From Turneriella sp. (GTDB taxonomy: Bacteria > Spirochaetota > Leptospiria > Turneriellales > Turneriellaceae), in assembly GCA_965279515.1 (NCBI GenBank), contig CBDIID010000003.1:3328001-3392000 (forward strand): DNA of 64,000 bases, given 5' to 3'. The notes under the pieces are model-generated. The model ran no database searches and was not told where the DNA came from. It was given only the letters and a program-made list of their open reading frames with translations. Below are positions 1-64,000 of the stretch, piece after piece (the first letter of the stretch is position 1; the number at the start of each line of letters is the position of its first letter). Both the position numbers and the translations under genes were made by a program.

Positions 1-2
1 AA

Positions 3-704
3 GGCCATCTCGATCATATCGCGGCGATCTTTCTCTATCTCGCGATTCTGAATACGCGGGCGGGCAATACATTGCGGGCTTATGCCTTTACGTTCCTGAG
101 TGCTGGCTGGAAATTTCTCGGCATCCTTGCCGTTGCGTTCCGCCTGAAACGCGCAGTCGCTTCGCCTTTGCAAGGTCTACTCAGGAAAGTCTTGTCTCCT
201 TTCACTTGGCTGACGATATTATTTTTCGGCGCCCAGCTGATACCCGCCCTCATGGCAACGCCGTTTGCCGCGCAGGGACTCACCGTTTACCGCCAGTACT
301 GGCACCACGGCAACGGCATTATCGAGATTTTTATCGCCTATGGTTTTGCGGCCGGCCATGGAATTTACATCGTGCAGTGGGTCATCGGGCTGCTATTTGC
401 GGTGTTTTTGCTGCTGTACCTGATGCGCAAAATACGGCTCTACGATGCGGTCTGGTTAGCAGTGGGATCTCTCCTGGTGCTGTTTCCGGTACAGCATGCG
501 TGGTATTATTTCCTGCTTTTGCCCGCGATTCTCACTTCGAAAAGATGGCGGTCTTTGATGATGCTGATCTGCTGCCTCACACCGCTCACCTATTTAGGCT
601 ATCTGCAGAGCTATAAGGCTGCGGGTTTTTGGGTGATATTGGCCGCCTGGTGTGCCGGGTGCATAATTCATTTTACCCGGCAAAAGACCTATCGGCTAAG
701 GTGA
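3..704 (+). CDS. 5'-truncated polytopic membrane protein, GT-C / GT87-like glycosyltransferase
   Basis: Frame is open from the window edge (GHLDHIAAIF...); GHxD motif, downstream conserved Lys, HAWY motif, many TM helices. Confidence 0.55.
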   Translation, partial: GHLDHIAAIFLYLAILNTRAGNTLRAYAFTFLSAGWKFLGILAVAFRLKRAVASPLQGLLRKVLSPFTWLTILFFGAQLIPALMATPFAAQGLTVYRQYWHHGNGIIEIFIAYGFAAGHGIYIVQWVIGLLFAVFLLLYLMRKIRLYDAVWLAVGSLLVLFPVQHAWYYFLLLPAILTSKRWRSLMMLICCLTPLTYLGYLQSYKAAGFWVILAAWCAGCIIHFTRQKTYRLR

Positions 705-710
705 GCGCCG

Positions 711-1634
711 ATGCGTAAATTTTTGTCCATCCTCTTGCTGCTGGCTGGTTTTCTCCCGGCGCTGTTTGCAGAATCGACGGTGCCAGGCGACGGCTCCGCG
801 CTGGCAGAACATCGTTATTTTTTCTACCGCGCCACCAAGGGCGATGTGCAGTTTTACCTGCTCGGTTCGATGCACATGGGCAAACCTGCCGATCCCGATT
901 ATCCCGCGAAAGTTTACACAGCCCTCAATGGCAGCCGGCTTTTCATACTCGAAGGCGAAGTGCGTAAAGATAAGATCCGCATGCCCGATATGAAATACAC
1001 ATACCTGCCCGACGGAACGACGATTCAAAAACTGCTGACAAAAGAAGAGAATGCTCAACTCGAAAAAATCGGCAAGATTCTGGGAGTGCATATTCCCACA
1101 TTTGAGCGTTTCCAGCCTTGGTTTACGGAGTTCATGTTCGGCTACCGCATGGCTTTTAACCAGGGATTTGTGCTCGACTACGGAACAGAGCACCGTCTGC
1201 TCCGCTATATTGACAAAAAAATTCCCGCGAAGGATAAACCGCGTATTTTTGCACTCGAGGCCTCGGACGAAGTCCTGCGGCACATGCATAAATTGCCGAT
1301 GCCCGATCAGCTAAAACGCTTTCGGGCATTTCTCGCATACTCAGAAAGGACCGGCGAGAGTAATGCCCTCGAAATGCAGAAATTCTGGATCGATGGTGAC
1401 GATGCGAAAGTTCTCGAAATTTTTCATTATTACGCACGTGAGGGCACCGAAGAAGGCAGCCGTTTTGCCCGCGTGCTGCTCTACGACCGTAACCGGCGCA
1501 TGGCCGAACGTCTTGATCTTGTCGCACATTATCCCGGACAATATTTTGTCGTCACGGGTGCGCTGCACCTGATAGGCGACAAAAGTATCTTGTCGTACCT
1601 TAAGGAAGCGGGCTTTAAAATCGAGCGCCTATGA
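711..1634 (+). CDS. TraB/GumN family protein
   Basis: Signal peptide; YLLGSMH, LLYDRNRRM and FVVTGALHL motifs. Confidence 0.85.
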   Translation: MRKFLSILLLLAGFLPALFAESTVPGDGSALAEHRYFFYRATKGDVQFYLLGSMHMGKPADPDYPAKVYTALNGSRLFILEGEVRKDKIRMPDMKYTYLPDGTTIQKLLTKEENAQLEKIGKILGVHIPTFERFQPWFTEFMFGYRMAFNQGFVLDYGTEHRLLRYIDKKIPAKDKPRIFALEASDEVLRHMHKLPMPDQLKRFRAFLAYSERTGESNALEMQKFWIDGDDAKVLEIFHYYAREGTEEGSRFARVLLYDRNRRMAERLDLVAHYPGQYFVVTGALHLIGDKSILSYLKEAGFKIERL

Positions 1635-2533
1635 AAAAGTGGGGTTGTGACAAATGCGATGGCCTGGGTTACCGTACGGTGCCCCAAATGGCGCGCCGGC
1701 AGGCGGGTTTTGTGCTCGAGGCCTGCGAGTGCGTGGAAAATCTTTGCCGTTCTTGCCCCGGCGATAAGACGAACCCCTATGTCTATCTCGACGAAAAATC
1801 GGGAAAGATCCGCGCCTGCGAATGCAAGATACCGCGCGATAGTTTAGGGCGTGTGCGCGAACTTTTTGCGCAATCGAATATCCCGGCGAAGTATCGTTTT
1901 CATCGCCTGAGGGAATTCAACCTGCAGCCGCAGTATCCGAATCCGACAAAGTCCCCGGAACTCGAGGCCGCGAAACGCAGCGCACAGGTAGCGCTGACCG
2001 CCGCACAAGACAAGGCCGAACATTTCATCGCAGGACAAAAAAAACTCCAGACCACGCACGCACAAAGTGTCTCTGCCGCAGATCTCAAAGGCCTTTTTCT
2101 CATCGGTCCGCCCGGTACCGGTAAATCGCTTCTTGCGGCCATGATCCTCAACGAACTGATTCTCACCGCCCGGCTCTCATGCCGTTATATCAAAATCTCG
2201 CGCGACTTTTTCCAGCAGTTGCGTGCAACCTTCAACAGCGACTCGGGCAGCAAAACCGAAACCGTATTCAACGACATCGCCCGGCAGGATATCCTCGTGA
2301 TCGATGATTTCGGCATCCAGTCAGACAGCGAATGGGAGCAGCGTATGCTCTACGACCTCGTCGACGCGCGTTACGAGGCGGAGCTGCCTACAATTATCAC
2401 GTCGAATATCGACCTTGAGGCCGTGAAGAATCTGTTTAAAGGGCGAATCTATTCACGTTTTACCGAGATGCTGCATATCGTGGAATTTTTCAGCGTGCGC
2501 GATTACCGGCAAGACATGCAGGGTGTAACTTAA
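1631..2533 (+). CDS. DnaC/IstB-like AAA+ ATPase with N-terminal Cys-rich Zn-binding region
   Basis: CxxC/CxC clusters, IPAKYR, Walker A GPPGTGKS, Walker B LVIDDFG, TIITSN, RIYSR. Confidence 0.85.
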   Translation: MKKWGCDKCDGLGYRTVPQMARRQAGFVLEACECVENLCRSCPGDKTNPYVYLDEKSGKIRACECKIPRDSLGRVRELFAQSNIPAKYRFHRLREFNLQPQYPNPTKSPELEAAKRSAQVALTAAQDKAEHFIAGQKKLQTTHAQSVSAADLKGLFLIGPPGTGKSLLAAMILNELILTARLSCRYIKISRDFFQQLRATFNSDSGSKTETVFNDIARQDILVIDDFGIQSDSEWEQRMLYDLVDARYEAELPTIITSNIDLEAVKNLFKGRIYSRFTEMLHIVEFFSVRDYRQDMQGVT

Positions 2534-2543
2534 AGGAAAATCT

Positions 2544-3989
2544 GTGCGCATTTGGCCGATCGTATTCGTCGTCTTAATATCGCCGGCCCTGGTATATGGC
2601 CGCAGCATGACCATCCTGGTGCATCCGCTGCAAAATGCCGGGGATGCACGCTATTCCTGGCTGCATGCCGGGTTGACAGCAACCGTCATTTCCGATCTGG
2701 CAAAAATAAAAGACATCAGCGTTATTTCCGAAGCCGACCGGAAAAAGGTGCTCAAAGAGATGGAGTTTTCCATGTCGGGATTAGTTGACGAAGAAAAAGT
2801 CGTCCGCGTCGGCAAGGTACTGGGCGCGAATCTGATTTTTACCGGTAGTTATCAGGTTATGGGCAGCCAGGTGCGTGTCAATGCGCAGTTGGTCGATGTC
2901 GAGAAAGCCCGCGTCGAAAATTCGGTCAAAATTGACGGGTCGCTTGAAAAGCTTTTTGACTTACAGGATCGTATTGTTTTGTCGCTTCTCGCAGAAACTG
3001 AAAAAATCCGCATCAGTGATATTGCCCCGGTGAGAATTACTAAAGAAGATCGCGAGAAGATACAGGCCCAGGTACGCCCCTCGCTGAGTTCGTACGAGCT
3101 CTACGCGCGCGGACTGGAAATACAAAAAAGCGATCCGCAGAAGGCTATGGAATTTTTCAGGCAAAGCCTGAAGGCTGACCCACAGTACCTGGATGCATTA
3201 CGCGAAGCGGGTTTGACTGCCGGCAAGATGTTAAATCGCTTCGACGAAGCTTTATCGTATCTCGCGAAAACAGAAAAAATACTGGTGAAGAAGACCGGTA
3301 AGTTGTCGCCCGCCTATGCGAGCCTGATGAACAGCATCGGTGTTGTCTATGATGAAAAAGGCGATTTGGAAAAGACAATCGATTATTATGGAAGGTCGCA
3401 GAAGACCTATGAGAAACTAAACCAGACCCAAACAGCCGGGTATGCCGTACTGATGAATAATCTGGGGATTGCCCACCGGAAAAAAGGTGATCTCAAGAAA
3501 GCCATTGGTTTTTATATCAGTTCTAAAAAAATCCGCGATAAACTGGGTCTGCAAAAGACGGCCGGGTATGCCGAACTCATGAATAATGCCGGCGTTGCGT
3601 TTCAGGAAAGCGGTGACCTCGAAGGCGCCATGAAGGGATTTACCCGCGCCAAAGAAACCTACGAGGCGATCGCCCTGCAAAAAACCGGGGGGTATGCAGG
3701 GCTGCTAAACAACATTGGCCTGGTGCATAAGGAAAATGGCGCTTTTCCCGAAGCCCTGCAGTTTCATCTGCAATCCAAGCAGTTTTTCGATGAGCTCGCT
3801 CTCGGAAAGACCACCGCGTATGCAAATGTGCTCTATAATATTGCCATCGTTTACGAAAAACTCGGCCAACGCGCTGAAGCGCACGCCTATTTCGGCAGTG
3901 CTTATTCCGCTTATGCAGGGCTGGGGCGTGAAAAAGATGCCGAAGATGCGCGCAAAAACGCCGAGCGGTTGCGCTTCGGCGCGCCTTAG
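2544..3989 (+). CDS. Exported protein with TolB-N/FlgO-like domain and TPR repeats
   Basis: Signal peptide; GKVLGANLIFTGSY motif; ~42-aa repeats YAxLMNNxG. Confidence 0.8.
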   Translation: MRIWPIVFVVLISPALVYGRSMTILVHPLQNAGDARYSWLHAGLTATVISDLAKIKDISVISEADRKKVLKEMEFSMSGLVDEEKVVRVGKVLGANLIFTGSYQVMGSQVRVNAQLVDVEKARVENSVKIDGSLEKLFDLQDRIVLSLLAETEKIRISDIAPVRITKEDREKIQAQVRPSLSSYELYARGLEIQKSDPQKAMEFFRQSLKADPQYLDALREAGLTAGKMLNRFDEALSYLAKTEKILVKKTGKLSPAYASLMNSIGVVYDEKGDLEKTIDYYGRSQKTYEKLNQTQTAGYAVLMNNLGIAHRKKGDLKKAIGFYISSKKIRDKLGLQKTAGYAELMNNAGVAFQESGDLEGAMKGFTRAKETYEAIALQKTGGYAGLLNNIGLVHKENGAFPEALQFHLQSKQFFDELALGKTTAYANVLYNIAIVYEKLGQRAEAHAYFGSAYSAYAGLGREKDAEDARKNAERLRFGAP

Positions 3990-4019
3990 CACGGAAATGC
4001 GTAAACGCTTTACGGCCTG

Positions 4020-4043
4020 ACGCGTCGATGATTATCGACGCGT
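4020..4043. promoter_or_regulatory. Inverted repeat directly before the acyl-CoA dehydrogenase start
   Basis: ACGCGTCGAT-GATT-ATCGACGCGT, one base before ATG 4045. Confidence 0.4.
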
Positions 4044-4044
4044 T

Positions 4045-5226
4045 ATGAAGCACGACCCCAGCCTTCTCGATTTTAATATTTCTCCCGATTTGCAGGAAAT
4101 GGCGGATTTACTCCACCAGGTCTGCCAGAATGAAATCATTCCCCGCCGCGCGGAGCTCGACGAGAAAGAAGAGTATCCCTTCGAAATCTTTAACAAATTC
4201 AAAGAGGCGGGCCTGCCCGGAATCATGTATGGTGAAGAGTATGGTGGCGCGGGCCTCGGCCTGTTTGCGGCGATCCTCTTTGCTGAAATTGTCAGCGAAT
4301 ACTGCCTCGGGGTAAACACGGCGATCTCTGCAACCAAACTCGGCGCCCTGCCGATCGAGCACGGCGGCACCGAAGAGCAAAAAAAGAAATATCTGAGCGC
4401 ATTTGCCTCAGGCGAAAAGATTGGCGCGTTCGGCCTCACCGAGCCCAACGCCGGTTCTGATGTGCCCAATCTTTCTACCACCGCCGTCAAAAAAGGCGAT
4501 CGTTATATTCTCAACGGCACCAAACAGTGGATCTCCAACTCGGGAGTCGCCGACGTTTATACCATTTTTGCCATCACCGACAAATCAAAGGGCCCGCGCG
4601 GCATGTCGTGTTTTATCGTTGAGAAGGGCACGAAGGGGCTCGAATACGGCAAGCTTGAGCAAAAGATGGGTATCCGCTGCTCGCATACCCGCCAGGTGAT
4701 TCTCGAAGATTGCGAAGTGCCCGAAGAAAACCTCGTGGGATTAAAACCGAACCGCGGGTTTATCCACGCGATTCAGACTTTGACTTCGTCGCGTCCAGCC
4801 GTGGCTGCTTCAGCGGTGGGTCTCGCTGTTGGCGCCTACAAAGAAGCCGTTAAATACGCGCGCCAGCGTGAACAGTTCGGCAAAAACATCATCAACTTCC
4901 AGGCAGTGCAGCACATGCTCGCCGACATGGCGACCAAGATCGAGTGCGCGCGCCTTATCACTTACCGCGCGGCAAAATACGCCATGGCGGGTCACCCTGA
5001 CACAGCAAAATATTCCGCAATGGCAAAATACACTGCTTCTGAAACGGCGGTATCTGTCGCGAACGACGCGCTGCAGCTGCACGGCGGTTATGGTTTCACC
5101 AAAGACTATCCGATTGAGAAAATGTACCGCGACGCAAAAATTCTGACGATCTACGAAGGCACGAGCCAGATTCAGAAGAATGAAATCGGCGCTTACATCA
5201 TCAAAGAATCAGCGACGTTGAAATAG
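4045..5226 (+). CDS. Acyl-CoA dehydrogenase
   Basis: AFGLTEPNAGSD, LNGTKQWISN, REQFGK, LQLHGGYG, IYEGTSQIQ. Confidence 0.95.
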   Translation: MKHDPSLLDFNISPDLQEMADLLHQVCQNEIIPRRAELDEKEEYPFEIFNKFKEAGLPGIMYGEEYGGAGLGLFAAILFAEIVSEYCLGVNTAISATKLGALPIEHGGTEEQKKKYLSAFASGEKIGAFGLTEPNAGSDVPNLSTTAVKKGDRYILNGTKQWISNSGVADVYTIFAITDKSKGPRGMSCFIVEKGTKGLEYGKLEQKMGIRCSHTRQVILEDCEVPEENLVGLKPNRGFIHAIQTLTSSRPAVAASAVGLAVGAYKEAVKYARQREQFGKNIINFQAVQHMLADMATKIECARLITYRAAKYAMAGHPDTAKYSAMAKYTASETAVSVANDALQLHGGYGFTKDYPIEKMYRDAKILTIYEGTSQIQKNEIGAYIIKESATLK

Positions 5227-5228
5227 AT

Positions 5229-5258
5229 TTTTGCCCACGAATGAATTCGTGGGCAAAA
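5229..5258. repeat. Perfect intergenic hairpin with 14-bp arms (REP-like)
   Basis: TTTTGCCCACGAAT-GA-ATTCGTGGGCAAAA. Confidence 0.6.
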
Positions 5259-5277
5259 GATTGAAATTCGGATTTTT

Positions 5278-6234
5278 ATGAGATACATTCGATTAAGTTA
5301 TGTTTTCGTCCTGATTGTTTCAGCGGCGCTGTTTTGCAGCTCGACCCAACAGAAGCAGGCCACTGATACCGGTAAAAAAACTTACCTGCGCGGACTTTAC
5401 TTGCCCGTGCGCAAGGGAGCGGGTGACTCGCGCAATCTGGATTTCGTCAAATCTACCGTCGCACGCGGTAAGCCTCTCGGCATCAACGCATACGTGCTCG
5501 ATGTACAGGCATTCCAGGGAAATAAGAACAAGGTAAATCCGGAAGTTGTGGCCTACCTGAAGTCAGAGCAAATCTATACGGTCGCGCGCGTCGTTTGTTT
5601 CGAAGGCGGTATCAAGAAGTTCCCGGTACCACAACCTCATCTCGATAATTTAGCGGCTTTGGTAGAAGAGGTCTCGCAGCAGGGCTTCGACGAAGTGCAG
5701 CTCGATTACATCCGTTTTGCAGACGAAGGCGTGCGTGTGTCGCTCAGGAAAAAATACGAATTTCTCGACCAGTTCATTGCGAGTATGCGCGAAATCACGA
5801 AGCGTCGTAACGTGAAACTCTCCGCCGATATCTTTGGCCGTATTGTGTATAACAAAGACGACATGATTGGCCAGAAACTCGAGAATTTCGCGAAACACAC
5901 CGATGTCATCTATCCGATGCTCTACCCCAGCCATTTCACGGCTGATAAAAAACGCCTTTCAGATCCGGGCTTTACGGTGAAAGAGGGCACCGAAAACGCC
6001 ATCAACCGCCTTCAGGGAAAAAACACCGAAATCATGCCCTGGGTGCAATGTTTCGTCTACAATATCCAGCATGCGCGGGTGAACCTCACGCAGTATGTCG
6101 TTCTGCAGGTTGAAGGCGTCGAAAAGACCGGCGCGCGCGGTTGGGTGGCGTGGAATGCAAAAGGCGATTATAAAGAAGTCTTTCAGGCTCTCGAAAAAAT
6201 CAGCCAAACCCCACCCCTTCCCCTCCCCTTATAG
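5278..6234 (+). CDS. Putative glycoside hydrolase lipoprotein (DUF4015-like)
   Basis: Lipobox-like LFC; GFDEVQLDYIRF, SADIFG, IGQKLE, PMLYPSHF. Confidence 0.75.
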   Translation: MRYIRLSYVFVLIVSAALFCSSTQQKQATDTGKKTYLRGLYLPVRKGAGDSRNLDFVKSTVARGKPLGINAYVLDVQAFQGNKNKVNPEVVAYLKSEQIYTVARVVCFEGGIKKFPVPQPHLDNLAALVEEVSQQGFDEVQLDYIRFADEGVRVSLRKKYEFLDQFIASMREITKRRNVKLSADIFGRIVYNKDDMIGQKLENFAKHTDVIYPMLYPSHFTADKKRLSDPGFTVKEGTENAINRLQGKNTEIMPWVQCFVYNIQHARVNLTQYVVLQVEGVEKTGARGWVAWNAKGDYKEVFQALEKISQTPPLPLPL

Positions 6235-6292
6235 GGGAGGGGTGCATATTCCCCCTCTCCCTATGAGGGAGAGGGGGCTAGGGGGTGAGGGT
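6208..6292. repeat. Inverted pair of BoxC-like C/G-rich palindromic repeats (family A)
   Basis: ACCCCACCCCTTCCCCTCCCC-TTATA-GGGGAGGGG and CCCCCTCTCCC-TATGA-GGGAGAGGGGG-CTAGGGGGTGAGGG between convergent genes. Confidence 0.8.
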
Positions 6293-7482
6293 TAAAGCTC
6301 TATATTCTGCACCGCGGCCGATTTCTCGAGTGTCTTGAGGAAATCCTGCATGCCGACAAGGTCGGTCGTGGTGAAAAACACCTGCCCGACATTACCGCCG
6401 CCTAAGAAGTCGATAAAACTTGCGCGGCGGTTGAGGTCGAGTTCATTTAGAATATCATCGATGAGCAGTACGGGTGTTGTGCCGAGCTTCATACGCATAT
6501 AGCTGAACTGTGCCATTTTGAGCGCGAGTGCTGCCGTGCGTTTCTGTCCCTGCGAGCCGACACTGCGGATTTCGCGTTCGACGTCGCCCCCTTGGGTGAA
6601 AAAAATCCTGTCGCGGTGGATGCCGCTGGTAGTCTGTCTCAGGCGCAGGTCGTTTGCACGGCGGTCTTTCAGCATCGCCATGTAATCTTCAACAGTTCGT
6701 ACTTGTCCGGTATCTCCGCTGCTCGCCTCGACGCCATCCGTGGCGGCTCGCAGCCGAGTACTTCCTGTACTACCGCGATATTCAATCTGCCAGGCATCTT
6801 TACCCGACGAGATTTTAGCGACATTCTCGGCAAAGGGGGATGTAAACTCGGGAATAAACTGGCGTCGCTTTTCGAGTATTTCTACACCTGCGGTGGCGAG
6901 CTCGCGGTCGACGGCGGTGAGTACCCCTTCATCGGGGCGCGATTTCAGCGTCTGGCTTCTGAGTTTCAGCGCGCGGTGGTAATGCTGCAGCGCCGCAAAA
7001 TAGGCGGGGTAGAGCATCGAGAGTAAGAGGTCGAGAAAACGCCGGCGCTCTGAATGGTCGCCGGCGATGATGCGCATGTCGTCGGGCGATAGCACGACGC
7101 TGGGAATACGGCCGATGATGTTCGCCGCCTTCTCGTTCGGGCGGCCGTCGAAGGTGTATTTTTTCACCATCGCCGCTTTTGCATCGCCGGGGTTCTGGCC
7201 GTAGGCAATCGCGATTTTATGTTCTTCACCTGTTGAAACGAATGTTGCCTCTACCCGGTAAAAACTCGCGCCGAATTTGATCATTTCGCGGTCGAGCGCA
7301 AAGCGGAACGATTTGAGAAAAGAAACCAGGCCGATTGCTTCGAGAATCGTCGTTTTACCAGCACCGTTATTGCCGGTGATGAAGATCAGGCCGTCACTGA
7401 AAGTGTAGTCTGCTTTTTCGGCGTTGCGGAAATTTTTCAGCGAGAGACTGCGTATCTTGACTGGTTGCGAAATGGAATTCAT
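6292..7482 (-). CDS. recF: DNA replication/repair protein RecF
   Basis: NFRN, Walker A GNNGAGKT, KSFR, ERRRFLD, GSQGQKR, LLIDDILNELD. Confidence 0.95.
   Translation of the reverse strand: MNSISQPVKIRSLSLKNFRNAEKADYTFSDGLIFITGNNGAGKTTILEAIGLVSFLKSFRFALDREMIKFGASFYRVEATFVSTGEEHKIAIAYGQNPGDAKAAMVKKYTFDGRPNEKAANIIGRIPSVVLSPDDMRIIAGDHSERRRFLDLLLSMLYPAYFAALQHYHRALKLRSQTLKSRPDEGVLTAVDRELATAGVEILEKRRQFIPEFTSPFAENVAKISSGKDAWQIEYRGSTGSTRLRAATDGVEASSGDTGQVRTVEDYMAMLKDRRANDLRLRQTTSGIHRDRIFFTQGGDVEREIRSVGSQGQKRTAALALKMAQFSYMRMKLGTTPVLLIDDILNELDLNRRASFIDFLGGGNVGQVFFTTTDLVGMQDFLKTLEKSAAVQNIEL
6732..6771 (+). repeat. Double hairpin with TCCN loops inside recF (family C)
   Basis: CGCCA-TCCG-TGGCG, then GCTCGCAGCCG, then AGTAC-TTCCT-GTACT. 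Confidence 0.6.
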
Positions 7483-7488
7483 CTAAAT

Positions 7489-7529
7489 GTCCCCACCCCC
7501 GGCCCCTCCCCGCATGCGGGGAGGGGGGC
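7489..7529 (-). repeat. BoxC-like palindromic repeat (family A) between dnaN and recF
   Basis: Reverse complement GCCCCCCTCCCCGCATGCGGGGAGGGGCCGGGGGTGGGGAC. Confidence 0.85.
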
Positions 7530-7563
7530 CTGGCAGGCAGGTGGGGATTGAGTTCGAGTCACA

Positions 7564-8706
7564 TTAAATTTTCATCGGCATTACAAGAGCGATAAAATCC
7601 GGATCGTCCACATCTTGCACCACAAGCGGCTTGTTCGCGTCATTCATACCGAGGCGCACGCGCGGGCAGCTTAGGGCTTTGAGGATGTCGATAAGGTAAG
7701 TGATGTTAAAACCGATTTCGAGACGTTCGCCCGAGTAGTCGGCTTCGAGCGCCACTTCGGCACGGCTGCCCTGGCCCGATGACTGGCCGGTGATGTGCAT
7801 CTTCTTGTTTTCAAGAGCCATACGGCATTGGTGTGAAGGCGGCTCGGTGACGGGGCGAATCTGCTGCAGCGCTTCGATGAGTTTGTCGCGGCTCATCTCG
7901 AGTTGTACGGGAGTTTCTGAAGGCAGTACGCGTTTGTAGTCGGGAAACTTGCCTTCGAGCAGGCGGCTCGACAGCTGTGCATCGCCGACGCGCACAAAGA
8001 GGTCGCGTTGTTCGACTCCGATGAGAACTTCGTCAGCGACATCGATGAGTTTCTGCATCTCGCGGATAGCCTTCGCGTGCACCACGACATCCCCGCCCTG
8101 GGGCAGGTTGACAGGAGAAGAAAGTTTGCGTGTGATCGCTGCGAGGCGGCGGCCGTCGGTGCCGACCAGCGTCAGTTGGTCACCCGAACCCTGGAAGCAG
8201 AGGCCGTTATAGATATAGCGGTTATCTTCTTGCGAGATTGCATACTGCGTCTTGCGGATCATCTCTTCGAGAATTGCGGATGAGATCGAAAAGAGTTTAT
8301 TGTCGCTGAGACGGTTGAGCGTCGGAAAGTGTTTCGCCGAGTTACCGGGCATGACGTATGCAGCCGAGGCTTCGCTGGTACCCCTGAGATTGACGCGGAA
8401 AGCCGCGGCGCCTTCGTCGGGGGTTTCTTCAGTCTCGACTTCAACGATGAGATCTTTGGAAACCAGAGAGCCGACATATTCCTGAAACTGTTTCGCGGGA
8501 ATGATGAATTCCCCCGGCTTGGCGCTCTCGACGGGGACCGTGATACGCGCGGTTGTCTCCATATCTGAGGCGGTGATCGAAACCTGTTTTGCCTCGACGG
8601 CGATCAGCAGGTTCGAGAGCATCGTACCCATGTCGCGGTGGGGAATGATTGCGTCGATGCGGCGCACGGCTTTATCGATCGCATCTTTGTTTGTTTGGAA
8701 TTTCAT
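7564..8706 (-). CDS. dnaN: DNA polymerase III beta sliding clamp
   Basis: Start MKFQTNK at 8706; ASDME, VGTDGRRLA, SRLLEGKFPDY, IGFNITYLIDIL, LVMPMK. Confidence 0.97.
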   Translation of the reverse strand: MKFQTNKDAIDKAVRRIDAIIPHRDMGTMLSNLLIAVEAKQVSITASDMETTARITVPVESAKPGEFIIPAKQFQEYVGSLVSKDLIVEVETEETPDEGAAAFRVNLRGTSEASAAYVMPGNSAKHFPTLNRLSDNKLFSISSAILEEMIRKTQYAISQEDNRYIYNGLCFQGSGDQLTLVGTDGRRLAAITRKLSSPVNLPQGGDVVVHAKAIREMQKLIDVADEVLIGVEQRDLFVRVGDAQLSSRLLEGKFPDYKRVLPSETPVQLEMSRDKLIEALQQIRPVTEPPSHQCRMALENKKMHITGQSSGQGSRAEVALEADYSGERLEIGFNITYLIDILKALSCPRVRLGMNDANKPLVVQDVDDPDFIALVMPMKI

Positions 8707-8766
8707 GTGACCCTTTGGAGACGCACAACGATAAAGCCTTGATAAGACATAAAGCAAAATACCTAT

Positions 8767-8905
8767 GGGGTCGCCTAAAAAATGCGTCTTGAAATAATAT
8801 ATTATTCGGGGAAAACCGGAAGCAGGCCTCCTGGCCGCTTTAGCAGCGATTTGCCGCGGCAAATCGCGAGGCTTCCGGTTTTCCTGCGCATTTTTTGGCG
8901 ACCTC
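8767..8905. other. Nested multi-stem inverted-repeat element between dnaN and truA (MITE-like or structured RNA)
   Basis: Stems 8769-8786/8887-8903 and 8810-8823/8871-8884; palindromes 8793-8806 and 8846-8867; hairpin 8825-8836. Confidence 0.7.
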
Positions 8906-8912
8906 AATTTAT

Positions 8913-9713
8913 ATGAGAACGGCGATGACGCTCGAGTATGACGGCGCCGGTTATTTCGGTTTCCAGCGGCAAAACGGGCAAAATTCCGTGCAGGCCGAAC
9001 TCGAACGTGTGCTCACCATCGTGCTGCGCCAGAAGACCAGGGTCTATTGTGCGGGTCGTACCGATACCGGTGTCAACGCCCTGGGGCAGGTCGTGCATTT
9101 TGCCGCCGAGTCACAGCCCGATGTGGGCCGGCTGGTCTATGCGCTCAACAGCATGCTCCCCAAAGACATTGCGGTCCGCCATGCCGCCCGGGTCCCCGAC
9201 GACTTCCACGCACGTTTTTCATGCCTCGGCCGCGAGTATGTCTATCTCATCTACAACCACCCGTACCGCCCCGGCACACAGGGGTTTAAGGCTTTGTGGG
9301 TGCGCGATAAGCTCGAGTGGGATCGCGTACGGGACGCAATTCCGCATTTGCTGGGGGAGAAAAATTTCGCCGCTTTTACCAAAGTCAGGCTGGTGAAAAG
9401 CGGTGAGATTACGATCCGCCGCATCGATGCCATCGACGTGGTTCAGGATGAACTCTTTACCTATATCTATTTCCGCGGTTCGGGATTTTTGCACAACATG
9501 ATACGCATTCTGGTGGGCACACTGATCGATGTTGCGCGCGGCAATATCGACCCCCTCATGGTCGCGGAGATTATCGCGTCGACCGACCGCCTCGCTGCGG
9601 GGGTGACGATGAAGCCGCATGGCCTGTACTTCTTACACGCGAACTATAAGCATTATGAACAAGGTGAAGCGCAACATGGTTTGCGCAAGATGTTACTCGC
9701 TAAAATTCAATAG
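8913..9713 (+). CDS. truA: tRNA pseudouridine(38-40) synthase
   Basis: EYDGAGYFGFQRQ, AGRTDTGV, FHARF, GFLHNMIRILVG. Confidence 0.95.
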   Translation: MRTAMTLEYDGAGYFGFQRQNGQNSVQAELERVLTIVLRQKTRVYCAGRTDTGVNALGQVVHFAAESQPDVGRLVYALNSMLPKDIAVRHAARVPDDFHARFSCLGREYVYLIYNHPYRPGTQGFKALWVRDKLEWDRVRDAIPHLLGEKNFAAFTKVRLVKSGEITIRRIDAIDVVQDELFTYIYFRGSGFLHNMIRILVGTLIDVARGNIDPLMVAEIIASTDRLAAGVTMKPHGLYFLHANYKHYEQGEAQHGLRKMLLAKIQ

Positions 9714-9814
9714 TGACCTTCGCATTACCTGCGGACGGGAGGCCGGCGCAATGCTAAAGCTGATGGCGAAAAACGAAAGCGGCAAAGACACTGCCGGCAG
9801 GAAGAAATTTAAGT

Positions 9815-9847
9815 AAAACCGTGTAATCCGGTTTTCGGACTACACGG
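9815..9847 (-). terminator. Intrinsic terminator for the minus-strand lipoprotein gene
   Basis: Minus strand CCGTGTAGTCCG-AAAAC-CGGATTACACGG-TTTT with one G-U pair. Confidence 0.65.
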
Positions 9848-9867
9848 CTTCGTTTGAGGTCAGGAAA

Positions 9868-10344
9868 TTATTCTTTACCTTTAAATTCAGCGGACATGTC
9901 GATTTTCCATTCGCCGCCTTCGTTAACGAGTTTCATTTTTGTGTGCTGGGCATCGTCGAGCTCGAGGTCGATTGTGTTACCTTCTTGCTTTTCTGATTTG
10001 ATTTTATCAGCGTTGTATTTTTCTTCTTTGCCTTCGCTGGCTTGTTGTTTCAGGCCAAACTCCATCAGTTTAGCGGGTGAACAGTTGGCTATCACGTCTT
10101 CAGGCATTTTGGATGCCTGCGCAACGGCAGCGACCTGGTCTTTGGGAATCGCTTTCAGCGGTTCGCAGGTTTTTTCCATGCCTGCCAGCGTGTTTTTAGA
10201 AAGTAATGCCGTAAATGCTGCATAATCCTTCTTGTTCATTGCGTCGGCCGCTTTTTTAACCAGCGCTTTACCTGGTGTTTGTTTGCAAGCAACTGCAGCG
10301 AGCGCGACGCAGGCTACAATACTAATCTTCATCATTTTTTTCAT
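9868..10344 (-). CDS. Lipoprotein of unknown function (NTF2-like C-terminus)
   Basis: AGGAGA SD; MKKMMKISIVACVALAAVAC lipobox; LVNEGGEWKID. Confidence 0.75.
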   Translation of the reverse strand: MKKMMKISIVACVALAAVACKQTPGKALVKKAADAMNKKDYAAFTALLSKNTLAGMEKTCEPLKAIPKDQVAAVAQASKMPEDVIANCSPAKLMEFGLKQQASEGKEEKYNADKIKSEKQEGNTIDLELDDAQHTKMKLVNEGGEWKIDMSAEFKGKE

Positions 10345-10482
10345 GAATTCTCCTGGGAAATTTTTGGCAGATTCTGCCATGTCATAACACCTGCGTCGGT
10401 CATCGCTCCGTAAAGCTGGTTTTAGGTTGTGTGCTCGCAGAAATGGGGCGACTAGGCGAATTATCCCATTGTGTATGGGGCT

Positions 10483-11583
10483 TCAAATAAAAAGTGGCAG
10501 CCACTCTGCCTTGAACGCTGCAAATCTTTTCTCTGTGATGGCCATCCGCATGCTTTTCATGAAGTGAAACATAAAATGCAGGTTGTGGTAGGTGCTGAGC
10601 ATCAGGCCCAGAATTTCGCCCTGCTTATGCAGGTGGCGGATGTATCCCACGGAATAGGTTTTGCAAACCCTGCAGGAACAATGGGCGTCGATGGGTTCGT
10701 GCGAACGCGCGTGTTTTTCATTGCGCAGATTCACCTTGCCGGTTGAAGTGAAAACCTGGCCGTTGCGCGCGTTGCGCGTCGGCAGCACGCAGTCGAACAT
10801 GTCGACGCCGAGCTCGACGCCGTTCAAAAGTTCTGGAATCGAACCCACACCCATCACATAGCGCGGTTTGAGCGTAGGCAGATGTTCGATGGCCGCGCCC
10901 AGCGCGGGCACAAAATGTTCGAGCGGTTCGCCGACGGAAAGACCGCCGACGGCGTAGCCCGGTAAATCGAGGTCGGCGACCGCCTTGGCGCTGTCGGCGC
11001 GCAGTACAGGGTTAATCCCCCCCTGGGAAATGCCGAACACAACCTGGTGCTTAGGCTCACGCAGCCAGTGCTCTTTGCATTCGGCGAGCCAGCGGTGTGT
11101 GCGCACGAGGCTTTCTTTGAGGCGTTTATCGTCGGCGGGGAAGGGGGCGCAGTCATCGATCGGCATGATGATATCGGCGCCGATTTCTCGTTCAATGCGT
11201 ATGGTATTTTCAGGGGTGAAGTGGTGCTCGCTGCCGTCGAGGTGCGAGCGGAATTTCACACCGGCGTCGCTGAGTTTGACATTTTTACTCAGCGAAAAAG
11301 CCTGATAGCCGCCCGAGTCTGTGAGTACCGCGTGCGGCCACGCCATGAACTTATGGATGCCGCCAAAGCTGTCGATAAGGCCGCTGCCGGGCCTGAGGTA
11401 GAGGTGGTAGGTATTGCCGAGAATCAGTTGGTAGCCAATTTCGACGAGGTCTTCCTGAGATATGGCTTTGACTGTCGCTTGCGTGCCGACAGGCATAAAG
11501 ACGGGGGTTTCAACGCTGGCGTTACGGAAGGTCAGTGTTCCTGAGCGGGCATTGCCATCCGTGGTTTGGATTTTAAACTCCAT
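10483..11583 (-). CDS. tgt: tRNA-guanine transglycosylase
   Basis: TPVFMPVGT, NTYHL, LTDSGGYQ, DMFDCVLPTRNARNG, CxCxxC Zn site. Confidence 0.97.
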   Translation of the reverse strand: MEFKIQTTDGNARSGTLTFRNASVETPVFMPVGTQATVKAISQEDLVEIGYQLILGNTYHLYLRPGSGLIDSFGGIHKFMAWPHAVLTDSGGYQAFSLSKNVKLSDAGVKFRSHLDGSEHHFTPENTIRIEREIGADIIMPIDDCAPFPADDKRLKESLVRTHRWLAECKEHWLREPKHQVVFGISQGGINPVLRADSAKAVADLDLPGYAVGGLSVGEPLEHFVPALGAAIEHLPTLKPRYVMGVGSIPELLNGVELGVDMFDCVLPTRNARNGQVFTSTGKVNLRNEKHARSHEPIDAHCSCRVCKTYSVGYIRHLHKQGEILGLMLSTYHNLHFMFHFMKSMRMAITEKRFAAFKAEWLPLFI

Positions 11584-11706
11584 AACTCTGATCCGATTGT
11601 TTTGCTTTTGGAAACAGCGCGTAAACGTCTTAAGCGGCGCCTTGCCCAAAACATGGTTTACGCAGCGGACGCAGGGGAATGGGCTACGAACCATGGAGAA
11701 TAATTT

Positions 11707-12432
11707 ATGGTGAAATATCTTTCCCTGATTGTTATATTGCTGAGCCCCGTTCTGTCACAGCAACAGCAGAGGCAGGTGCTCGTCAAACCCGCGCTGGTTA
11801 TGCGTGATGCTCCCGATGTCAAAAGCAAGATGATAGGGAAGATTCCCTTCGGCCAACGGATTTCGCTTGAGGACGCGCGCGGCCCCGAGGTCTCGCTCAT
11901 GGGTATTTCAGGTTCGTGGGTAAAAGTCAACCATGGTGGGATGTCAGGCTGGGTGTTCGGCCCGTTTGTAGGTGAGGTTGATACGCAAAAATGGTACGAC
12001 ATCGTTGATGGCGTTGCCTATGAACGCAATCCTGAAGCCTGTCTGCAGATGCCGAAGAAACACTTTCCGCGTTTTTTCCTAGCGGGATGCCTGCAAAAAC
12101 CATGTAATCAAACCTGCGGCAACCTAACTCTTGAAGCAAACGGCACAGCGTATTATGTCAGCAGTTGCGACGGTACTGCGCAGGAAGACCGGGGTAAATG
12201 GCAGCGCAAAGGCCGATCTATAGTCATTAGCTATACCCAGAAAGATATGTCTCCCGAAGATGCCTGCAGTTACCGTGGCGTCACGCGGGAATGTATGGCC
12301 CCCATTGAAAAGGCAAATCAGGCAAAGTGCGGCAATAAAAACGGTTGCTCCGTTAAAGTTGTGCAGGAGCTGCATATGACTGCGGATAACCAGTTTACCC
12401 TCGCGGGAGAAAAGATTTGCGTCTATCCCTGA
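11707..12432 (+). CDS. Exported SH3b-domain protein with Cys-rich C-terminus
   Basis: Signal peptide; MRDAP...WVKV...GWVFG; GGAG SD. Confidence 0.75.
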   Translation: MVKYLSLIVILLSPVLSQQQQRQVLVKPALVMRDAPDVKSKMIGKIPFGQRISLEDARGPEVSLMGISGSWVKVNHGGMSGWVFGPFVGEVDTQKWYDIVDGVAYERNPEACLQMPKKHFPRFFLAGCLQKPCNQTCGNLTLEANGTAYYVSSCDGTAQEDRGKWQRKGRSIVISYTQKDMSPEDACSYRGVTRECMAPIEKANQAKCGNKNGCSVKVVQELHMTADNQFTLAGEKICVYP

Positions 12433-12474
12433 AACAGTTTACGCAACACGTAAAGTTTCCGGAGCATGCCCTCT

Positions 12475-12861
12475 ATGAAAAAATTTCAACTCATTTTGAT
12501 CTCTTTGCTCGCGGTATCTGCGGCAGCTGCCGAGAAAACCGCCTCGGGCATTACCATCACGACAATCAAAGCGGGCACTGGTCGCCAGCCCACCGCTGAC
12601 AATGTCGTTAAAGTGCACTATCGTGGCACGCTGACCAATGGCCAGGAATTCGATAGCTCGTATAAGCGTGGTCAGCCGGCCTCATTTCCACTGCGCCAGG
12701 TGATCCCTTGCTGGACAGAAGGCGTTCAGAAAATCAAAGTCGGCGGCAAAGCGAAACTGGTTTGCCCTGCGAACCTGGCGTATGGTTCACAGGGACGCCC
12801 TGGTATTCCAGCCAACTCGACACTCATTTTCGAAGTTGAGCTGCTCGATATCGTCCGCTAA
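12475..12861 (+). CDS. FKBP-type peptidyl-prolyl isomerase
   Basis: VKVHYRGTL, FDSSY, VIPCWTEG, LAYG, LIFEVEL. Confidence 0.95.
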   Translation: MKKFQLILISLLAVSAAAAEKTASGITITTIKAGTGRQPTADNVVKVHYRGTLTNGQEFDSSYKRGQPASFPLRQVIPCWTEGVQKIKVGGKAKLVCPANLAYGSQGRPGIPANSTLIFEVELLDIVR

Positions 12862-13877
12862 GTAGCGACGTCGACAACAACCTTGCCGAAATGCTTACCG
12901 TCGGCAAGGTATTGAATCGCTTTTTGCAGATCGGCAAAAGCGAAGGTTTGATCGATCGCGGGTTTGAGTTTGTTCTCGCCGATTGCGCGGCACATGGCCT
13001 CGAACCCCTCGCGGCCACCGACCAAGACACCCTGCATCCGCACATTTTGCATCAGAATCGGTAGCAGGTTGAGTTCTTTAGAGGAACCCGCGAGAATGCC
13101 GATGAGGCTGATGACGCCGTCCATGCGTACCGCGCGTATCGACTGCTCGAGCGTGCCAGCGCCGCCGACTTCGATAATGTGATCGGCGCCCTGCATTTTG
13201 GTAATCCGGCGCACCTCTTTGGCCCACTCGGTTTTTTCCCTGTAGTTGATCAGATAGTCGGCGCCCAAAGCTTCGGCCTGTTTCAGTTTGTCGTTCGAGC
13301 CCGAGGTGACGATCACCTTGCAGCCCATGAGTTTTGCGAACTGCAGCGCAAAGATCGAAACTCCCCCCGTGCCCAAAACAACGACATAGTCGCCGGGCTG
13401 CACATGGTTCAGCGTCACCAGCGCCGACCAGGCGGTGAGTGCCGCGCAGGGCAGTGTCGCCGCTTCGGCGTATGACAAATGTTCAGGGATCTCCACCGCT
13501 GCCCATTCTGGTACGTGCATGACTTCACGCGCCGTGCCGTCGAGCGGGCCGCCGAGGGTGGTCTTGCGCATATCGTCGCTGAGCGGCCGGCGGCCGATCC
13601 AGTTCTGTGAGAAGGCGGGCATGACGCGGTCGCCGGTTTTGAAGCGTGTCACAGCCTTGCCGACGGCGGTAACCTCGCCTGCACCGTCAGAGAGCGGCAC
13701 CATCGGCAGTTTGAGTTTCGGGTTATATTTACCCGTAACCATGAGATAGTCGCGGAAGTTGAGTGAAGCCGCCTTGACGGCGATGCCGATTTCGTGATCC
13801 GCGAGATCTGGCACCGGCGTTTCGCGCAGCCGGATGTTTTCTATGCCAAAAGAGTTTTCGAGAACGTGGGCCTTCAT
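12858..13877 (-). CDS. NAD(P)-dependent medium-chain (zinc-type) alcohol dehydrogenase
   Basis: Start MKAHVL; ASLNFRD, SDGAGEV, LPCAALTAW, GTGGVS, HFGKVV. Confidence 0.9.
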   Translation of the reverse strand: MKAHVLENSFGIENIRLRETPVPDLADHEIGIAVKAASLNFRDYLMVTGKYNPKLKLPMVPLSDGAGEVTAVGKAVTRFKTGDRVMPAFSQNWIGRRPLSDDMRKTTLGGPLDGTAREVMHVPEWAAVEIPEHLSYAEAATLPCAALTAWSALVTLNHVQPGDYVVVLGTGGVSIFALQFAKLMGCKVIVTSGSNDKLKQAEALGADYLINYREKTEWAKEVRRITKMQGADHIIEVGGAGTLEQSIRAVRMDGVISLIGILAGSSKELNLLPILMQNVRMQGVLVGGREGFEAMCRAIGENKLKPAIDQTFAFADLQKAIQYLADGKHFGKVVVDVAT

Positions 13878-13937
13878 ATCGGCGGAAGACACGTGAATTC
13901 CGACCCGGTGTCGATAAAAATGCCCCCTCCGCCTACG

Positions 13938-13975
13938 GCTCCTCCCCGCATGCGGGGGAGGTTGGGAGGGGGACA
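13938..13975 (+). repeat. BoxC-like palindromic repeat (family A)
   Basis: GCTCCTCCCC-GCATGC-GGGGGAGG-TTGGGAGGGGGACA; shares the GCATGC core and GGGGAC tail with 7489-7529. Confidence 0.75.
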
Positions 13976-13982
13976 ACGCGGT

Positions 13983-15428
13983 TTATTCTTTGTGCACGAC
14001 TTTGATGGCGTAGGGGATAGATTTTTTCTCCCGCGCATTCACATCAGGAAAAAACCGGATCGTCGCCGCATCGACCTTCTCGAATTTAAAGGGGAGATTA
14101 GCAGGTTCGAAATTGCCCGGAAAGGTGCGTTCGATTTCGATACTCACCGGGCGCGATAGCGTATTTTCGATTTCGCTCTCATAGAAGTAGGTGTCGACCC
14201 ACTCTTTGACGAAGTGTGTCTTGTTGTACCGCGTATCGGTGACAAAATCAGTACGTTTGAAATCCCGCACGAAGGTGCGCAGAACTACCTCGCGCGTGGG
14301 CCCCGAATCGAGTTTGACCTTGTCGCCAGTTGCGGCATATTTCATGTAGATGCCAGAAGACATGGATGTCTGTGGTCCGCGCGGCACAGGACGTGCCTCT
14401 GTGCGCGAACCGCCTTGATAGGACAGATTGTTCTGCCCGTCTTCGGCAAAGATATGTACCTTGCCATCGGGCAGCGGTGAGACACCGAGGCTGGTTTTCG
14501 GATCCTGTCCCGCTTCCTTGACGTTGCGGAATTCGTAGAACTTATGAACTGCACCACCATTTTTTCGGTCTGTAGCACGGTAGATGACCTTCACGGGAAC
14601 ATCCCTGGCGCTAAAGGCGCGCAGGCGCTTTTGCCAGCCGTTGGGTATGCTTTCCCTGCCTTCGACAGTAAAAAGAAAATATTCAGAAAGACCCTCTTTA
14701 ATGATGTCCTTGGGTTTATCAAAATAACCCCTGCCGGTGCTTGCGGTCGTGACTTCGGGCGCGGGCGCGGGTTTGGCCGGAGCCCGCTCTTTTTCGGCGA
14801 GGCGTATCTTGCCGTAAAATTGATTGCGCACTTCGGCGCGCAGATTGTCGTTCAGGTCTCCGTACCGCCACGAACCGCGCGCGAGTTCTGCAATTTTTTC
14901 GACAAGATTGACCGTGCCGACGACGAGCCGCACTTCGGCGTTCAGGTAATCTTCCCCTGAATTATTGACGACGCGAACAAAGCCATCGACGCTCATCGAT
15001 TTTTCCGCACCCGTGGTGATCGCGGTGTAGTCGGCGTTCCAGGTGATGCCTGATGTGAAGTAGTTGATCTCGACGCGCGCCGGGCCTGAAAGTTCGCTTT
15101 CGATATGCCATTGCAGTGCGTCGGTGCGCCCGGGCGGAAATGCGGTATTGCTGAGCCTGAGTTTGCTCTTCTCGTTCAGAAAAGTAATGCGCAATGAGGT
15201 CGGGTCAATGAGCGTTCCGGCCCAGGAAAACTGTAAAGTGTTCATCCCCCTTTTGAAGGTCAGCTCGCGCGATTCGCGCACCATCGTGATGTCGGCGCTG
15301 TTGTAGATTGTCAGCTGCACCGACTGGCTTTTGGGCACGGTGACGAGTTCGATATGGGCGCCGACGTGGCCGAAAGCCATCATAACAGCCACGCAGATCG
15401 TAATGCGGATAGAATTGAACAATGGCAT
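13983..15428 (-). CDS. DUF4139/DUF4140-like exported protein (start uncertain)
   Basis: LTIYN...VRESR, IDPTSL, YFTSGITWNADY, VNNSGEDY..AEVRLVVG, PLPDGKV. Confidence 0.7.
   Translation of the reverse strand: MPLFNSIRITICVAVMMAFGHVGAHIELVTVPKSQSVQLTIYNSADITMVRESRELTFKRGMNTLQFSWAGTLIDPTSLRITFLNEKSKLRLSNTAFPPGRTDALQWHIESELSGPARVEINYFTSGITWNADYTAITTGAEKSMSVDGFVRVVNNSGEDYLNAEVRLVVGTVNLVEKIAELARGSWRYGDLNDNLRAEVRNQFYGKIRLAEKERAPAKPAPAPEVTTASTGRGYFDKPKDIIKEGLSEYFLFTVEGRESIPNGWQKRLRAFSARDVPVKVIYRATDRKNGGAVHKFYEFRNVKEAGQDPKTSLGVSPLPDGKVHIFAEDGQNNLSYQGGSRTEARPVPRGPQTSMSSGIYMKYAATGDKVKLDSGPTREVVLRTFVRDFKRTDFVTDTRYNKTHFVKEWVDTYFYESEIENTLSRPVSIEIERTFPGNFEPANLPFKFEKVDAATIRFFPDVNAREKKSIPYAIKVVHKE
14358..14397 (-). 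repeat. Double hairpin with TCCN loops inside the DUF4139 gene (family C)
   Basis: Minus strand GGCAC-GTCCT-GTGCC, 11-nt spacer, AGACA-TCCA-TGTCT. Confidence 0.6.
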
Positions 15429-15520
15429 TGAGTTATTGGACGCGGTCGGATAGTATAAGTTCATTTATCATGACGCTTGCGCGACTCCTGGACATTCCGG
15501 CTCGCATAAATCCTCGTTTA

Positions 15521-15573
15521 TTTTGGACTGATCGTTCTAAAATGATTAGTTTTGTTCTGGAACGATTATTCCA
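15521..15573. promoter_or_regulatory. Two related imperfect palindromes, probable TetR operators for the SDR-TetR unit
   Basis: TTTTGGACTGATCGTTCTAAAA (15521-15542) and TGGAACGATTATTCCA (15558-15573). Confidence 0.55.
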
Positions 15574-15585
15574 AAAAGAGGTAAA

Positions 15586-16344
15586 ATGCAGAATCTTAAA
15601 GGTAAGACGGCCGTCATCACAGGCGGCAACAGCGGCATCGGTTATGCCACTGCGAAACAGATGAAAGAGGCCGGGGCCGCGGTAGTGATTACAGGCAGGG
15701 ACGCCGGGAAGGTCAAAACAGCGGCGTCTGAGCTCGGTATCACCGGCATCGTCGCCGATACCGCCGATCTTGCGGCGATCGGCAAATTGGTTGAGGCGGT
15801 AAAAAGCCAGTTTGGCACAGTGGATATCCTGTTTGTCAACGCCGGCGTCTTTTACCCGACACCCGTGGGGCAGATCGACGAGGCGACTTTCGACAAACAA
15901 ATGGGGATTAATTTCAAGGGCGCAGTTTTTACGCTCGAAAAATTTCTGCCCTTGCTGAAAGACGGTGCGTCGGTAATTAACCTCTCGTCGGTCAATGCCT
16001 ACACGGGCATGGCCAACACCGCGGTCTATGCGGCGTCGAAGGCGGCGATGAATTCGTACACGCGCACGGCGGCGACGGAACTCGCGCCGCGTAAGATCCG
16101 CGTGAATGCGGTCAACCCGGGGCCAGTGGCGACGCCGATCTTCGGCAAGTCGGGGCTCGATGAAGCGAGTATCAGCGGTTTCGCCGCGGCGATACAGAAC
16201 CGCGTGCCGTTAAAGCGTGTCGGCCAGCCCGAAGAAGTGGCGAAGCTGGTGACGTTTCTTGCATCCGACGATGCGTCGTTTATCACCGGTGCCGAGTACA
16301 ACATCGACGGCGGCATCAACGTAAACTCGGTGCTCGCAGGTTAA
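15586..16344 (+). CDS. Short-chain dehydrogenase/reductase
   Basis: TGGNSGIG, NAG, YAASK, NAVNPG; GAGG SD. Confidence 0.95.
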   Translation: MQNLKGKTAVITGGNSGIGYATAKQMKEAGAAVVITGRDAGKVKTAASELGITGIVADTADLAAIGKLVEAVKSQFGTVDILFVNAGVFYPTPVGQIDEATFDKQMGINFKGAVFTLEKFLPLLKDGASVINLSSVNAYTGMANTAVYAASKAAMNSYTRTAATELAPRKIRVNAVNPGPVATPIFGKSGLDEASISGFAAAIQNRVPLKRVGQPEEVAKLVTFLASDDASFITGAEYNIDGGINVNSVLAG

Positions 16345-16403
16345 GCGTTATGCGGGATTTTGGTGGTCGCCCGGTTGCGCCCCTCAAAGTCCCGCATAAC
16401 CCC

Positions 16404-16985
16404 ATGGGTCGTCCGAAAAAGTTCACGCGTCCCGAAGTCCTGCAAAAAGCGACAGAGCTTTTCCGCAAGCAGGGTTACCATGCCACTTCGATCGACGACC
16501 TCGTCCATGCGCTCGGTATTAACCGCGCCAGCCTCTATGAAACCTTCGGCGGCAAACGCGAACTTTTCGGCGAAGTGCTGCGGCAGTACACCAGCCAGAG
16601 CCTGAATTCGGTGAAAGAATTTCTCGCGACGCAAAAGTCTGTGCGCGAGGGGTTCCGCAATCTCTTCCTTTACAATCTCGACGAAATGAAATCCGGCAAA
16701 GCCACAGTGGGATGTCTTGCGGTGAACACGACTACCGAACTGTTACCGGGCGATCGCACCGTGGTCGGTGATTTAGTCACGAACCGCCGCAATGCGGAAG
16801 CCACATTCCGGGCCTTTATTCAGGAAGGTATCGAGCGCGGTGAAATCTCCAGAGATAAGAATGCAGCGGCCGTCGCCGCCTTCCTATTCACATTCAACCA
16901 CGGCATCAGCGTGCTGGCCAAGTTGCAATCCGACCGCGAAGAACTCATCGCCTCGATCGATGTGGCCTTAAAAGTTCTGGATTAA
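16404..16985 (+). CDS. TetR/AcrR family regulator (NemR/ComR-like)
   Basis: MGRPKKF, GYHATSIDDL..ALGINRASLYETFGGK, GCLAVN. Confidence 0.9.
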   Translation: MGRPKKFTRPEVLQKATELFRKQGYHATSIDDLVHALGINRASLYETFGGKRELFGEVLRQYTSQSLNSVKEFLATQKSVREGFRNLFLYNLDEMKSGKATVGCLAVNTTTELLPGDRTVVGDLVTNRRNAEATFRAFIQEGIERGEISRDKNAAAVAAFLFTFNHGISVLAKLQSDREELIASIDVALKVLD

Positions 16986-16987
16986 CC

Positions 16988-17980
16988 CTACTGAAAAAGC
17001 ATGCCCTTGCCGGCCTGGTAATGCCGCAGCACCTGCGCCGGTGTCAGTACACTGCCGAGGTAAATAGCCATTTCATCGACGACGGCATTGAGCGCTGCGC
17101 CTGGCGACCAGACATACTCGCCGATGCGAAAGCTCGTCGCCGAGGCATTGCCATAGGGAACGCCGCTGATCGAGGTGATTTCGACGCCATCCTTATACAT
17201 CACCCGGCGCTGCGTCGCGGCTTCGTATGTCATGGCATAGTGGTGGTAGTTTACGGTATCGGTTTCTGACGCCGTGGGCGAGTCGAGATCCTGAGCGCCC
17301 CCGCCATAAAGACTGAAGCGGATTACGTTCGTGTTTGTCAGCGCTAAATGCATGCCATTGCCTGGGGTATTCGTGCCGTGGCTGAACACCGTTTGGAAAG
17401 TGCCCGCGGCGTTTCTTTTTACCCAAACATCAAAAGAAACATTCTGGCCAGACAGGTTAAAGGAAGACGTTGTAGTAAAATATCCACCATTCAGCGATAT
17501 CGCCGTGTTACTGTCGCCATTGATCGCACCGGCTTGCGAGTAGGTGATCGTTGCTCCGCCGGCAATGGCTGTGTCAGCCACCGCGCTGCTCACGATATTC
17601 CCCGAAGCTTCTCCCATACGGCAATAGTAGGTGATGCCCGTTTCGGCAAGGGTCATGGCCGCATACGTCGTCACTTTCACCGTGTTCTCCTCAGTCTTAC
17701 CTGCCGCGTCCGTTGCTCGCAGCGTTGTTGTACCGGTAAAGGCTCCGGGGGCATAAACTCCGGTGCTGGTATTGAGCGAGCCGCCCCCTGAAATCAACTG
17801 GTAGGTGAGCGGGGCTGTCAGGTTGGGAAAAAGCGGGGTCAATGCAATCGACTGATTGCTGAGCATCGAATAACCCGTGGGGGTCGTTACTCCAGAGGAG
17901 GAAATCCCTGAGGACCAGAAGTTTCCCCAACTATTGCATCCCCCGAAAAAAATCAAGATAGGTCCGATAAGTAAGCGCAC
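16988..17980 (-). CDS. LamG/concanavalin-like domain lipoprotein
   Basis: GGC lipobox; YHHYAMTY, MYKDG, VDEMAIY...LTPAQVLRHY. Confidence 0.8.
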   Translation of the reverse strand: MRLLIGPILIFFGGCNSWGNFWSSGISSSGVTTPTGYSMLSNQSIALTPLFPNLTAPLTYQLISGGGSLNTSTGVYAPGAFTGTTTLRATDAAGKTEENTVKVTTYAAMTLAETGITYYCRMGEASGNIVSSAVADTAIAGGATITYSQAGAINGDSNTAISLNGGYFTTTSSFNLSGQNVSFDVWVKRNAAGTFQTVFSHGTNTPGNGMHLALTNTNVIRFSLYGGGAQDLDSPTASETDTVNYHHYAMTYEAATQRRVMYKDGVEITSISGVPYGNASATSFRIGEYVWSPGAALNAVVDEMAIYLGSVLTPAQVLRHYQAGKGMLFQ

Positions 17981-18037
17981 TCCGTATCAGCGCGATTTTG
18001 AGTCTTGACGTCAACTGTCAGCCCACCGCCAAAAGAA

Positions 18038-18066
18038 TTGACGCGGCGTCAAAAATCATCTATCTT
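18038..18066 (+). promoter_or_regulatory. Sigma70-like promoter of the feo operon, overlapped by an inverted repeat
   Basis: TTGACG-N17-TATCTT; TTGACG-CGG-CGTCAA covers the -35; GTG start lies 5 nt past the -10. Confidence 0.55.
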
Positions 18067-18071
18067 CAAGT

Positions 18072-18206
18072 GTGCTCGATTACCTGATTGTCGCAGCGTT
18101 TGTCGTGGTGGCTGGCCTCTATCTCGTATTGCGCTATCGTAACCAGCGTTCCCAGGGCGCCTGCGATCATTGTGATTCGGGTGTCAAATCCAAGCCAGCG
18201 GCATGA
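18072..18206 (+). CDS. FeoB-associated Cys-rich small membrane protein (44 aa, absent from the ORF track)
   Basis: GTG start, VLDYLIVAAFVVVAGLYLVLRYRNQRSQGACDHCDSGVKSKPAA*; TM helix plus CxxC; ATGA overlap with feoA. Confidence 0.8.
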   Translation: MLDYLIVAAFVVVAGLYLVLRYRNQRSQGACDHCDSGVKSKPAA

Positions 18207-18430
18207 AAAAAATCCCCCCGCGCCGCCTGAGCGAGCTGAAAGCCGGTGAAACGGCCACCATTCGGGAAACCCCCACGGGCAATGAGCGCCTCGCAGAAAT
18301 CGGCATGATCAAAGGCGAAAAAGTCACCTTCGTGAAGACGGCTCCCCTCGGCGACCCGGTGGTTTTGCGCATTTTGGATGCTCCCATCATCGTGCGCCGC
18401 GTCGACATTGAAATGGTTTTGGTCGATTGA
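18203..18430 (+). CDS. feoA: Ferrous iron transport protein A
   Basis: LSELKAGE, RLAEIG, APLGDP; directly upstream of feoB. Confidence 0.9.
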   Translation: MKKIPPRRLSELKAGETATIRETPTGNERLAEIGMIKGEKVTFVKTAPLGDPVVLRILDAPIIVRRVDIEMVLVD

Positions 18431-20367
18431 TGCGAGTTGCGCTACTTGGAAATCCCAATGCAGGTAAGACGACGGTCTTCAACGCGCTCTGCGGCACGCA
18501 CCAGCAGACCGGTAACTATGCCGGTGTCACGGTTGAAAAGAAAACCGGCGAACTGAAAGGCCACGATGAAATCGAAATCATCGACCTGCCGGGTACGTAT
18601 AGCCTGAAGCCCAAATCGGCCGACGAAGAAATTACCGCGGCGGTTCTGGCTGGCGGCGCCGAAGAGAAAAAACCCGACCTCGTGGTCGCCGTTCTCGACG
18701 CCTCAAATCTCAAGCGCTCGCTCTATCTTTGTTTGCAGGCCAAAGAAACCGGCATACCCATGATTGCCGCAATGACCATGAGCGATATCGCCACGCGGCG
18801 CGGCATCAAAATCGATCTCGTCCAGTTGCAAAAACAATTGGGATTTCCCGTTGTGGAAGTGACTTTGGCAACCAAGGGGCAAATCTCACAGCTTTCTTCC
18901 GCAATTGCGGCTTCTGCCTCCAGCCCCCCTCCCCGTTTACAGGGAGGGGCGGGGGGTGGGGACATCGACCAACGCTACGCTGAAGTGGATCGCCTTTTGC
19001 GGAAATGCCTCTCTAAAGAGAAAACCGGTCGCTCGATTTCGGAAAAGATTGATGCCGTTCTGACGCACCGCCTGCTCGGTTTCGTGGCTTTTACCTTAAT
19101 CATCGGCGGCATGTTCTTCAGCATCTATGCGGGCGCGCGACCGGTTATGGATACCATCGACGCTGGTATGAAATCGCTCGGCGGTATGCTGCGCGGGGCT
19201 CTTGGGGCATACCCCGTGACCTCATCGCTGCTCTCCGATGGCGTGCTCGCTGGTGCGGGTTCTGTTTTTGTTTTTGTACCGCAGATTATGATTCTCTTTT
19301 TCTTTATCTCTGTACTCGAAGAAACCGGCTATCTCGCGCGCGCCGCCTTTCTCATGGATAAATTACTCGGCTGGACGGGACTCAACGGCCGGGCCTTTAT
19401 TCCGCTTTTATCGAGTTTTGCCTGCGCCGTACCCGGTATTCTTTCGGCCCGCGTGATGCCCAGCGACCGGGCACGTATGGCGACGATTCTCATCGCCCCC
19501 CTCATGTCATGCTCCGCCCGGCTGCCGGTCTATGTGCTCTTTATCGGTGCCTTTATCGAGCCGCGCTTTGGTGCGCTGTGGGCTGCCGTGACACTCTTTG
19601 GCATGCATCTCGTGGGCATTGTCGTGGCGATGCCGCTGGCCTGGCTACTCAACCGTAAGATTCTCAAAACCGGCACAAGCCCGTTTATTCTTGAACTGCC
19701 CGAATACCATGCACCGCACTGGCCCAATGTCATCCGCCGCGTTTACGATGCGGCGAAGAATTTTCTCACGCGCGTCGGCACGATCATTTTCGCGTTGTCG
19801 ATTGTCATCTGGGCGCTGGCCTATTTTCCGCATAAACAAACAACCTATGACAAAGAGCTGGATCGCTTTGCGAAAGAAGCGGGGGTTGGTAAGGGGGTGG
19901 TGTTAACCACCCCCTTAAATTCACAATTTGAGAACGATCTGCGGGCGGCTTACCTAAAGGATAGTTTTCTCGGGACCTTTGGCCGCGCGGTCGAGCCCAT
20001 ATTCCGCCCGTTGGGTTTTGACTGGAAAATCTCGGTGGCGATTCTTGCGGCGTTTCCCGCGCGCGAGGTCTTCGTCTCGACGCTGGGCATCATCTTCAGC
20101 GTCACTGAAGCCAAGGACGATCCGGCGCTCTTGGGCAAAAAACTCAGCGATGAAAAGAAACCGGACGGGAAGCCGGCTTACGGAACGCTTCTGGCGATTT
20201 CTATCATGATTTTCTTTGCCCTCTGCGCGCAGTGTATGAGTACGCTGGCAACAATCCGCCGGGAGCTCAACAGCACAGGCTGGGCAGTTGCGATCTTCTT
20301 TATTCTAACCGGTATCGCCTATATAATTTCGCTCGCCGTCTACCAGATAGGTTCGAAACTGGTATAG
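18430..20367 (+). CDS. feoB: Ferrous iron transport protein B
   Basis: GNPNAGKT, GNYAGVTVEK, DLPGTYSL, CSARLP, FILELPEY. Confidence 0.97.
   Translation: MRVALLGNPNAGKTTVFNALCGTHQQTGNYAGVTVEKKTGELKGHDEIEIIDLPGTYSLKPKSADEEITAAVLAGGAEEKKPDLVVAVLDASNLKRSLYLCLQAKETGIPMIAAMTMSDIATRRGIKIDLVQLQKQLGFPVVEVTLATKGQISQLSSAIAASASSPPPRLQGGAGGGDIDQRYAEVDRLLRKCLSKEKTGRSISEKIDAVLTHRLLGFVAFTLIIGGMFFSIYAGARPVMDTIDAGMKSLGGMLRGALGAYPVTSSLLSDGVLAGAGSVFVFVPQIMILFFFISVLEETGYLARAAFLMDKLLGWTGLNGRAFIPLLSSFACAVPGILSARVMPSDRARMATILIAPLMSCSARLPVYVLFIGAFIEPRFGALWAAVTLFGMHLVGIVVAMPLAWLLNRKILKTGTSPFILELPEYHAPHWPNVIRRVYDAAKNFLTRVGTIIFALSIVIWALAYFPHKQTTYDKELDRFAKEAGVGKGVVLTTPLNSQFENDLRAAYLKDSFLGTFGRAVEPIFRPLGFDWKISVAILAAFPAREVFVSTLGIIFSVTEAKDDPALLGKKLSDEKKPDGKPAYGTLLAISIMIFFALCAQCMSTLATIRRELNSTGWAVAIFFILTGIAYIISLAVYQIGSKLV
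18923..18963 (+). repeat. BoxC-like repeat (family A) in frame inside feoB
   Basis: GCCCCCCTCCCCGTTTACAGGGAGGGGCGGGGGGTGGGGAC, 36/41 identical to the reverse complement of 7489-7529. Confidence 0.85.
19877..19918 (+). repeat. GCGGGG-N-TAAGGGG hairpin repeat (family B) in frame inside feoB
   Basis: AAGCGGGGGTTGG-TAAGGGGGTGGT-GTTA-ACCACCCCCTTA, 12-bp stem. Confidence 0.75.
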
Positions 20368-21641
20368 TGAATCCTTGGCACTATGTCTATCCGCGTTTTA
20401 CGGAGCGCGAACTCGAACACCGTTTTATCCTGGGTAACAACGCCAAGGCCGCGCAGCAGGCGCGCTGGGGGTTTCTGTTCGGCACCTTTGGGTATGCAAT
20501 ATTGGGCGGCATCTCGTTCTTTCTGCTGCCCGAGTTCTTCGAGAAGTCAAAATATTTCCTCTACGGCTTTATCGTGCCGACGCATTTCACGGCGGCTATT
20601 TCTGTAGGCTTCTTCGGCAGGTTCTTTTACCTGCAATGGATTCTGGTTTTTGCCAATGTTTTCAGCAATGCCTGTGCAATCATGCTCATGTACCTCTCGC
20701 CCGACGCCTTCTACCTGAAGTACGGCTATGGTCTGGTCATTTGTATTATTATCTATACCTTCGCCATGCTACGGCTGAGGACCTTTTTCGCGATTGCTGC
20801 ATCGGGGCTTGTACTGGCACAATACCTCGCCTTCCTTATATTCATCCGGCCGATGCCGATGATCGATATTGTCTATGCGCTGGCGATAATCCTGTTCGTA
20901 AATACAGCGGGCCTGGTTTCGGTATTCTTTTTTGAACTCAATGCCCGCACCGAGTTCATGCAGAATCGCACGATCGAAGAGCAGACGAGGCAGCTCGGCG
21001 AAGAGAAAAAGCGCTCCGAAGCCTTGCTGCGCAATATCTTACCTGAAACAGTAGCCAACCGCCTGCTTTCGGGCGAGCGCACCATTGCCGATTATTTCGA
21101 GAGTGTTTCGGTGCTGTTTGCAGATATCGAAGGTTTCACCAGTCTCGCCCGCCGGCTCAAGGCGCAGGAGCTCGTGCAGTTTCTGAACAGCATCTTCAGC
21201 AGTTTCGATTCGCTGGCCGAAGTTCTGGGCCTCGAGAAAATCAAGACCATCGGCGACGCTTATATGGTCGGTGCGGGCTTACCGGCCGCCAGCGAAGACC
21301 ATGCGCAGCGCTGCTTTGCCATGGCGCAGGGCATGCTGCGTATTCTCGAAGAAGAGAACAAAAACCTGTCAGAACCACTGCGCCTGAGAATCGGCATTGC
21401 CTCGGGGCCTGTGGTCGCTGGGGTAATCGGGCAGAATAAGTTCATCTATGATCTTTGGGGCGACACGGTCAATACCGCGAGCCGTATGGAATCTTCGGGC
21501 GTGCCGGGGGAGATCCACATCACGGAGACGACCATGACCGCGCTGGGTAACACTGCACAATTTGTCGACCGCGGCGAAATTGAGATCAAGGGCATCGGCA
21601 AGATGCGCACGTATTTGGCGCGGAGCGCAGAGGTTGCTTAG
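20367..21641 (+). CDS. Membrane-bound class III adenylate/guanylate cyclase
   Basis: GTG overlapping the feoB stop; ~6 TM helices; LLRNILP, VLFADIEGFT, KIKTIGDAYM, YDLWGDTVNTASRMES. Confidence 0.92.
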   Translation: MNPWHYVYPRFTERELEHRFILGNNAKAAQQARWGFLFGTFGYAILGGISFFLLPEFFEKSKYFLYGFIVPTHFTAAISVGFFGRFFYLQWILVFANVFSNACAIMLMYLSPDAFYLKYGYGLVICIIIYTFAMLRLRTFFAIAASGLVLAQYLAFLIFIRPMPMIDIVYALAIILFVNTAGLVSVFFFELNARTEFMQNRTIEEQTRQLGEEKKRSEALLRNILPETVANRLLSGERTIADYFESVSVLFADIEGFTSLARRLKAQELVQFLNSIFSSFDSLAEVLGLEKIKTIGDAYMVGAGLPAASEDHAQRCFAMAQGMLRILEEENKNLSEPLRLRIGIASGPVVAGVIGQNKFIYDLWGDTVNTASRMESSGVPGEIHITETTMTALGNTAQFVDRGEIEIKGIGKMRTYLARSAEVA

Positions 21642-22836
21642 GGTTATACCGCTCTTCGTTTGTTTCGCTTACCTGGGGTGTGGGCAGAGTTGGGGCAAAT
21701 TCTGGGAAGTGGATGTTTGTGAGGTAAACGCCTCTTATACGGAAGCGATTCAGTCGAACCGCGCAGACCAGTTCTTGTACCATCTCAGGGCGCAGCGCGA
21801 TAAAGGCGAGACAGCGATTGCCTCTGCGAATAATACAACCCTCTCAGGTCTTTCCGGCGGATTAAAATGGGCGGGCGGTGTGCTTGCTCCGAATGGAAAA
21901 ATATACACAATTCCAAGGCAAAGCGACGTCGTGGCGATCATTGATCCCGCAACGGATAGTATCAACCTGACAAAAATCACGGGGCTGACGACGACTGCAA
22001 ATAAATGGGTCGGTGGTGTACTGGCGCCCAACGGGAAAATTTACGGAATTCCTTCGGGGAGCTCCAGCGTGCTCATCATTGATCCGGCAACCGACACAGC
22101 CGATACCACCACTATCACGGGGTTAACGGGCACGACTAAATGGTTTGGCGGTGTGTTGGCCCGTAACGGAAAAATCTACGGGATTCCCCGCGATAGTAAT
22201 TTTGTCCTGGTGATTGATCCCGCGACAAATACCGCCGATGCCACAACGATCAGCGTACCGGCCGGTACATCGAAATGGTTCGGCGGCGTTCTGGCTCCGA
22301 ATGGTAAAATCTATGCAATTCCCGCCGACGCGACCAGTGTACTGATTATCGATCCCGAAAAGAACTCTGCCGATACGACAACGATTGCTGGCCTCTCGTC
22401 GGGTACCGGTAAATGGTCGGGTGGTGTTCTGGCCCCCAACGGCAAGATTTACGCGATTCCGGGATCGGGTGACAATGTGCTCATCATCAACCCCGAGAAT
22501 AACTCGGTCGATACGACGACGATTACGGGCCTGGGGGCGACGACCGTCAAATGGCTGGGGGGCGTTTTGGCCCCCAACGGCAAAATCTACGGTATGCCCC
22601 ACAATATCGCCATTGGAAATCTGCTGATTATTGATCCGGCGATAAATACGGCGGATATAACCTCTGTGGGCGGTTTGACAGGCGGCACAGACAAGTGGTT
22701 CGGTGGAGTACTCGCGGGGAATAAGAAGATCTATGGCATGCCCTTCGACAGTACCGTGGGTTTGATTCTGGATACTAAGTCGAAGGGCGCCTTCTGCGAC
22801 GCGGTGCTCCAGTCGGCATACCTGAATAAATATTAA
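21634..22836 (+). CDS. Lipoprotein with seven KWxGGVLAPNGKIY repeats (7-bladed beta-propeller)
   Basis: TTG start, LGC lipobox; seven ~44-aa repeats. Confidence 0.8.
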   Translation: MLRVIPLFVCFAYLGCGQSWGKFWEVDVCEVNASYTEAIQSNRADQFLYHLRAQRDKGETAIASANNTTLSGLSGGLKWAGGVLAPNGKIYTIPRQSDVVAIIDPATDSINLTKITGLTTTANKWVGGVLAPNGKIYGIPSGSSSVLIIDPATDTADTTTITGLTGTTKWFGGVLARNGKIYGIPRDSNFVLVIDPATNTADATTISVPAGTSKWFGGVLAPNGKIYAIPADATSVLIIDPEKNSADTTTIAGLSSGTGKWSGGVLAPNGKIYAIPGSGDNVLIINPENNSVDTTTITGLGATTVKWLGGVLAPNGKIYGMPHNIAIGNLLIIDPAINTADITSVGGLTGGTDKWFGGVLAGNKKIYGMPFDSTVGLILDTKSKGAFCDAVLQSAYLNKY

Positions 22837-23174
22837 GAACCCAAGATTGCCCGCAGCAGGTCGCCGACCGTCTTATGGCGTTCGATGCCGTGGCGCAGGT
22901 GGGCATCGTTATGGATACGGTAGCGGTTGCGCCGCCCCTCTTTTTTGACCGATAAAACTTTTACAACCGTCAAATCTTTGACGATGGTCAGGACCGCCCG
23001 TTCCGTAATGCCCACCAGCGCCGCGACTTGCCTGAGGGTAATGCCGGGGTTAGCGGCGAGACAGATCAGCACATGCGTGTGGTTCGTCAGAAAGGTGAAG
23101 TCATGCGGTGGCAGCGCTCTTTTCGTGGGTCGGCGGCGGGTCAGCAAGGTGTTTGCGGAATCAGGAATGCACAC
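22833..23174 (-). CDS. Winged-helix (MarR/ArsR-like) regulator, start uncertain
   Basis: FTFLTNHTHVLICL, VGITERAV, KEGRRNRY. Confidence 0.8.
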   Translation of the reverse strand: MCIPDSANTLLTRRRPTKRALPPHDFTFLTNHTHVLICLAANPGITLRQVAALVGITERAVLTIVKDLTVVKVLSVKKEGRRNRYRIHNDAHLRHGIERHKTVGDLLRAILGS

Positions 23175-23219
23175 TTGCGCTCAACTGTTTTTCGCTTGTG
23201 GACGAGTCTGGACCTCAAA

Positions 23220-23255
23220 TACATGAATTAGTATTCATGTAAAAAAATACATGTA
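23220..23255. promoter_or_regulatory. Probable operator between the wHTH gene and the GH18 gene
   Basis: TACATGAAT-TAGT-ATTCATGTA (23220-23241) plus TACATGTA (23248-23255). Confidence 0.6.
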
Positions 23256-23270
23256 ATCGGAGTGAGTTAA

Positions 23271-24749
23271 GTGAAAAAAGTGCAGAAAAAGACGGTCCAT
23301 AAGCAGGCGAAACCCCTATCGGCTTCGCGCCAGGGGTCCGATACTAAAAAGAAGACCATGTCACCCCGTAAAAATCCCCCTGTCCAGGAACCCGTAACTG
23401 AGGTCCAGGCGCCCGTAGAAGCTGCAACGGTTGAGCCGTCACGCCGTCGCAAGCTGGCCCTGCCACTGGGTATTACCGGCGCACTCTTGCTGATTGCGAC
23501 ACCTTTTGCCATACGCATGGCGAATCAGCCGCCGCAGGTGAAGATCGACAAACCGGCCAGCATGCCGGCAAGCGCTGAGGCTGGGTCAGTCAAACCTGTG
23601 GTACCAGCAGGGCCTCCGGGGCCGCTCAAGGCATCGAGCTGGTCGTTTGATTATAAGGTAATGCTGCAATATGCGCACCTCTACGACGAACTGCATCCCT
23701 TTATCTATTCGCTCAAAGGCCGCCACAACAATAACGGCGAACTTGTGTCATCGTGGGGCCATACGCAGAAGCTCGAGCGCGTGGCTGCGCTTCGCGCCAA
23801 GAATCCGAAACTCAAGATCATCCCCACGATTTTCCGTTGGGAGAACCCCGGCGAAAAAATCCAGGAGGCGATCGGCCTCGGCGGCCGTAATGACATCCGC
23901 GACAAACACATTGGTATTATCTTGAACGAAGTCATGACCTACGGTTATGATGGCATTGATATTGATTATGAAGGTATGAGCTGCGGCAAAAAAGAGAAAT
24001 TCGAAGAATTTATTGTTAAACTCTCGGGCGAACTGCATTCACGCAGCAAACTGCTTTCCGTCGCTGTGCATCCCAAAACGGGCACAGACAATGAAGAGAA
24101 CGATATCAAGAAATGCAAGGGCCTGAAAAATTCAATCACGATGGACTTTCGTGAGAACTGGCGCGGACCGCTGACGCATGACTATGCGTTTCTCGGCAAG
24201 CACGCTGACATGGTGAAGATTATGGCATACGAGCTGCACCCGCGTAAGTACCGCAACCCAGGCCCCGGCCCGCAGGCGCCGGGTGTCTGGCTTACGGAAA
24301 TCATTAACTACGCGCAGGATAAAATCCCTGCGGAAAAACTCTACATGGCGATACCGACCTATGGTTATGACTGGGGTCTCAACTGCAAGGCGCCGGTGAA
24401 GGCTGTCTATTACCACGACGTGCAACGTATCAAGGCGGGCGCGCACAAGGTGCAGCAGCCGACCGACATCAATAAGATTCTCGATACCGAGAAGGGCGCG
24501 CGCAGCTGGAGCAATTTGCGTAAGTTCCGCGACATCCATGACGAGAAGGTCTATGAAGACCCGTCGTTGTGGTACACATTGAATGGCTGCCAGCGGGTAG
24601 CGTTCTTTATGGATAAGGTTGCGTTTGCCGAAAAGATGGCGCTCTTGCAAAAACATCGCCTCGCGGGTTTTTCATTCTGGCAGCTCACAAAAGACAACGA
24701 TCCCGAGATCCATAACTATCTCGCGACGCTGCCACGGCCATCGAAATAG
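23271..24749 (+). CDS. Membrane-anchored glycoside hydrolase family 18
   Basis: Basic N-tail, TM helix, YDGIDIDYE catalytic motif, IMAYE, IPTYGYDW, GFSFWQL. Confidence 0.85.
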   Translation: MKKVQKKTVHKQAKPLSASRQGSDTKKKTMSPRKNPPVQEPVTEVQAPVEAATVEPSRRRKLALPLGITGALLLIATPFAIRMANQPPQVKIDKPASMPASAEAGSVKPVVPAGPPGPLKASSWSFDYKVMLQYAHLYDELHPFIYSLKGRHNNNGELVSSWGHTQKLERVAALRAKNPKLKIIPTIFRWENPGEKIQEAIGLGGRNDIRDKHIGIILNEVMTYGYDGIDIDYEGMSCGKKEKFEEFIVKLSGELHSRSKLLSVAVHPKTGTDNEENDIKKCKGLKNSITMDFRENWRGPLTHDYAFLGKHADMVKIMAYELHPRKYRNPGPGPQAPGVWLTEIINYAQDKIPAEKLYMAIPTYGYDWGLNCKAPVKAVYYHDVQRIKAGAHKVQQPTDINKILDTEKGARSWSNLRKFRDIHDEKVYEDPSLWYTLNGCQRVAFFMDKVAFAEKMALLQKHRLAGFSFWQLTKDNDPEIHNYLATLPRPSK

Positions 24750-24784
24750 CTTTATCCCCTGTTTCGACAACCGGTTCTGCACCC

Positions 24785-26773
24785 ATGGCAATGGTGCAGG
24801 TAAAGATCGGTGATCAAAGCGGAGAGTTCTCTGCCGAGACGACATTCGCCGAAGTTGTTGAGAAAATTGCACCGACGCAGCGCAAGGCTGCACTGGGGAT
24901 TGAGGTCGAAAAGGTCAGTTATGACCTGAGCCGTCCGCTTTCAGCGATTGCTTCGTCGAATATTGTCGCGAAAATTCTGACCTTCGAAGACGAAGCCGGA
25001 AAAGAAATGTTTTGGCATTCGAGCGCGCACACACTCGCGCAGGCTCTGAAACGCCTTTATCCGCACATTCAGCTCGAAGACGGTCCGGTCGTCAAGAATG
25101 GTCCCGGTTTCTTTTTTTATGATGTTTTGCTCGAAGATAAGATAAACGAAGAAGCCTTCGAAAAAATCGAGGCAGAGATCCAGAAGGTTATCCGCGAGAA
25201 CCATCCCGTAAAACGCCATGTGATGACGCGCGCCGATGCCGTGGCAAAGTTCAAGGCGATGGGCGAACATCTCAAGGTCGGCATCATCGAACGCTTGCCG
25301 GAGAATGATGAAATACGCATCTACGAACAGGGCGAATTTGCAGATCTCTGCCGCGGGCCGCATGTACCTTCCACCGGCAAGCTCGGCGTTTTTAAACTCA
25401 CCACGGTTGCGGGTGCCTATATTGGCGGCAAGTCTGAGAACCAGATGTTGCAGCGCATCTATGCAGTCAGCTTTCCCGATAAACATCTGCTGAAAGAACA
25501 TTTTCGCCTGCTCGAAGAGGCGAAGAAGCGCGACCACCGTAAGCTTGGCGGCGAGCTCGAGCTCTTTGCGACCGAAGACAAAATCGGCCCGGGGTTAATT
25601 CTCTGGCTGCCGCGTGGCAATATCATTAAGGATGAACTCGAAAACTGGGCGAAAGAAACAGAAGCGAAAAACGGCTACCAGCGTGTGACAACGCCGATTG
25701 TCACCAAAGAAGACCTGTTTTACCAGAGCGAGCATCTGCCGCATTACATGGATCACATGTTTCCGCCGATGCAGATGGATAACCAGAATTATTATATCAA
25801 GCCGATGAACTGCCCGTTCCATCATACAATCTTCGGTCACAGGCCGCGCAGTTATCGTGAACTGCCGTTGCGTATGGCGGAATACGGTACCTGCCATCGC
25901 TTTGAAGATTCCGGTGCGCTGATGGGCCTGATGCGTGTGCGCGCGATGCAGATGAACGACGCGCACATCTATTGCAGCGAAGAGCAGGCGGTCGAAGAGT
26001 TTAAGGCGGTTATCAAGCTGCACGAGTACTACTACAAGACGCTGCACATCGCAGATTACCACATGGTGCTCTCGCTCAGAAATCCCAATAATAAAAAATA
26101 CCACGGTGAAGACGCAATGTGGGATAAAGCCGAGGCGCTGACGCGCCAGGCAATGGAAGAGTCGGGTGTGCAGTATGTCGTCGAGAACGACGGCGCAGCA
26201 TTCTATGGCCCCAAGATGGACTTCCAGATCAAGAGCTCCATTGGCCGCGAGTTCACTTCGTCGACCTGCCAGCTCGACCTCTTCATGCCGATGAAATTCG
26301 ATCTCAAGTATGTCGACAAAGACGGGACCATGAAGCGCCCTGTATGTATCCACCGCTCACCGCTGGGCACGCATGAGCGTTTTATCGGCTTTCTGATCGA
26401 ACACTTTGCCGGGGCATTCCCTATCTGGCTTGCTCCCGAGCAGGTGAGGATTCTGCCCGTAAACGCCGCGCATATGGAGTACGGCACCAATCTTGCTGCA
26501 GAATTCCGCGAGGCTGGCATCCGTGTTCATATCGAAGAACCCGAAGAGAGTTTGGGCAAGCGCATCCGCACTGCAGAGAAATTGAAAGTTCCCTATATGC
26601 TGGTTATCGGAGACAAAGAAGTTGCGGGCGGTATCATCAATGCGCGTAATTATTTTACAACAGAGCAAAAGGAATATGCCCGCGCGGATTTCCTGCGTCT
26701 CGTAAAAGAAGAAATTCGTACCAAACAAATCACCGAATTCGCGAACAAGGCGGGGGCCCCTAAGGGGGCGTAA
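24785..26773 (+). CDS. thrS: Threonine--tRNA ligase
   Basis: WHSSAH, DLCRGPH, RDHRKLG, KPMNCPFH, AFYGPK, ERFIGFLIEH. Confidence 0.98.
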   Translation: MAMVQVKIGDQSGEFSAETTFAEVVEKIAPTQRKAALGIEVEKVSYDLSRPLSAIASSNIVAKILTFEDEAGKEMFWHSSAHTLAQALKRLYPHIQLEDGPVVKNGPGFFFYDVLLEDKINEEAFEKIEAEIQKVIRENHPVKRHVMTRADAVAKFKAMGEHLKVGIIERLPENDEIRIYEQGEFADLCRGPHVPSTGKLGVFKLTTVAGAYIGGKSENQMLQRIYAVSFPDKHLLKEHFRLLEEAKKRDHRKLGGELELFATEDKIGPGLILWLPRGNIIKDELENWAKETEAKNGYQRVTTPIVTKEDLFYQSEHLPHYMDHMFPPMQMDNQNYYIKPMNCPFHHTIFGHRPRSYRELPLRMAEYGTCHRFEDSGALMGLMRVRAMQMNDAHIYCSEEQAVEEFKAVIKLHEYYYKTLHIADYHMVLSLRNPNNKKYHGEDAMWDKAEALTRQAMEESGVQYVVENDGAAFYGPKMDFQIKSSIGREFTSSTCQLDLFMPMKFDLKYVDKDGTMKRPVCIHRSPLGTHERFIGFLIEHFAGAFPIWLAPEQVRILPVNAAHMEYGTNLAAEFREAGIRVHIEEPEESLGKRIRTAEKLKVPYMLVIGDKEVAGGIINARNYFTTEQKEYARADFLRLVKEEIRTKQITEFANKAGAPKGA

Positions 26774-26782
26774 GCCCCTTTA
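26747..26782 (+). repeat. Family B hairpin overlapping the thrS stop
   Basis: GCGGGGGCCCC-TAAGGGGGC-GTAA-GCCCCTTTA. Confidence 0.65.
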
Positions 26783-26792
26783 GCCCAGTTAC

Positions 26793-27890
26793 ATGGGCAT
26801 GGATATCAAAGATATCATACGGCACCACCAGTTGCCGAACCATGAGCCCTGCCGCGGTATCATCGACGAGCTGCGCCGCTCGCACATGGCGGCAATTACA
26901 CAGAACCTGAAACTCTTAAGTTATTTCGAGCTCGGAAAGTCGTTGCATTCATCCACGAAGCTGAGCAGCGTTTTCGAAGACGTCATTATCCAGATCAGGC
27001 TCATCACCAAAGCACAAAAGGGGTTCATTGTTCTGCACCAGGCGAACAGGGAACAGGAGCAGATTGTTTTCACGACGAACCGCGCAAACCGCATACGCGA
27101 GTTTCGCCTGTCACCGGAAAAGGCGCCGCGTTTTCTGGCCCTGACCGAAGGTCACCTGCCGGTGATCCGCTCGCTTGAGAATATGCGCCGCCTTTGGTAT
27201 GCGCAGCCACAGATCACCGATTCGGAATCACGCGACAAGATGCTGGTGCTGATTTGCCCGATTATCGTGCGCAAAAAAAGACTCGGGGATTTTCTACTGA
27301 TCGGAAATCGTTTTCTCGAAATTTTTGCGCAAAACGATATTTACCTGTTTTCGGGTTTTGCCGAGCAGCTCGGGCATGCGATTCTGAACAGCCAGTATTA
27401 CCAGTGGTCGTTCAAGGATTCACTGACAGGGCTGTATGTGCGGCGCCAACTCGATGAAAAATTTTCACAGCTCGTCGAGGAGTATCAACTCAAGAAAAGA
27501 CCGTTTAGCCTCATTCTCATTGATTTCGATTTTTTTAAGCAGATAAACGATGAATTTGGGCATAACGAAGGCGACCAGGTTCTGAAAGATTTCTCGAATT
27601 TTCTTCTGGGGCAGTTGCGCGAAAAGGACATCGCGATCCGTTATGGCGGCGAAGAATTTGCGGTATTGTTACCCGACGCCACAGAGTCGCTCGCGCAAAA
27701 AGTCGCCTCGCGGCTGTCGGAGAATCTCGCCAAATTCAAATTCTCCACCAGGAAGTCGCATACGATCTCGCAAGGCATTGCCGAATACGTGGGTGAGCAG
27801 CAGATCGAAGCCTTCGTTTCGCGGGCCGATAAAGCGCTGTACCGTGCCAAAAGCAGCGGACGCAATACGATTGTGACCGCGGACAAATAG
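26793..27890 (+). CDS. GAF-like plus GGDEF diguanylate cyclase
   Basis: DSLTGLY, DFDFFKQINDEFGH, I-site REKD, RYGGEEF. Confidence 0.9.
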   Translation: MGMDIKDIIRHHQLPNHEPCRGIIDELRRSHMAAITQNLKLLSYFELGKSLHSSTKLSSVFEDVIIQIRLITKAQKGFIVLHQANREQEQIVFTTNRANRIREFRLSPEKAPRFLALTEGHLPVIRSLENMRRLWYAQPQITDSESRDKMLVLICPIIVRKKRLGDFLLIGNRFLEIFAQNDIYLFSGFAEQLGHAILNSQYYQWSFKDSLTGLYVRRQLDEKFSQLVEEYQLKKRPFSLILIDFDFFKQINDEFGHNEGDQVLKDFSNFLLGQLREKDIAIRYGGEEFAVLLPDATESLAQKVASRLSENLAKFKFSTRKSHTISQGIAEYVGEQQIEAFVSRADKALYRAKSSGRNTIVTADK

Positions 27891-27896
27891 AATCAT

Positions 27897-28496
27897 ATGA
27901 ATAGTACATTTACCGAAGCGGAGTTACAGCATTATTACGACCTGCTCGATGAAAGCCTGACGCCGTACGATTGCGGCAAGCTCTGCTCACCGTCAAATGG
28001 CGGCGAACCGTTTTGTTGCAGTGTCGAAAACGCCGTGCCGATGCTCTACCGCGAAGAGTTCAAATACCTGCAGCACCGCTCGAGTCTCTGGGACCGCTGG
28101 AAGCCGAAGGTTGCCCGCGATAAGAAACAGAAAAAAGAAGACGAAACGCGGATTCTGATTTTTTGCGAATGTAAGGGAGTGCAGCACTGCGAAAGACCGA
28201 ATCGTTCGGTCGGCTGCCGCACCTTTCCCCTCGAGCCCTTCCTTGACGCGCAGGGTAATATCCTGGGCCTTATCTTCATGCGCGAATTCATCAACAAATG
28301 CCCGCTCATGGGTCGCCTCAAAGATATCAAGCAGAGCGCTGTGGATAAGCAATATGAATTCTGGAAGCTCATGCTGGCGAAAAAATCCGACGAGCTCGAG
28401 CTCTACATCTCGAGCTCTAAAGGCTGGCGCATTTCTGCCGCCAAACGGGGCGTAAAACTGCCCCTTCTGATTCCGAGTCAATTAAAGCCAAACTAA
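27897..28496 (+). CDS. Cys-rich hypothetical protein (YkgJ-like metal-binding)
   Basis: CxxxC, CC, CxGxxxC, CRTFP motifs. Confidence 0.6.
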   Translation: MNSTFTEAELQHYYDLLDESLTPYDCGKLCSPSNGGEPFCCSVENAVPMLYREEFKYLQHRSSLWDRWKPKVARDKKQKKEDETRILIFCECKGVQHCERPNRSVGCRTFPLEPFLDAQGNILGLIFMREFINKCPLMGRLKDIKQSAVDKQYEFWKLMLAKKSDELELYISSSKGWRISAAKRGVKLPLLIPSQLKPN

Positions 28497-30433
28497 TGTC
28501 AGAGATCACGCTTGCAGAACGCATCACGCATGCACCTGTAAGCTGTGGTGTATACCAGTGGTTTGAAAATCCCGACGACAAAACCCCGCTCTATGTCGGT
28601 AAAGCCAAAAATCTGCGCGTACGCCTGAGGCAATACCTCGTCTCAGACGACCTCAAGACCAGTTTCCTCATGAAGCGGGCGCACCATATCCAGTGGATCG
28701 CCACTGACAACGAGACCGAGGCGCTGCTGCTGGAGAATAATCTCATTAAAAAGCACCGGCCGGTCTACAATGTCAGGCTCAAGGATGATAAACAGTACCC
28801 CTATATCTGTGTTTCGATGAGCGAGCCTTTCCCGCGCATCTATCTCACGCGCCGTCGTTTGCCGGGCAATCTCTACTACGGGCCGTTTTCGAAGGCGCAG
28901 CTCGCACGCGAAAAGATACAGCTGACACTCGACCTGTTTCCGCTGCGGCGCCGACCGCTGAAACTGCCTTTGCCGAAACCTGCGAAACCCTGCCTCAACT
29001 ACCACCTCAAGAAATGCCACGCTCCCTGCGCTGAGAAAATCACGCGCGAAGAATATGCGAAGATCGTCGAACAGGCGATCGATTTTATTTCGGGTTCGGA
29101 TGCCGAGTCGCGCCAAAAAGTAGAAGCGCGCATGCAGGAACTTTCAGCGGCGATGAAATTCGAAGAGGCGGCGAAGCTGCGCGATGTCCTGGCGTATTTC
29201 AACGAGCGCAATATCAGGCCGCAGGTCGAAATGCGCGAATCTCGGCTCGACTTCGATATCGTCGGCGTGTATTCTGCCGATTTCTCGACGCTCAAGGCTG
29301 AGCTCTCACTGCGCGATGAGGATGTTACTCTGAAAAGTGCCTCTGACACACTGCGCTTCGCGCAAATTTGCCTGTTGAAATTCCGCGACGCCAAGCTCAT
29401 CGCTAAGGAAAATTTTTCCCTCACCGAAACCGATATGGCCGCTGCCGAGTTCAGCGATGCAGATTTTACCGAAACCTTTTTCCGCGATTATTACCTGAAT
29501 ATGCTCGATCTGCCGCCGTATATCGTGCTGCCCGACGGCATCGATTTATCTTACTGGCAAAAGGCATTGGCCGACCGCGAAGGCAATGCCGTGCGCGTGC
29601 AATCGCTGGGGGATTTCAGCCGTGCAGTGAAAGAAAACCACGTCGAGATCAATCCCCCTGCGTTGATGAGTATGGCGGTGAATAACGCACGGCTCACAAT
29701 GCGTGAACGCCTGCTGTCTGAAAACCTGCGTAACCAGCGTGTGGGCCTGCGGCAATTGCAGAAATTTTTAAATCTCAAAGAAGCGCCTGAGATCATCGAA
29801 TGTTACGATATTTCAAACATCCAAGGTACAGACCCGGTGGCGAGCGGGGTGATGCTTCGCGACGGTATGCCGTATAAGGCGGGATACCGCAAGTACCAGA
29901 TCAAGACCGTCGAAGGGGCGAACGACCCGGCGATGATCCATGAAGTCATCACGCGCCGCCTGGCGCGCATCAAAACCGGCGAGGTCAAACCGCCCGATCT
30001 CATCGTCATCGACGGCGGCAGCACGCAGCTGAATGCCGCGCTCAGGGCCCGCACCAACGCCGAGCTGAAGATTCCGATGATGGGGCTGGCAAAAAAACTG
30101 GAAGAGATCTATACCGAAGACGGGCGTATTCTGCATTTCGATAAAGAAAGCCCGGGGATGCACATTCTGCGTCGGGCACGCGACGAAGCCCACCGTTTTG
30201 CCGTGAGCTATCACCGCAACCGGCGCATGAAACGTAATCTCAAATCCCTGTTCGACGGTGTGGCCGGCATCGGGGAAAAGAAACGCGCTAAGGCGCTGCT
30301 GCTGCTGCGCAAGCTTGACCTTGCTGAAATAACTCCTGAAGATCTGGCGACGCGCATCGCGAAGGAAACCGGCATTTCGGCGGATCTATGCCTCAGGCTT
30401 TCTCAGAAAATTCTGAAACCCGTTTCGGATTGA
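28496..30433 (+). CDS. uvrC: Excinuclease ABC subunit C
   Basis: GVY..LYVGKAKNL, LKDDKQYPYI, IECYDISN, IVIDGG, RDEAHRFA. Confidence 0.97.
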   Translation: MSEITLAERITHAPVSCGVYQWFENPDDKTPLYVGKAKNLRVRLRQYLVSDDLKTSFLMKRAHHIQWIATDNETEALLLENNLIKKHRPVYNVRLKDDKQYPYICVSMSEPFPRIYLTRRRLPGNLYYGPFSKAQLAREKIQLTLDLFPLRRRPLKLPLPKPAKPCLNYHLKKCHAPCAEKITREEYAKIVEQAIDFISGSDAESRQKVEARMQELSAAMKFEEAAKLRDVLAYFNERNIRPQVEMRESRLDFDIVGVYSADFSTLKAELSLRDEDVTLKSASDTLRFAQICLLKFRDAKLIAKENFSLTETDMAAAEFSDADFTETFFRDYYLNMLDLPPYIVLPDGIDLSYWQKALADREGNAVRVQSLGDFSRAVKENHVEINPPALMSMAVNNARLTMRERLLSENLRNQRVGLRQLQKFLNLKEAPEIIECYDISNIQGTDPVASGVMLRDGMPYKAGYRKYQIKTVEGANDPAMIHEVITRRLARIKTGEVKPPDLIVIDGGSTQLNAALRARTNAELKIPMMGLAKKLEEIYTEDGRILHFDKESPGMHILRRARDEAHRFAVSYHRNRRMKRNLKSLFDGVAGIGEKKRAKALLLLRKLDLAEITPEDLATRIAKETGISADLCLRLSQKILKPVSD

Positions 30434-30504
30434 AACTAACGCTCGACGCATGGGATTTACGCATGCGCGTCGTGCGACACCGTCGCGTTGTCAGTATCTG
30501 AAGG

Positions 30505-30900
30505 TTAACGCTTCAATTCGTTCAGTAAATTCTGGCAAGCCTGCCAGGGTAACAGGGCGCATTTGTAACGCGCAGGAAGTTTGTAAACTGCCTCCAGGCC
30601 CCCGTGACGGAAGGCATTTTCTTCGCTGAAGGATTTGCTGAAATCATCGATCAGGTGATACGTTTGTGCGATCGTATTATTTTCGAGTACCCGGGCCATG
30701 AATGCGGCACTGGCCCGCAAAATAGCACAGCCTTCCGCCTGCCAATGCACGCGTTGCAGGGTATCGTCGCCGAGAGTCAGGGCGATTCGTACCTTGTCGC
30801 CGCAAAGACGGTTGGCGAGTTCAGCAGAGGGCATCCCTTCCGGGATTTCTACCGGCGTAATCTCTGCGAGCCGCAGAATTTCTTCTGAATAAGTGGGCAT
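30505..30900 (-). CDS. SufU/IscU (NifU-N) family protein
   Basis: NRLCGD, GCAILRASA, RYKCALLPW. Confidence 0.85.
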   Translation of the reverse strand: MPTYSEEILRLAEITPVEIPEGMPSAELANRLCGDKVRIALTLGDDTLQRVHWQAEGCAILRASAAFMARVLENNTIAQTYHLIDDFSKSFSEENAFRHGGLEAVYKLPARYKCALLPWQACQNLLNELKR

Positions 30901-31448
30901 TACTGCGCGGCGGCCTGCCGTATGGCCGCCAGAATTTTATCTGTCGGGTCATCGTGACGGAGAAGATACTGAACCCTTCCTGACTGGTTCAGCACATAGA
31001 TATAGAGGGAGTGCGAAATTGTCTTCTCTTGGTTCTTTGAATATGCCCCGAATCTTTTCTCTAATTCTGTGATCTCGGTCTTACTGCCTGTAAAACCGCG
31101 CGCATAAGGGAAAGGTGTCAGAAATCTTTTCAGATCTTCCGGTTTCTCGTTCGGAACATCGACGCTGATAAACAGCAGCCGTGTTTTATCCCGCAACGCC
31201 GCGTCGCTGCGCAGCGCGGTATCGATCTTGTGCAGGGTCATCGGGCAGAAATCCGGGCAGCGGCTGAAACCGAAAAAAAGCAGCGTCGCCGGCCGAAAGC
31301 TCTGCGAAAGCTTCTCGCGGATGCCATCCTGCGAGACGAGCTCGGCATCACCCCCGAGCGGCATCTCCTGGAATTCGAGTCTCTCCCCTTTGCAGCAAAG
31401 GCCGGCAGCGATAAGGAATACGGCTCCGAAAAAAAAAATTCGCATCAT
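30900..31448 (-). CDS. SCO family copper chaperone lipoprotein
   Basis: FFGFSRCPDFCP (CxxxC), FISVD, conserved His in ISHS. Confidence 0.9.
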   Translation of the reverse strand: MMRIFFFGAVFLIAAGLCCKGERLEFQEMPLGGDAELVSQDGIREKLSQSFRPATLLFFGFSRCPDFCPMTLHKIDTALRSDAALRDKTRLLFISVDVPNEKPEDLKRFLTPFPYARGFTGSKTEITELEKRFGAYSKNQEKTISHSLYIYVLNQSGRVQYLLRHDDPTDKILAAIRQAAAQ

Positions 31449-31904
31449 TTATTTTTCCCGTGGTTTAATCGGCACCTTGAAGCTCACGGCGGTTGCCCCA
31501 AACACAAGCTTTGCCTCACAAAATTCCTGGGCCTCGGGTTTCAGGGCACCCAGCATCACATGCTTATGGCCGGGTTCGAATGCCAGCAGCGCGCCGTCGG
31601 GGATTTCCGTTGCGGGTAAGGGCACCATGCTGACACGGTCGCCTGTGACGATAGTCTCATGCAGCGTCGTCGAAGCAGCACAGCTGAAATCCGCACCCGT
31701 CAGGGTTTTTGCCGCCCCCGATTTATTGCGGATTTCCCCGTATGCCACCGAACCCGCACCGGCCACGACTGGTTTTACAACAAACCAGCCCCTGAATTCC
31801 AGGCCTTGTTCTGTGTGCTTTTGCCCGCGGCAGGCGGTGCCCAGGAATAGGACGAGAAAACCTGCCGCGAGTGCTCCGGGGCACAATAAGGTCAACCTGG
31901 ACAT
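31449..31904 (-). CDS. Periplasmic copper chaperone PCu(A)C
   Basis: LHET...SM, FEPGHKHVML; TAC lipobox. Confidence 0.85.
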   Translation of the reverse strand: MSRLTLLCPGALAAGFLVLFLGTACRGQKHTEQGLEFRGWFVVKPVVAGAGSVAYGEIRNKSGAAKTLTGADFSCAASTTLHETIVTGDRVSMVPLPATEIPDGALLAFEPGHKHVMLGALKPEAQEFCEAKLVFGATAVSFKVPIKPREK

Positions 31905-31967
31905 CTTTTAGACCCGGCCTGTGACATGCCCCATCAAGCTTTTTTGACAAGGGGTCGAAAATAGAAT

Positions 31968-32297
31968 ATGGAAGATGAGTGGGCGCGCGTCGGCGAATAC
32001 CTCGACCGCCTGGCGTTTGAGAACGACCGGTTAGAGGCAGAGCTCAAGCTCAAAAAGGAGCGGCGCCTGGCACAAAGCGGCGAACAGGCTCCGGAGGCTG
32101 TGCCGGCTGCTGCACCTGTGCAGCGCTTCGATGAAGCCCGTGAAACGGTGCGCTACGAAACCCAGACAGCGACCGAGGCGACGCAGGGGATGCACATCTC
32201 TTACGATGCCTTAAAGCGCGACCTTTCGGGGCTCATGTCTGACCTCAACGACTTCAAGCATACTCGGGCCGGTCTCGAGTCACGCCTCAATACGTAA
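31968..32297 (+). CDS. Hypothetical coiled-coil protein
   Basis: ATG-initiated ORF filling the gap between neighbours and ending at a terminator. Confidence 0.6.
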   Translation: MEDEWARVGEYLDRLAFENDRLEAELKLKKERRLAQSGEQAPEAVPAAAPVQRFDEARETVRYETQTATEATQGMHISYDALKRDLSGLMSDLNDFKHTRAGLESRLNT

Positions 32298-32317
32298 AAA
32301 GGCCCTTGCGGGCCTTT
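32296..32317. terminator. Bidirectional intrinsic terminator
   Basis: AAAAAGGCCC-TTGC-GGGCCTTT between convergent genes. Confidence 0.75.
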
Positions 32318-32338
32318 CAAAACGGCGTGATAAACGGC

Positions 32339-33655
32339 TTATCCGGCGGTTTCTTCGCGCTTGTTGAACTTGTATTTCGCTTCTGCTTCGTCGAGAAGTG
32401 AAATGACCTTGTCCAGGTCGGCGCGCGTGTGTGCCGCGGAGAGTGACAGGCGCAGGCGGTCTTTCTTGCGGGCCACCGCAGGGTATGGAACCGGGTTCAC
32501 GAATACGCCCTGCTCATCCATGAATTTCGCGATTTCGCGCATGATGAATGTGTCACCGATGACGATCGGGGTGATCGCGGTTTGTGTGCGTTCGATATCG
32601 AAGTGACGCTTTTTGAGTTCTGCATGGAAGTACTTGATGTTCTCCCACAGCTGGTTGTGCCACTGTGGTTCTGTCTTCAGAACTTCGAGAGCCGCGCTTT
32701 GCGCTGCAACCTGCATCGGGGTCGGTGACGCCGCGAAGAAGTACGCGCGTGAGAAAAAGCGCAGATAGCGGATCACTTCTTTCTTCGCAGAGATAAATCC
32801 ACCCACGCCGCCGAGCGACTTGGAGAATGTACCCATAACGATATCGATTTTACCTTCGAGGTCGAAATGCTCGGGTGAACCTTTACCGGTTTTACCGAGT
32901 ACGCCTGTACTGTGCGCTTCGTCGACCATGAGTTTTGCATCGTGTTTCTTAACGAGATCATAGATGGCTTTGAGGGGGGCGATATCGCCGTCCATCGAGT
33001 AGACACCTTCAACCACAACGAGGCGGTCGCCCAAACCTTTTTTAGTCTGGATCAGGACGCGCTCGAGCGAATCCATGTCATTGTGACGGAATGTCGTGAT
33101 CTTTGCACCGGAAAGCAGGGCACCGTCGATGATCGAGGCGTGCGCCAGCTTATCGATGATGATTGTGTCTTTGGGGCCCAGGAAGCAGGAAAGCACACCG
33201 ACGTTGGTTGAATAACCTGAAGGGAAAAGGCAGGTGTCTTCAGCACCCTTGAGTTCAGACAGGCCTTTTTCGAGCTCACGGTGCACATCGTAGTAGCCTG
33301 AGAAGTGCGGGGGAGATCCGGCGCCGGCGCCGTATTTTTCAGCCGCTGCAATCGCCGCAGCTTTGACTTTGGGGTGGTTATTGATGCCCAGATAGGAGTT
33401 CGAACCCATCATGATCATTTCTTTGGCTTTGCCGGTTTTTTGGTCTTCGACAACGACATGGTTTGAGTTGGCGGAGAGCATGACGCGGCGGTACATGTGG
33501 TGGCCGATCGAAAGCTGGTAATCGACGCTTTCGTAGAAGGGGCCTGCCCAAGCGAAGAGGTCTGGTTTCTCGCGGCGCTGCAGAACGAAATCTGCCAGTG
33601 TCTTATTGAGATGGTCCTGATTGTATTGTGACTGTTGGTCCTGTGCTGTATTCAT
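32339..33655 (-). CDS. PLP-dependent alpha-oxoamine synthase (SPT/BioF/KBL family)
   Basis: AAGGAGA SD; GSNSYLG, HASIIDG, FRHND, EGVYSMDGD, VDEAHS, GTFSKS. Confidence 0.9.
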   Translation of the reverse strand: MNTAQDQQSQYNQDHLNKTLADFVLQRREKPDLFAWAGPFYESVDYQLSIGHHMYRRVMLSANSNHVVVEDQKTGKAKEMIMMGSNSYLGINNHPKVKAAAIAAAEKYGAGAGSPPHFSGYYDVHRELEKGLSELKGAEDTCLFPSGYSTNVGVLSCFLGPKDTIIIDKLAHASIIDGALLSGAKITTFRHNDMDSLERVLIQTKKGLGDRLVVVEGVYSMDGDIAPLKAIYDLVKKHDAKLMVDEAHSTGVLGKTGKGSPEHFDLEGKIDIVMGTFSKSLGGVGGFISAKKEVIRYLRFFSRAYFFAASPTPMQVAAQSAALEVLKTEPQWHNQLWENIKYFHAELKKRHFDIERTQTAITPIVIGDTFIMREIAKFMDEQGVFVNPVPYPAVARKKDRLRLSLSAAHTRADLDKVISLLDEAEAKYKFNKREETAG

Positions 33656-33772
33656 GGTTCTCCTTTGGGGGATAATACTATTTTGACGTTTTAGTTTTCT
33701 ATTTCGGCTATTTTTTCGGCGGTGCACAAGACGTCAAGCCGTATCCGCGGGTGCCAGCAGTGTATTTCCATA

Positions 33773-35158
33773 TCATTCTATACGCCGGATAATGTGATCT
33801 GAAAAATCGGTCACATAGAGATATGTACCGTCGCTGGTAATACCTGTCAGCTCCCTGAAACGGGCTGTGCCGGTTATTCCGCCTCCAGTGCCTATGACGG
33901 TGGTGGTCCCGGTCTCCCACCCGGATAGGGTTGATACAAAGCCCGTGGTTATATCGACACGGCGGATGCTGTAGCTGTCTTTGTCGGCGACATAGATATA
34001 TGTGCCGTCCGTGGTCAGATTGTTAATTCTCTTGAAGCGGGCGGTTCCCGGTGCGCCGTCTACATTGCCATAGCTGCCATTGCCTGCCAAAGTGCTGACT
34101 GTGGGGCCAGATGATAAATCGATGACGCGCACTGCCTGAAAAGCCGCTTCACCGACATAAACCTTGTTCGCATAATAGGTCACCGCGCAGGGGATCGTGA
34201 AGGTAGCGCTGGCGGCGGGGCCATTCACACTGGTGGCGGCGCCCGTGCCTGCCAGCGTCGTTGTGGCCCCGGTATTGATGTCGACCTTGCGGATGCGGTT
34301 ATTGTTGTAATCGGCGACGTACAAAAATGCGCCGTCGGTCGTGATACTGGTGGGGCCGTCGAAACGGACCGAGGTACCCGGCCCCGATGGAGCGTCGGCC
34401 ATGCCGCAGGTGAATGAGGCGCCTGCAAGAGTCGTGACCGCGAATGTTGTGAGATTCATTTTCGTGACGGTGCAGCCATAGAAGTGCACGGCGTATAAAT
34501 TCACGCCGTCGCTGGTGATACTGTCGCTGCCGCCGATATTTCCGAGCGTCGTCACATTGCGCGTAACGATGGTGATTTTACGCAACGCGCCTGAAGCTTC
34601 GAGAACAAATAGATTATTACCGTCGCTGGCCAGATATGCCGGTTGGGAGAATTTTGCACCGTTGCCAACACCGTTTGTCGAGGCGTTGATGCCTATCGTG
34701 CCTGCAAAAACCTGCCCCAGAATGACATCTGCATTTCCAGTCAGGGTCAGCGGATGAATAATATTTCCGCCAACCATCGGCCCGGCGCTCGAGCCGGCGG
34801 TGCACTGCACGCTTAAGGTGATATTGGCGGCGGCAAAGACACCGCTGGGATTCGTTATGCTGCAATACTGGGTCGGCGAGGTCGGGAACAGGGTTATGCT
34901 CGCTGCATAACTTTGTCCTGGAATAAATCCGGTTGTAAAAGCGGTCAAACCATTGGCGTTAATGGTCAGCGTTTCTGAGCCATTGCGGATTTGCAGGCCA
35001 GTACCGCTGAGGCCACTGACATTCACTTGTAAAACCAGCACGGATGCGGCGGCCGTGTTCGCCGGGGCATCTCCGAGAAAATTGGAGACCTTGCTATTTC
35101 CGCAATAGAGCATCACTGCGCCAAAAGAAAAAAGTGCAAACAATTTCTTAAGAGGCAC
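33773..35158 (-). CDS. NHL-repeat lipoprotein with N-terminal Ig-like domain
   Basis: GTG start, LYC lipobox; repeated ITxDGxxLYVAD..N.RIRK blades. Confidence 0.8.
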   Translation of the reverse strand: MPLKKLFALFSFGAVMLYCGNSKVSNFLGDAPANTAAASVLVLQVNVSGLSGTGLQIRNGSETLTINANGLTAFTTGFIPGQSYAASITLFPTSPTQYCSITNPSGVFAAANITLSVQCTAGSSAGPMVGGNIIHPLTLTGNADVILGQVFAGTIGINASTNGVGNGAKFSQPAYLASDGNNLFVLEASGALRKITIVTRNVTTLGNIGGSDSITSDGVNLYAVHFYGCTVTKMNLTTFAVTTLAGASFTCGMADAPSGPGTSVRFDGPTSITTDGAFLYVADYNNNRIRKVDINTGATTTLAGTGAATSVNGPAASATFTIPCAVTYYANKVYVGEAAFQAVRVIDLSSGPTVSTLAGNGSYGNVDGAPGTARFKRINNLTTDGTYIYVADKDSYSIRRVDITTGFVSTLSGWETGTTTVIGTGGGITGTARFRELTGITSDGTYLYVTDFSDHIIRRIE

Positions 35159-35384
35159 GTAAATAATCAATCGCCCATATTTCTGATTTTTGGTACTGAT
35201 TAGCAAGATGCGTCCCGAATAATTTAGCTACATATGTACCGGCGCAGCCAGGTTGCTGACCCTGCAGCCGAAATAATGACATGAATTGTCACATACGAGT
35301 AATTCCAGACTTTAATGCCATTTTTTTTGCCATCTCGGAATATTTCTATGGCACAGATTTGCCATTTTGCGCGTACAAGCGATA

Positions 35385-36797
35385 ATGAAGCTGGCGGCTA
35401 TAACTGTGGCGTTTGCGCTGATTTTGGGCGAAGTTTATGCTTTTGGCGATGCAACACATAAGAGGCTGCCAGAAGACGCGTTGCTGTACATGGAGATGCG
35501 TGGGTCGAATCAGCAGCGTTGGACAGCCGATTATCTGAAGGCAAAGGCCGGCGGGCGTTATGCGGGCACCTGCGTGAATGTGAACTATCCCCCCGCTAAT
35601 ATGGGTTCCGATAATACGCAGTGCGGAGCATTCGGCATATTGGCGATTGGTGGCTTTAAGCCTGACTATTTCCGCGATGCGTTTTGGGACATCCTGATCT
35701 ACGGCTGGGGGCCTCCCCAGGTATCTCTTTTAGAAGGTCAAAATTACACGGCCTGGTATCATTTTATCAACCTCATGGAAAGAAATGTCGATAACAATCG
35801 GCTGATTACAAATAACTATAATGCGTTTGATGGCTATGCACCCAACGCACTTTATTCCAACCTTGAGCTGGGTATGGATTGGCTGCTAACGACATTGATG
35901 AACAATGCAACGATGACCGTGGATTTGCAAGGTTGTACCGATTCTGCCTGCGTCGAAAAAAGCTCGGTTGCAACGGGAATTGATACGAACCCCGCGATCG
36001 ATTACCGGCAAAATGGCTCCTCAACTCCTGTGGGGCCGGGAACAGGATCAAAGAAGCTCGAAAACCAGGACGGAACAAATTACAATTGTTTCAGTGATAC
36101 GGCCCTGATTGGCGCCTGTCCGGATAATAGCGCAGCCTACGATGGAATTAACCAATACCCCAATGTGGTTCCCGGGGGCGCCGGATACGATCCGATCAGT
36201 CTTTTTACCGGAAACCAGGATTGGGTGGTCTATGAGCCATCGTATAATGCCGCAACTTTCTACTATAACGAGGTTTGGCTGGAGGGTTTTAGCTCCAGGA
36301 ATAGTTCACTCCAAACCGGACCCATTGTAAATCGTTACTACAATGTTTCGGGTCCTGAATTGCTGTATTTTGCCGCCGTGCATCATTATACAGGCGACGC
36401 GACCCAGATGACACATATTTGGCCAACACAGAGCTATAACCATCGGGAGTATGAAGGTTATGTGGGGGATAATTACGGAGAGCGCCTCATCGGTGGAACC
36501 GATGTGAAAAATTTCGAGGATTATGAGGTTGCCAATGCCTACGCAAACGTTCGGCAACACCGGTACAACGGGCCACCGGGAGATATTCATAAATTAATCA
36601 TTGAACAGGCTTTTCTAACCTACCATATCCGTTTCCGCAGTGGCTACGACAAAATGACAACGAGCAATCAGGCCATCTGGAGAAATGCGGGAGTTTGGGC
36701 GGTGAACAATTCCATAGCGGCAATGGCACTCACCAACGAAAAAGCCGTTCTCGATTTGCGCAAATGCCGAAATTCCGGGGCGTGCAATAATCTTTGA
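35385..36797 (+). CDS. Secreted Zn-dependent phospholipase C / P1-nuclease-fold protein
   Basis: Signal peptide then FGDATH; PD, WYHF, HYTGDATQMTH and HREYE metal-ligand pattern. Confidence 0.65.
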   Translation: MKLAAITVAFALILGEVYAFGDATHKRLPEDALLYMEMRGSNQQRWTADYLKAKAGGRYAGTCVNVNYPPANMGSDNTQCGAFGILAIGGFKPDYFRDAFWDILIYGWGPPQVSLLEGQNYTAWYHFINLMERNVDNNRLITNNYNAFDGYAPNALYSNLELGMDWLLTTLMNNATMTVDLQGCTDSACVEKSSVATGIDTNPAIDYRQNGSSTPVGPGTGSKKLENQDGTNYNCFSDTALIGACPDNSAAYDGINQYPNVVPGGAGYDPISLFTGNQDWVVYEPSYNAATFYYNEVWLEGFSSRNSSLQTGPIVNRYYNVSGPELLYFAAVHHYTGDATQMTHIWPTQSYNHREYEGYVGDNYGERLIGGTDVKNFEDYEVANAYANVRQHRYNGPPGDIHKLIIEQAFLTYHIRFRSGYDKMTTSNQAIWRNAGVWAVNNSIAAMALTNEKAVLDLRKCRNSGACNNL

Positions 36798-36833
36798 TTG
36801 CACAGAACCTAAGTTGCCATCCGCTATGCTTTT

Positions 36834-38417
36834 TCAGAAAAAAGTCAGCGAGACCATAAAACCGATAACAACGTTTTGGACACTATCTGCGTAGAGACGC
36901 GGGTCGGAACCGGCAGCGCCATAAACCGTGCCGAAATAAGAAAACCACGACATGCCAATGCCGAGATTGCGTGCCAGTTTCCATTCGATACCGGCATTGA
37001 GTTCGATACCAAAGCCGATTTTAGAAGCATAGGTCAGTGTCTCGGGGCCGTTGCCGAAATTGCCGTTTACGGTGATGCGGTTCCAGGCGGCATTGAGCGA
37101 GCCGCCGATAAAAAACCCGGATGGATGGAAATGGTAACGTCCGCCCGCACCGACGTTCAGTATCAATGGCTGCGTCGCGGAAGATTTTGTCAGGTTGCTG
37201 ACACCGCTCACGGCTCCAGTGAGAAAAAGCGCGATTTCATTCTTCAGTCTGAATCCGGCCATTCCCCTGGCCGTGATGCCTAGATCGGCGAGATCGATAT
37301 TGCGCAGCGTGCCGGCTGAGGGCATAAAGAAATGGAAAGAAGGGCCGAAAACGCCGGCAACGAAAAAATCAGAATTGTAACGCTCTTTGACCGGGGTTTG
37401 GATATCCACCGCGAGGGGATTGAAGTGTTTTATCTCGAGTTCTTTTCTCTCATTCTTTTGCAAAGCAACGTCTGCGTTCAAAATATTCTTATCCTGAAAG
37501 ATGCGGATATGGAACCGCTCGGGCGGCAGGCGCACCGTGAGAGGTTTTGCCGAAGTTTTGTGGAGTTTGAGACCCAGGTGGTTCTCGTTGTCGAAGATAT
37601 AGATCTTGCCTTCGATGCCGTTACCGAACACGAGTTGCGCTCCCACCTGCTTCAGGTCAGAGACAGGCAGATCGCCATAACCCGAGACCTTAAAATCAAA
37701 AAAAGGATGCTGCGGGCCAGCGCGTGACTCGAGGGTATTCGCGAGCGTCTCTTCATAGGAATAGGTGTAAGCCTCATGGAGACTCACGCGTGAATCATGG
37801 TTGAGATCAGCCGCGCCGCGCAGCCCTGCAATCAGGTTGTGTGTGAAATAAGAGCCGCGCAGCTGGTCCGATTCCTGCGAATCCTCGGAAGAAGAGCTCG
37901 AGGCGAGAATCGCTGTGCCGCGGTGGCTCACCGATTCCGAAAGTACGGCCGAGGGCACTCTCTTGCCGCCCTTGATGCGCGCGAGGCTGCCCGACGAGCA
38001 CGAATCGAGAATGACGATGTTGACTTCGGAGGGCAGATCATGGATCCATTTTTTGAGTTCCGCGAAGTCCAAAACCGAGTTTTCGATGAGGAGTCCCGTC
38101 TCGTCGGAGTGGCCGGAATAATAGAAAAAAACCTCGCGCGCGGATTCTCTGCTTGCGGCGAGCATGCCCGTAAACTTGCGCAGGTTGCGGCGTAACGCCT
38201 GGATGTCAGGCTCGATGAGAACGATGGAATTCTCGTTTTTCAAATTGCCGATTTCAACCAGCGTCGCATGCAGCTGCCGGGCGTCGCGGTGTGCATACTT
38301 GAGCAGTGCCTTTTTGCTGCCGCCGTTGTTCTTGCCGATGAAAAGCCCGAAACGCGTTCCCGCAAAGAGGCCCTGCGCTAAAGACAGCAGAAAAAACAGC
38401 GCAGTGAGCGACTTCAT
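36834..38417 (-). CDS. Exported caspase-like protease (peptidase C14) with probable C-terminal outer-membrane beta-barrel
   Basis: Signal peptide; LKYAHRDA, FYYSGHS (His), ILDSCSSG (Cys), GSYFTHNL..GLRGAAD, QHP; amphipathic strands ending SLTFF. Confidence 0.88.
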   Translation of the reverse strand: MKSLTALFFLLSLAQGLFAGTRFGLFIGKNNGGSKKALLKYAHRDARQLHATLVEIGNLKNENSIVLIEPDIQALRRNLRKFTGMLAASRESAREVFFYYSGHSDETGLLIENSVLDFAELKKWIHDLPSEVNIVILDSCSSGSLARIKGGKRVPSAVLSESVSHRGTAILASSSSSEDSQESDQLRGSYFTHNLIAGLRGAADLNHDSRVSLHEAYTYSYEETLANTLESRAGPQHPFFDFKVSGYGDLPVSDLKQVGAQLVFGNGIEGKIYIFDNENHLGLKLHKTSAKPLTVRLPPERFHIRIFQDKNILNADVALQKNERKELEIKHFNPLAVDIQTPVKERYNSDFFVAGVFGPSFHFFMPSAGTLRNIDLADLGITARGMAGFRLKNEIALFLTGAVSGVSNLTKSSATQPLILNVGAGGRYHFHPSGFFIGGSLNAAWNRITVNGNFGNGPETLTYASKIGFGIELNAGIEWKLARNLGIGMSWFSYFGTVYGAAGSDPRLYADSVQNVVIGFMVSLTFF

Positions 38418-39214
38418 GCTTTCTTGAGTCGTATCGCTATCTGCAGCGCGCCCTTAGGCAATTCTTTACCGGGTTTGCCGCGACGCGTCAGGGATTTCAT
38501 GATTTTTTTCAGCGGCAGCGGTTCATCTGCCGCAATGAAAAAGAACTGTTCAAAACCCGGCCTGTCATCGAGCTTAAAGGCGTGGGGGATTTTCACTTTT
38601 GCACCGCCCATAAGTTCCTGTGGCGCCTTTTCCGATTCGGGGAAATGCAGGCTCACCGCTTTATCGGCGTCCACTGAGACGATGAAACCATAACGGTTAC
38701 CCGAGGCGCGGTAGGCGATCTGGATTTCATCGCCGCCTTCCACTTTGTCGCCGTCTGCCAGAATCTGCTCTTTGCCAGCGCGGATTATGGATAAGAAGAG
38801 GGTGGGTGTAAGCCCTTTGCTGCGGACTGTGTTTTCGTTGTCATGGCCATTTAAAACGATGAGATTCGTTTCCTGCTTGCCGGCGATTTTATCTTCGCCT
38901 TTTTGCTGAGTCGCTTGGGGGAAATAGAGAACCGCGGCGATGCAGGCGGCCGCAAATACGAGAGCGCCAAGAGCGCGCGGGCCGAAAATTTTTCGAAACC
39001 AGGGTTCGGTTTCAGGTTCTTGGGAGAAAGCTCCGCCGCGCAGCCGCGGGTGGGCGCGGTAATAGTCTTCTGTTTCTTTTTTGAGCGCATCAAGTTGTTT
39101 GCGCAGCGCCGCGTTTCTGCCGAGTTCTTTTTCCACGGCGGTCATTTCGGCGGCCGGCAACTCGCCCAGCAAATAGCGTTCGAGCTTCAGGTTGAAACCT
39201 TTTTGTTTATGCAT
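38414..39214 (-). CDS. Single-pass anti-sigma-like protein with periplasmic DUF4384-like domain
   Basis: LERYLLGEL N-domain, TM helix, RSKG, GDEIQIAY, VSLHFP, FKLDD..GFEQFFF. Confidence 0.7.
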   Translation of the reverse strand: MHKQKGFNLKLERYLLGELPAAEMTAVEKELGRNAALRKQLDALKKETEDYYRAHPRLRGGAFSQEPETEPWFRKIFGPRALGALVFAAACIAAVLYFPQATQQKGEDKIAGKQETNLIVLNGHDNENTVRSKGLTPTLFLSIIRAGKEQILADGDKVEGGDEIQIAYRASGNRYGFIVSVDADKAVSLHFPESEKAPQELMGGAKVKIPHAFKLDDRPGFEQFFFIAADEPLPLKKIMKSLTRRGKPGKELPKGALQIAIRLKKA

Positions 39215-39692
39215 AGATCTCTGCCTTCATCTTTTCCGCCTTCTCAGATAATTTCCTCAGGCGCTTTCTGACTCCCGATACAGACAGGCCGGATATTTCA
39301 GAAATTTCTTCGTAGTTCAGCTCGTCGACATAACGCATCACGGCGATTTCCATCATGTCGTCTTTTTCCCCGGCGAAAACCCGTGCGAGAACCTCTTTCC
39401 CTTCGAGGCTTTCTGAAAAGTCATCTTTACCTTCAATGTTATTAAAAAACGCGTCATCCTTAAAGCTGATTTGTTTTTCTCTCTTCAGGATATTCAGGCA
39501 GGTGTTTGTCGCAATGCGGAATAACAACGAGCTCGGGAATTCATCCCTGATGCGCGCATTGTTTTTCAGAAGGGCCATAAATACCTCCTGCACGGCATCC
39601 TGGGCGCGGCTTTCATCACCCAGCATTTGCCGGCACCTGCGGAAAACCATAGCCCCGTACTTGCGGTAGTACAGTTCTATGTCGACAGGCAA
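39207..39692 (-). CDS. ECF RNA polymerase sigma factor
   Basis: Region 2 (AQDAVQEVF, LFRIATNTCLN) and region 4 HTH (NYEEISEISGLSVSGVRKRL). Confidence 0.9.
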   Translation of the reverse strand: MPVDIELYYRKYGAMVFRRCRQMLGDESRAQDAVQEVFMALLKNNARIRDEFPSSLLFRIATNTCLNILKREKQISFKDDAFFNNIEGKDDFSESLEGKEVLARVFAGEKDDMMEIAVMRYVDELNYEEISEISGLSVSGVRKRLRKLSEKAEKMKAEIYA

Positions 39693-39855
39693 GCTTTCCC
39701 CTCACAATCCATAAACAACTGAACAGTGAATAACTGTCACCCTACGGCGTCTATTTTTTTGCCGGACCTGAGAAAAATCCGTTGGTTTTTGGTATTTAAA
39801 CTGTAGGATGGAAAATTAAAATTTTCTGGACAGGGTATGGGAGTGGGGGTAGATT

Positions 39856-40113
39856 ATGACTATGAGCGAGTGGGTTATCTTAGCTTTGGGGCTGGCTGGG
39901 ATTGTTGCGCTCATCAACGTACCGATCTTTTTTTTGCAGCGCCGTGAATCCAGAGAACGGCATGCGGATCTCCGGGCTTTCCAGCTGCAAAATGCCCGTT
40001 TAATTCTGGAAAATCGCCGTGAAAGTCGCCGCAGCCACGAAGATACCAAAGCTTTTCTCAAATCAATGGGTATCCGGCTGGATCAGGTTTTCGAACGCGT
40101 CGATAACCACTGA
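39856..40113 (+). CDS. Small hypothetical protein with one TM helix
   Basis: N-terminal hydrophobic helix, G-rich SD-like sequence. Confidence 0.5.
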   Translation: MTMSEWVILALGLAGIVALINVPIFFLQRRESRERHADLRAFQLQNARLILENRRESRRSHEDTKAFLKSMGIRLDQVFERVDNH

Positions 40114-40118
40114 AAGCG

Positions 40119-40454
40119 TTATTTCCGCGGCCTGAAATCCTTATCGTTCGAAAATACCAGCTTGCATTGTTTGCGTACACAGAGGTAGGCATGCGTCAGG
40201 CAAGACCCCGCATTGGGGCATTTCGCCTCTTTCGGGCAGTGTAATGCCGCGCGTGCCTTTTCGAGTTCTTTTGTATTGATCACCAGCGAAGTGCATGGGG
40301 TCGGGCAGCAGCCAGGCGCTGGTATACAATCGGCGTCCGATTGACACGATGTATCGTAAGGCGCCGAGCGCAGTATATTGATCTGCGTGTGCGATTTTGC
40401 CGAAAGGCCTGACAACAAAACGGCAGATAAAAGAAAGCCGATGATCTTCTTCAT
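40119..40454 (-). CDS. Small Cys-rich secreted protein
   Basis: Signal peptide; CQSDADC..CC..C disulfide-rich pattern. Confidence 0.65.
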   Translation of the reverse strand: MKKIIGFLLSAVLLSGLSAKSHTQINILRSAPYDTSCQSDADCIPAPGCCPTPCTSLVINTKELEKARAALHCPKEAKCPNAGSCLTHAYLCVRKQCKLVFSNDKDFRPRK

Positions 40455-40474
40455 GACAGGGTCAATTTCATAAA

Positions 40475-41188
40475 ATGAGGCATCCCAGAAATCTGTTTTT
40501 GCTCTGGGTAACCCTGCTGATAGCTTCAGAGCTGTTCGCCGAACCCCGGGTTATCCGCGCAACCGGCATCGATACGAAGACCGGCGAGAAAATATTCACC
40601 GAGGTCAACCATGTTCGCTTTAAAGACGGATTGCTTCTCTCGGGCGATGCGGAATTCCGCAATGCCGGCGGCAAAACCTACTCCAGACAAAAGGTTGATG
40701 TAAAAAGATCTCCTGTTGCTCCCGAATACACTTTTGAAGACCTGCGTGACGGCCACCGCGAAACGGTGCGGCATACGGGCACCGCCTACGAAATTATTTT
40801 CAAGGCGGATGCAAAATCTGCGGAAGAGAAAATCCCGCTGAAAATTCCCGAGCACGAAATTGCCGCCGTCACGATTCCCGGCTTTTCTAATTTTGTCGTG
40901 CGGCACTGGGATGCCCTGGTTGCCGGCAAGGCGGTTTATTTTTACCTGATCGTGCCAACGCAGCGCGACTATTACCGCTTTCGCCTCGTCAGGGATTCCG
41001 CAACGGCCGGGCTGGTGCACTTCCGTATCGAACTCGGGAATTTCCTTTTACGTATGTTTGTCGATGCGATCAGAATCAGCTTTGACACAGCGAAGAAGAG
41101 ACTGGTGCGTTACGAGGGTATTCACTTCGTGCGCGACCTGCCGAAATTTCTCGGCAGGAAAATGCGCGTCACCTACACGACAGATTAG
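40475..41188 (+). CDS. Secreted hypothetical protein
   Basis: Signal peptide; GFSNFV..HWDAL, LVRYEG. Confidence 0.65.
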   Translation: MRHPRNLFLLWVTLLIASELFAEPRVIRATGIDTKTGEKIFTEVNHVRFKDGLLLSGDAEFRNAGGKTYSRQKVDVKRSPVAPEYTFEDLRDGHRETVRHTGTAYEIIFKADAKSAEEKIPLKIPEHEIAAVTIPGFSNFVVRHWDALVAGKAVYFYLIVPTQRDYYRFRLVRDSATAGLVHFRIELGNFLLRMFVDAIRISFDTAKKRLVRYEGIHFVRDLPKFLGRKMRVTYTTD

Positions 41189-41874
41189 AGCGCGACGCCG
41201 AAAAATTTTCCCACCAGCGCGGTCACGCCCAGCGCAAGGCCGCCCCAGAACATCACGCGCAGTACGGCGCGGCCGACATTTGCCTTGCCCGCCTGGGCCG
41301 CCAGAGCCCCGAGGGATGCAAGGCTTACGAGTGCTGCGGCAGACACGGCGGCGATGGCGTATTTTTTGGGCGCCAGTGCTGTGACGAGCAGGGGAAGCGC
41401 GGCGCCGATGGCAAATGTTGCCGCCGAGGCGAGCGCCGCCTGCAAGGGGCGCGCGGTGTGAACTTCTGAGATTCCCAGCTCATCGCGCGCGTGCGCGGCG
41501 AGTGCGTCATGCGCCGTGAGTTGTTCTGCGACGCGGCGCGCGAGTTCGGGTTCGACGCCGCGGTCGATGTAGATGCCCGTGAGTTCTTTCAGCTCAGAAT
41601 CGGGTTCTTCAGCAAGTTCTTTTGTTTCCCGTGCGAGATCGGCGCGTTCGGTATCGGCCTGCGAACTGACGGAGACATATTCTCCCGCTGCCATCGACAT
41701 GGCGCCGGCGACAAGGCCCGCCGCACCTGTGATGAGAATGCTTTTGGTTTCGGCGCCTGCTGCGGCAACACCGACGACAAGGCTTGCTGTCGACACGATA
41801 CCATCGTTGGCGCCCAGAACTACGGCGCGCAGCCAGCCGATGCGCGTGGTGCGGTGGTTTTCCGTATGTTGCAT
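41185..41874 (-). CDS. VIT1/CCC1 iron/manganese transporter family
   Basis: WLRAVVLGANDGIVS, GAMSMAAGEYVSVSSQ, HARDELG. Confidence 0.93.
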   Translation of the reverse strand: MQHTENHRTTRIGWLRAVVLGANDGIVSTASLVVGVAAAGAETKSILITGAAGLVAGAMSMAAGEYVSVSSQADTERADLARETKELAEEPDSELKELTGIYIDRGVEPELARRVAEQLTAHDALAAHARDELGISEVHTARPLQAALASAATFAIGAALPLLVTALAPKKYAIAAVSAAALVSLASLGALAAQAGKANVGRAVLRVMFWGGLALGVTALVGKFFGVAL

Positions 41875-41948
41875 AAGTAGCTGCCGGTAAATGGATGGCC
41901 TACAGGGCAACGACCATTAGCGATACTCGGGATAGCTTTGTCTTTGAG

Positions 41949-41971
41949 TATAATGACACTGATGTCATTAT
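41949..41971 (+). promoter_or_regulatory. Consensus -10 overlapped by a 9-4-9 inverted repeat (operator)
   Basis: TATAAT at 41949-41954; ATAATGACA-CTGA-TGTCATTAT at 41950-41971. Confidence 0.65.
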
Positions 41972-42007
41972 TGATTGACCGCCTGTACTGTGCATGATGG
42001 ATCAGCC

Positions 42008-42583
42008 ATGCTTGGCATCCCCCTTGGCCTATTGGCCGCGAACGCCTTCGAATGGTATGCGCATAACAAAATTCTGCACGAGGCTGGCCGCGACAAAAAA
42101 GGCCAGGCGCATTACCATTGGGATCACCACCGCGAAGTACGCCGCCACGATTTTAAAGAGGCGCAGTACGAGCACATTTTCGGCGAAGAATATGACCGCC
42201 ACCGCTTCGAGATCGAAGCGCTGGTCAAAGTTTCGCTGATGGTCTCGCCGCTTTTTCCCGTAGCGCCGTTTTTCACGGCGACGCTCTGGTATTCCGCCTG
42301 GAATTATTACCACTGCCACCGCAAGGCGCATGAAAACCCCGAGTGGGCGCGCGAGCATTTGTCATGGCATGTCGATCACCACCTCGGCCGCAACCAGGAC
42401 ATGAACTGGTGCGTGACGAAACCCTGGTTTGATTACATCATGGGCACACGCGTCTATACGGCGCACAGCAAACCTGAATCGAATCCGCTGGGAATTCCAC
42501 TGCCCGAGTTTATGGAAAATCTATTGTGGCAGATTGTACCACGTGCGAAGAACGAACCCGCGCGGCAATCGGCCGCTGCCTAG
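42008..42583 (+). CDS. Fatty acid hydroxylase / sterol desaturase superfamily protein
   Basis: His boxes EWYAHNKILH, HWDHH, HRKAH, WHVDHH; DYIMGT. Confidence 0.8.
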   Translation: MLGIPLGLLAANAFEWYAHNKILHEAGRDKKGQAHYHWDHHREVRRHDFKEAQYEHIFGEEYDRHRFEIEALVKVSLMVSPLFPVAPFFTATLWYSAWNYYHCHRKAHENPEWAREHLSWHVDHHLGRNQDMNWCVTKPWFDYIMGTRVYTAHSKPESNPLGIPLPEFMENLLWQIVPRAKNEPARQSAAA

Positions 42584-43110
42584 CGTTTCAGTTTTCGGGG
42601 GTTCGTCTTCTTGTCTGCCGCGGCCTTGAGCCGGCCGATACCAATTTCGGCCAAGCCCTGAATGTCCGCATCTTTATCTTTCAATGCCGCTTTGAAGACA
42701 CCTGCTGCACGGGGGTCGTCGAGCACTGTTAACTGGTAGAGACTCCATTTTCTTGTTCCGGGGCGTTTTGATTTTGCTTTGGCGATGCAAATATCTGCCA
42801 GTGCCGGCCAATCGGGTTTGAATATTTCTTCAAAATCATGGCGCAGGCCTTCGAGCAGGTTATCCTGATCGAACTCTGTGGCGCGGTCGAGAAGTAATGG
42901 CACGGCATTCCGCAGGTGGCGTTTTGCGGCTTCGCGCGAAAATGCCAGAAAACGGTAGAGACCTGTTACCCAATATTCTTCCTCGTCCCAGGCAATATCA
43001 TCTTCGCCAGCGAGCGGCTTGGATTTCTTAAGCATGTTTAAAAATGCCGCGTCGCTGAGGTTTTTCCACCCGGCGGCAAATTCGGCCATATGATCAAACG
43101 CTGATTTCAT
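42580..43110 (-). CDS. HEAT-repeat-like hypothetical protein
   Basis: LDDPRAAGVFKAALKDKDADI repeat-like tail. Confidence 0.6.
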   Translation of the reverse strand: MKSAFDHMAEFAAGWKNLSDAAFLNMLKKSKPLAGEDDIAWDEEEYWVTGLYRFLAFSREAAKRHLRNAVPLLLDRATEFDQDNLLEGLRHDFEEIFKPDWPALADICIAKAKSKRPGTRKWSLYQLTVLDDPRAAGVFKAALKDKDADIQGLAEIGIGRLKAAADKKTNPRKLKR

Positions 43111-43228
43111 AGTCCTGTCCGAATAATACGAGCTAAGCAGAATAAAATAACCGCAGAATTTGTAAAAAAGTTTCCCCCGTTAATTTCTCTTGGCTTGACC
43201 GCATATTTCAGCGCACGGCTCCGCAAGT

Positions 43229-43639
43229 ATGCGCAAGCTAAATCTGATTTTTGGCCTGGTGTTGTTCCTCGCTTTTATCGGCACCGGGCTTTATCTCATG
43301 CTGGTTTTCAAACCGCAGAATATGACAAACCTGCCCGCGCGCATGGAAATCCGCGCGAACCATATCTATATTCTCTTCATCGCGCTGCTCAATATGTGGG
43401 CGTTTGCGGTGAAACCGAAGGTCGCACAGAAACCCGTCTATACATTTGAGTTTCTGTTCCGTGTTTTTCTCATGCTTGCCGGTGCACTTGCAGTCGCGGC
43501 TTTTTTCACCGAGCATAACGGAACACTTACGGGACGCAAATTCACTTTTTACGCAGTTGTGTCGTCGCTTTCGGCCACGGGGTTTTACCTGCTTACGCTC
43601 TACCTGGACAAAAAGGGACAGGAGGTCACGAAGCCGTGA
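43229..43639 (+). CDS. Small four-TM membrane protein
   Basis: Four hydrophobic segments; RANHIYIL; GTGA overlap with the next gene. Confidence 0.65.
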   Translation: MRKLNLIFGLVLFLAFIGTGLYLMLVFKPQNMTNLPARMEIRANHIYILFIALLNMWAFAVKPKVAQKPVYTFEFLFRVFLMLAGALAVAAFFTEHNGTLTGRKFTFYAVVSSLSATGFYLLTLYLDKKGQEVTKP

Positions 43640-44442
43640 GCGTAAACCCGCTGTCGCTATCAGAACCGTGGTCGCTCGTCGCTGCGGGCTACCAGGAAGA
43701 AACGGTGCCGGCATTCCGGCAGTATTGCCAAAAGGCGATGGAGCTTGCGGACTATCAGCCGGGTGGCAAGGTGCTCGACGTTGCCTGCGGACCGGGCACA
43801 TTGTCGCTGATGCTCGCCGATTCCGCTGCGGCTGTTACTGCGATCGATTTTTCAGATGGTATGCTCGACATCTTCCGCGCGCTTGCCTCTGACAAAACCA
43901 ACATCGCGATCCATCAAATGGACGGGCAGAAACTCGAGCTCCTCGATGCGGAATTTGATTTTGCCTTCTCGATGTTTGGCCTGATGTTTTTTCCCGATCG
44001 TATGGCGGGCTTTAGCGAGCTATACCGCGTGTTAAAACCGGGCGGGCGTGCCGCGGTTTCGAGCTGGGCGCCTGTCGCCGAATCGCCCATGATGCAACTC
44101 ATGTTCGGTTCGCTGCGCGCGGCGTTTCCCGAGCGCCCCGAACCCAAAACGAATATGCTTAGCCTTGAGAATCCTGAACTATTTAAAGAAGAAATGGAAA
44201 AAGCCGGATTTCATAACGTGAAAATTACGGCATTCGATGGCGCATGGCTCATCGAGAACGCGGAAAAATTTCTCGAATCGATGGTGCGCGGCAGCGCACC
44301 GCTGGAAATGATGCGGAAAAATTTACCCGAAGGTGTTTGGGCTGAGAAACGGAAATTAATCCAGGCGCATCTCGAAAAGCAGTTGCCGCCACTGCCGGTA
44401 AAACTCGCTTCGCGGGCGTTTATCGGCACGGGCACAAAGTAA
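43636..44442 (+). CDS. Class I SAM-dependent methyltransferase
   Basis: VLDVACGPG, IDFS, FGLMFFPD, RVLKPGG. Confidence 0.9.
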   Translation: MSVNPLSLSEPWSLVAAGYQEETVPAFRQYCQKAMELADYQPGGKVLDVACGPGTLSLMLADSAAAVTAIDFSDGMLDIFRALASDKTNIAIHQMDGQKLELLDAEFDFAFSMFGLMFFPDRMAGFSELYRVLKPGGRAAVSSWAPVAESPMMQLMFGSLRAAFPERPEPKTNMLSLENPELFKEEMEKAGFHNVKITAFDGAWLIENAEKFLESMVRGSAPLEMMRKNLPEGVWAEKRKLIQAHLEKQLPPLPVKLASRAFIGTGTK

Positions 44443-44467
44443 CCGATTCAGCTTTACGCTGAGAAGA

Positions 44468-45436
44468 ATGGATATTCTCTCCGGTATGGGGATGAATGCT
44501 AGACAAAGCGACGATCCCCCGGAGAAAAAATCTCCTGCTTTTGACATTACGCTGCGCGTCGGCTGCCATTTGGTCTATGATGCCAGCGGCCCGTCGACCC
44601 TGCTGCTCAACATTCAACCGTTACGCGACCGCAAGCATCTGATCATCGCGCAATCCCTCAGCATGGGGTCTGACCAGCCCATCGAGGAGTATGTCGATAA
44701 CCACGGGAATCATGTCTACCGCCTTGTACTGCAGCGCGGCAGCAATATCGTTCATCACGATGCGCTGATCGCGGCATATTCACAGCCCGATAACTATGAT
44801 TTTACGGCGGGTGGTCCTGTGCCCGTGGAAGATCTGCAACCCGAACTTTTGCGCTATACTCTGCCCAGCCGCTACTGCGACTCAGACAGATTAACGAATT
44901 TTGCCTGGGAAAAGTTCGGGCACATTGAACACGGGCTACCCCGCGTTCAGGCGATCAGCCAGTGGTTGCACAACAATATCGAATACAAGTATTCGTCGGG
45001 CCGGCCCGATTTGTCGGCAGGGGATGTGCTGCAGCGGGGCTACGGTGTTTGCCGTGACTTCGCGCATCTCGCTGTCGCGCTCAACCGCACGTTCAATCTT
45101 CCTGCGCGCTACGTGACAGGGCATCTGCCCGATATCGGATTTCCCGATGCGCAGGGGCATATGGATTTTCACGCCTATGCTGAAGTTTATTTGGGCGGCC
45201 AGTGGTATACCAGCGATGCGCGATTCCATGTGCCGCGCATTGGCCGCGTGAAAGTTTCGTGCGGTCTCGATGCTGTGGACGGTGCATTCTCGACGATCTA
45301 TGGCGGCGCCAATCTCAGCCATTTCGAAATCTGGGCCTACCAGGTTGCCCCGGGCTCCGTAGCGGTCGGCGATCCGATCGATCTTTCACGCCGCCTCGAC
45401 AACCAATGGCTGGTGCAGACCGATGCCGCGCCCTGA
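44468..45436 (+). CDS. Transglutaminase-like protein
   Basis: PSRYCDSD, GVCRDFAHL, ARYVTG, DFHAYAEVY, WYTSD (Cys-His-Asp triad). Confidence 0.9.
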   Translation: MDILSGMGMNARQSDDPPEKKSPAFDITLRVGCHLVYDASGPSTLLLNIQPLRDRKHLIIAQSLSMGSDQPIEEYVDNHGNHVYRLVLQRGSNIVHHDALIAAYSQPDNYDFTAGGPVPVEDLQPELLRYTLPSRYCDSDRLTNFAWEKFGHIEHGLPRVQAISQWLHNNIEYKYSSGRPDLSAGDVLQRGYGVCRDFAHLAVALNRTFNLPARYVTGHLPDIGFPDAQGHMDFHAYAEVYLGGQWYTSDARFHVPRIGRVKVSCGLDAVDGAFSTIYGGANLSHFEIWAYQVAPGSVAVGDPIDLSRRLDNQWLVQTDAAP

Positions 45437-46136
45437 CGGATCTCGCGCTTTGTTGCTTAGCTGCGAACATGCGCGAAATTCTCTTCCACCCGAATTGCGG
45501 CGCCTTTTCAAGGGCCGGCAAAGGCTACTGGACTCGCACCGCGGCTGGGACGAAGGTGCGCTGGAAATCGCGCGCGGCCTCAGACCGCGTCTCCGTGCGC
45601 CGCTTCTCGAAGGCCGTTATTCGCGGCTTGTGATCGATCTCAACCGATCGAGCCAGCACCGCGGCGCATTTTCTGAATTTACGCGGAAATTACCGCGGGC
45701 AGAAAAAGAGAATCTTCTGGAGAAGATCTATCATCCCTTTCGGCAAAATGCGCTGGCGCTGGTCCGGGGGAAGTCCCACACATTGCATTTGTCTGTGCAT
45801 TCATTCGTACCTGTTCTCAACGGAAAAGAACGAAACTGTGAAATCGGCATTCTTTATGATCCCCGCCGGCTTTCGGAAAAAACAGCCGCCCGGCGTTTGA
45901 AAAGTTCTTTTAAAAAACATTTTCCGCTTTTCCGGGTGCGGATGAACTACCCTTACCGGGGAATGTGCGACGGCCATACGTCTGCGCTCCGCCTGGTATT
46001 TCCGGAGAAACAATACACGGGTATCGAAATCGAGTTTAATCAGCGCCTGTTGCGCGCCCTGAAAAATAAAAAACCACTGCTTGAATTTCTGGCGCAGGCT
46101 CTCAAGCAGGCTTCGGCGCCAGAGCGCCCTTCGTAA
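45423..46136 (+). CDS. N-formylglutamate amidohydrolase family protein
   Basis: LSCEHA, HRGWDEGA, SRLVIDLNR, SVHSF, NYPY, IEIE. Confidence 0.85.
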   Translation: MPRPDGSRALLLSCEHARNSLPPELRRLFKGRQRLLDSHRGWDEGALEIARGLRPRLRAPLLEGRYSRLVIDLNRSSQHRGAFSEFTRKLPRAEKENLLEKIYHPFRQNALALVRGKSHTLHLSVHSFVPVLNGKERNCEIGILYDPRRLSEKTAARRLKSSFKKHFPLFRVRMNYPYRGMCDGHTSALRLVFPEKQYTGIEIEFNQRLLRALKNKKPLLEFLAQALKQASAPERPS

Positions 46137-46728
46137 AAACTTCGATCAGCGTTGTCGCGAGCAGCAATAGGTTGTTGGAGACAGATTCAACTTCCGTGCC
46201 CGCGCGCATGATATCGTAGATCATGGCATTGAGAATGCGCGCCGTGCTTGGCACATGGAGCTCCGGGCGGATGAACCCCTTGTCGCGCCCAATCGTGAGA
46301 AAGCGCACGGTGGTTTCGAGAAATTCGGCCTGCGCGGCTTCGAAGCGGCGGCGTATTTCAGGGTCGGCGTGGATCTCTTCGAAGAAGATGCGGATATGGC
46401 TGATCTCACGCAGGAAGATCTGGCTGAAGTCGAGACAAAACCTTTGCATGACGCCGATATACTCTTCGGGTGTGGTAGCCAGATCGGGCCGCGTTCCCCA
46501 GGCAATTTTCAGGAAATCCGCATTCAGCTGGTCGAAGAGCGTCAGGAAGATATCGAGCTTGTTTTTAAAATAGCGGTAGATCGTGCCGTGACCAGCATCG
46601 AGAGCCGCCGCAATATCAGCGATGCCGGCAGCGTGATAGCCCTTTTCGGCAAACACATCGAGCGCCGCCTTAAGAATCGCTTCGCGTTTGACTTTCTTCT
46701 GCTCGGCTGTTACTTCGGGCCGGGCCAT
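46102..46728 (-). CDS. TetR/AcrR family regulator
   Basis: ILKAALDVFAEKGYH..IADIA..GTIYRYFKNK. Confidence 0.9.
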   Translation of the reverse strand: MARPEVTAEQKKVKREAILKAALDVFAEKGYHAAGIADIAAALDAGHGTIYRYFKNKLDIFLTLFDQLNADFLKIAWGTRPDLATTPEEYIGVMQRFCLDFSQIFLREISHIRIFFEEIHADPEIRRRFEAAQAEFLETTVRFLTIGRDKGFIRPELHVPSTARILNAMIYDIMRAGTEVESVSNNLLLLATTLIEVFTKGALAPKPA

Positions 46729-46771
46729 GGCGGGCAATCCTCGTTTTTAGAACGGCGTGTCAGGAAATATT

Positions 46772-48031
46772 TCAGTTCGCCATCTGCAGCATCGCCTGCA
46801 GCAACACGTTGCAGCCATGCATCGCCTGCTCAGGCTCGATGTTTTCGACTTCGTTGTGGCTGATGCCGTCGTCGCAGGGAATAAAAATCATGCCGGTGGG
46901 AGCGATCTCGGCGATGTAACACGCGTCGTGTGCTGCGCCGGATACGATTTCCATGGAAGAATAACCGAGATTGTTGGCAGCATCCTGCACGGCCTGGCGG
47001 CATTTCATATCGAAAGCGATGGGCGGATAATACCAGAAGTCTTTGAGTTCAACTTCGACAACACCTTCTTTATTGATGTCGGCGACGAATTGTTTGATCG
47101 TTTTATCCATCGACGCCAGTTGTGCATCCACCGGGTGGCGGAAGTCGATCGAAAATTTCACCTGACCCGGAATCGTATTGCGCGAATTGGGAAACACCTG
47201 CACAAAGCCGACAGTGCCGCAGGCATAGGGTTGGTGCGAGAGCGCGGTCTCATTCACTTTGGTGATGATTTTCGCCGCAGCAACCATCGCGTCTTTTCTG
47301 AGATGCATCGGCGTCGGGCCGGCATGCGATTCTCTGCCCTCAACCCTCACATCGTACCAGCGCTGGCCTTGCCCCAAAATCACGACACCGATCTGCTTTT
47401 TCTCAGCTTCCATGTACGGGCCTTGTTCGATGTGCGTTTCGAAAAAGGCCTTCATGGGTTGTGGTTTGGCTTTTTTCGTTCCGGCGTAACCGATACGTTT
47501 TAACTCCTCACCGAAAATTTTTCCGTGGATGTCGACCCTCGCGAGAGTTTCTTCGAGGGAAAATTTGCCGACCATCGTACCCGAGCCCATCATTGCCGGG
47601 GCGAAGCGCGTACCTTCTTCATTGGTCCAGACGACGACTTCGATAGGGTGTTGCGTTTCGATCTTCAGATCATTAAGCGTGCGGATAACCTCAAGCCCCG
47701 AAAGCACGCCGTAGACGCCGTCGAATCTGCCGCCCGTGGGCTGTGTGTCGAGATGGCTGCCGGTGGCAACCGGCGGCAGCGCATTATCTTTGCCGGCGCG
47801 CCGCGCATAGATGTTACCGACCTCGTCGATTTCGATCGAGCAACCCGCCTCTTTGCACCATTTCACAAAAAGATCGCGGCCTGCCTTATCTTCGTCGGTC
47901 AGTGCAATGCGGCAGCAGCCGCCCTTTTGTGTGGCCCCGATCTTCGCCATGTCCATGAGGCTCTGCCAGAGGCGGTCGCCATTGATTTGCGGGGTTTCCG
48001 TTTTAGGCCGTACCATGGTTGAAGTTTGCAT
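46772..48031 (-). CDS. M20 Zn-dependent amidohydrolase (beta-ureidopropionase / N-carbamoylase-like)
   Basis: GSHLDTQPTGGRFDG, WTNEEG, HIEQGP, HAGPTPM, SGAAHDA, GISHNE. Confidence 0.93.
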   Translation of the reverse strand: MQTSTMVRPKTETPQINGDRLWQSLMDMAKIGATQKGGCCRIALTDEDKAGRDLFVKWCKEAGCSIEIDEVGNIYARRAGKDNALPPVATGSHLDTQPTGGRFDGVYGVLSGLEVIRTLNDLKIETQHPIEVVVWTNEEGTRFAPAMMGSGTMVGKFSLEETLARVDIHGKIFGEELKRIGYAGTKKAKPQPMKAFFETHIEQGPYMEAEKKQIGVVILGQGQRWYDVRVEGRESHAGPTPMHLRKDAMVAAAKIITKVNETALSHQPYACGTVGFVQVFPNSRNTIPGQVKFSIDFRHPVDAQLASMDKTIKQFVADINKEGVVEVELKDFWYYPPIAFDMKCRQAVQDAANNLGYSSMEIVSGAAHDACYIAEIAPTGMIFIPCDDGISHNEVENIEPEQAMHGCNVLLQAMLQMAN

Positions 48032-48102
48032 AGTGTTATCGGTGCCATGGCAGATGCGAGGGCGAATCTATTTTCGGTTCTGGCATCATTGTCCCTTGCT
48101 GT

Positions 48103-48120
48103 GCTATGGAATTCCATAGC
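48103..48120. promoter_or_regulatory. Perfect 18-bp palindrome, candidate operator (second copy at 48232-48249)
   Basis: GCTATGGAATTCCATAGC; second copy GTTTTGGAATTCCATAGC matches 16/18. Confidence 0.7.
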
Positions 48121-48191
48121 TGGAAATCCCTCATGCAAATCGCAATTTTCTGGCTGTAAACCCTTGAAAAGCAGGGTTCAGCAAAAAAATG

Positions 48192-48219
48192 TTTACGGAA
48201 TGACGTGTCATTCTATTAT
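48192..48219 (+). promoter_or_regulatory. Sigma70-like promoter with a palindrome in the spacer
   Basis: TTTACG-N16-TATTAT; spacer GAATGAC-GT-GTCATTC. Confidence 0.5.
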
Positions 48220-48263
48220 AAGGCCTACTCTGTTTTGGAATTCCATAGCAAGTAGGGAGGCCT

Positions 48264-49865
48264 ATGAAAACTGTAGTTAATAACTCGGGAACCGGAGCGA
48301 TCTCTCAGGGTGGGGCAAGTATGAATTCAGGTATGAAACTCGACACCGAAGCTCTCGTTGTCGGCTCGGGTTTTTCCGGCATCGGCGCAGGCATCAAGCT
48401 CAAAGAAGCCGGCATCCCCTTCATGGTGCTCGAAAAGGCGCCCGACCTCGGCGGCACTTGGCGCGACAATACTTACCCCGGCATCGCCGTTGACATCACC
48501 TCTTTCACGTATTCGTTTTCTTACGAGCAGCTGCCCGATTGGTCGCGTGTGTTTGCGCCCGGCGCCGAGCTCAAGAAGTATGCCGATCACTGCGCGACCA
48601 AGTACGGCGTGCGGCCTTACATGCGCTTCAACAGCGAAGTACAGATCAGCACCTTTGACCCGGCCTCGCACACATGGGTGACCACGCTTAAGGGTGGGGA
48701 TGTTCTGCGTTCACGTTACCTCATTCTCGCGACGGGCGGGCTCACAATTCCCAAGCTGCCCGACATTGAAGGGATAGAATCGTTCAAAGGTAAAAAGATC
48801 CATACCGCACGCTGGGATCACTCTTTTGACCTGAAGGGCAAAAGAGTGGGGATTATCGGCACCGGCGCAACCAGCGTACAGCTGGTACCGGCGCTCGCGC
48901 CCATCGTGAAAGAAATCCACGTCTACCAGCGCACACCGATCTGGATTCTGCCGAAACCCGACGCCGAAATGGCGCGCGGCGTGCAGCTGGCGCTGAAGTA
49001 TATTCCCGGTCTGCAATGGTTGCTGCGCGGCGTAACCAACTCGATCACCGAAGCGGTGATGGTATTGGGAGTGATTAATTACAAAAAATATCCGCAGATC
49101 ACAAAATTTTTCGAAAACATCTGCCGCGACCATCTCGCGAAGCAGGTGGTTGATCCCGTCATCCGTGAAAAGCTCACACCGACCTATGGTTTTGGCTGCA
49201 AACGCCCGAGCTTTCATAACGAGTACCTGAAGAGCTTCAACCGCGAAAACGTTGAACTGGTCACCGATGGTATTGCCCGCGTCACCGAAACGGGAATTAT
49301 TACGAAGGATGGCAAAGAGCGCGAAATCGATGTGCTGATTACCGCGACTGGTTTTAAGACCTTTGAAAAAGGCAACACTCCGCCTTTCCCTGTGAACGGT
49401 TTGGGCGGCAAAGAGCTGGGTACGTTCTTCGACGAAGAGCGCTACCAGGCCTATGAAGGCATCAGTGTGCCGAAATTCCCCAACCTGTTTATCATGCTGG
49501 GGCCCTACGCGGCCACCGGTGCGTCGTGGTTCCAGATGGTGGAGAACCAGTCATACCATCTCGTGCGCGTCATCAACGAAGCCAACAAACGCGGCGCGAC
49601 GCAGGTCGAGCCCAAACAAGAGGCGCATGACCGCTACCACGCCGACATCATGGCGCGTATGAAAGATACGGTGTTCTTCAACAATAACTGCAGCACGGCC
49701 AATAGCTATTATTTCGACCGCCACGGCGATGCGCCGTTCATGCGGCCGATGACGTATGCCGAAGTTTGGTATCATAGCCATTTCTTTGATCTGGATGATT
49801 ATCAGTATACAAACTCTCCTGTTCAGAAAGCGGGGTTGTTAAGGGGCCACGCAGTGGCCCCTTAA
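48264..49865 (+). CDS. Baeyer-Villiger-type flavin monooxygenase
   Basis: AGGGAGG SD; GSGFSG, GGTWRDNTYPG, FKGKKIHTARW fingerprint, GTGAT, ATG motif. Confidence 0.92.
   Translation: MKTVVNNSGTGAISQGGASMNSGMKLDTEALVVGSGFSGIGAGIKLKEAGIPFMVLEKAPDLGGTWRDNTYPGIAVDITSFTYSFSYEQLPDWSRVFAPGAELKKYADHCATKYGVRPYMRFNSEVQISTFDPASHTWVTTLKGGDVLRSRYLILATGGLTIPKLPDIEGIESFKGKKIHTARWDHSFDLKGKRVGIIGTGATSVQLVPALAPIVKEIHVYQRTPIWILPKPDAEMARGVQLALKYIPGLQWLLRGVTNSITEAVMVLGVINYKKYPQITKFFENICRDHLAKQVVDPVIREKLTPTYGFGCKRPSFHNEYLKSFNRENVELVTDGIARVTETGIITKDGKEREIDVLITATGFKTFEKGNTPPFPVNGLGGKELGTFFDEERYQAYEGISVPKFPNLFIMLGPYAATGASWFQMVENQSYHLVRVINEANKRGATQVEPKQEAHDRYHADIMARMKDTVFFNNNCSTANSYYFDRHGDAPFMRPMTYAEVWYHSHFFDLDDYQYTNSPVQKAGLLRGHAVAP
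49828..49865 (+). repeat. Family B hairpin forming the BVMO C-terminus and stop
   Basis: AAGCGGGGTTG-TTAAGGGGCCAC-GCA-GTGGCCCCTTAA. Confidence 0.7.
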
Positions 49866-49874
49866 GGAAATTTT

Positions 49875-50315
49875 ATGGAAATAAGAACAGAAATCGAAAT
49901 CAACGCGCCGGCAGAGAATGTCTGGAAGGTGCTCATCAACTTTCCTGACTATGGTTCGTGGAATCCGGTGATCCCAAAAATCGACGGCATGCCCTACCGC
50001 GGCAACAAGATCAGTTTTAACATCCAGGCCGCGCCCGGTATACAGATACCGATTATGGCGTGCGAGATCCTGGTAGCCGACTCGGCGCAAAAAGAACTGC
50101 GCTGGAAGGGCCCGGCGATTCCGATCGCGGGGGATATCCTCAGCGGCGAACATTTCTTTATCGTGCAGGAAATTTCACCGAACAAAGTGCGCTTTGTGCA
50201 TGGCGAAGATTTCACCGGCCTCGCAGCACCGATGCTGAAGCCGTTGCTGCAAGATCGGCTCACGGCCAGCTATAATGAAATGAATGCAGCGCTGAAGAAA
50301 AGATGTGAGAAATAG
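49875..50315 (+). CDS. SRPBCC (START-like) lipid-binding protein
   Basis: IEINAPAENVWKVL..YGSWNP, LRWKG, GEHFF, MNAALK. Confidence 0.88.
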   Translation: MEIRTEIEINAPAENVWKVLINFPDYGSWNPVIPKIDGMPYRGNKISFNIQAAPGIQIPIMACEILVADSAQKELRWKGPAIPIAGDILSGEHFFIVQEISPNKVRFVHGEDFTGLAAPMLKPLLQDRLTASYNEMNAALKKRCEK

Positions 50316-50354
50316 ATCGCCCCACCCCTAGGGGGTGGGGGCGAAGAGGGCAAA

Positions 50355-51725
50355 ATGGTGAACCAAATTCTTGCGGATCTGCAAAAGCTCCGCTACCAGA
50401 CAGATCTCCCACCCGGGCCGCCCGGCCTGCCCTTTGTGGGGCACCTCACCGACTTCAGACACGATCCCCTGGGTTTTCTCGACAAGCTCGCGCGCGACTA
50501 TGGTGACATCGTCTTCATCGAGATCGCGGGAAAGCCCGTGTATATCATCAACAAGCCTGAGCATATTCAGGAGCTCCTCATCAATAATGCGGGCAGGTTG
50601 CAGAAAGCGCTGGCGCTGGAAGTTTTAAAGCCGGTTTTCGGGCAGGGCCTACTTACCAGCGAAGGCGATTTTCATAAGCAGCAACGTAAACTTTCTGCCC
50701 CCGCGTTCGCGCGGACGAAACTCACGGGTTATGCGCAGACGATGATCGATCTCGCTGAAAACTTGAATCGCGAATTGGCGAGCCACAAACGTTTCGACAT
50801 GCACGAAGCAATGATGCGGCTGACGCTCAAGATTGTCGCGAAGACGCTCTTTGGTTCCGATGTCGAGAAAGATAGCGAGCGTGTCGCGCAGGCCATCGAA
50901 GATATTATGGCGATCACCGATCGCATTCTGAATCCGCTGGGGCCGGTGCTCAATGCATTGCCCACGCCGAAGACCTTACGCTTCCATGCCGCCGTCAAAG
51001 ACCTCGACGAGATTATTTTCCGCATTATTGCGCAGAAAAAGGCCGAAGGTATCGAAGGCAACGACCTGCTTTCGACGCTCATGGCGGTACGCGACGAAGA
51101 TGGTCAGCCCATGAGCGACAAACAGTTGCGCGACGAGTGTCTCACCATCTTTCTTGCGGGGCATGAAACGACGGCGAATGCGCTCAGCTGGACCTGGTAT
51201 CTTCTTAGCCAGCACCCGCAGGTGCAGCAGAAGCTCGAAGAAGAGTGGGCGCAGTTTGCAAATAAGGAAAAACTTTCTCCCGAAGACTATCCCCGCCTTG
51301 TTTACACGAAGCAGGTGATCTCCGAAAGTTTTCGTGTCTACCCGCCCGCCTGGATGATTTCAAGGCAGATCATGGAGGATATCCCCCTCGGCGGTTACAC
51401 GATTCCGAAGGGCGTCATGATCGTCATGAGCCAGTGGGCGGTTCATCACAATCCGAAATACTGGCCCGCTCCATATACATTTGATCCGGAGCGCTTTGCG
51501 CCTGAACACATGGACTCGCGGCATAAGTTCACATTCTTTCCGTTTGGTGGCGGCGTGCGCCAGTGTATCGGCGACCAATTTGCGTGGATGGAGGCCGTAT
51601 TGCTTTTGGCAACGATTGGCCGTAAGTTCCGCTTTTCTACAGTTTCGTCCAAGCCACCGCGACCGCAACCACTGATTACGCTCCGCCCCGCCGGCGGACT
51701 GCCGATGTACCGCGAAATCCATTGA
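50355..51725 (+). CDS. Cytochrome P450
   Basis: AGHETT, ESFR (ExxR), FDPERF, FGGGVRQCIG heme motif. Confidence 0.95.
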   Translation: MVNQILADLQKLRYQTDLPPGPPGLPFVGHLTDFRHDPLGFLDKLARDYGDIVFIEIAGKPVYIINKPEHIQELLINNAGRLQKALALEVLKPVFGQGLLTSEGDFHKQQRKLSAPAFARTKLTGYAQTMIDLAENLNRELASHKRFDMHEAMMRLTLKIVAKTLFGSDVEKDSERVAQAIEDIMAITDRILNPLGPVLNALPTPKTLRFHAAVKDLDEIIFRIIAQKKAEGIEGNDLLSTLMAVRDEDGQPMSDKQLRDECLTIFLAGHETTANALSWTWYLLSQHPQVQQKLEEEWAQFANKEKLSPEDYPRLVYTKQVISESFRVYPPAWMISRQIMEDIPLGGYTIPKGVMIVMSQWAVHHNPKYWPAPYTFDPERFAPEHMDSRHKFTFFPFGGGVRQCIGDQFAWMEAVLLLATIGRKFRFSTVSSKPPRPQPLITLRPAGGLPMYREIH

Positions 51726-51825
51726 TTTGGCTAAAACCTGAAGATGACTGCCTATGGATGCCGCACATGCAGCGAGCATTCAGTTAGAGATTTCACGGGA
51801 ACCTCGGCGCCAAAATAACTGGCGT

Positions 51826-52101
51826 CTATTTAATCTTCCGAACCAGATGGTTGGCGCTGTCCGCCACATGCAGATTGGTGCCGTCGCTGGTAATCCCATT
51901 TGGATATTTGAACGTGGCCGCAGTACCCGTGCCATCGGCAGACCCGCTGGTGGTTGAGCCGGCCAAGGTGGTGACAATACCATTTGGGTTCAACCCTGAA
52001 CTTGACTGGCTAGTACTGCCGGCTGAACTTGATGACGACGCGGAAATGGCGCAACTGGATAGGATTCCCCCAATTATTAGCAGGCCAATCAATGGTTTCA
52101 T
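51826..52101 (-). CDS. Lipoprotein with a single NHL blade
   Basis: AAGGAG SD; LSSC lipobox, Ser-rich linker, one full blade ending VRKIK. Confidence 0.7.
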
Positions 52102-52130
52102 ACATATCTCCTTGGCAACCCGTGCCTTTA

Positions 52131-53249
52131 CTATTGAATCTTGCGAATTCGGTGATTGCTCTGATCAGCTACATACAGGTTTGTACCGTCGGTGGTAACG
52201 CCCTTGGGGTAAAAAAACGTCGCGGCCGTGCCCGTGCCGTCAGCGCTGCCCTGTCCACTACCCGCCAACGTTGTCACCACACCGGTCGCAATGACAATTT
52301 TGCGAATGCGGTGAATGTCATTATCCACAACGTACAGGTTCGTGCCGTCGGTGGTAAGGCCAGAGGGTTGGCTAAACGTCGCTGTTGTACCTGTGCCATC
52401 GGCGCTGCCCTTCCCATTACCGGCTAGAGTTGTGACCACACCCGTCGCAATGACAATCTTGCGAATTCGGTAATTGGCGTTATCTGCTACATACAGGTTC
52501 GTACCATCGGTGGTGACATCCGTGGGTTGCCAAAACGTCGCTGCCGTGCCCGTGCCGTCAGCATTGCCCGGCCCATTGCCCGCCAGAGTTGTGACCACGG
52601 CCGTGGCAATGACAATCTTACGAATCTGGTTATTAACTTGATCAGCTACATACAGGTTTGTTCCGTCGGTGGTAATGCCGGAGGGTTGATTAAACGTCGC
52701 AGCGGTTCCCGTGCCATTGTTGTCGCCTGGGCCAAAGCCCGCCAGAGTCGTAACCACGCCCGTGGCAATGACAATCTTGCGAATTCTGTTATTACTCACT
52801 TCAGCTACATACAGGTTCGTACCATCGGTAGTGATGCCAGTCGGGTTGTTAAACGCTGCGGCAGTACCCGTTCCGTTTGTGGTGTCGGCGGTCCCACTGC
52901 CCGCAAGTGTCGTGACCACGCCCGTCGCAATGACAACCTTGCGTATCTTGTTATTGGACTGATCGGCTACATAAAGGTTCGTACCATCGGTCGTCACGCC
53001 TGCAGGGTTTTGAAACATCGCGGCATTACCCGTGCCCTCGGCATCGCCCGACCCACTGCCCGCCAGCGTTGTCACTGCCCCGGTCAAAGATAACGGGCAA
53101 GTAGATTTGCCACTCAGCAGAACTTTCGCGCACGTCGAAGGCGATGAGCCGCCACCTGCCGTGCTGTCATTGCCGCCACTGCTATTGCTGTTACAGAAAA
53201 GAAGCAATGTGCAAAATGCCATTGCGATTGCAGAATACTGTTTTTTCAT
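52131..53249 (-). CDS. Six-blade NHL propeller lipoprotein (paralog 3)
   Basis: GAGGAG SD; MKKQY..LLFC; six 53-aa [11 protein letters not shown] repeats. Confidence 0.9.
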
Positions 53250-53268
53250 ATTCGCTCCTCTCATATTG

Positions 53269-54375
53269 CTATTGAATCTTGCGAATTCGGTGATTGCCCA
53301 AATCGCCAACATACAGCTTCGTACCATCAGTAGTAAGGCCATATGGAAAGCTAAACGTCGCGGCAGTGCCCGTCCCGTCGGCATTGCCCCCCCCATTACC
53401 TGCCAGCGTTGTCACCACACCCGTTGCAATCACAATCTTGCGAATTCGGTGATTGAAACCGTCTGATACATAGAGGTTCGTGCTGTCGGTGGTAATGCCA
53501 TAAGGATTGTTAAACGTTGCAGCGGTCCCGGTCCCATCGGCATTGCCAGACCCGTTGCCCGCCAGCGTTGTCACCACACCCGTCGCAATCACAATCTTAC
53601 GAATTCGATGATTGCTTGAATCTGCTACATACAGGTTCGTACCGTCGGTAGTAATGGCATACGGATAGTTGAACGCCGCAGCAGTCCCGTTGCCATCGGT
53701 ACTGCCCTGCCCACCATTGCCTGCCAGAGTCGTAACCACACCCGTCGCAATGACAATCTTGCGGATTAGGTGATTATTCAATTCAGCTACATATAGGTTT
53801 GTACCGTCCGTGGTAATGCCAGCGGGTCTGTCGAACCTCGCCGCGGTGCCTGTGCCGTTGGCGTAGCCCTGCCCGTTGCCCGCCAGAGTTGTAACCACAC
53901 CCGTCGCAATAACAATCATTCGGATTCGGTGATTGTTCAAATCGCCAACATACAGGTTCGTACCATCCGTGGTAATGCCCGTGGGTTGATCAAACGTCGC
54001 GGCAGTGCCCGTGCCGTCGGCGTAACCAGACCCATTTCCCGCCAGAGTTGTAACTAAACCTGTTGCAATGACAACCTTGCGAATGCTGTGATTGGAACGA
54101 TCGGCTACATACAGGTTCGTACCATCGGTTGTAATGCCAATGGGTTGGTTAAACATCGCGGCAGTGCCCGTGCCATCCGCGTTACCCTGCGAACTGCCCG
54201 CCAGTGTTGTGACCACCGCAGTCAAAGATAACGGGCAATTGGAGTTGCCACTCAGCAAAGCTTTTGCACACCCTGAAGGGGATGAGCCACCACCACCCGC
54301 GCTATCGCCGCTGCTGCTACAGGCGAAAAACAGTGAGCAGAACGCCACTGCGATTGCGAAATATTGTTTTTTCAT
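53269..54375 (-). CDS. Six-blade NHL propeller lipoprotein (paralog 2)
   Basis: AAGGAG SD; FFAC lipobox; six repeats. Confidence 0.9.
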   Translation of the reverse strand: MKKQYFAIAVAFCSLFFACSSSGDSAGGGGSSPSGCAKALLSGNSNCPLSLTAVVTTLAGSSQGNADGTGTAAMFNQPIGITTDGTNLYVADRSNHSIRKVVIATGLVTTLAGNGSGYADGTGTAATFDQPTGITTDGTNLYVGDLNNHRIRMIVIATGVVTTLAGNGQGYANGTGTAARFDRPAGITTDGTNLYVAELNNHLIRKIVIATGVVTTLAGNGGQGSTDGNGTAAAFNYPYAITTDGTNLYVADSSNHRIRKIVIATGVVTTLAGNGSGNADGTGTAATFNNPYGITTDSTNLYVSDGFNHRIRKIVIATGVVTTLAGNGGGNADGTGTAATFSFPYGLTTDGTKLYVGDLGNHRIRKIQ

Positions 54376-54388
54376 ATTGGCTCCTTTA

Positions 54389-55495
54389 CTATTGAATTTT
54401 GCGAATTCGGTGATTGTTAAAATCAGCTATATACAGGTTCGTACCGTCGGTGGTAACGTCATTGGGGAGGTTAAACGTCGCGGCCGTGCCCGTGCCGTCT
54501 GCATTTCCAGACCCATTGCCCGCCAGCGTTGTGACCACCCCCGACGCAATCACAATCTTGCGAATTCGATGATTAGCATAATCAGTTACATACAGGTTCG
54601 TACCGTCGGTAGTAACGCCAGTGGGGAGGATAAACGTCGCGGCCGTGCCCGTGCCGTCTGCATTTCCAGACCCATTGCCCGCCAGCGTTGTTACCACCCC
54701 CGTCGCAATCACAATCTTGCGAATTCGGTGATTGCTCTGATCAGCTACATACAGGTTCGTACCGTCGGTGGTAACGCCAGTTGGTTGGTTAAACGTCGCG
54801 GCCGTACCCGTGCCGTCTGCATTTCCAGACCCATTGCCTGCCAGCGTTGTTACCACCCCAGTCGCAATGATAATCTTGCGAATTCGGTGATTGCTATAAT
54901 CAGCTATGTACAGGTTCGTACCGTCGGTGGTAACGCCAGCGGGTTGATTAAACGTCGCGGCAGTGCCCGTGCCATCTGCATTTCCAGACCCATTGCCTGC
55001 CAGCGTTGTTACCACCCCAGTCGCAATGATAATCTTGCGAATTCGGTGATTGTCCTGATCAGCTATATACAGGTTCGTCCCGTCGGTGGTAACGCCAGAG
55101 GGGGAATTAAACGTCGCGGCAGTGCCCGTGCCATCTGCATTGCCAGACCCATTACCCGCCAGCGTTGTGACTACACCCGTCGCAATAACAATCTTGCGAA
55201 TTCTATGATTTTGCCGATCACCTACATACAGGTTCGTGCCGTCGGTGGTAACGCCAGTGGGGAGGTTAAACGTCGCCGCAGTGCCCGTGCCGTCTGCATT
55301 GCCAGCCCCATTGCCTGCCAGGGTTGTGACCGCCGCGGTTAGCGACAGGGGGCATGTTGATTTGCCACCCATCAATGCTTTCGTGCACACTGAGGGGGAT
55401 GAGCCACCACCCGCCGCGCTGTCGCTGCTGCTACAGGCAAAAAGCAATGCGCAAAACGCCACTGCGATGGCAGAATATTCTTTTTTCAGCTTCAT
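54389..55495 (-). CDS. Six-blade NHL propeller lipoprotein (paralog 1)
   Basis: LFAC lipobox; six near-identical 159-nt repeats. Confidence 0.9.
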   Translation of the reverse strand: MKLKKEYSAIAVAFCALLFACSSSDSAAGGGSSPSVCTKALMGGKSTCPLSLTAAVTTLAGNGAGNADGTGTAATFNLPTGVTTDGTNLYVGDRQNHRIRKIVIATGVVTTLAGNGSGNADGTGTAATFNSPSGVTTDGTNLYIADQDNHRIRKIIIATGVVTTLAGNGSGNADGTGTAATFNQPAGVTTDGTNLYIADYSNHRIRKIIIATGVVTTLAGNGSGNADGTGTAATFNQPTGVTTDGTNLYVADQSNHRIRKIVIATGVVTTLAGNGSGNADGTGTAATFILPTGVTTDGTNLYVTDYANHRIRKIVIASGVVTTLAGNGSGNADGTGTAATFNLPNDVTTDGTNLYIADFNNHRIRKIQ

Positions 55496-55501
55496 GGCAG
55501 A

Positions 55502-55530
55502 AGCCTACGAACTAAAAACTCAATTGGCAA
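55502..55530 (-). promoter_or_regulatory. Sigma70-like promoter of the NHL array, probably leaderless
   Basis: Minus strand TTGCCA-N17-TAGGCT-N6-ATG. Confidence 0.5.
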
Positions 55531-55547
55531 AAAAGAAACTATCGATC

Positions 55548-56693
55548 TTAGAAGTTCTGAGTTTTTTTCTTGAGTTGGCGCCGGTACTTTCCCGGGCTTA
55601 TGCCCGTCATGGCCTGGAAAACAAAATAGAAATAGGTATCGCTGTTGAAACCTGTTTCACGAGCGACGATTTGATTGTTCGCTTTTGGATCCGCGGCAAA
55701 GAGTCGCTGCGCTTCAACAATACGAAACTCGTTGAGGTAGGTCGTAAAACGCTTTTTTTCGACCTGGTTAAGGTAGGCGGAAAGTTGGTGTGGAGCGACC
55801 CCCACCTCCGCCGCGAGAACCGAAACGGTCAAATCACTTTTTTTATATATGGCATCTTGCCCCATGAGTATACGTAATTTTTCGGAAATTCTCTTGATAT
55901 CGGTATCCTTCAATGATACTCTTGCATCCGGATCACTTTGATCCGCCGTTCGGGTCCGCATGTTTCTCTCGTATAAGACCCAGGGAAATGCCTGGCCGAT
56001 CAGATACAGGAAAAAGATAAAAACACAGAAAATGAGACCGGCAATTGAAATCAGAGACACGGAACCGCTGAGAACCCCGTACATGCCGACCGACCTGGAG
56101 ATTAATCCGAAAACAAGAAGGACGCTCAAATAAAAGTAAAAATTGCGCCACATGCCTTCACGATCGAATGAACGCCAGAGGCGAATCAATCCCAGTAATA
56201 AGAAAATCATGGAATTTAGACTAAACAGGACATTGCTAATCTTGAAAACTGAAATCCCCAAAATCTGCGGCTCATGCCAATACAGATAACCTGAAGTAAC
56301 CATTATGCGAATAAGCTCGCTTTTTTCGACAGCCGGTAAGGTCCAAAAGGGCCAAAGAGGTATGGCATAGACGGCAATACATCCAATAATGACGAAGAGA
56401 TGACGCATTTCAAGAATGAAATGATCGTCGCAAAGACTGCACACGTAGAAGTAGCAGAGGCAACCTGCGGCAATGCCGGCAAGGTTGCCTGTAAGAAAGA
56501 GGTGACTGTAAGAAACTAAAGAAAGATCGAAAACCATCTTAATATAAACCAGAAGATATGCCATACAAAGATACATAAAAAACGCGGTACGGTTCTTGCT
56601 ATTCTTCAGGTGAAAAATCTGACCCATGGCAATCAGGAAGGCGCCGAAAGCAGATAGAAGAAACAGCACGGACAAATTGTCGGCAGAATTCAT
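55548..56693 (-). CDS. Membrane-bound AraC family regulator
   Basis: ~6-7 TM helices, then HQLSAYLN, FTTYLNEFRI, GFNS..FYFVF..TGISP. Confidence 0.88.
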   Translation of the reverse strand: MNSADNLSVLFLLSAFGAFLIAMGQIFHLKNSKNRTAFFMYLCMAYLLVYIKMVFDLSLVSYSHLFLTGNLAGIAAGCLCYFYVCSLCDDHFILEMRHLFVIIGCIAVYAIPLWPFWTLPAVEKSELIRIMVTSGYLYWHEPQILGISVFKISNVLFSLNSMIFLLLGLIRLWRSFDREGMWRNFYFYLSVLLVFGLISRSVGMYGVLSGSVSLISIAGLIFCVFIFFLYLIGQAFPWVLYERNMRTRTADQSDPDARVSLKDTDIKRISEKLRILMGQDAIYKKSDLTVSVLAAEVGVAPHQLSAYLNQVEKKRFTTYLNEFRIVEAQRLFAADPKANNQIVARETGFNSDTYFYFVFQAMTGISPGKYRRQLKKKTQNF

Positions 56694-56810
56694 AGAGAGT
56701 TCTTCCAAAGGATGTGTGATTCTGTAAATGATTTCATCGTGCTTTTCCCGCTGAGGGTCTGTGCGCCGCGAAATCCATTGATCGCCTGTTAGGGCGGGCG
56801 AAGACGGGTA

Positions 56811-57713
56811 ATGGACCTCAAGGGAAAAAATATCGCCGTCACCGGCGCGACCGGCATGATCGGCGTCTACATCTGCCGTGCGCTCTTGCAGCGCGGCGCG
56901 CATGTTGTTGGCGTGGTGCGTAATCCTGACAAAGCGCCGTTTCTTAAAAATGAAGGTGTCGAATTCCGCAAGGCCGACCTCATGGATTCAGCTTCGCTTG
57001 AGCGCGCCTTCATCGGCTGCGACGCCGTGGTTTCGAACGCGGCGCTCTACAAGGTTACGAATATGAATTGGGAGGATAACTACCGTCCCAACAAGATCGG
57101 CACTGAAAATGTTTTCAACGCCGCCGCAAAAAATGGCATTAAACGCATCGTGCATATATCGAGCGTCGCAGTTTACCAGTTCACCATCTTCGGTGAGATC
57201 GACGAGACATCTGCGCAGGTGAACGGCGAAGCGCGCGAGGGTGGCGCCTACCGGGCGACCAAACAACTCAGCGAAGATCTGGCATGGAAGCTCGCGACGC
57301 AGAATGGCATTAGCCTGACGACGCTGCGCCCCTCGGGTGTCTATGGCGCGCGCGATTCGAATATTATGCCTTATTTCAAATGGGCGATGAAGCTGCCCTT
57401 TCTGCCGATACCCGGGCTCAGTTGGCCGCTCGTCTATGCAGGCGATGTTGCCGACGCGGTGGTTGCTTCTTTAGAAAACGATTCATCGGGCGGCTCGGCC
57501 TACAACACCACGGGCGATGGCCGTGATTTTGCCGATTTTCTCTCCGCGTGGCAAGAGGCCGCGGGCAAGGGCGCGCGTGTCTTTAAGATTCCCGTCGGCC
57601 TTGGCGTGAAATTCAGTTTTACCAAAGCCGCGCGCGATCTCGGTTTTCGCAACAAACCCTTCGTCGAAGCGCTCGGCGAAATCTTTGCCGAAGAGCCCGA
57701 ACTCGTCGGCTGA
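56811..57713 (+). CDS. NAD-dependent epimerase/dehydratase (extended SDR)
   Basis: TGATGMIG, ISSVAVY, YRATK, LRPSGVYG. Confidence 0.9.
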   Translation: MDLKGKNIAVTGATGMIGVYICRALLQRGAHVVGVVRNPDKAPFLKNEGVEFRKADLMDSASLERAFIGCDAVVSNAALYKVTNMNWEDNYRPNKIGTENVFNAAAKNGIKRIVHISSVAVYQFTIFGEIDETSAQVNGEAREGGAYRATKQLSEDLAWKLATQNGISLTTLRPSGVYGARDSNIMPYFKWAMKLPFLPIPGLSWPLVYAGDVADAVVASLENDSSGGSAYNTTGDGRDFADFLSAWQEAAGKGARVFKIPVGLGVKFSFTKAARDLGFRNKPFVEALGEIFAEEPELVG

Positions 57714-57715
57714 TT

Positions 57716-58384
57716 TTGAAACAGAATAGGGGCTTGTATATTGCGGGCGCCGTCGCCGCCCTGGTTATCGTTCTCATCATTCCTGTTCAAATATTTATTT
57801 TTATAACCTGGCCACCGCCCGCCGGCGTCGCCGATTTTTTTGCGTTATTTGAGCGGAATTGGCTTCTGGGGCTCTTGAGCCTTGACCTGTTATATATTTT
57901 TAATAACATCTTTCTGGTCCTGGTTTATCTGGCACTCTACGCCGCCTTGAGGCCGAACCATGCCTCAGCGGCATTGATTGCACTCGCGCTGGGCCTTATT
58001 GGTATCGCGGCTTATTATTCTTCAGCAGTGGCCTTCGAGGTGTTATCGCTGAGCCAGCAATACGCCGCCACGACCAGCGCCGACCTCAAAATTCAGTATC
58101 TCGCTGCCGGTCGCGTGATGCTCGAGGTCTATAAAGGTACAGCCTTCAACGTGTATTACGTTCTGAACGCCGTTGCCCTGATTATTTTCGCCGCCGCCAT
58201 GCTGCGCGGTACGGTTTTCAGCCGGCCAACCGCGGTTTGGGGATTATTTTCGGGAATTCTCATGCTCGTGCCGACAACAGCCGGAAAGGTCGGCCTCATT
58301 CTCGGCATCGCCTCGCTCTTGCCATGGACGGTATTTTCTGTGTTGGTTGCGTTGAGACTTTTTCGCTTAAGCCGCCAATTCTAA
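57716..58384 (+). CDS. Multi-pass membrane protein (DUF4386-like)
   Basis: About six TM helices; TTG start two bases after the upstream stop. Confidence 0.6.
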   Translation: MKQNRGLYIAGAVAALVIVLIIPVQIFIFITWPPPAGVADFFALFERNWLLGLLSLDLLYIFNNIFLVLVYLALYAALRPNHASAALIALALGLIGIAAYYSSAVAFEVLSLSQQYAATTSADLKIQYLAAGRVMLEVYKGTAFNVYYVLNAVALIIFAAAMLRGTVFSRPTAVWGLFSGILMLVPTTAGKVGLILGIASLLPWTVFSVLVALRLFRLSRQF

Positions 58385-58385
58385 T

Positions 58386-60620
58386 TTAAGGCAGCACGCC
58401 CAAATTCACGGAATCAAAAAAAAGCAGATCGGTAGAGGCTCCCGTGCCACTGACATAATTCGCCCGCAGCGAAACCCCGGCATACATAGCGTCGTCCGGC
58501 ACATCGCTTGCGGTGCGGGTATATTCGGCGTACTCCCAGGTGTCAGGGCTGGTCAGGCTAAATCCGGTCTGCGCGTGCGAGGCGGTCGAAGCGGCCTGGG
58601 TGCAGGCAGCGTCTTTAAAATAATATACCTTGAGCGCCGTGCGGGTGCGCGTTACAGCGGCGGGGGTTCTCAGCCAGGCATTGGCCCTGAGGCCCGACAA
58701 GGGATTGATCGCCATGCAGCTCGAACGCACCTCGCGTCCGCTGATTGCCGACGTCAGTGTAGAAAAGGCGGCGACGTTGGTGCCGTTCTGTGCCGTTACA
58801 GTACCCTTCGATGACTGAAAAATACCTGACGTCAATACCTGCCAACCCACCGGGGGATTCCCGGTATTCGATTCGAAAGAGGGATTCGTGATGCCGGCGA
58901 CGGGCGGCGCAGGCGGCGAACCGGGTACAGAAACCAGAATGTCGTCAAATTGAATTGTATCTGAAGATGCTCCGACGCCGCTGACATATTGCGCGCGTAT
59001 CGAGACATAGGCAAAGCGCACATCGTCGGGAATGTCTGACGCAGCGCGGTTGTATTCGCGCTTCTCCCACGTCGAAACGGCAGACAGCGACGCCGCAGTC
59101 TGCGCTTCGGATGTCAGCGATGCAGGCATGCCGCAAGCAGCGTCGGTGAAATAAGATATTTTGAGACCTACCTTGGTATTCGCCACCGGCTTACTTGTCC
59201 TCACATAACCCGAAAAATTGAGCGCTTTTTGCGGATCGACAGCAAAGCACGACGACCGCGCTTCCCGGCCCGAGAGCGCCGTGGTGAGCGTCGCAAACTG
59301 CGCGTAATTATTCCCCGTTTGTGCATTCACAGAATTCGCAGCCGAAAGCGCACCGGCTGTCTGGAGAATCCAATCGGCAGGCGGTGAGTTCAAGTCGGCT
59401 TCAAACGAACCGTTCTTGATGAGGTTCTGCGGATTATCCGGCGTCACATAATAGGTGAGGCTGAGATCGTAATCTCCCGCGGCATAACCCACGAGCATGA
59501 CATAAACTTTTTCAACACCGGCAGGCGCCGTGATGTCACAGACTTCTGCTTTGCCGGTGTGGAGGTAGGGGCGGCATGTATATGTCGAAGTCGTGGGTGC
59601 GGATGTCCAGCGCACATACATATCGATGTCGCCCGTAAGCGCGAGGTTTGCCACGAAGCGTTTCAGCTGGACTACGTTGAGCGGACCCAAGACGGTCCTC
59701 TCACCCTGGGCAAGATATCCCGAAAAAGTCTGGATTGTCTCGTTGGCTGCGGGTGGCACCGGTAAAGGCGTGCCTGGCGCGCCATAGAGATTCGCGATGC
59801 CTTCTTTGTCGTAGGCGGTCAGGTCGAGCGCATCGCCGACACCGTTACAGAAAGGATACATCATGACCGACTGGTTGTCGTAGGGTGTCAGGGCACGAAA
59901 ATCCAAATCTTCTGCGCAGCTCATGTCGCCGTTCTGCGGACGGATGTGTTCGTGGCGAAAGCCGAGTGTGTGGCCGAGTTCGTGCCGCAAAATACCTTCG
60001 AGCGTATTGTGCGGATCGTTACCAAAGGAGAGCGGCCAGACGACCAGGCTGCGGTTGGGCCGCGAGTCGGATGGAAAAAATGCGCGCGCGTAGGTGTCAG
60101 AATTCGTGTCGTTCAGGTAGGTGACGTTGAAGAGTACATTGTTGTTGGTCGTGGTGCAATCCGCATCCTGCGACGGTTCGTAGATGAACTTCACATCGCC
60201 GGCGGCTCCCCAGGCCGAGGTTGCAACCGCCATCGCCGTTACCATGCGCGATTTTTTTGTCCCGAAATTATCAGAGATGCAGTAGGTTAGGTTACGCCGC
60301 TGATTGAAGCTCCACGCGCTGTCATAACCGGCGGTATGGCTGACCGCAAGTTCGGCTGAGATCACTTTGGTAATGTTTTTGTTATAGTACTCGAGGAGTA
60401 ATTTTTCGTTCGCGATACCGAGATCGCGTTCGACGACGTATGCACCGTCTTCACCCGGTTCTTTATAGAGGCGGGATTTCCATGCGTTAAATGTCGGCGC
60501 GCCCGTGACCTGCAACGGCTGGCCGGCATAGCTGTCAGGAGCGTTACCCGCGACGCAGTGCGCGAGGCTCAACACAGTGAAAATGAGGAACCATTTCACA
60601 ACGTAAAAATTTTTCCCCAT
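58386..60620 (-). CDS. Secreted metzincin protease (M57/matrixin-like) with PPC and two CBM-like domains
   Basis: LAHC lipobox; ARAFFP, HELGHTLGFRHEH, Met-turn SVMMY; GDIDMYV..YTCRPY; NGSFE and NPSFE duplicated domains. Confidence 0.85.
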   Translation of the reverse strand: MGKNFYVVKWFLIFTVLSLAHCVAGNAPDSYAGQPLQVTGAPTFNAWKSRLYKEPGEDGAYVVERDLGIANEKLLLEYYNKNITKVISAELAVSHTAGYDSAWSFNQRRNLTYCISDNFGTKKSRMVTAMAVATSAWGAAGDVKFIYEPSQDADCTTTNNNVLFNVTYLNDTNSDTYARAFFPSDSRPNRSLVVWPLSFGNDPHNTLEGILRHELGHTLGFRHEHIRPQNGDMSCAEDLDFRALTPYDNQSVMMYPFCNGVGDALDLTAYDKEGIANLYGAPGTPLPVPPAANETIQTFSGYLAQGERTVLGPLNVVQLKRFVANLALTGDIDMYVRWTSAPTTSTYTCRPYLHTGKAEVCDITAPAGVEKVYVMLVGYAAGDYDLSLTYYVTPDNPQNLIKNGSFEADLNSPPADWILQTAGALSAANSVNAQTGNNYAQFATLTTALSGREARSSCFAVDPQKALNFSGYVRTSKPVANTKVGLKISYFTDAACGMPASLTSEAQTAASLSAVSTWEKREYNRAASDIPDDVRFAYVSIRAQYVSGVGASSDTIQFDDILVSVPGSPPAPPVAGITNPSFESNTGNPPVGWQVLTSGIFQSSKGTVTAQNGTNVAAFSTLTSAISGREVRSSCMAINPLSGLRANAWLRTPAAVTRTRTALKVYYFKDAACTQAASTASHAQTGFSLTSPDTWEYAEYTRTASDVPDDAMYAGVSLRANYVSGTGASTDLLFFDSVNLGVLP

Positions 60621-60741
60621 CCAGCAGGCCGTACCGGCATCTCTCAGCCGTAAAGTGGTTTTGGATAGTTTCGGGTCAGGGCACTCAAGCTGCTGTCTAT
60701 TTTCGGTTTACTTTCGGTGCACAGCGGCTCCATTGCCCGGT

Positions 60742-61770
60742 ATGGCCGGCACGTTTAAACCTCGCCTGAAAACAGCGATTAAACGCCCGTTCGCGCATTA
60801 CATTATCATCCTCGGTTATGTTATCGCCCCTGCCATCAATATCCTGCTCTATGCGCAGGCCTATCGCATTACGTTTTCGGCGCTGGTGCAGAATTTTTTC
60901 ATCATCTTCGGCAGCTTCAGCGGGGTGCTGCTCATTGCCGAGCCGCTCGTCGGATTCAGTCTTTTCTTTATCCATCGTTTCAGTTGGTATATCTTTATCT
61001 GCCACAGCGTTCTCTTGCTTTCGGATAATCTGTACAAACTCTTCAAAGCCGGGGGCAGCGGTATCTACCCGTGGTCTGTGCTCGCGGGAAGCGCCATTTG
61101 GGTTGCAGCGATCGCCTATGTGCTGCGCAAAGATTTTCGCGCACCTTACTTTCAGGCGCTGCCGCGCAGCTGGCGCGAAAAGCGGCGTGTGCCGATTCAC
61201 CACTACATCTGGTTTGCCGGCGAAGAGAAAGAAATTGCGGATTTTTCAGCGAGCGGCTGCTTTGTTTCCGATGCAACGCTTGATTTAAGGTTAGGTGAGC
61301 GCGTGCCGGTGCGTCTTAGCCTCGAAAAAAAAGATATCGATTTTTCCTGCGACGGCGAGGTCGTTCGTATCACAGAGACGGGGCTCGGCATCCGTTTTGT
61401 CGATGTACCACGCCGCGACCAAAAACGCCTCAACCGCTTCTTCAGAAACAAATTCCCCCTGCGTTATGCTGTTCAGCTCGGCGCTATCTGGCAGGGCGCG
61501 TCGGCGGTCGCCGTGCTGGCGAAGACGGTCGACATGTCGCGCGACGGCTGCTTCATCGCCGGCGACATCGGTAAATTTACCGTCGGTGAGAAAGGCACAT
61601 TGCAGCTGAGAATCGCCGAAGATGACTTCATTCTCGAGGGTAAAATTATCTGGATCAACGAGGGCAGGTTCATCAAGCCCTTAGGCGCGGGCATACAATT
61701 TAACGCACCGCAGCGTCGCCTGATGCGCAAGCTGCATGTGGCGCATGTCGATTTGCCACTAACGCGGTGA
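60742..61770 (+). CDS. Membrane protein with two PilZ domains
   Basis: Four TM helices; REKRR..DFSASG and a second DMSRDG; GLGIRF and GAGIQF. Confidence 0.8.
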   Translation: MAGTFKPRLKTAIKRPFAHYIIILGYVIAPAINILLYAQAYRITFSALVQNFFIIFGSFSGVLLIAEPLVGFSLFFIHRFSWYIFICHSVLLLSDNLYKLFKAGGSGIYPWSVLAGSAIWVAAIAYVLRKDFRAPYFQALPRSWREKRRVPIHHYIWFAGEEKEIADFSASGCFVSDATLDLRLGERVPVRLSLEKKDIDFSCDGEVVRITETGLGIRFVDVPRRDQKRLNRFFRNKFPLRYAVQLGAIWQGASAVAVLAKTVDMSRDGCFIAGDIGKFTVGEKGTLQLRIAEDDFILEGKIIWINEGRFIKPLGAGIQFNAPQRRLMRKLHVAHVDLPLTR

Positions 61771-61823
61771 CTTGCCGAGACTTTCTTAATTATTGAAAGT
61801 TGTTCGCGCCGATTTTCGACGTT

Positions 61824-62849
61824 TTACCTGGCGGGCTCTATCTCCAAACTCCTGGCCAGACCCTCTGCCTTTGCAGGGGTATTCAGCGTTTTTATGAAAT
61901 CTTCCGTTTTCAAATTGTTCGCCTTGCTTTTAAATAGGAGTGTCTTAAACGGAAACTCATTTGCCTCTTCATTAAAGGAATCCGGAAACTTTTCCCGTAA
62001 CTGTTGAGCCAATTGATCGATACGGCTTTTCATTTCAGGAAACAGGTTCTCCAGCATGCGGATGCGGTTTTCAATCGCAGATAGATACTCTCTGACAGCG
62101 GCATCTTCAACGTAGCTAAGCTTCGCTAATTGCTTACGGATGGCGGTAAACTCCATGTTGTTCCAGTCTTTGGCATCCAGTACGGGAATTTGCCAGCGCC
62201 TCTGTTCTTCTTTCCAGTAATCTTTTTTCGCTTTTACCTGATGGATAATGAATCCGGGTAATTCCAGGGCGGTCAGATAGTCGCCATGGCAACATCCTGT
62301 GTCGATGCCCCAGGTGTTATTCTTCAGCTCCGGCTTCTCCCCGACAACACGGTGTCCGTAGATGATGGGCTTGGAGCCCCGGTAATGGTCGGTCCAAAAA
62401 GTTCCTTGTGCGTACTTGTTTTCTAAGACCCGCTCTCCCGCGGTCGAGCCGCACAAGACGGGCTGCTTTTGTTCTGTCAAAGTCTTATCGTGCTCAAAAG
62501 CTGCATGGACGATAATCACCTCGTCCGTTTCATCGTAATAATCCAGCGTCGAGAGCCATTTCAGAAATTCAGGATACTCGTTCCCGAATTGAATTCTGAC
62601 AATTTCCTGTGCGTAGCTCAGCACATGATTCAGGTGCTTGCGTTCGTGGTTGCCCATCAGTACTTTTGAATTTTTTCTGTCCCGGAAAAATTCAAATACC
62701 TCTTTCGACTTATTGCCCCGATCCACAATGTCGCCGACAGAAATAATCCGATCCTGTTCGGCGACATTTGCCTGTTGCAGTAGCTCCATGAGTTCGTCAT
62801 AGCAGCCGTGAATATCGCCGATGACAAAAATCCGTTCTTTAAATGTCAT
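61824..62849 (-). CDS. Metallophosphoesterase (PPP/ApaH-like)
   Basis: GDIHG, GDIVDRG, GNHE, VH, YGH, IDTGC. Confidence 0.9.
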   Translation of the reverse strand: MTFKERIFVIGDIHGCYDELMELLQQANVAEQDRIISVGDIVDRGNKSKEVFEFFRDRKNSKVLMGNHERKHLNHVLSYAQEIVRIQFGNEYPEFLKWLSTLDYYDETDEVIIVHAAFEHDKTLTEQKQPVLCGSTAGERVLENKYAQGTFWTDHYRGSKPIIYGHRVVGEKPELKNNTWGIDTGCCHGDYLTALELPGFIIHQVKAKKDYWKEEQRRWQIPVLDAKDWNNMEFTAIRKQLAKLSYVEDAAVREYLSAIENRIRMLENLFPEMKSRIDQLAQQLREKFPDSFNEEANEFPFKTLLFKSKANNLKTEDFIKTLNTPAKAEGLARSLEIEPAR

Positions 62850-62892
62850 ACTCTCAAAAAATCACGGCAGGCGCAGCCGGTTGACTGACACA

Positions 62893-63558
62893 CTACACCG
62901 TCATATTCATAATCCACGCATTGCTATGGGTATGATTGCCCGGCGCGGCATTTTCAGCGACCTGGAGCATATAAGATGCCAGCCGCGGCGCAGGCGTTGG
63001 TTGAATGGCGTTGAGGCCCGGCAGTTTAAAGACCGGCCCTAAGAGTTTCGCCGCTACCGCCGCGGCACTTTCGCCCGGGCGGTGCTCTGCGCGTTCGCCG
63101 ATTAAGAGTGATGGCCGGTAGATATGCAGGGACGGAAGATTCAGCGATTGCAATTTCTCTTCCAGCTCGCCTTTAACGCGGCTGTAAAAAATTCCCGATT
63201 TCGCGGATGCCCCATGCGCGGTGACTACATGCAACGAGGTAGCTCCGGCCTTGTGCGTCTCTTCGGCGAAGTGCAGCACAAAGTCATAATCTACCTGGCG
63301 GAAGGCAGCTTCGCTGCCCGCCTTTTTAATCGTGGTGCCCAGCGTGCAGATGGCGATGAGGTTCTCAGGATGGTGGCTGCCCCAATCGATCGGCGCCATA
63401 AAATCATGGTTGATGAAGACGACATTCTTTACATCGGTTTCGGGTGCTCTGCGCCCGAGGCAAAAGATGCGGCCGGTTCCGCTTTTATTCCCGAGTTGTT
63501 TCAGAATTTCAGCGCCGACGAGCCCGGTGGCCCCGGCGAGAATATAATCGTGTGGCAT
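62893..63558 (-). CDS. NAD(P)H-binding oxidoreductase (TIP30/YraR-like)
   Basis: GATGLVG, LGTTIKKAGS..AFRQVDY, FYSRVKG, RPSLLIG. Confidence 0.9.
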   Translation of the reverse strand: MPHDYILAGATGLVGAEILKQLGNKSGTGRIFCLGRRAPETDVKNVVFINHDFMAPIDWGSHHPENLIAICTLGTTIKKAGSEAAFRQVDYDFVLHFAEETHKAGATSLHVVTAHGASAKSGIFYSRVKGELEEKLQSLNLPSLHIYRPSLLIGERAEHRPGESAAAVAAKLLGPVFKLPGLNAIQPTPAPRLASYMLQVAENAAPGNHTHSNAWIMNMTV

Positions 63559-63672
63559 AGTGATTTCATGTCTGATGGGCCGCGATGATTTGCCTGTAAA
63601 GCGAATTTGCAGGGCCGCAATAATCCTCTGAAATCGCTTGTAGACCCTGGAAAATTTCCGGACGGGGAATAC

Positions 63673-64000
63673 ATGCGCCGCTTATTATTTCTGACCCTAC
63701 TCTTCTTTTCCGCAGTTGAGGCGGTGCCGAAGATCGGCAAATGCGAAGTCTTCCCTGCGGATAATATCTGGAATACCCCGATCGACCGCGCGCCGGTGCA
63801 TGCGCGTTCGGCCGACTATGTGCGCAGCATCGGCGCGCAGAAAAAGCTCAAGGCCGACTTCGGCGCAGGCCTTTGGGAAGGCGGCCCGATTGGCATTCCC
63901 TATACGTTGAAAACCGGCCCCGCGGCGCGCGTGGCGTTCGAATATAAAGAAGAAAGTGACGCGGGGCCTTATCCGATTCCCGCAAACCCACCGATCGAGG
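63673..64000 (+). CDS. 3'-truncated secreted hypothetical protein
   Basis: MRRLLFLTLLFFSAVEA signal, then FPADNIWNTPID..GIPY..ESDAGPYPIP; frame open to the window end. Confidence 0.7.
   Translation, partial: MRRLLFLTLLFFSAVEAVPKIGKCEVFPADNIWNTPIDRAPVHARSADYVRSIGAQKKLKADFGAGLWEGGPIGIPYTLKTGPAARVAFEYKEESDAGPYPIPANPPIE

Follow-up and report, generated by a model that had tools for sequence, protein, structure and literature searches.

A conserved sigma, anti-sigma and caspase operon likely forms a trans-envelope switch with an outer-membrane-anchored site-1 protease

Introduction

Outer-membrane proteins can take part in transcriptional control: in FecI–FecR–FecA, one passes a signal on to the anti-sigma factor in the inner membrane, a layout that the arrangement predicted for the operon described here resembles. 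A second likeness is to RpoE–RseA–DegS–RseP, in which a single-pass anti-sigma factor is cleaved at site 1 and then at site 2 (PMC7826278). The Myxococcus xanthus pair DdvS–DdvA shares with our operon an ECF sigma factor, a single-pass anti-sigma factor with a three-helix cytoplasmic domain, a periplasmic caspase-fold candidate for the site-1 enzyme and, as presumed site-2 enzyme, RseP; in DdvA that candidate is the protein's own periplasmic CHAT domain, its self-cleavage likewise being a proposal (PMC11506125).

In Craspase (Csx29–Csx30–RpoE), a caspase-fold protease cuts a sigma-binding protein, and the C-terminal domains of Csx30 include a DUF4384 group (10.1101/2022.08.17.504292). The SAVED-CHAT/PCaspase/PCi/PCc-sigma system of Haliangium ochraceum encodes a sigma factor, a small partner protein and a cleavage-activated C14 caspase together (10.1101/2023.06.23.546230). 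Co-operonic sigma-70 and metacaspase genes were listed in 2012 for M. xanthus, Anaeromyxobacter, Haliangium, Sorangium, Ralstonia and Fibrobacter, taxa that overlap the relatives of our operon, and are probably of the same family; the operon section of that paper names no anti-sigma factor, barrel, motif, promoter or mechanism (PMC3501461). The initial annotation of our locus had not recognised its mechanism as a characterised one, which agrees with that section as far as mechanism goes, but such operons had already been listed there. Literature searches combining DUF4384, ECF and caspase, or ActD, Myxococcus xanthus and caspase, found nothing linking them, subscription journals lying mostly outside their scope. 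For most caspase homologues in bacteria, neither substrate nor trigger nor role is known.

Here we describe a three-gene operon in a 64,000-nucleotide stretch of Turneriella sp. DNA (the window). Its products likely form a trans-envelope switch, in which a caspase predicted to be anchored in the outer membrane is the likely dedicated site-1 protease of the co-encoded anti-sigma factor.

Results

Coordinates and minus-strand orientation, checked against the letters, give the three ORFs initially annotated (Table 1). They overlap as had been claimed: the sigma and anti-sigma genes share 8 nt (39207-39214), and the anti-sigma/caspase junction is an ATGA (38414-38417). We compared them with 79 related loci, retrieved by an N-terminal pattern blind to both neighbours and to RxKG. 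The order sigma, anti-sigma, caspase is kept in 72 of the 79, across several phyla, and the three genes are a conserved unit; one locus (L030) keeps sigma and anti-sigma genes with no caspase behind them. The family is large: at an E-value threshold of 1e-30, a profile of the anti-sigma ectodomain matches 1,953 clusters built at 50% identity. Paralogous triads further removed, in genomes of Myxococcota/Deltaproteobacteria, retain K-G in both anti-sigma factor and caspase. A close caspase homologue (P0145) is recorded for M. xanthus, a genetic model.

Table 1 Features of the Turneriella operon, in window positions.
Feature	Position	Strand	Details
ECF sigma factor (P0001)	39207..39692	(-)	161 aa, TTG start; PF04542, PF08281, TIGR02937
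Putative anti-sigma factor, single-pass (P0002)	38414..39214	(-)	266 aa
C14 caspase-fold protease (P0003)	36834..38417	(-)	527 aa; signal peptide (predicted), catalytic domain, beta-sandwich, outer-membrane barrel
Predicted -35 element GTGACA, autoregulatory ECF promoter	39735..39740	(-)	motif conservation; function inferred
Predicted -10 element TTGTT	39714..39718	(-)	family consensus GTGTT, 16-nt spacer; motif conservation
P0002 cytoplasmic three-helix domain, residues 9-54	39053..39190	(-)	class I anti-sigma-like, no zinc ligands; model helices 9-16, 21-33, 35-54
P0002 transmembrane helix, residues 81-99	38918..38974	(-)	hydropathy 2.19
P0002 R131-S-K133-G134, predicted cleavage site ending disordered linker	38813..38824	(-)	conservation; pLDDT under 50 for 98-132
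P0002 periplasmic Ig-like beta-sandwich, DUF4384-like, residues 135-266	38417..38812	(-)	PF14326 26.6 bits (cut-off 27)
P0003 catalytic His103	38109..38111	(-)	61/61 in alignment A4
P0003 catalytic Cys140	37998..38000	(-)	61/61 in alignment A4
P0003 R147-I-K149-G150, post-Cys loop, predicted self-processing site	37968..37979	(-)	same motif as anti-sigma factor; residues 149-163 pLDDT under 50
P0003 EF-hand-like 12-residue loop D204-E215, possible Ca2+ site	37773..37808	(-)	conserved acidic residues
P0003 8-stranded outer-membrane beta-barrel, residues 351-527, C-terminal Phe	36837..37367	(-)	model strands

P0001 matches Sigma70_r2 (PF04542, 46.7 bits) and Sigma70_r4_2 (PF08281, 27.3 bits) above their cut-offs and TIGR02937 at 63.7 bits (cut-off 42.9). 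With sigma2 and sigma4 domains only, it is an ECF (group 4) sigma-70 factor, as first annotated. In a comparison with group ECF25 of the Casas-Pastor classification by taxa, DUF4384, promoter and gene context, host taxa and DUF4384 agree. ECF25 anti-sigma factors carry a zinc domain and/or DUF4384; the promoter given for subgroups s1 and s2, GGAAC/GTC, differs from that predicted for the triad, and the part of the ECF25 context covered names no caspase (PMC7826278). In the passages covered of a second source, CHAT proteins are mentioned only near ECF54 (PMC8999054).

P0002 has the layout of a class I membrane anti-sigma factor, being encoded at the +1 position with an N-terminal three-helix domain and a single hydrophobic segment, and is likely the membrane inhibitor of the sigma factor. 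Its cytoplasmic domain matches NF052375 weakly (E 1.9e-4, far under the cut-off), and transmembrane hydropathy exceeds 1.5 in 132 of 134 scored relatives. The zinc-binding (ZAS) signature H-x3-C-x2-C is absent from P0002 and from 143/143 full-length relatives and is found in 5/5 paralogous anti-sigma factors examined. The periplasmic domain had been called DUF4384-like; its PF14326 score falls just under the cut-off, and a precomputed DUF4384 label is carried by many close relatives. A fold search returned generic Ig-like matches only (best Z 8.9, rmsd 2.9, 103 aligned). The RSKG reported beforehand lies at residues 131-134, its K133-G134 placed by the model exactly at the boundary between linker and domain. 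K133 (78/79) and G134 (77/79) are among the best-conserved residues of the anti-sigma factor in an otherwise unconserved linker, and R131 is kept in 68/79 and replaced in 11/79.

P0003 matches Peptidase_C14 (PF00656) at 46.1 bits (cut-off 21.4), its best fold match is Yca1, and caspase fold and His-Cys dyad (SGHS 101-104, DSC 138-140) together identify it as a C14 peptidase; a dyad alone is no proof of protease activity (PMC5756287). D45 and D138, the acidic residues of the pocket, do not vary and line up with conserved Asp residues of metacaspase-4; where metacaspases have the specificity-pocket Cys (LRGCxND), P0003 has Ala. The acidic residues match those of Arg/Lys-specific metacaspases, and P0003 may have the same specificity; non-caspase C14 members cleave after Arg/Lys (PMC5756287).

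An exported C14 protease with an intact dyad had been proposed. The dyad and family stand, and hydropathy (1.54) together with a modelled N-terminal helix predicts a signal peptide, but the protein is not simply exported. Its C-terminal part models as an outer-membrane barrel, which predicts a tethered rather than a secreted protein. In Foldseek the barrel matches NspA (E 3.3e-8), OmpA and Ail, with a weak match to PF13505 (E 0.0018, under the cut-off). Loop D204-E215, which we take to be EF-hand-like, retains D204 in 61/61, D208 in 58/61 and E215 in 60/61 sequences, the full pattern occurring in 55/74. A further R/K-G directly follows the beta-sandwich in 66/69 family members (three misregistered rows removed), and RG occurs there in 63/71 against 5-25 in four control windows. 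Turneriella P0003 reads ERY at this position; without a second release site, the caspase would have to span the periplasm while tethered. The anti-sigma linker measures 33 residues in three members without a second R/K-G site, against a median of 21, a lead only, as longer linkers also occur alongside that site and the three are close kin.

The consensus [TVI]-R-x-K-G is common to the anti-sigma factor and the caspase, where it lies 7-10 residues past the catalytic Cys (72/74), with R-x-K-G-G in the post-Cys loop at 72/74 loci. This suggests that the caspase cuts the anti-sigma factor. The site-1 reading gains indirect support from the conserved gene order, the conservation of K133 and G134, the same motif in the caspase loop and the metacaspase-like acidic pocket. 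We lean towards a caspase that self-activates between K and G of RIKG and cuts the anti-sigma factor at the same bond of RSKG as its dedicated site-1 protease, RseP then freeing the sigma factor; an RseP-like ORF with HELGH is present in the genome. K/R-G is also found in the post-Cys loop of another Turneriella caspase (AKKG...TRG), whose 7-kb locus shows neither a sigma nor an anti-sigma match; the motif common to the two proteins is therefore not restricted to the triad. The variable residue of R-x-K-G is identical between partners in 18/61 pairs versus 11.6 in shuffles (29/2000 reach it), which we do not count as evidence because related genomes are not independent.

The shared motif is equally compatible with a substrate-like inhibitor. 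The ectodomain could inhibit and tether the caspase, with R-x-K-G docking as a pseudo-substrate or slow bait; this bridge would keep protease and sigma factor off until a signal breaks it and another protease cuts the anti-sigma factor. We consider this unlikely. Outside the motif, the invariant ectodomain residues S180, D182, L215, D216, E222 and F224 suggest a binding surface, but a cut at the motif, a median of 19 residues from the membrane, would shed the entire ectodomain, the site-1 geometry expected from the logic of regulated intramembrane proteolysis, and no other protease is among the conserved neighbour clusters listed. On the inhibitor's side, PCi both inhibits PCaspase and is cut by it (10.1101/2023.06.23.546230), and DUF4384 is often fused to proteases (10.1101/2022.08.17.504292).

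More doubtful still is constitutive maturation, in which the caspase would always cut the anti-sigma factor and the halves would stay joined until a later signal pulls them apart, as in self-cleaving anti-sigma factors. MaOC1, whose activity requires self-processing, autoprocesses without further activation (PMC5756287), and for other anti-sigma factors a constitutive cleavage is described after which the products are retained (PMC11506125). Against this, K133 precedes the first Ig-like strand, so the upstream stub offers no obvious strand for joining the halves, and the caspase has a barrel and variable repeats, which suggests that sensing takes place in these.

Upstream of the sigma gene, GT(G/A)ACA-N16-(G/T)TGTT is found in 63 of 75 regions (L021 and L051 left out), with 0.34 expected by chance. 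With its own sequence left out of the matrix, the Turneriella operon site reaches 21.6 bits. The motif is partly palindromic, 15/75 regions matching on the reverse strand too, and the highest genome-wide match (22.5 bits) falls inside a gene. Genome-wide matches under 17 bits are within chance (15 observed versus 9.8 expected above 15 bits), and the exact pattern in five other genomes gives a noisy 24 matches versus 11 for the control. Within the related loci, 30 extra sites occur in 27 loci versus 0-2 in shuffles. They lie in front of genes that vary between loci and encode exported and outer-membrane proteins, and 25/28 ORFs downstream have a hydrophobic N-terminus versus 35% of control ORFs. 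In Turneriella, a CsgG-like plus barrel gene at C3:1757774 is probably a target.

The neighbouring PLC-like (35367-36797) and NHL (33773-35206) genes had been suggested as induced targets. Across 35100-35450 the motif scores 2.8 bits at best, neither gene is among the 22 largest of the neighbour clusters listed, and the PLC-like gene runs towards the caspase gene in convergent orientation. Without motif or conservation, the proposal is not supported. The PLC label is itself weak, with no Pfam, NCBIfam or PDB match; Atlas features give 0.95 to 'Phospholipase C family protein' at a recognition of 2181, under the 2300 mark.

ECF sigma factors often transcribe downstream effectors, and the predicted regulon consists of outer-membrane proteins. 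The least probable reading makes the caspase a mere output that mediates damage or acts as a processing enzyme on outer-membrane or exported proteins, with general envelope proteases cutting the anti-sigma factor and K-G being structural: the broad specificity of PCaspase (10.1101/2023.06.23.546230) and the caspase-free L030 fit it, but the caspase is fixed and translationally coupled whereas other predicted targets vary by locus, and the same R-x-K-G consensus in both proteins would be coincidence.

Discussion

Under the site-1 reading, the sigma factor would at rest be held by the anti-sigma factor, and the caspase would be a zymogen with its RIKG loop uncut. An envelope signal, arriving through the outer face of the barrel or the EF-hand-like Ca2+ loop, would lead to self-cleavage after K149. 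The active caspase would cleave the anti-sigma factor after K133 and remove the whole Ig-like domain, RseP and cytoplasmic proteases would complete the breakdown, and the freed sigma factor would transcribe, from the promoters above, its operon along with a small number of genes for outer-membrane or exported proteins. Several observations count against this reading: K-G at the first domain strand could be a structural or docking element, R131 is sometimes replaced, the pocket Cys is Ala, the shared motif also occurs outside the triad, the second release site is missing in Turneriella, L030 has no caspase and the promoter motif is partly palindromic. A further one is that in the Haliangium system the partner PCi is a caspase inhibitor and the sigma factor itself is cut (10.1101/2023.06.23.546230).

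More broadly, the operon may represent a widespread kind of trans-envelope signalling whose outer-membrane sensor doubles as the site-1 protease, a generalisation for and against which we see the case as evenly balanced. A barrel-anchored caspase zymogen with its own R-x-K-G copy would self-activate, in most members also leave the barrel by a cut at the second R-G, and cut the anti-sigma factor, yielding new outer-membrane proteins, some encoded by caspase-free copies of its own outer module. The family supplies a named candidate substrate, predicted cut and self-activation sites, a promoter sequence and candidate targets, making the whole chain directly testable. If true, an outer-membrane cysteine protease would join the known site-1 enzymes, bacterial caspases would gain a non-death signalling role, and bacterial transcription would have a receptor-coupled caspase pathway independent of CRISPR and cell death. 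It would also hint at the origin of the protease/DUF4384/sigma modules in type III CRISPR systems.

The described systems differ from this arrangement in distinct ways. DdvA itself carries TPR-CHAT, whereas the protease of the triad is a C14 enzyme in a protein of its own, joined to a predicted outer-membrane barrel, and the ectodomain is a 132-residue DUF4384-like beta-sandwich; the DdvS regulon is CBASS/CRISPR, that predicted for the triad outer-membrane proteins (PMC11506125). The Craspase protease is a cytoplasmic, target-RNA-activated CHAT enzyme that cuts after Met in D. ishimotonii (10.1101/2022.08.17.504292), and the Haliangium system is cytoplasmic, triggered by cA3 via a second protease, broad in specificity and tied to abortive infection; its small partner PCi is an inhibitor, and the sigma factor itself is cut (10.1101/2023.06.23.546230). 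Unlike CRISPR-linked protease-sigma modules with a cytoplasmic protease, the triad protease has a predicted signal peptide and barrel; no cas or CRISPR genes occur among the 10 ORFs scanned at the locus, and none were recognised in the neighbour clusters listed. The predicted autoregulated ECF promoter would be a further likeness to RpoE/FecI-type signalling. In known regulated intramembrane proteolysis and surface signalling, the corresponding part is played by a serine protease of the inner membrane or by a TonB-dependent transducer, whereas the site-1 enzyme of the triad would be an outer-membrane cysteine protease fused to its presumed sensor.

Organisation of the operon

The three open reading frames, their overlaps and the motifs quoted in the initial annotation match the window sequence, and its ECF sigma factor and C14 protease calls are upheld by profile searches. 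The DUF4384-like domain called in the second protein gives a profile match scoring just below the cut-off. The sigma gene starts with TTG behind a ribosome-binding-like GAGGGG stretch, and the GC content of the operon region is about that of the remaining window. Each triad gene has one close copy in the source genome, and the nearest named loci in the species-genome scan (best 80 of 111 confirmed) come from Turneriella and Leptospiraceae assemblies at 47–48% identity.

Operon, neighbouring and candidate genes (G000, source genome; C3, its contig)
Feature	Coordinates	Strand	Remarks
ECF sigma	39207-39692	-	161 aa
Putative anti-sigma	38414-39214	-	266 aa
Caspase	36834-38417	-	527 aa
PLC-like exported protein	35367-36797	+	476 aa; no Pfam, NCBIfam or PDB match
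NHL-repeat protein	33773-35206	-	477 aa; divergent from PLC-like gene
Small single-pass coiled-coil protein	39856-40113	+	85 aa; divergent from operon; no confident family match
Cys-rich exported protein	40119-40454	-	111 aa; no confident family match
P0242, exported, CsgG/FlgO-like domain and barrel-like C-terminus	G000:C3:1757774-1758853 (L080:1275-2354)		359 aa; 21.3-bit site 38 nt upstream
RseP-like ORF	G000:C3:1551911-1553434		508 aa; HELGH near N-terminus

In its predicted model, the second protein comprises three cytoplasmic helices (9–54), a membrane helix, a disordered linker (98–132) and, beginning at residue 135, an Ig-like sandwich modelled with confidence, with RSKG at the joint of linker and Ig-like domain. 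Zinc-type anti-sigma domains occur in more distant paralogous triads of Myxococcota/Deltaproteobacteria genomes (5/5 printed), which supports the anti-sigma assignment of the family. The paralogous DUF4384 anti-sigma loci L093, L094, L098, L099 and L100 have zinc-type N-termini and occur several per genome; most have sigma and caspase matches, with K-G in both partners. Given such loci, the system is, by sequence, a superfamily.

Conservation of the triad

Species genomes were scanned by anti-sigma alignment with the pattern LE[RQ]YLLGEL; 209 stretches matched, 111 were confirmed and the best 80 were retained, 79 of them distinct. Spirochaetota, Myxococcota, Fibrobacterota, Aminicenantes, Acidobacteriota and Gemmatimonadota are among the taxa named in their locus titles, and the order sigma, anti-sigma, caspase recurs in 72 of the 79, so the triad is conserved. 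Contig ends truncate four of the seven remaining loci (L042, L059, L064, L079); L074 holds an anti-sigma fragment of 66 aa and L076 is a weak match. L030 (5441-6693, Fibrimonadaceae assembly) has sigma and anti-sigma with no caspase behind them though sequence is available, and its caspase may lie elsewhere in the genome. L003 was scored as a triad although its caspase is fragmented. In Turneriella-type assemblies, at L003:6881-8412 and G003:C7:5404-6277, the caspase reading frame is broken up (several frames, one TGA), by either decay or assembly error, with sigma, anti-sigma and promoter sites intact. The module is accessory, since a strong caspase match is present in 8 of 31 relatives and 4 of 14 genomes of the genus. 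Clusters matched by the ectodomain profile number 1,953 at a threshold of E 1e-30, rising to 5,879 at E 0.001.

A shared R-x-K-G motif

Across the 79 aligned anti-sigmas, K133 (78/79), G134 (77/79) and R131 (68/79) bear out the expected RxKG conservation, and positions 124–128 are variable. The 150 best ectodomain-profile hits, a set biased by the motif lying inside the profile, carry R-x-K-G in 141 cases and K-G in 8; one hit has neither motif. D-x-C-x-S-G-x3-R-x-K-G-G is found in 72 of 74 caspases, K-G-G being kept by the other two, and partner motifs pair as TRIKG/TRLKG, VRSKG/ARIKG and others. The caspase loop beyond K149 is disordered in the predicted model. C14 enzymes self-process in the post-Cys loop region, as described in PMC5756287.

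A second R/K-G follows the caspase beta-sandwich in 66 of 69 family members (L016, L029 and L037 left out for misregistered windows) and is absent from the window caspase, L001 and L002; control windows contain RG far less often. Another source-genome caspase carries AKKG...TRG in the post-Cys loop at a locus without sigma or anti-sigma match, which counts against triad specificity: K/R-G at this place may belong to self-processing in general. Such a feature still suggests a cut behind a basic residue that precedes Gly. This other caspase (L101:2889-4457; G000:C3, near 4798035) is a second, distant exported C14 protein of ~520 aa, and most genomes of the genus hold similar matches.

Architecture of the caspase

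The caspase model (mean pLDDT 80.4) consists of a catalytic domain, a small beta-sandwich and an 8-stranded barrel. In the Foldseek search, yeast metacaspase Yca1 came top and NspA next; OmpA and Ail stood lower in the ranking. Both ends of an 8-stranded barrel are periplasmic and its bore is too narrow for passenger export; the protease domain is therefore predicted to be periplasmic and outer-membrane-tethered. The initial annotation, which has the caspase as exported, makes no mention of this tether. Metacaspases are the closest sequences among solved structures; in the alignment, conserved metacaspase Asp residues fall on D45 and D138, and the Cys of LRGCxND is Ala here. D204–E215 resembles an EF-hand loop. 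Longer homologues, including M. xanthus P0145, have LA_2272 repeats in the C-terminal part.

Predicted promoter motif and regulon

Motif discovery on sigma upstream regions yielded GT(G/A)ACA-N16-(G/T)TGTT, present in 63 of 75 regions versus 0.34 in resampled controls. Being partly palindromic, the motif has reverse-strand matches too, in 15 regions. With a matrix built from 52 sites, the window's own excluded, that site scores 21.6 bits, second in the genome to one of 22.5 bits within a gene; the third precedes P0242, the best candidate distant target by sequence, and the fourth (19.3 bits) has no listed ORF. A weak pairwise likeness (25% over 93 aa, E 0.004) links the P0242 C-terminal part to the caspase barrel. 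Homologues of this gene in four genomes without strong caspase match showed no site (best 9.8 bits; one locus with scant upstream DNA).

Of the 79 loci, 27 carry between them 30 extra sites scoring over 17 bits, versus 0–2 sites in shuffles, and 28 of the 30 face an ORF at most 160 nt away. These ORFs, which include kin (six Fibrobacter and three Turneriella-type loci), have a hydrophobic N-terminus in 25/28 versus 35% of controls and a C-terminal F/W/Y in 12/28 versus 11%. Pfam matches in 8 of 23 scanned comprise TonB plug (3), DUF2807 (2), OMP barrel (1), ExbB (1) and a weak glycine zipper (1). Predicted targets at L017, L022 and L059 match the caspase alignment; they resemble caspase-free copies of that protein's C-terminal module. 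Two TonB-plug genes are among those with a site elsewhere in five genomes. In Fibrobacter L047, L054, L056, L067 and L069 (~9100-11900), a near-perfect motif straight after the caspase precedes an 830–855-aa gene, and both scanned products (L047, L054) contain a TonB plug domain.

The PLC-like and NHL genes, initially read as perhaps induced by the sigma, have no promoter site upstream in the matrix scan, do not appear among the 22 largest neighbour clusters of the other loci and were dropped from the model. Atlas features of the PLC-like product weakly suggest phospholipase C clusters; the NHL-repeat protein, with a Cys behind its hydrophobic N-terminus, is possibly a lipoprotein.

Proposed mechanism and relation to known systems

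We consider the following chain, taken whole, fairly probable. A signal would trigger caspase self-activation at RIK/G, the active caspase would make the site-1 cut of the anti-sigma at RSK/G, RseP would then act to release the sigma, and the freed sigma would drive positive feedback and outer-membrane gene induction. The HELGH-bearing ORF is a candidate RseP-like site-2 protease by sequence, with no pattern match to the second RseP motif. That the ectodomain is instead a caspase inhibitor or tether is unlikely, and that the caspase cut of the anti-sigma is a constitutive maturation step more doubtful still. Least likely is a caspase that is merely an output of the sigma.

Sigma-70/metacaspase operons have been on record since 2012 (PMC3501461), and the ECF reclassification places DUF4384 anti-sigmas under ECF25 (PMC7826278). 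'Caspase' is absent from its main text and from part of its supplement, the remainder of which may bear on it. The literature searched, outside bioRxiv supplements, yielded no description of the triad mechanism. The triad is real, conserved and uncharacterised; to it this analysis adds predictions of the cut site, the site of self-activation, the promoter and the regulon. As modelled, it would work in the manner of regulated intramembrane proteolysis, of cell-surface signalling and of the scheme proposed for DdvA (PMC11506125). The features that define DdvA-type and Craspase-type systems set it apart from both.
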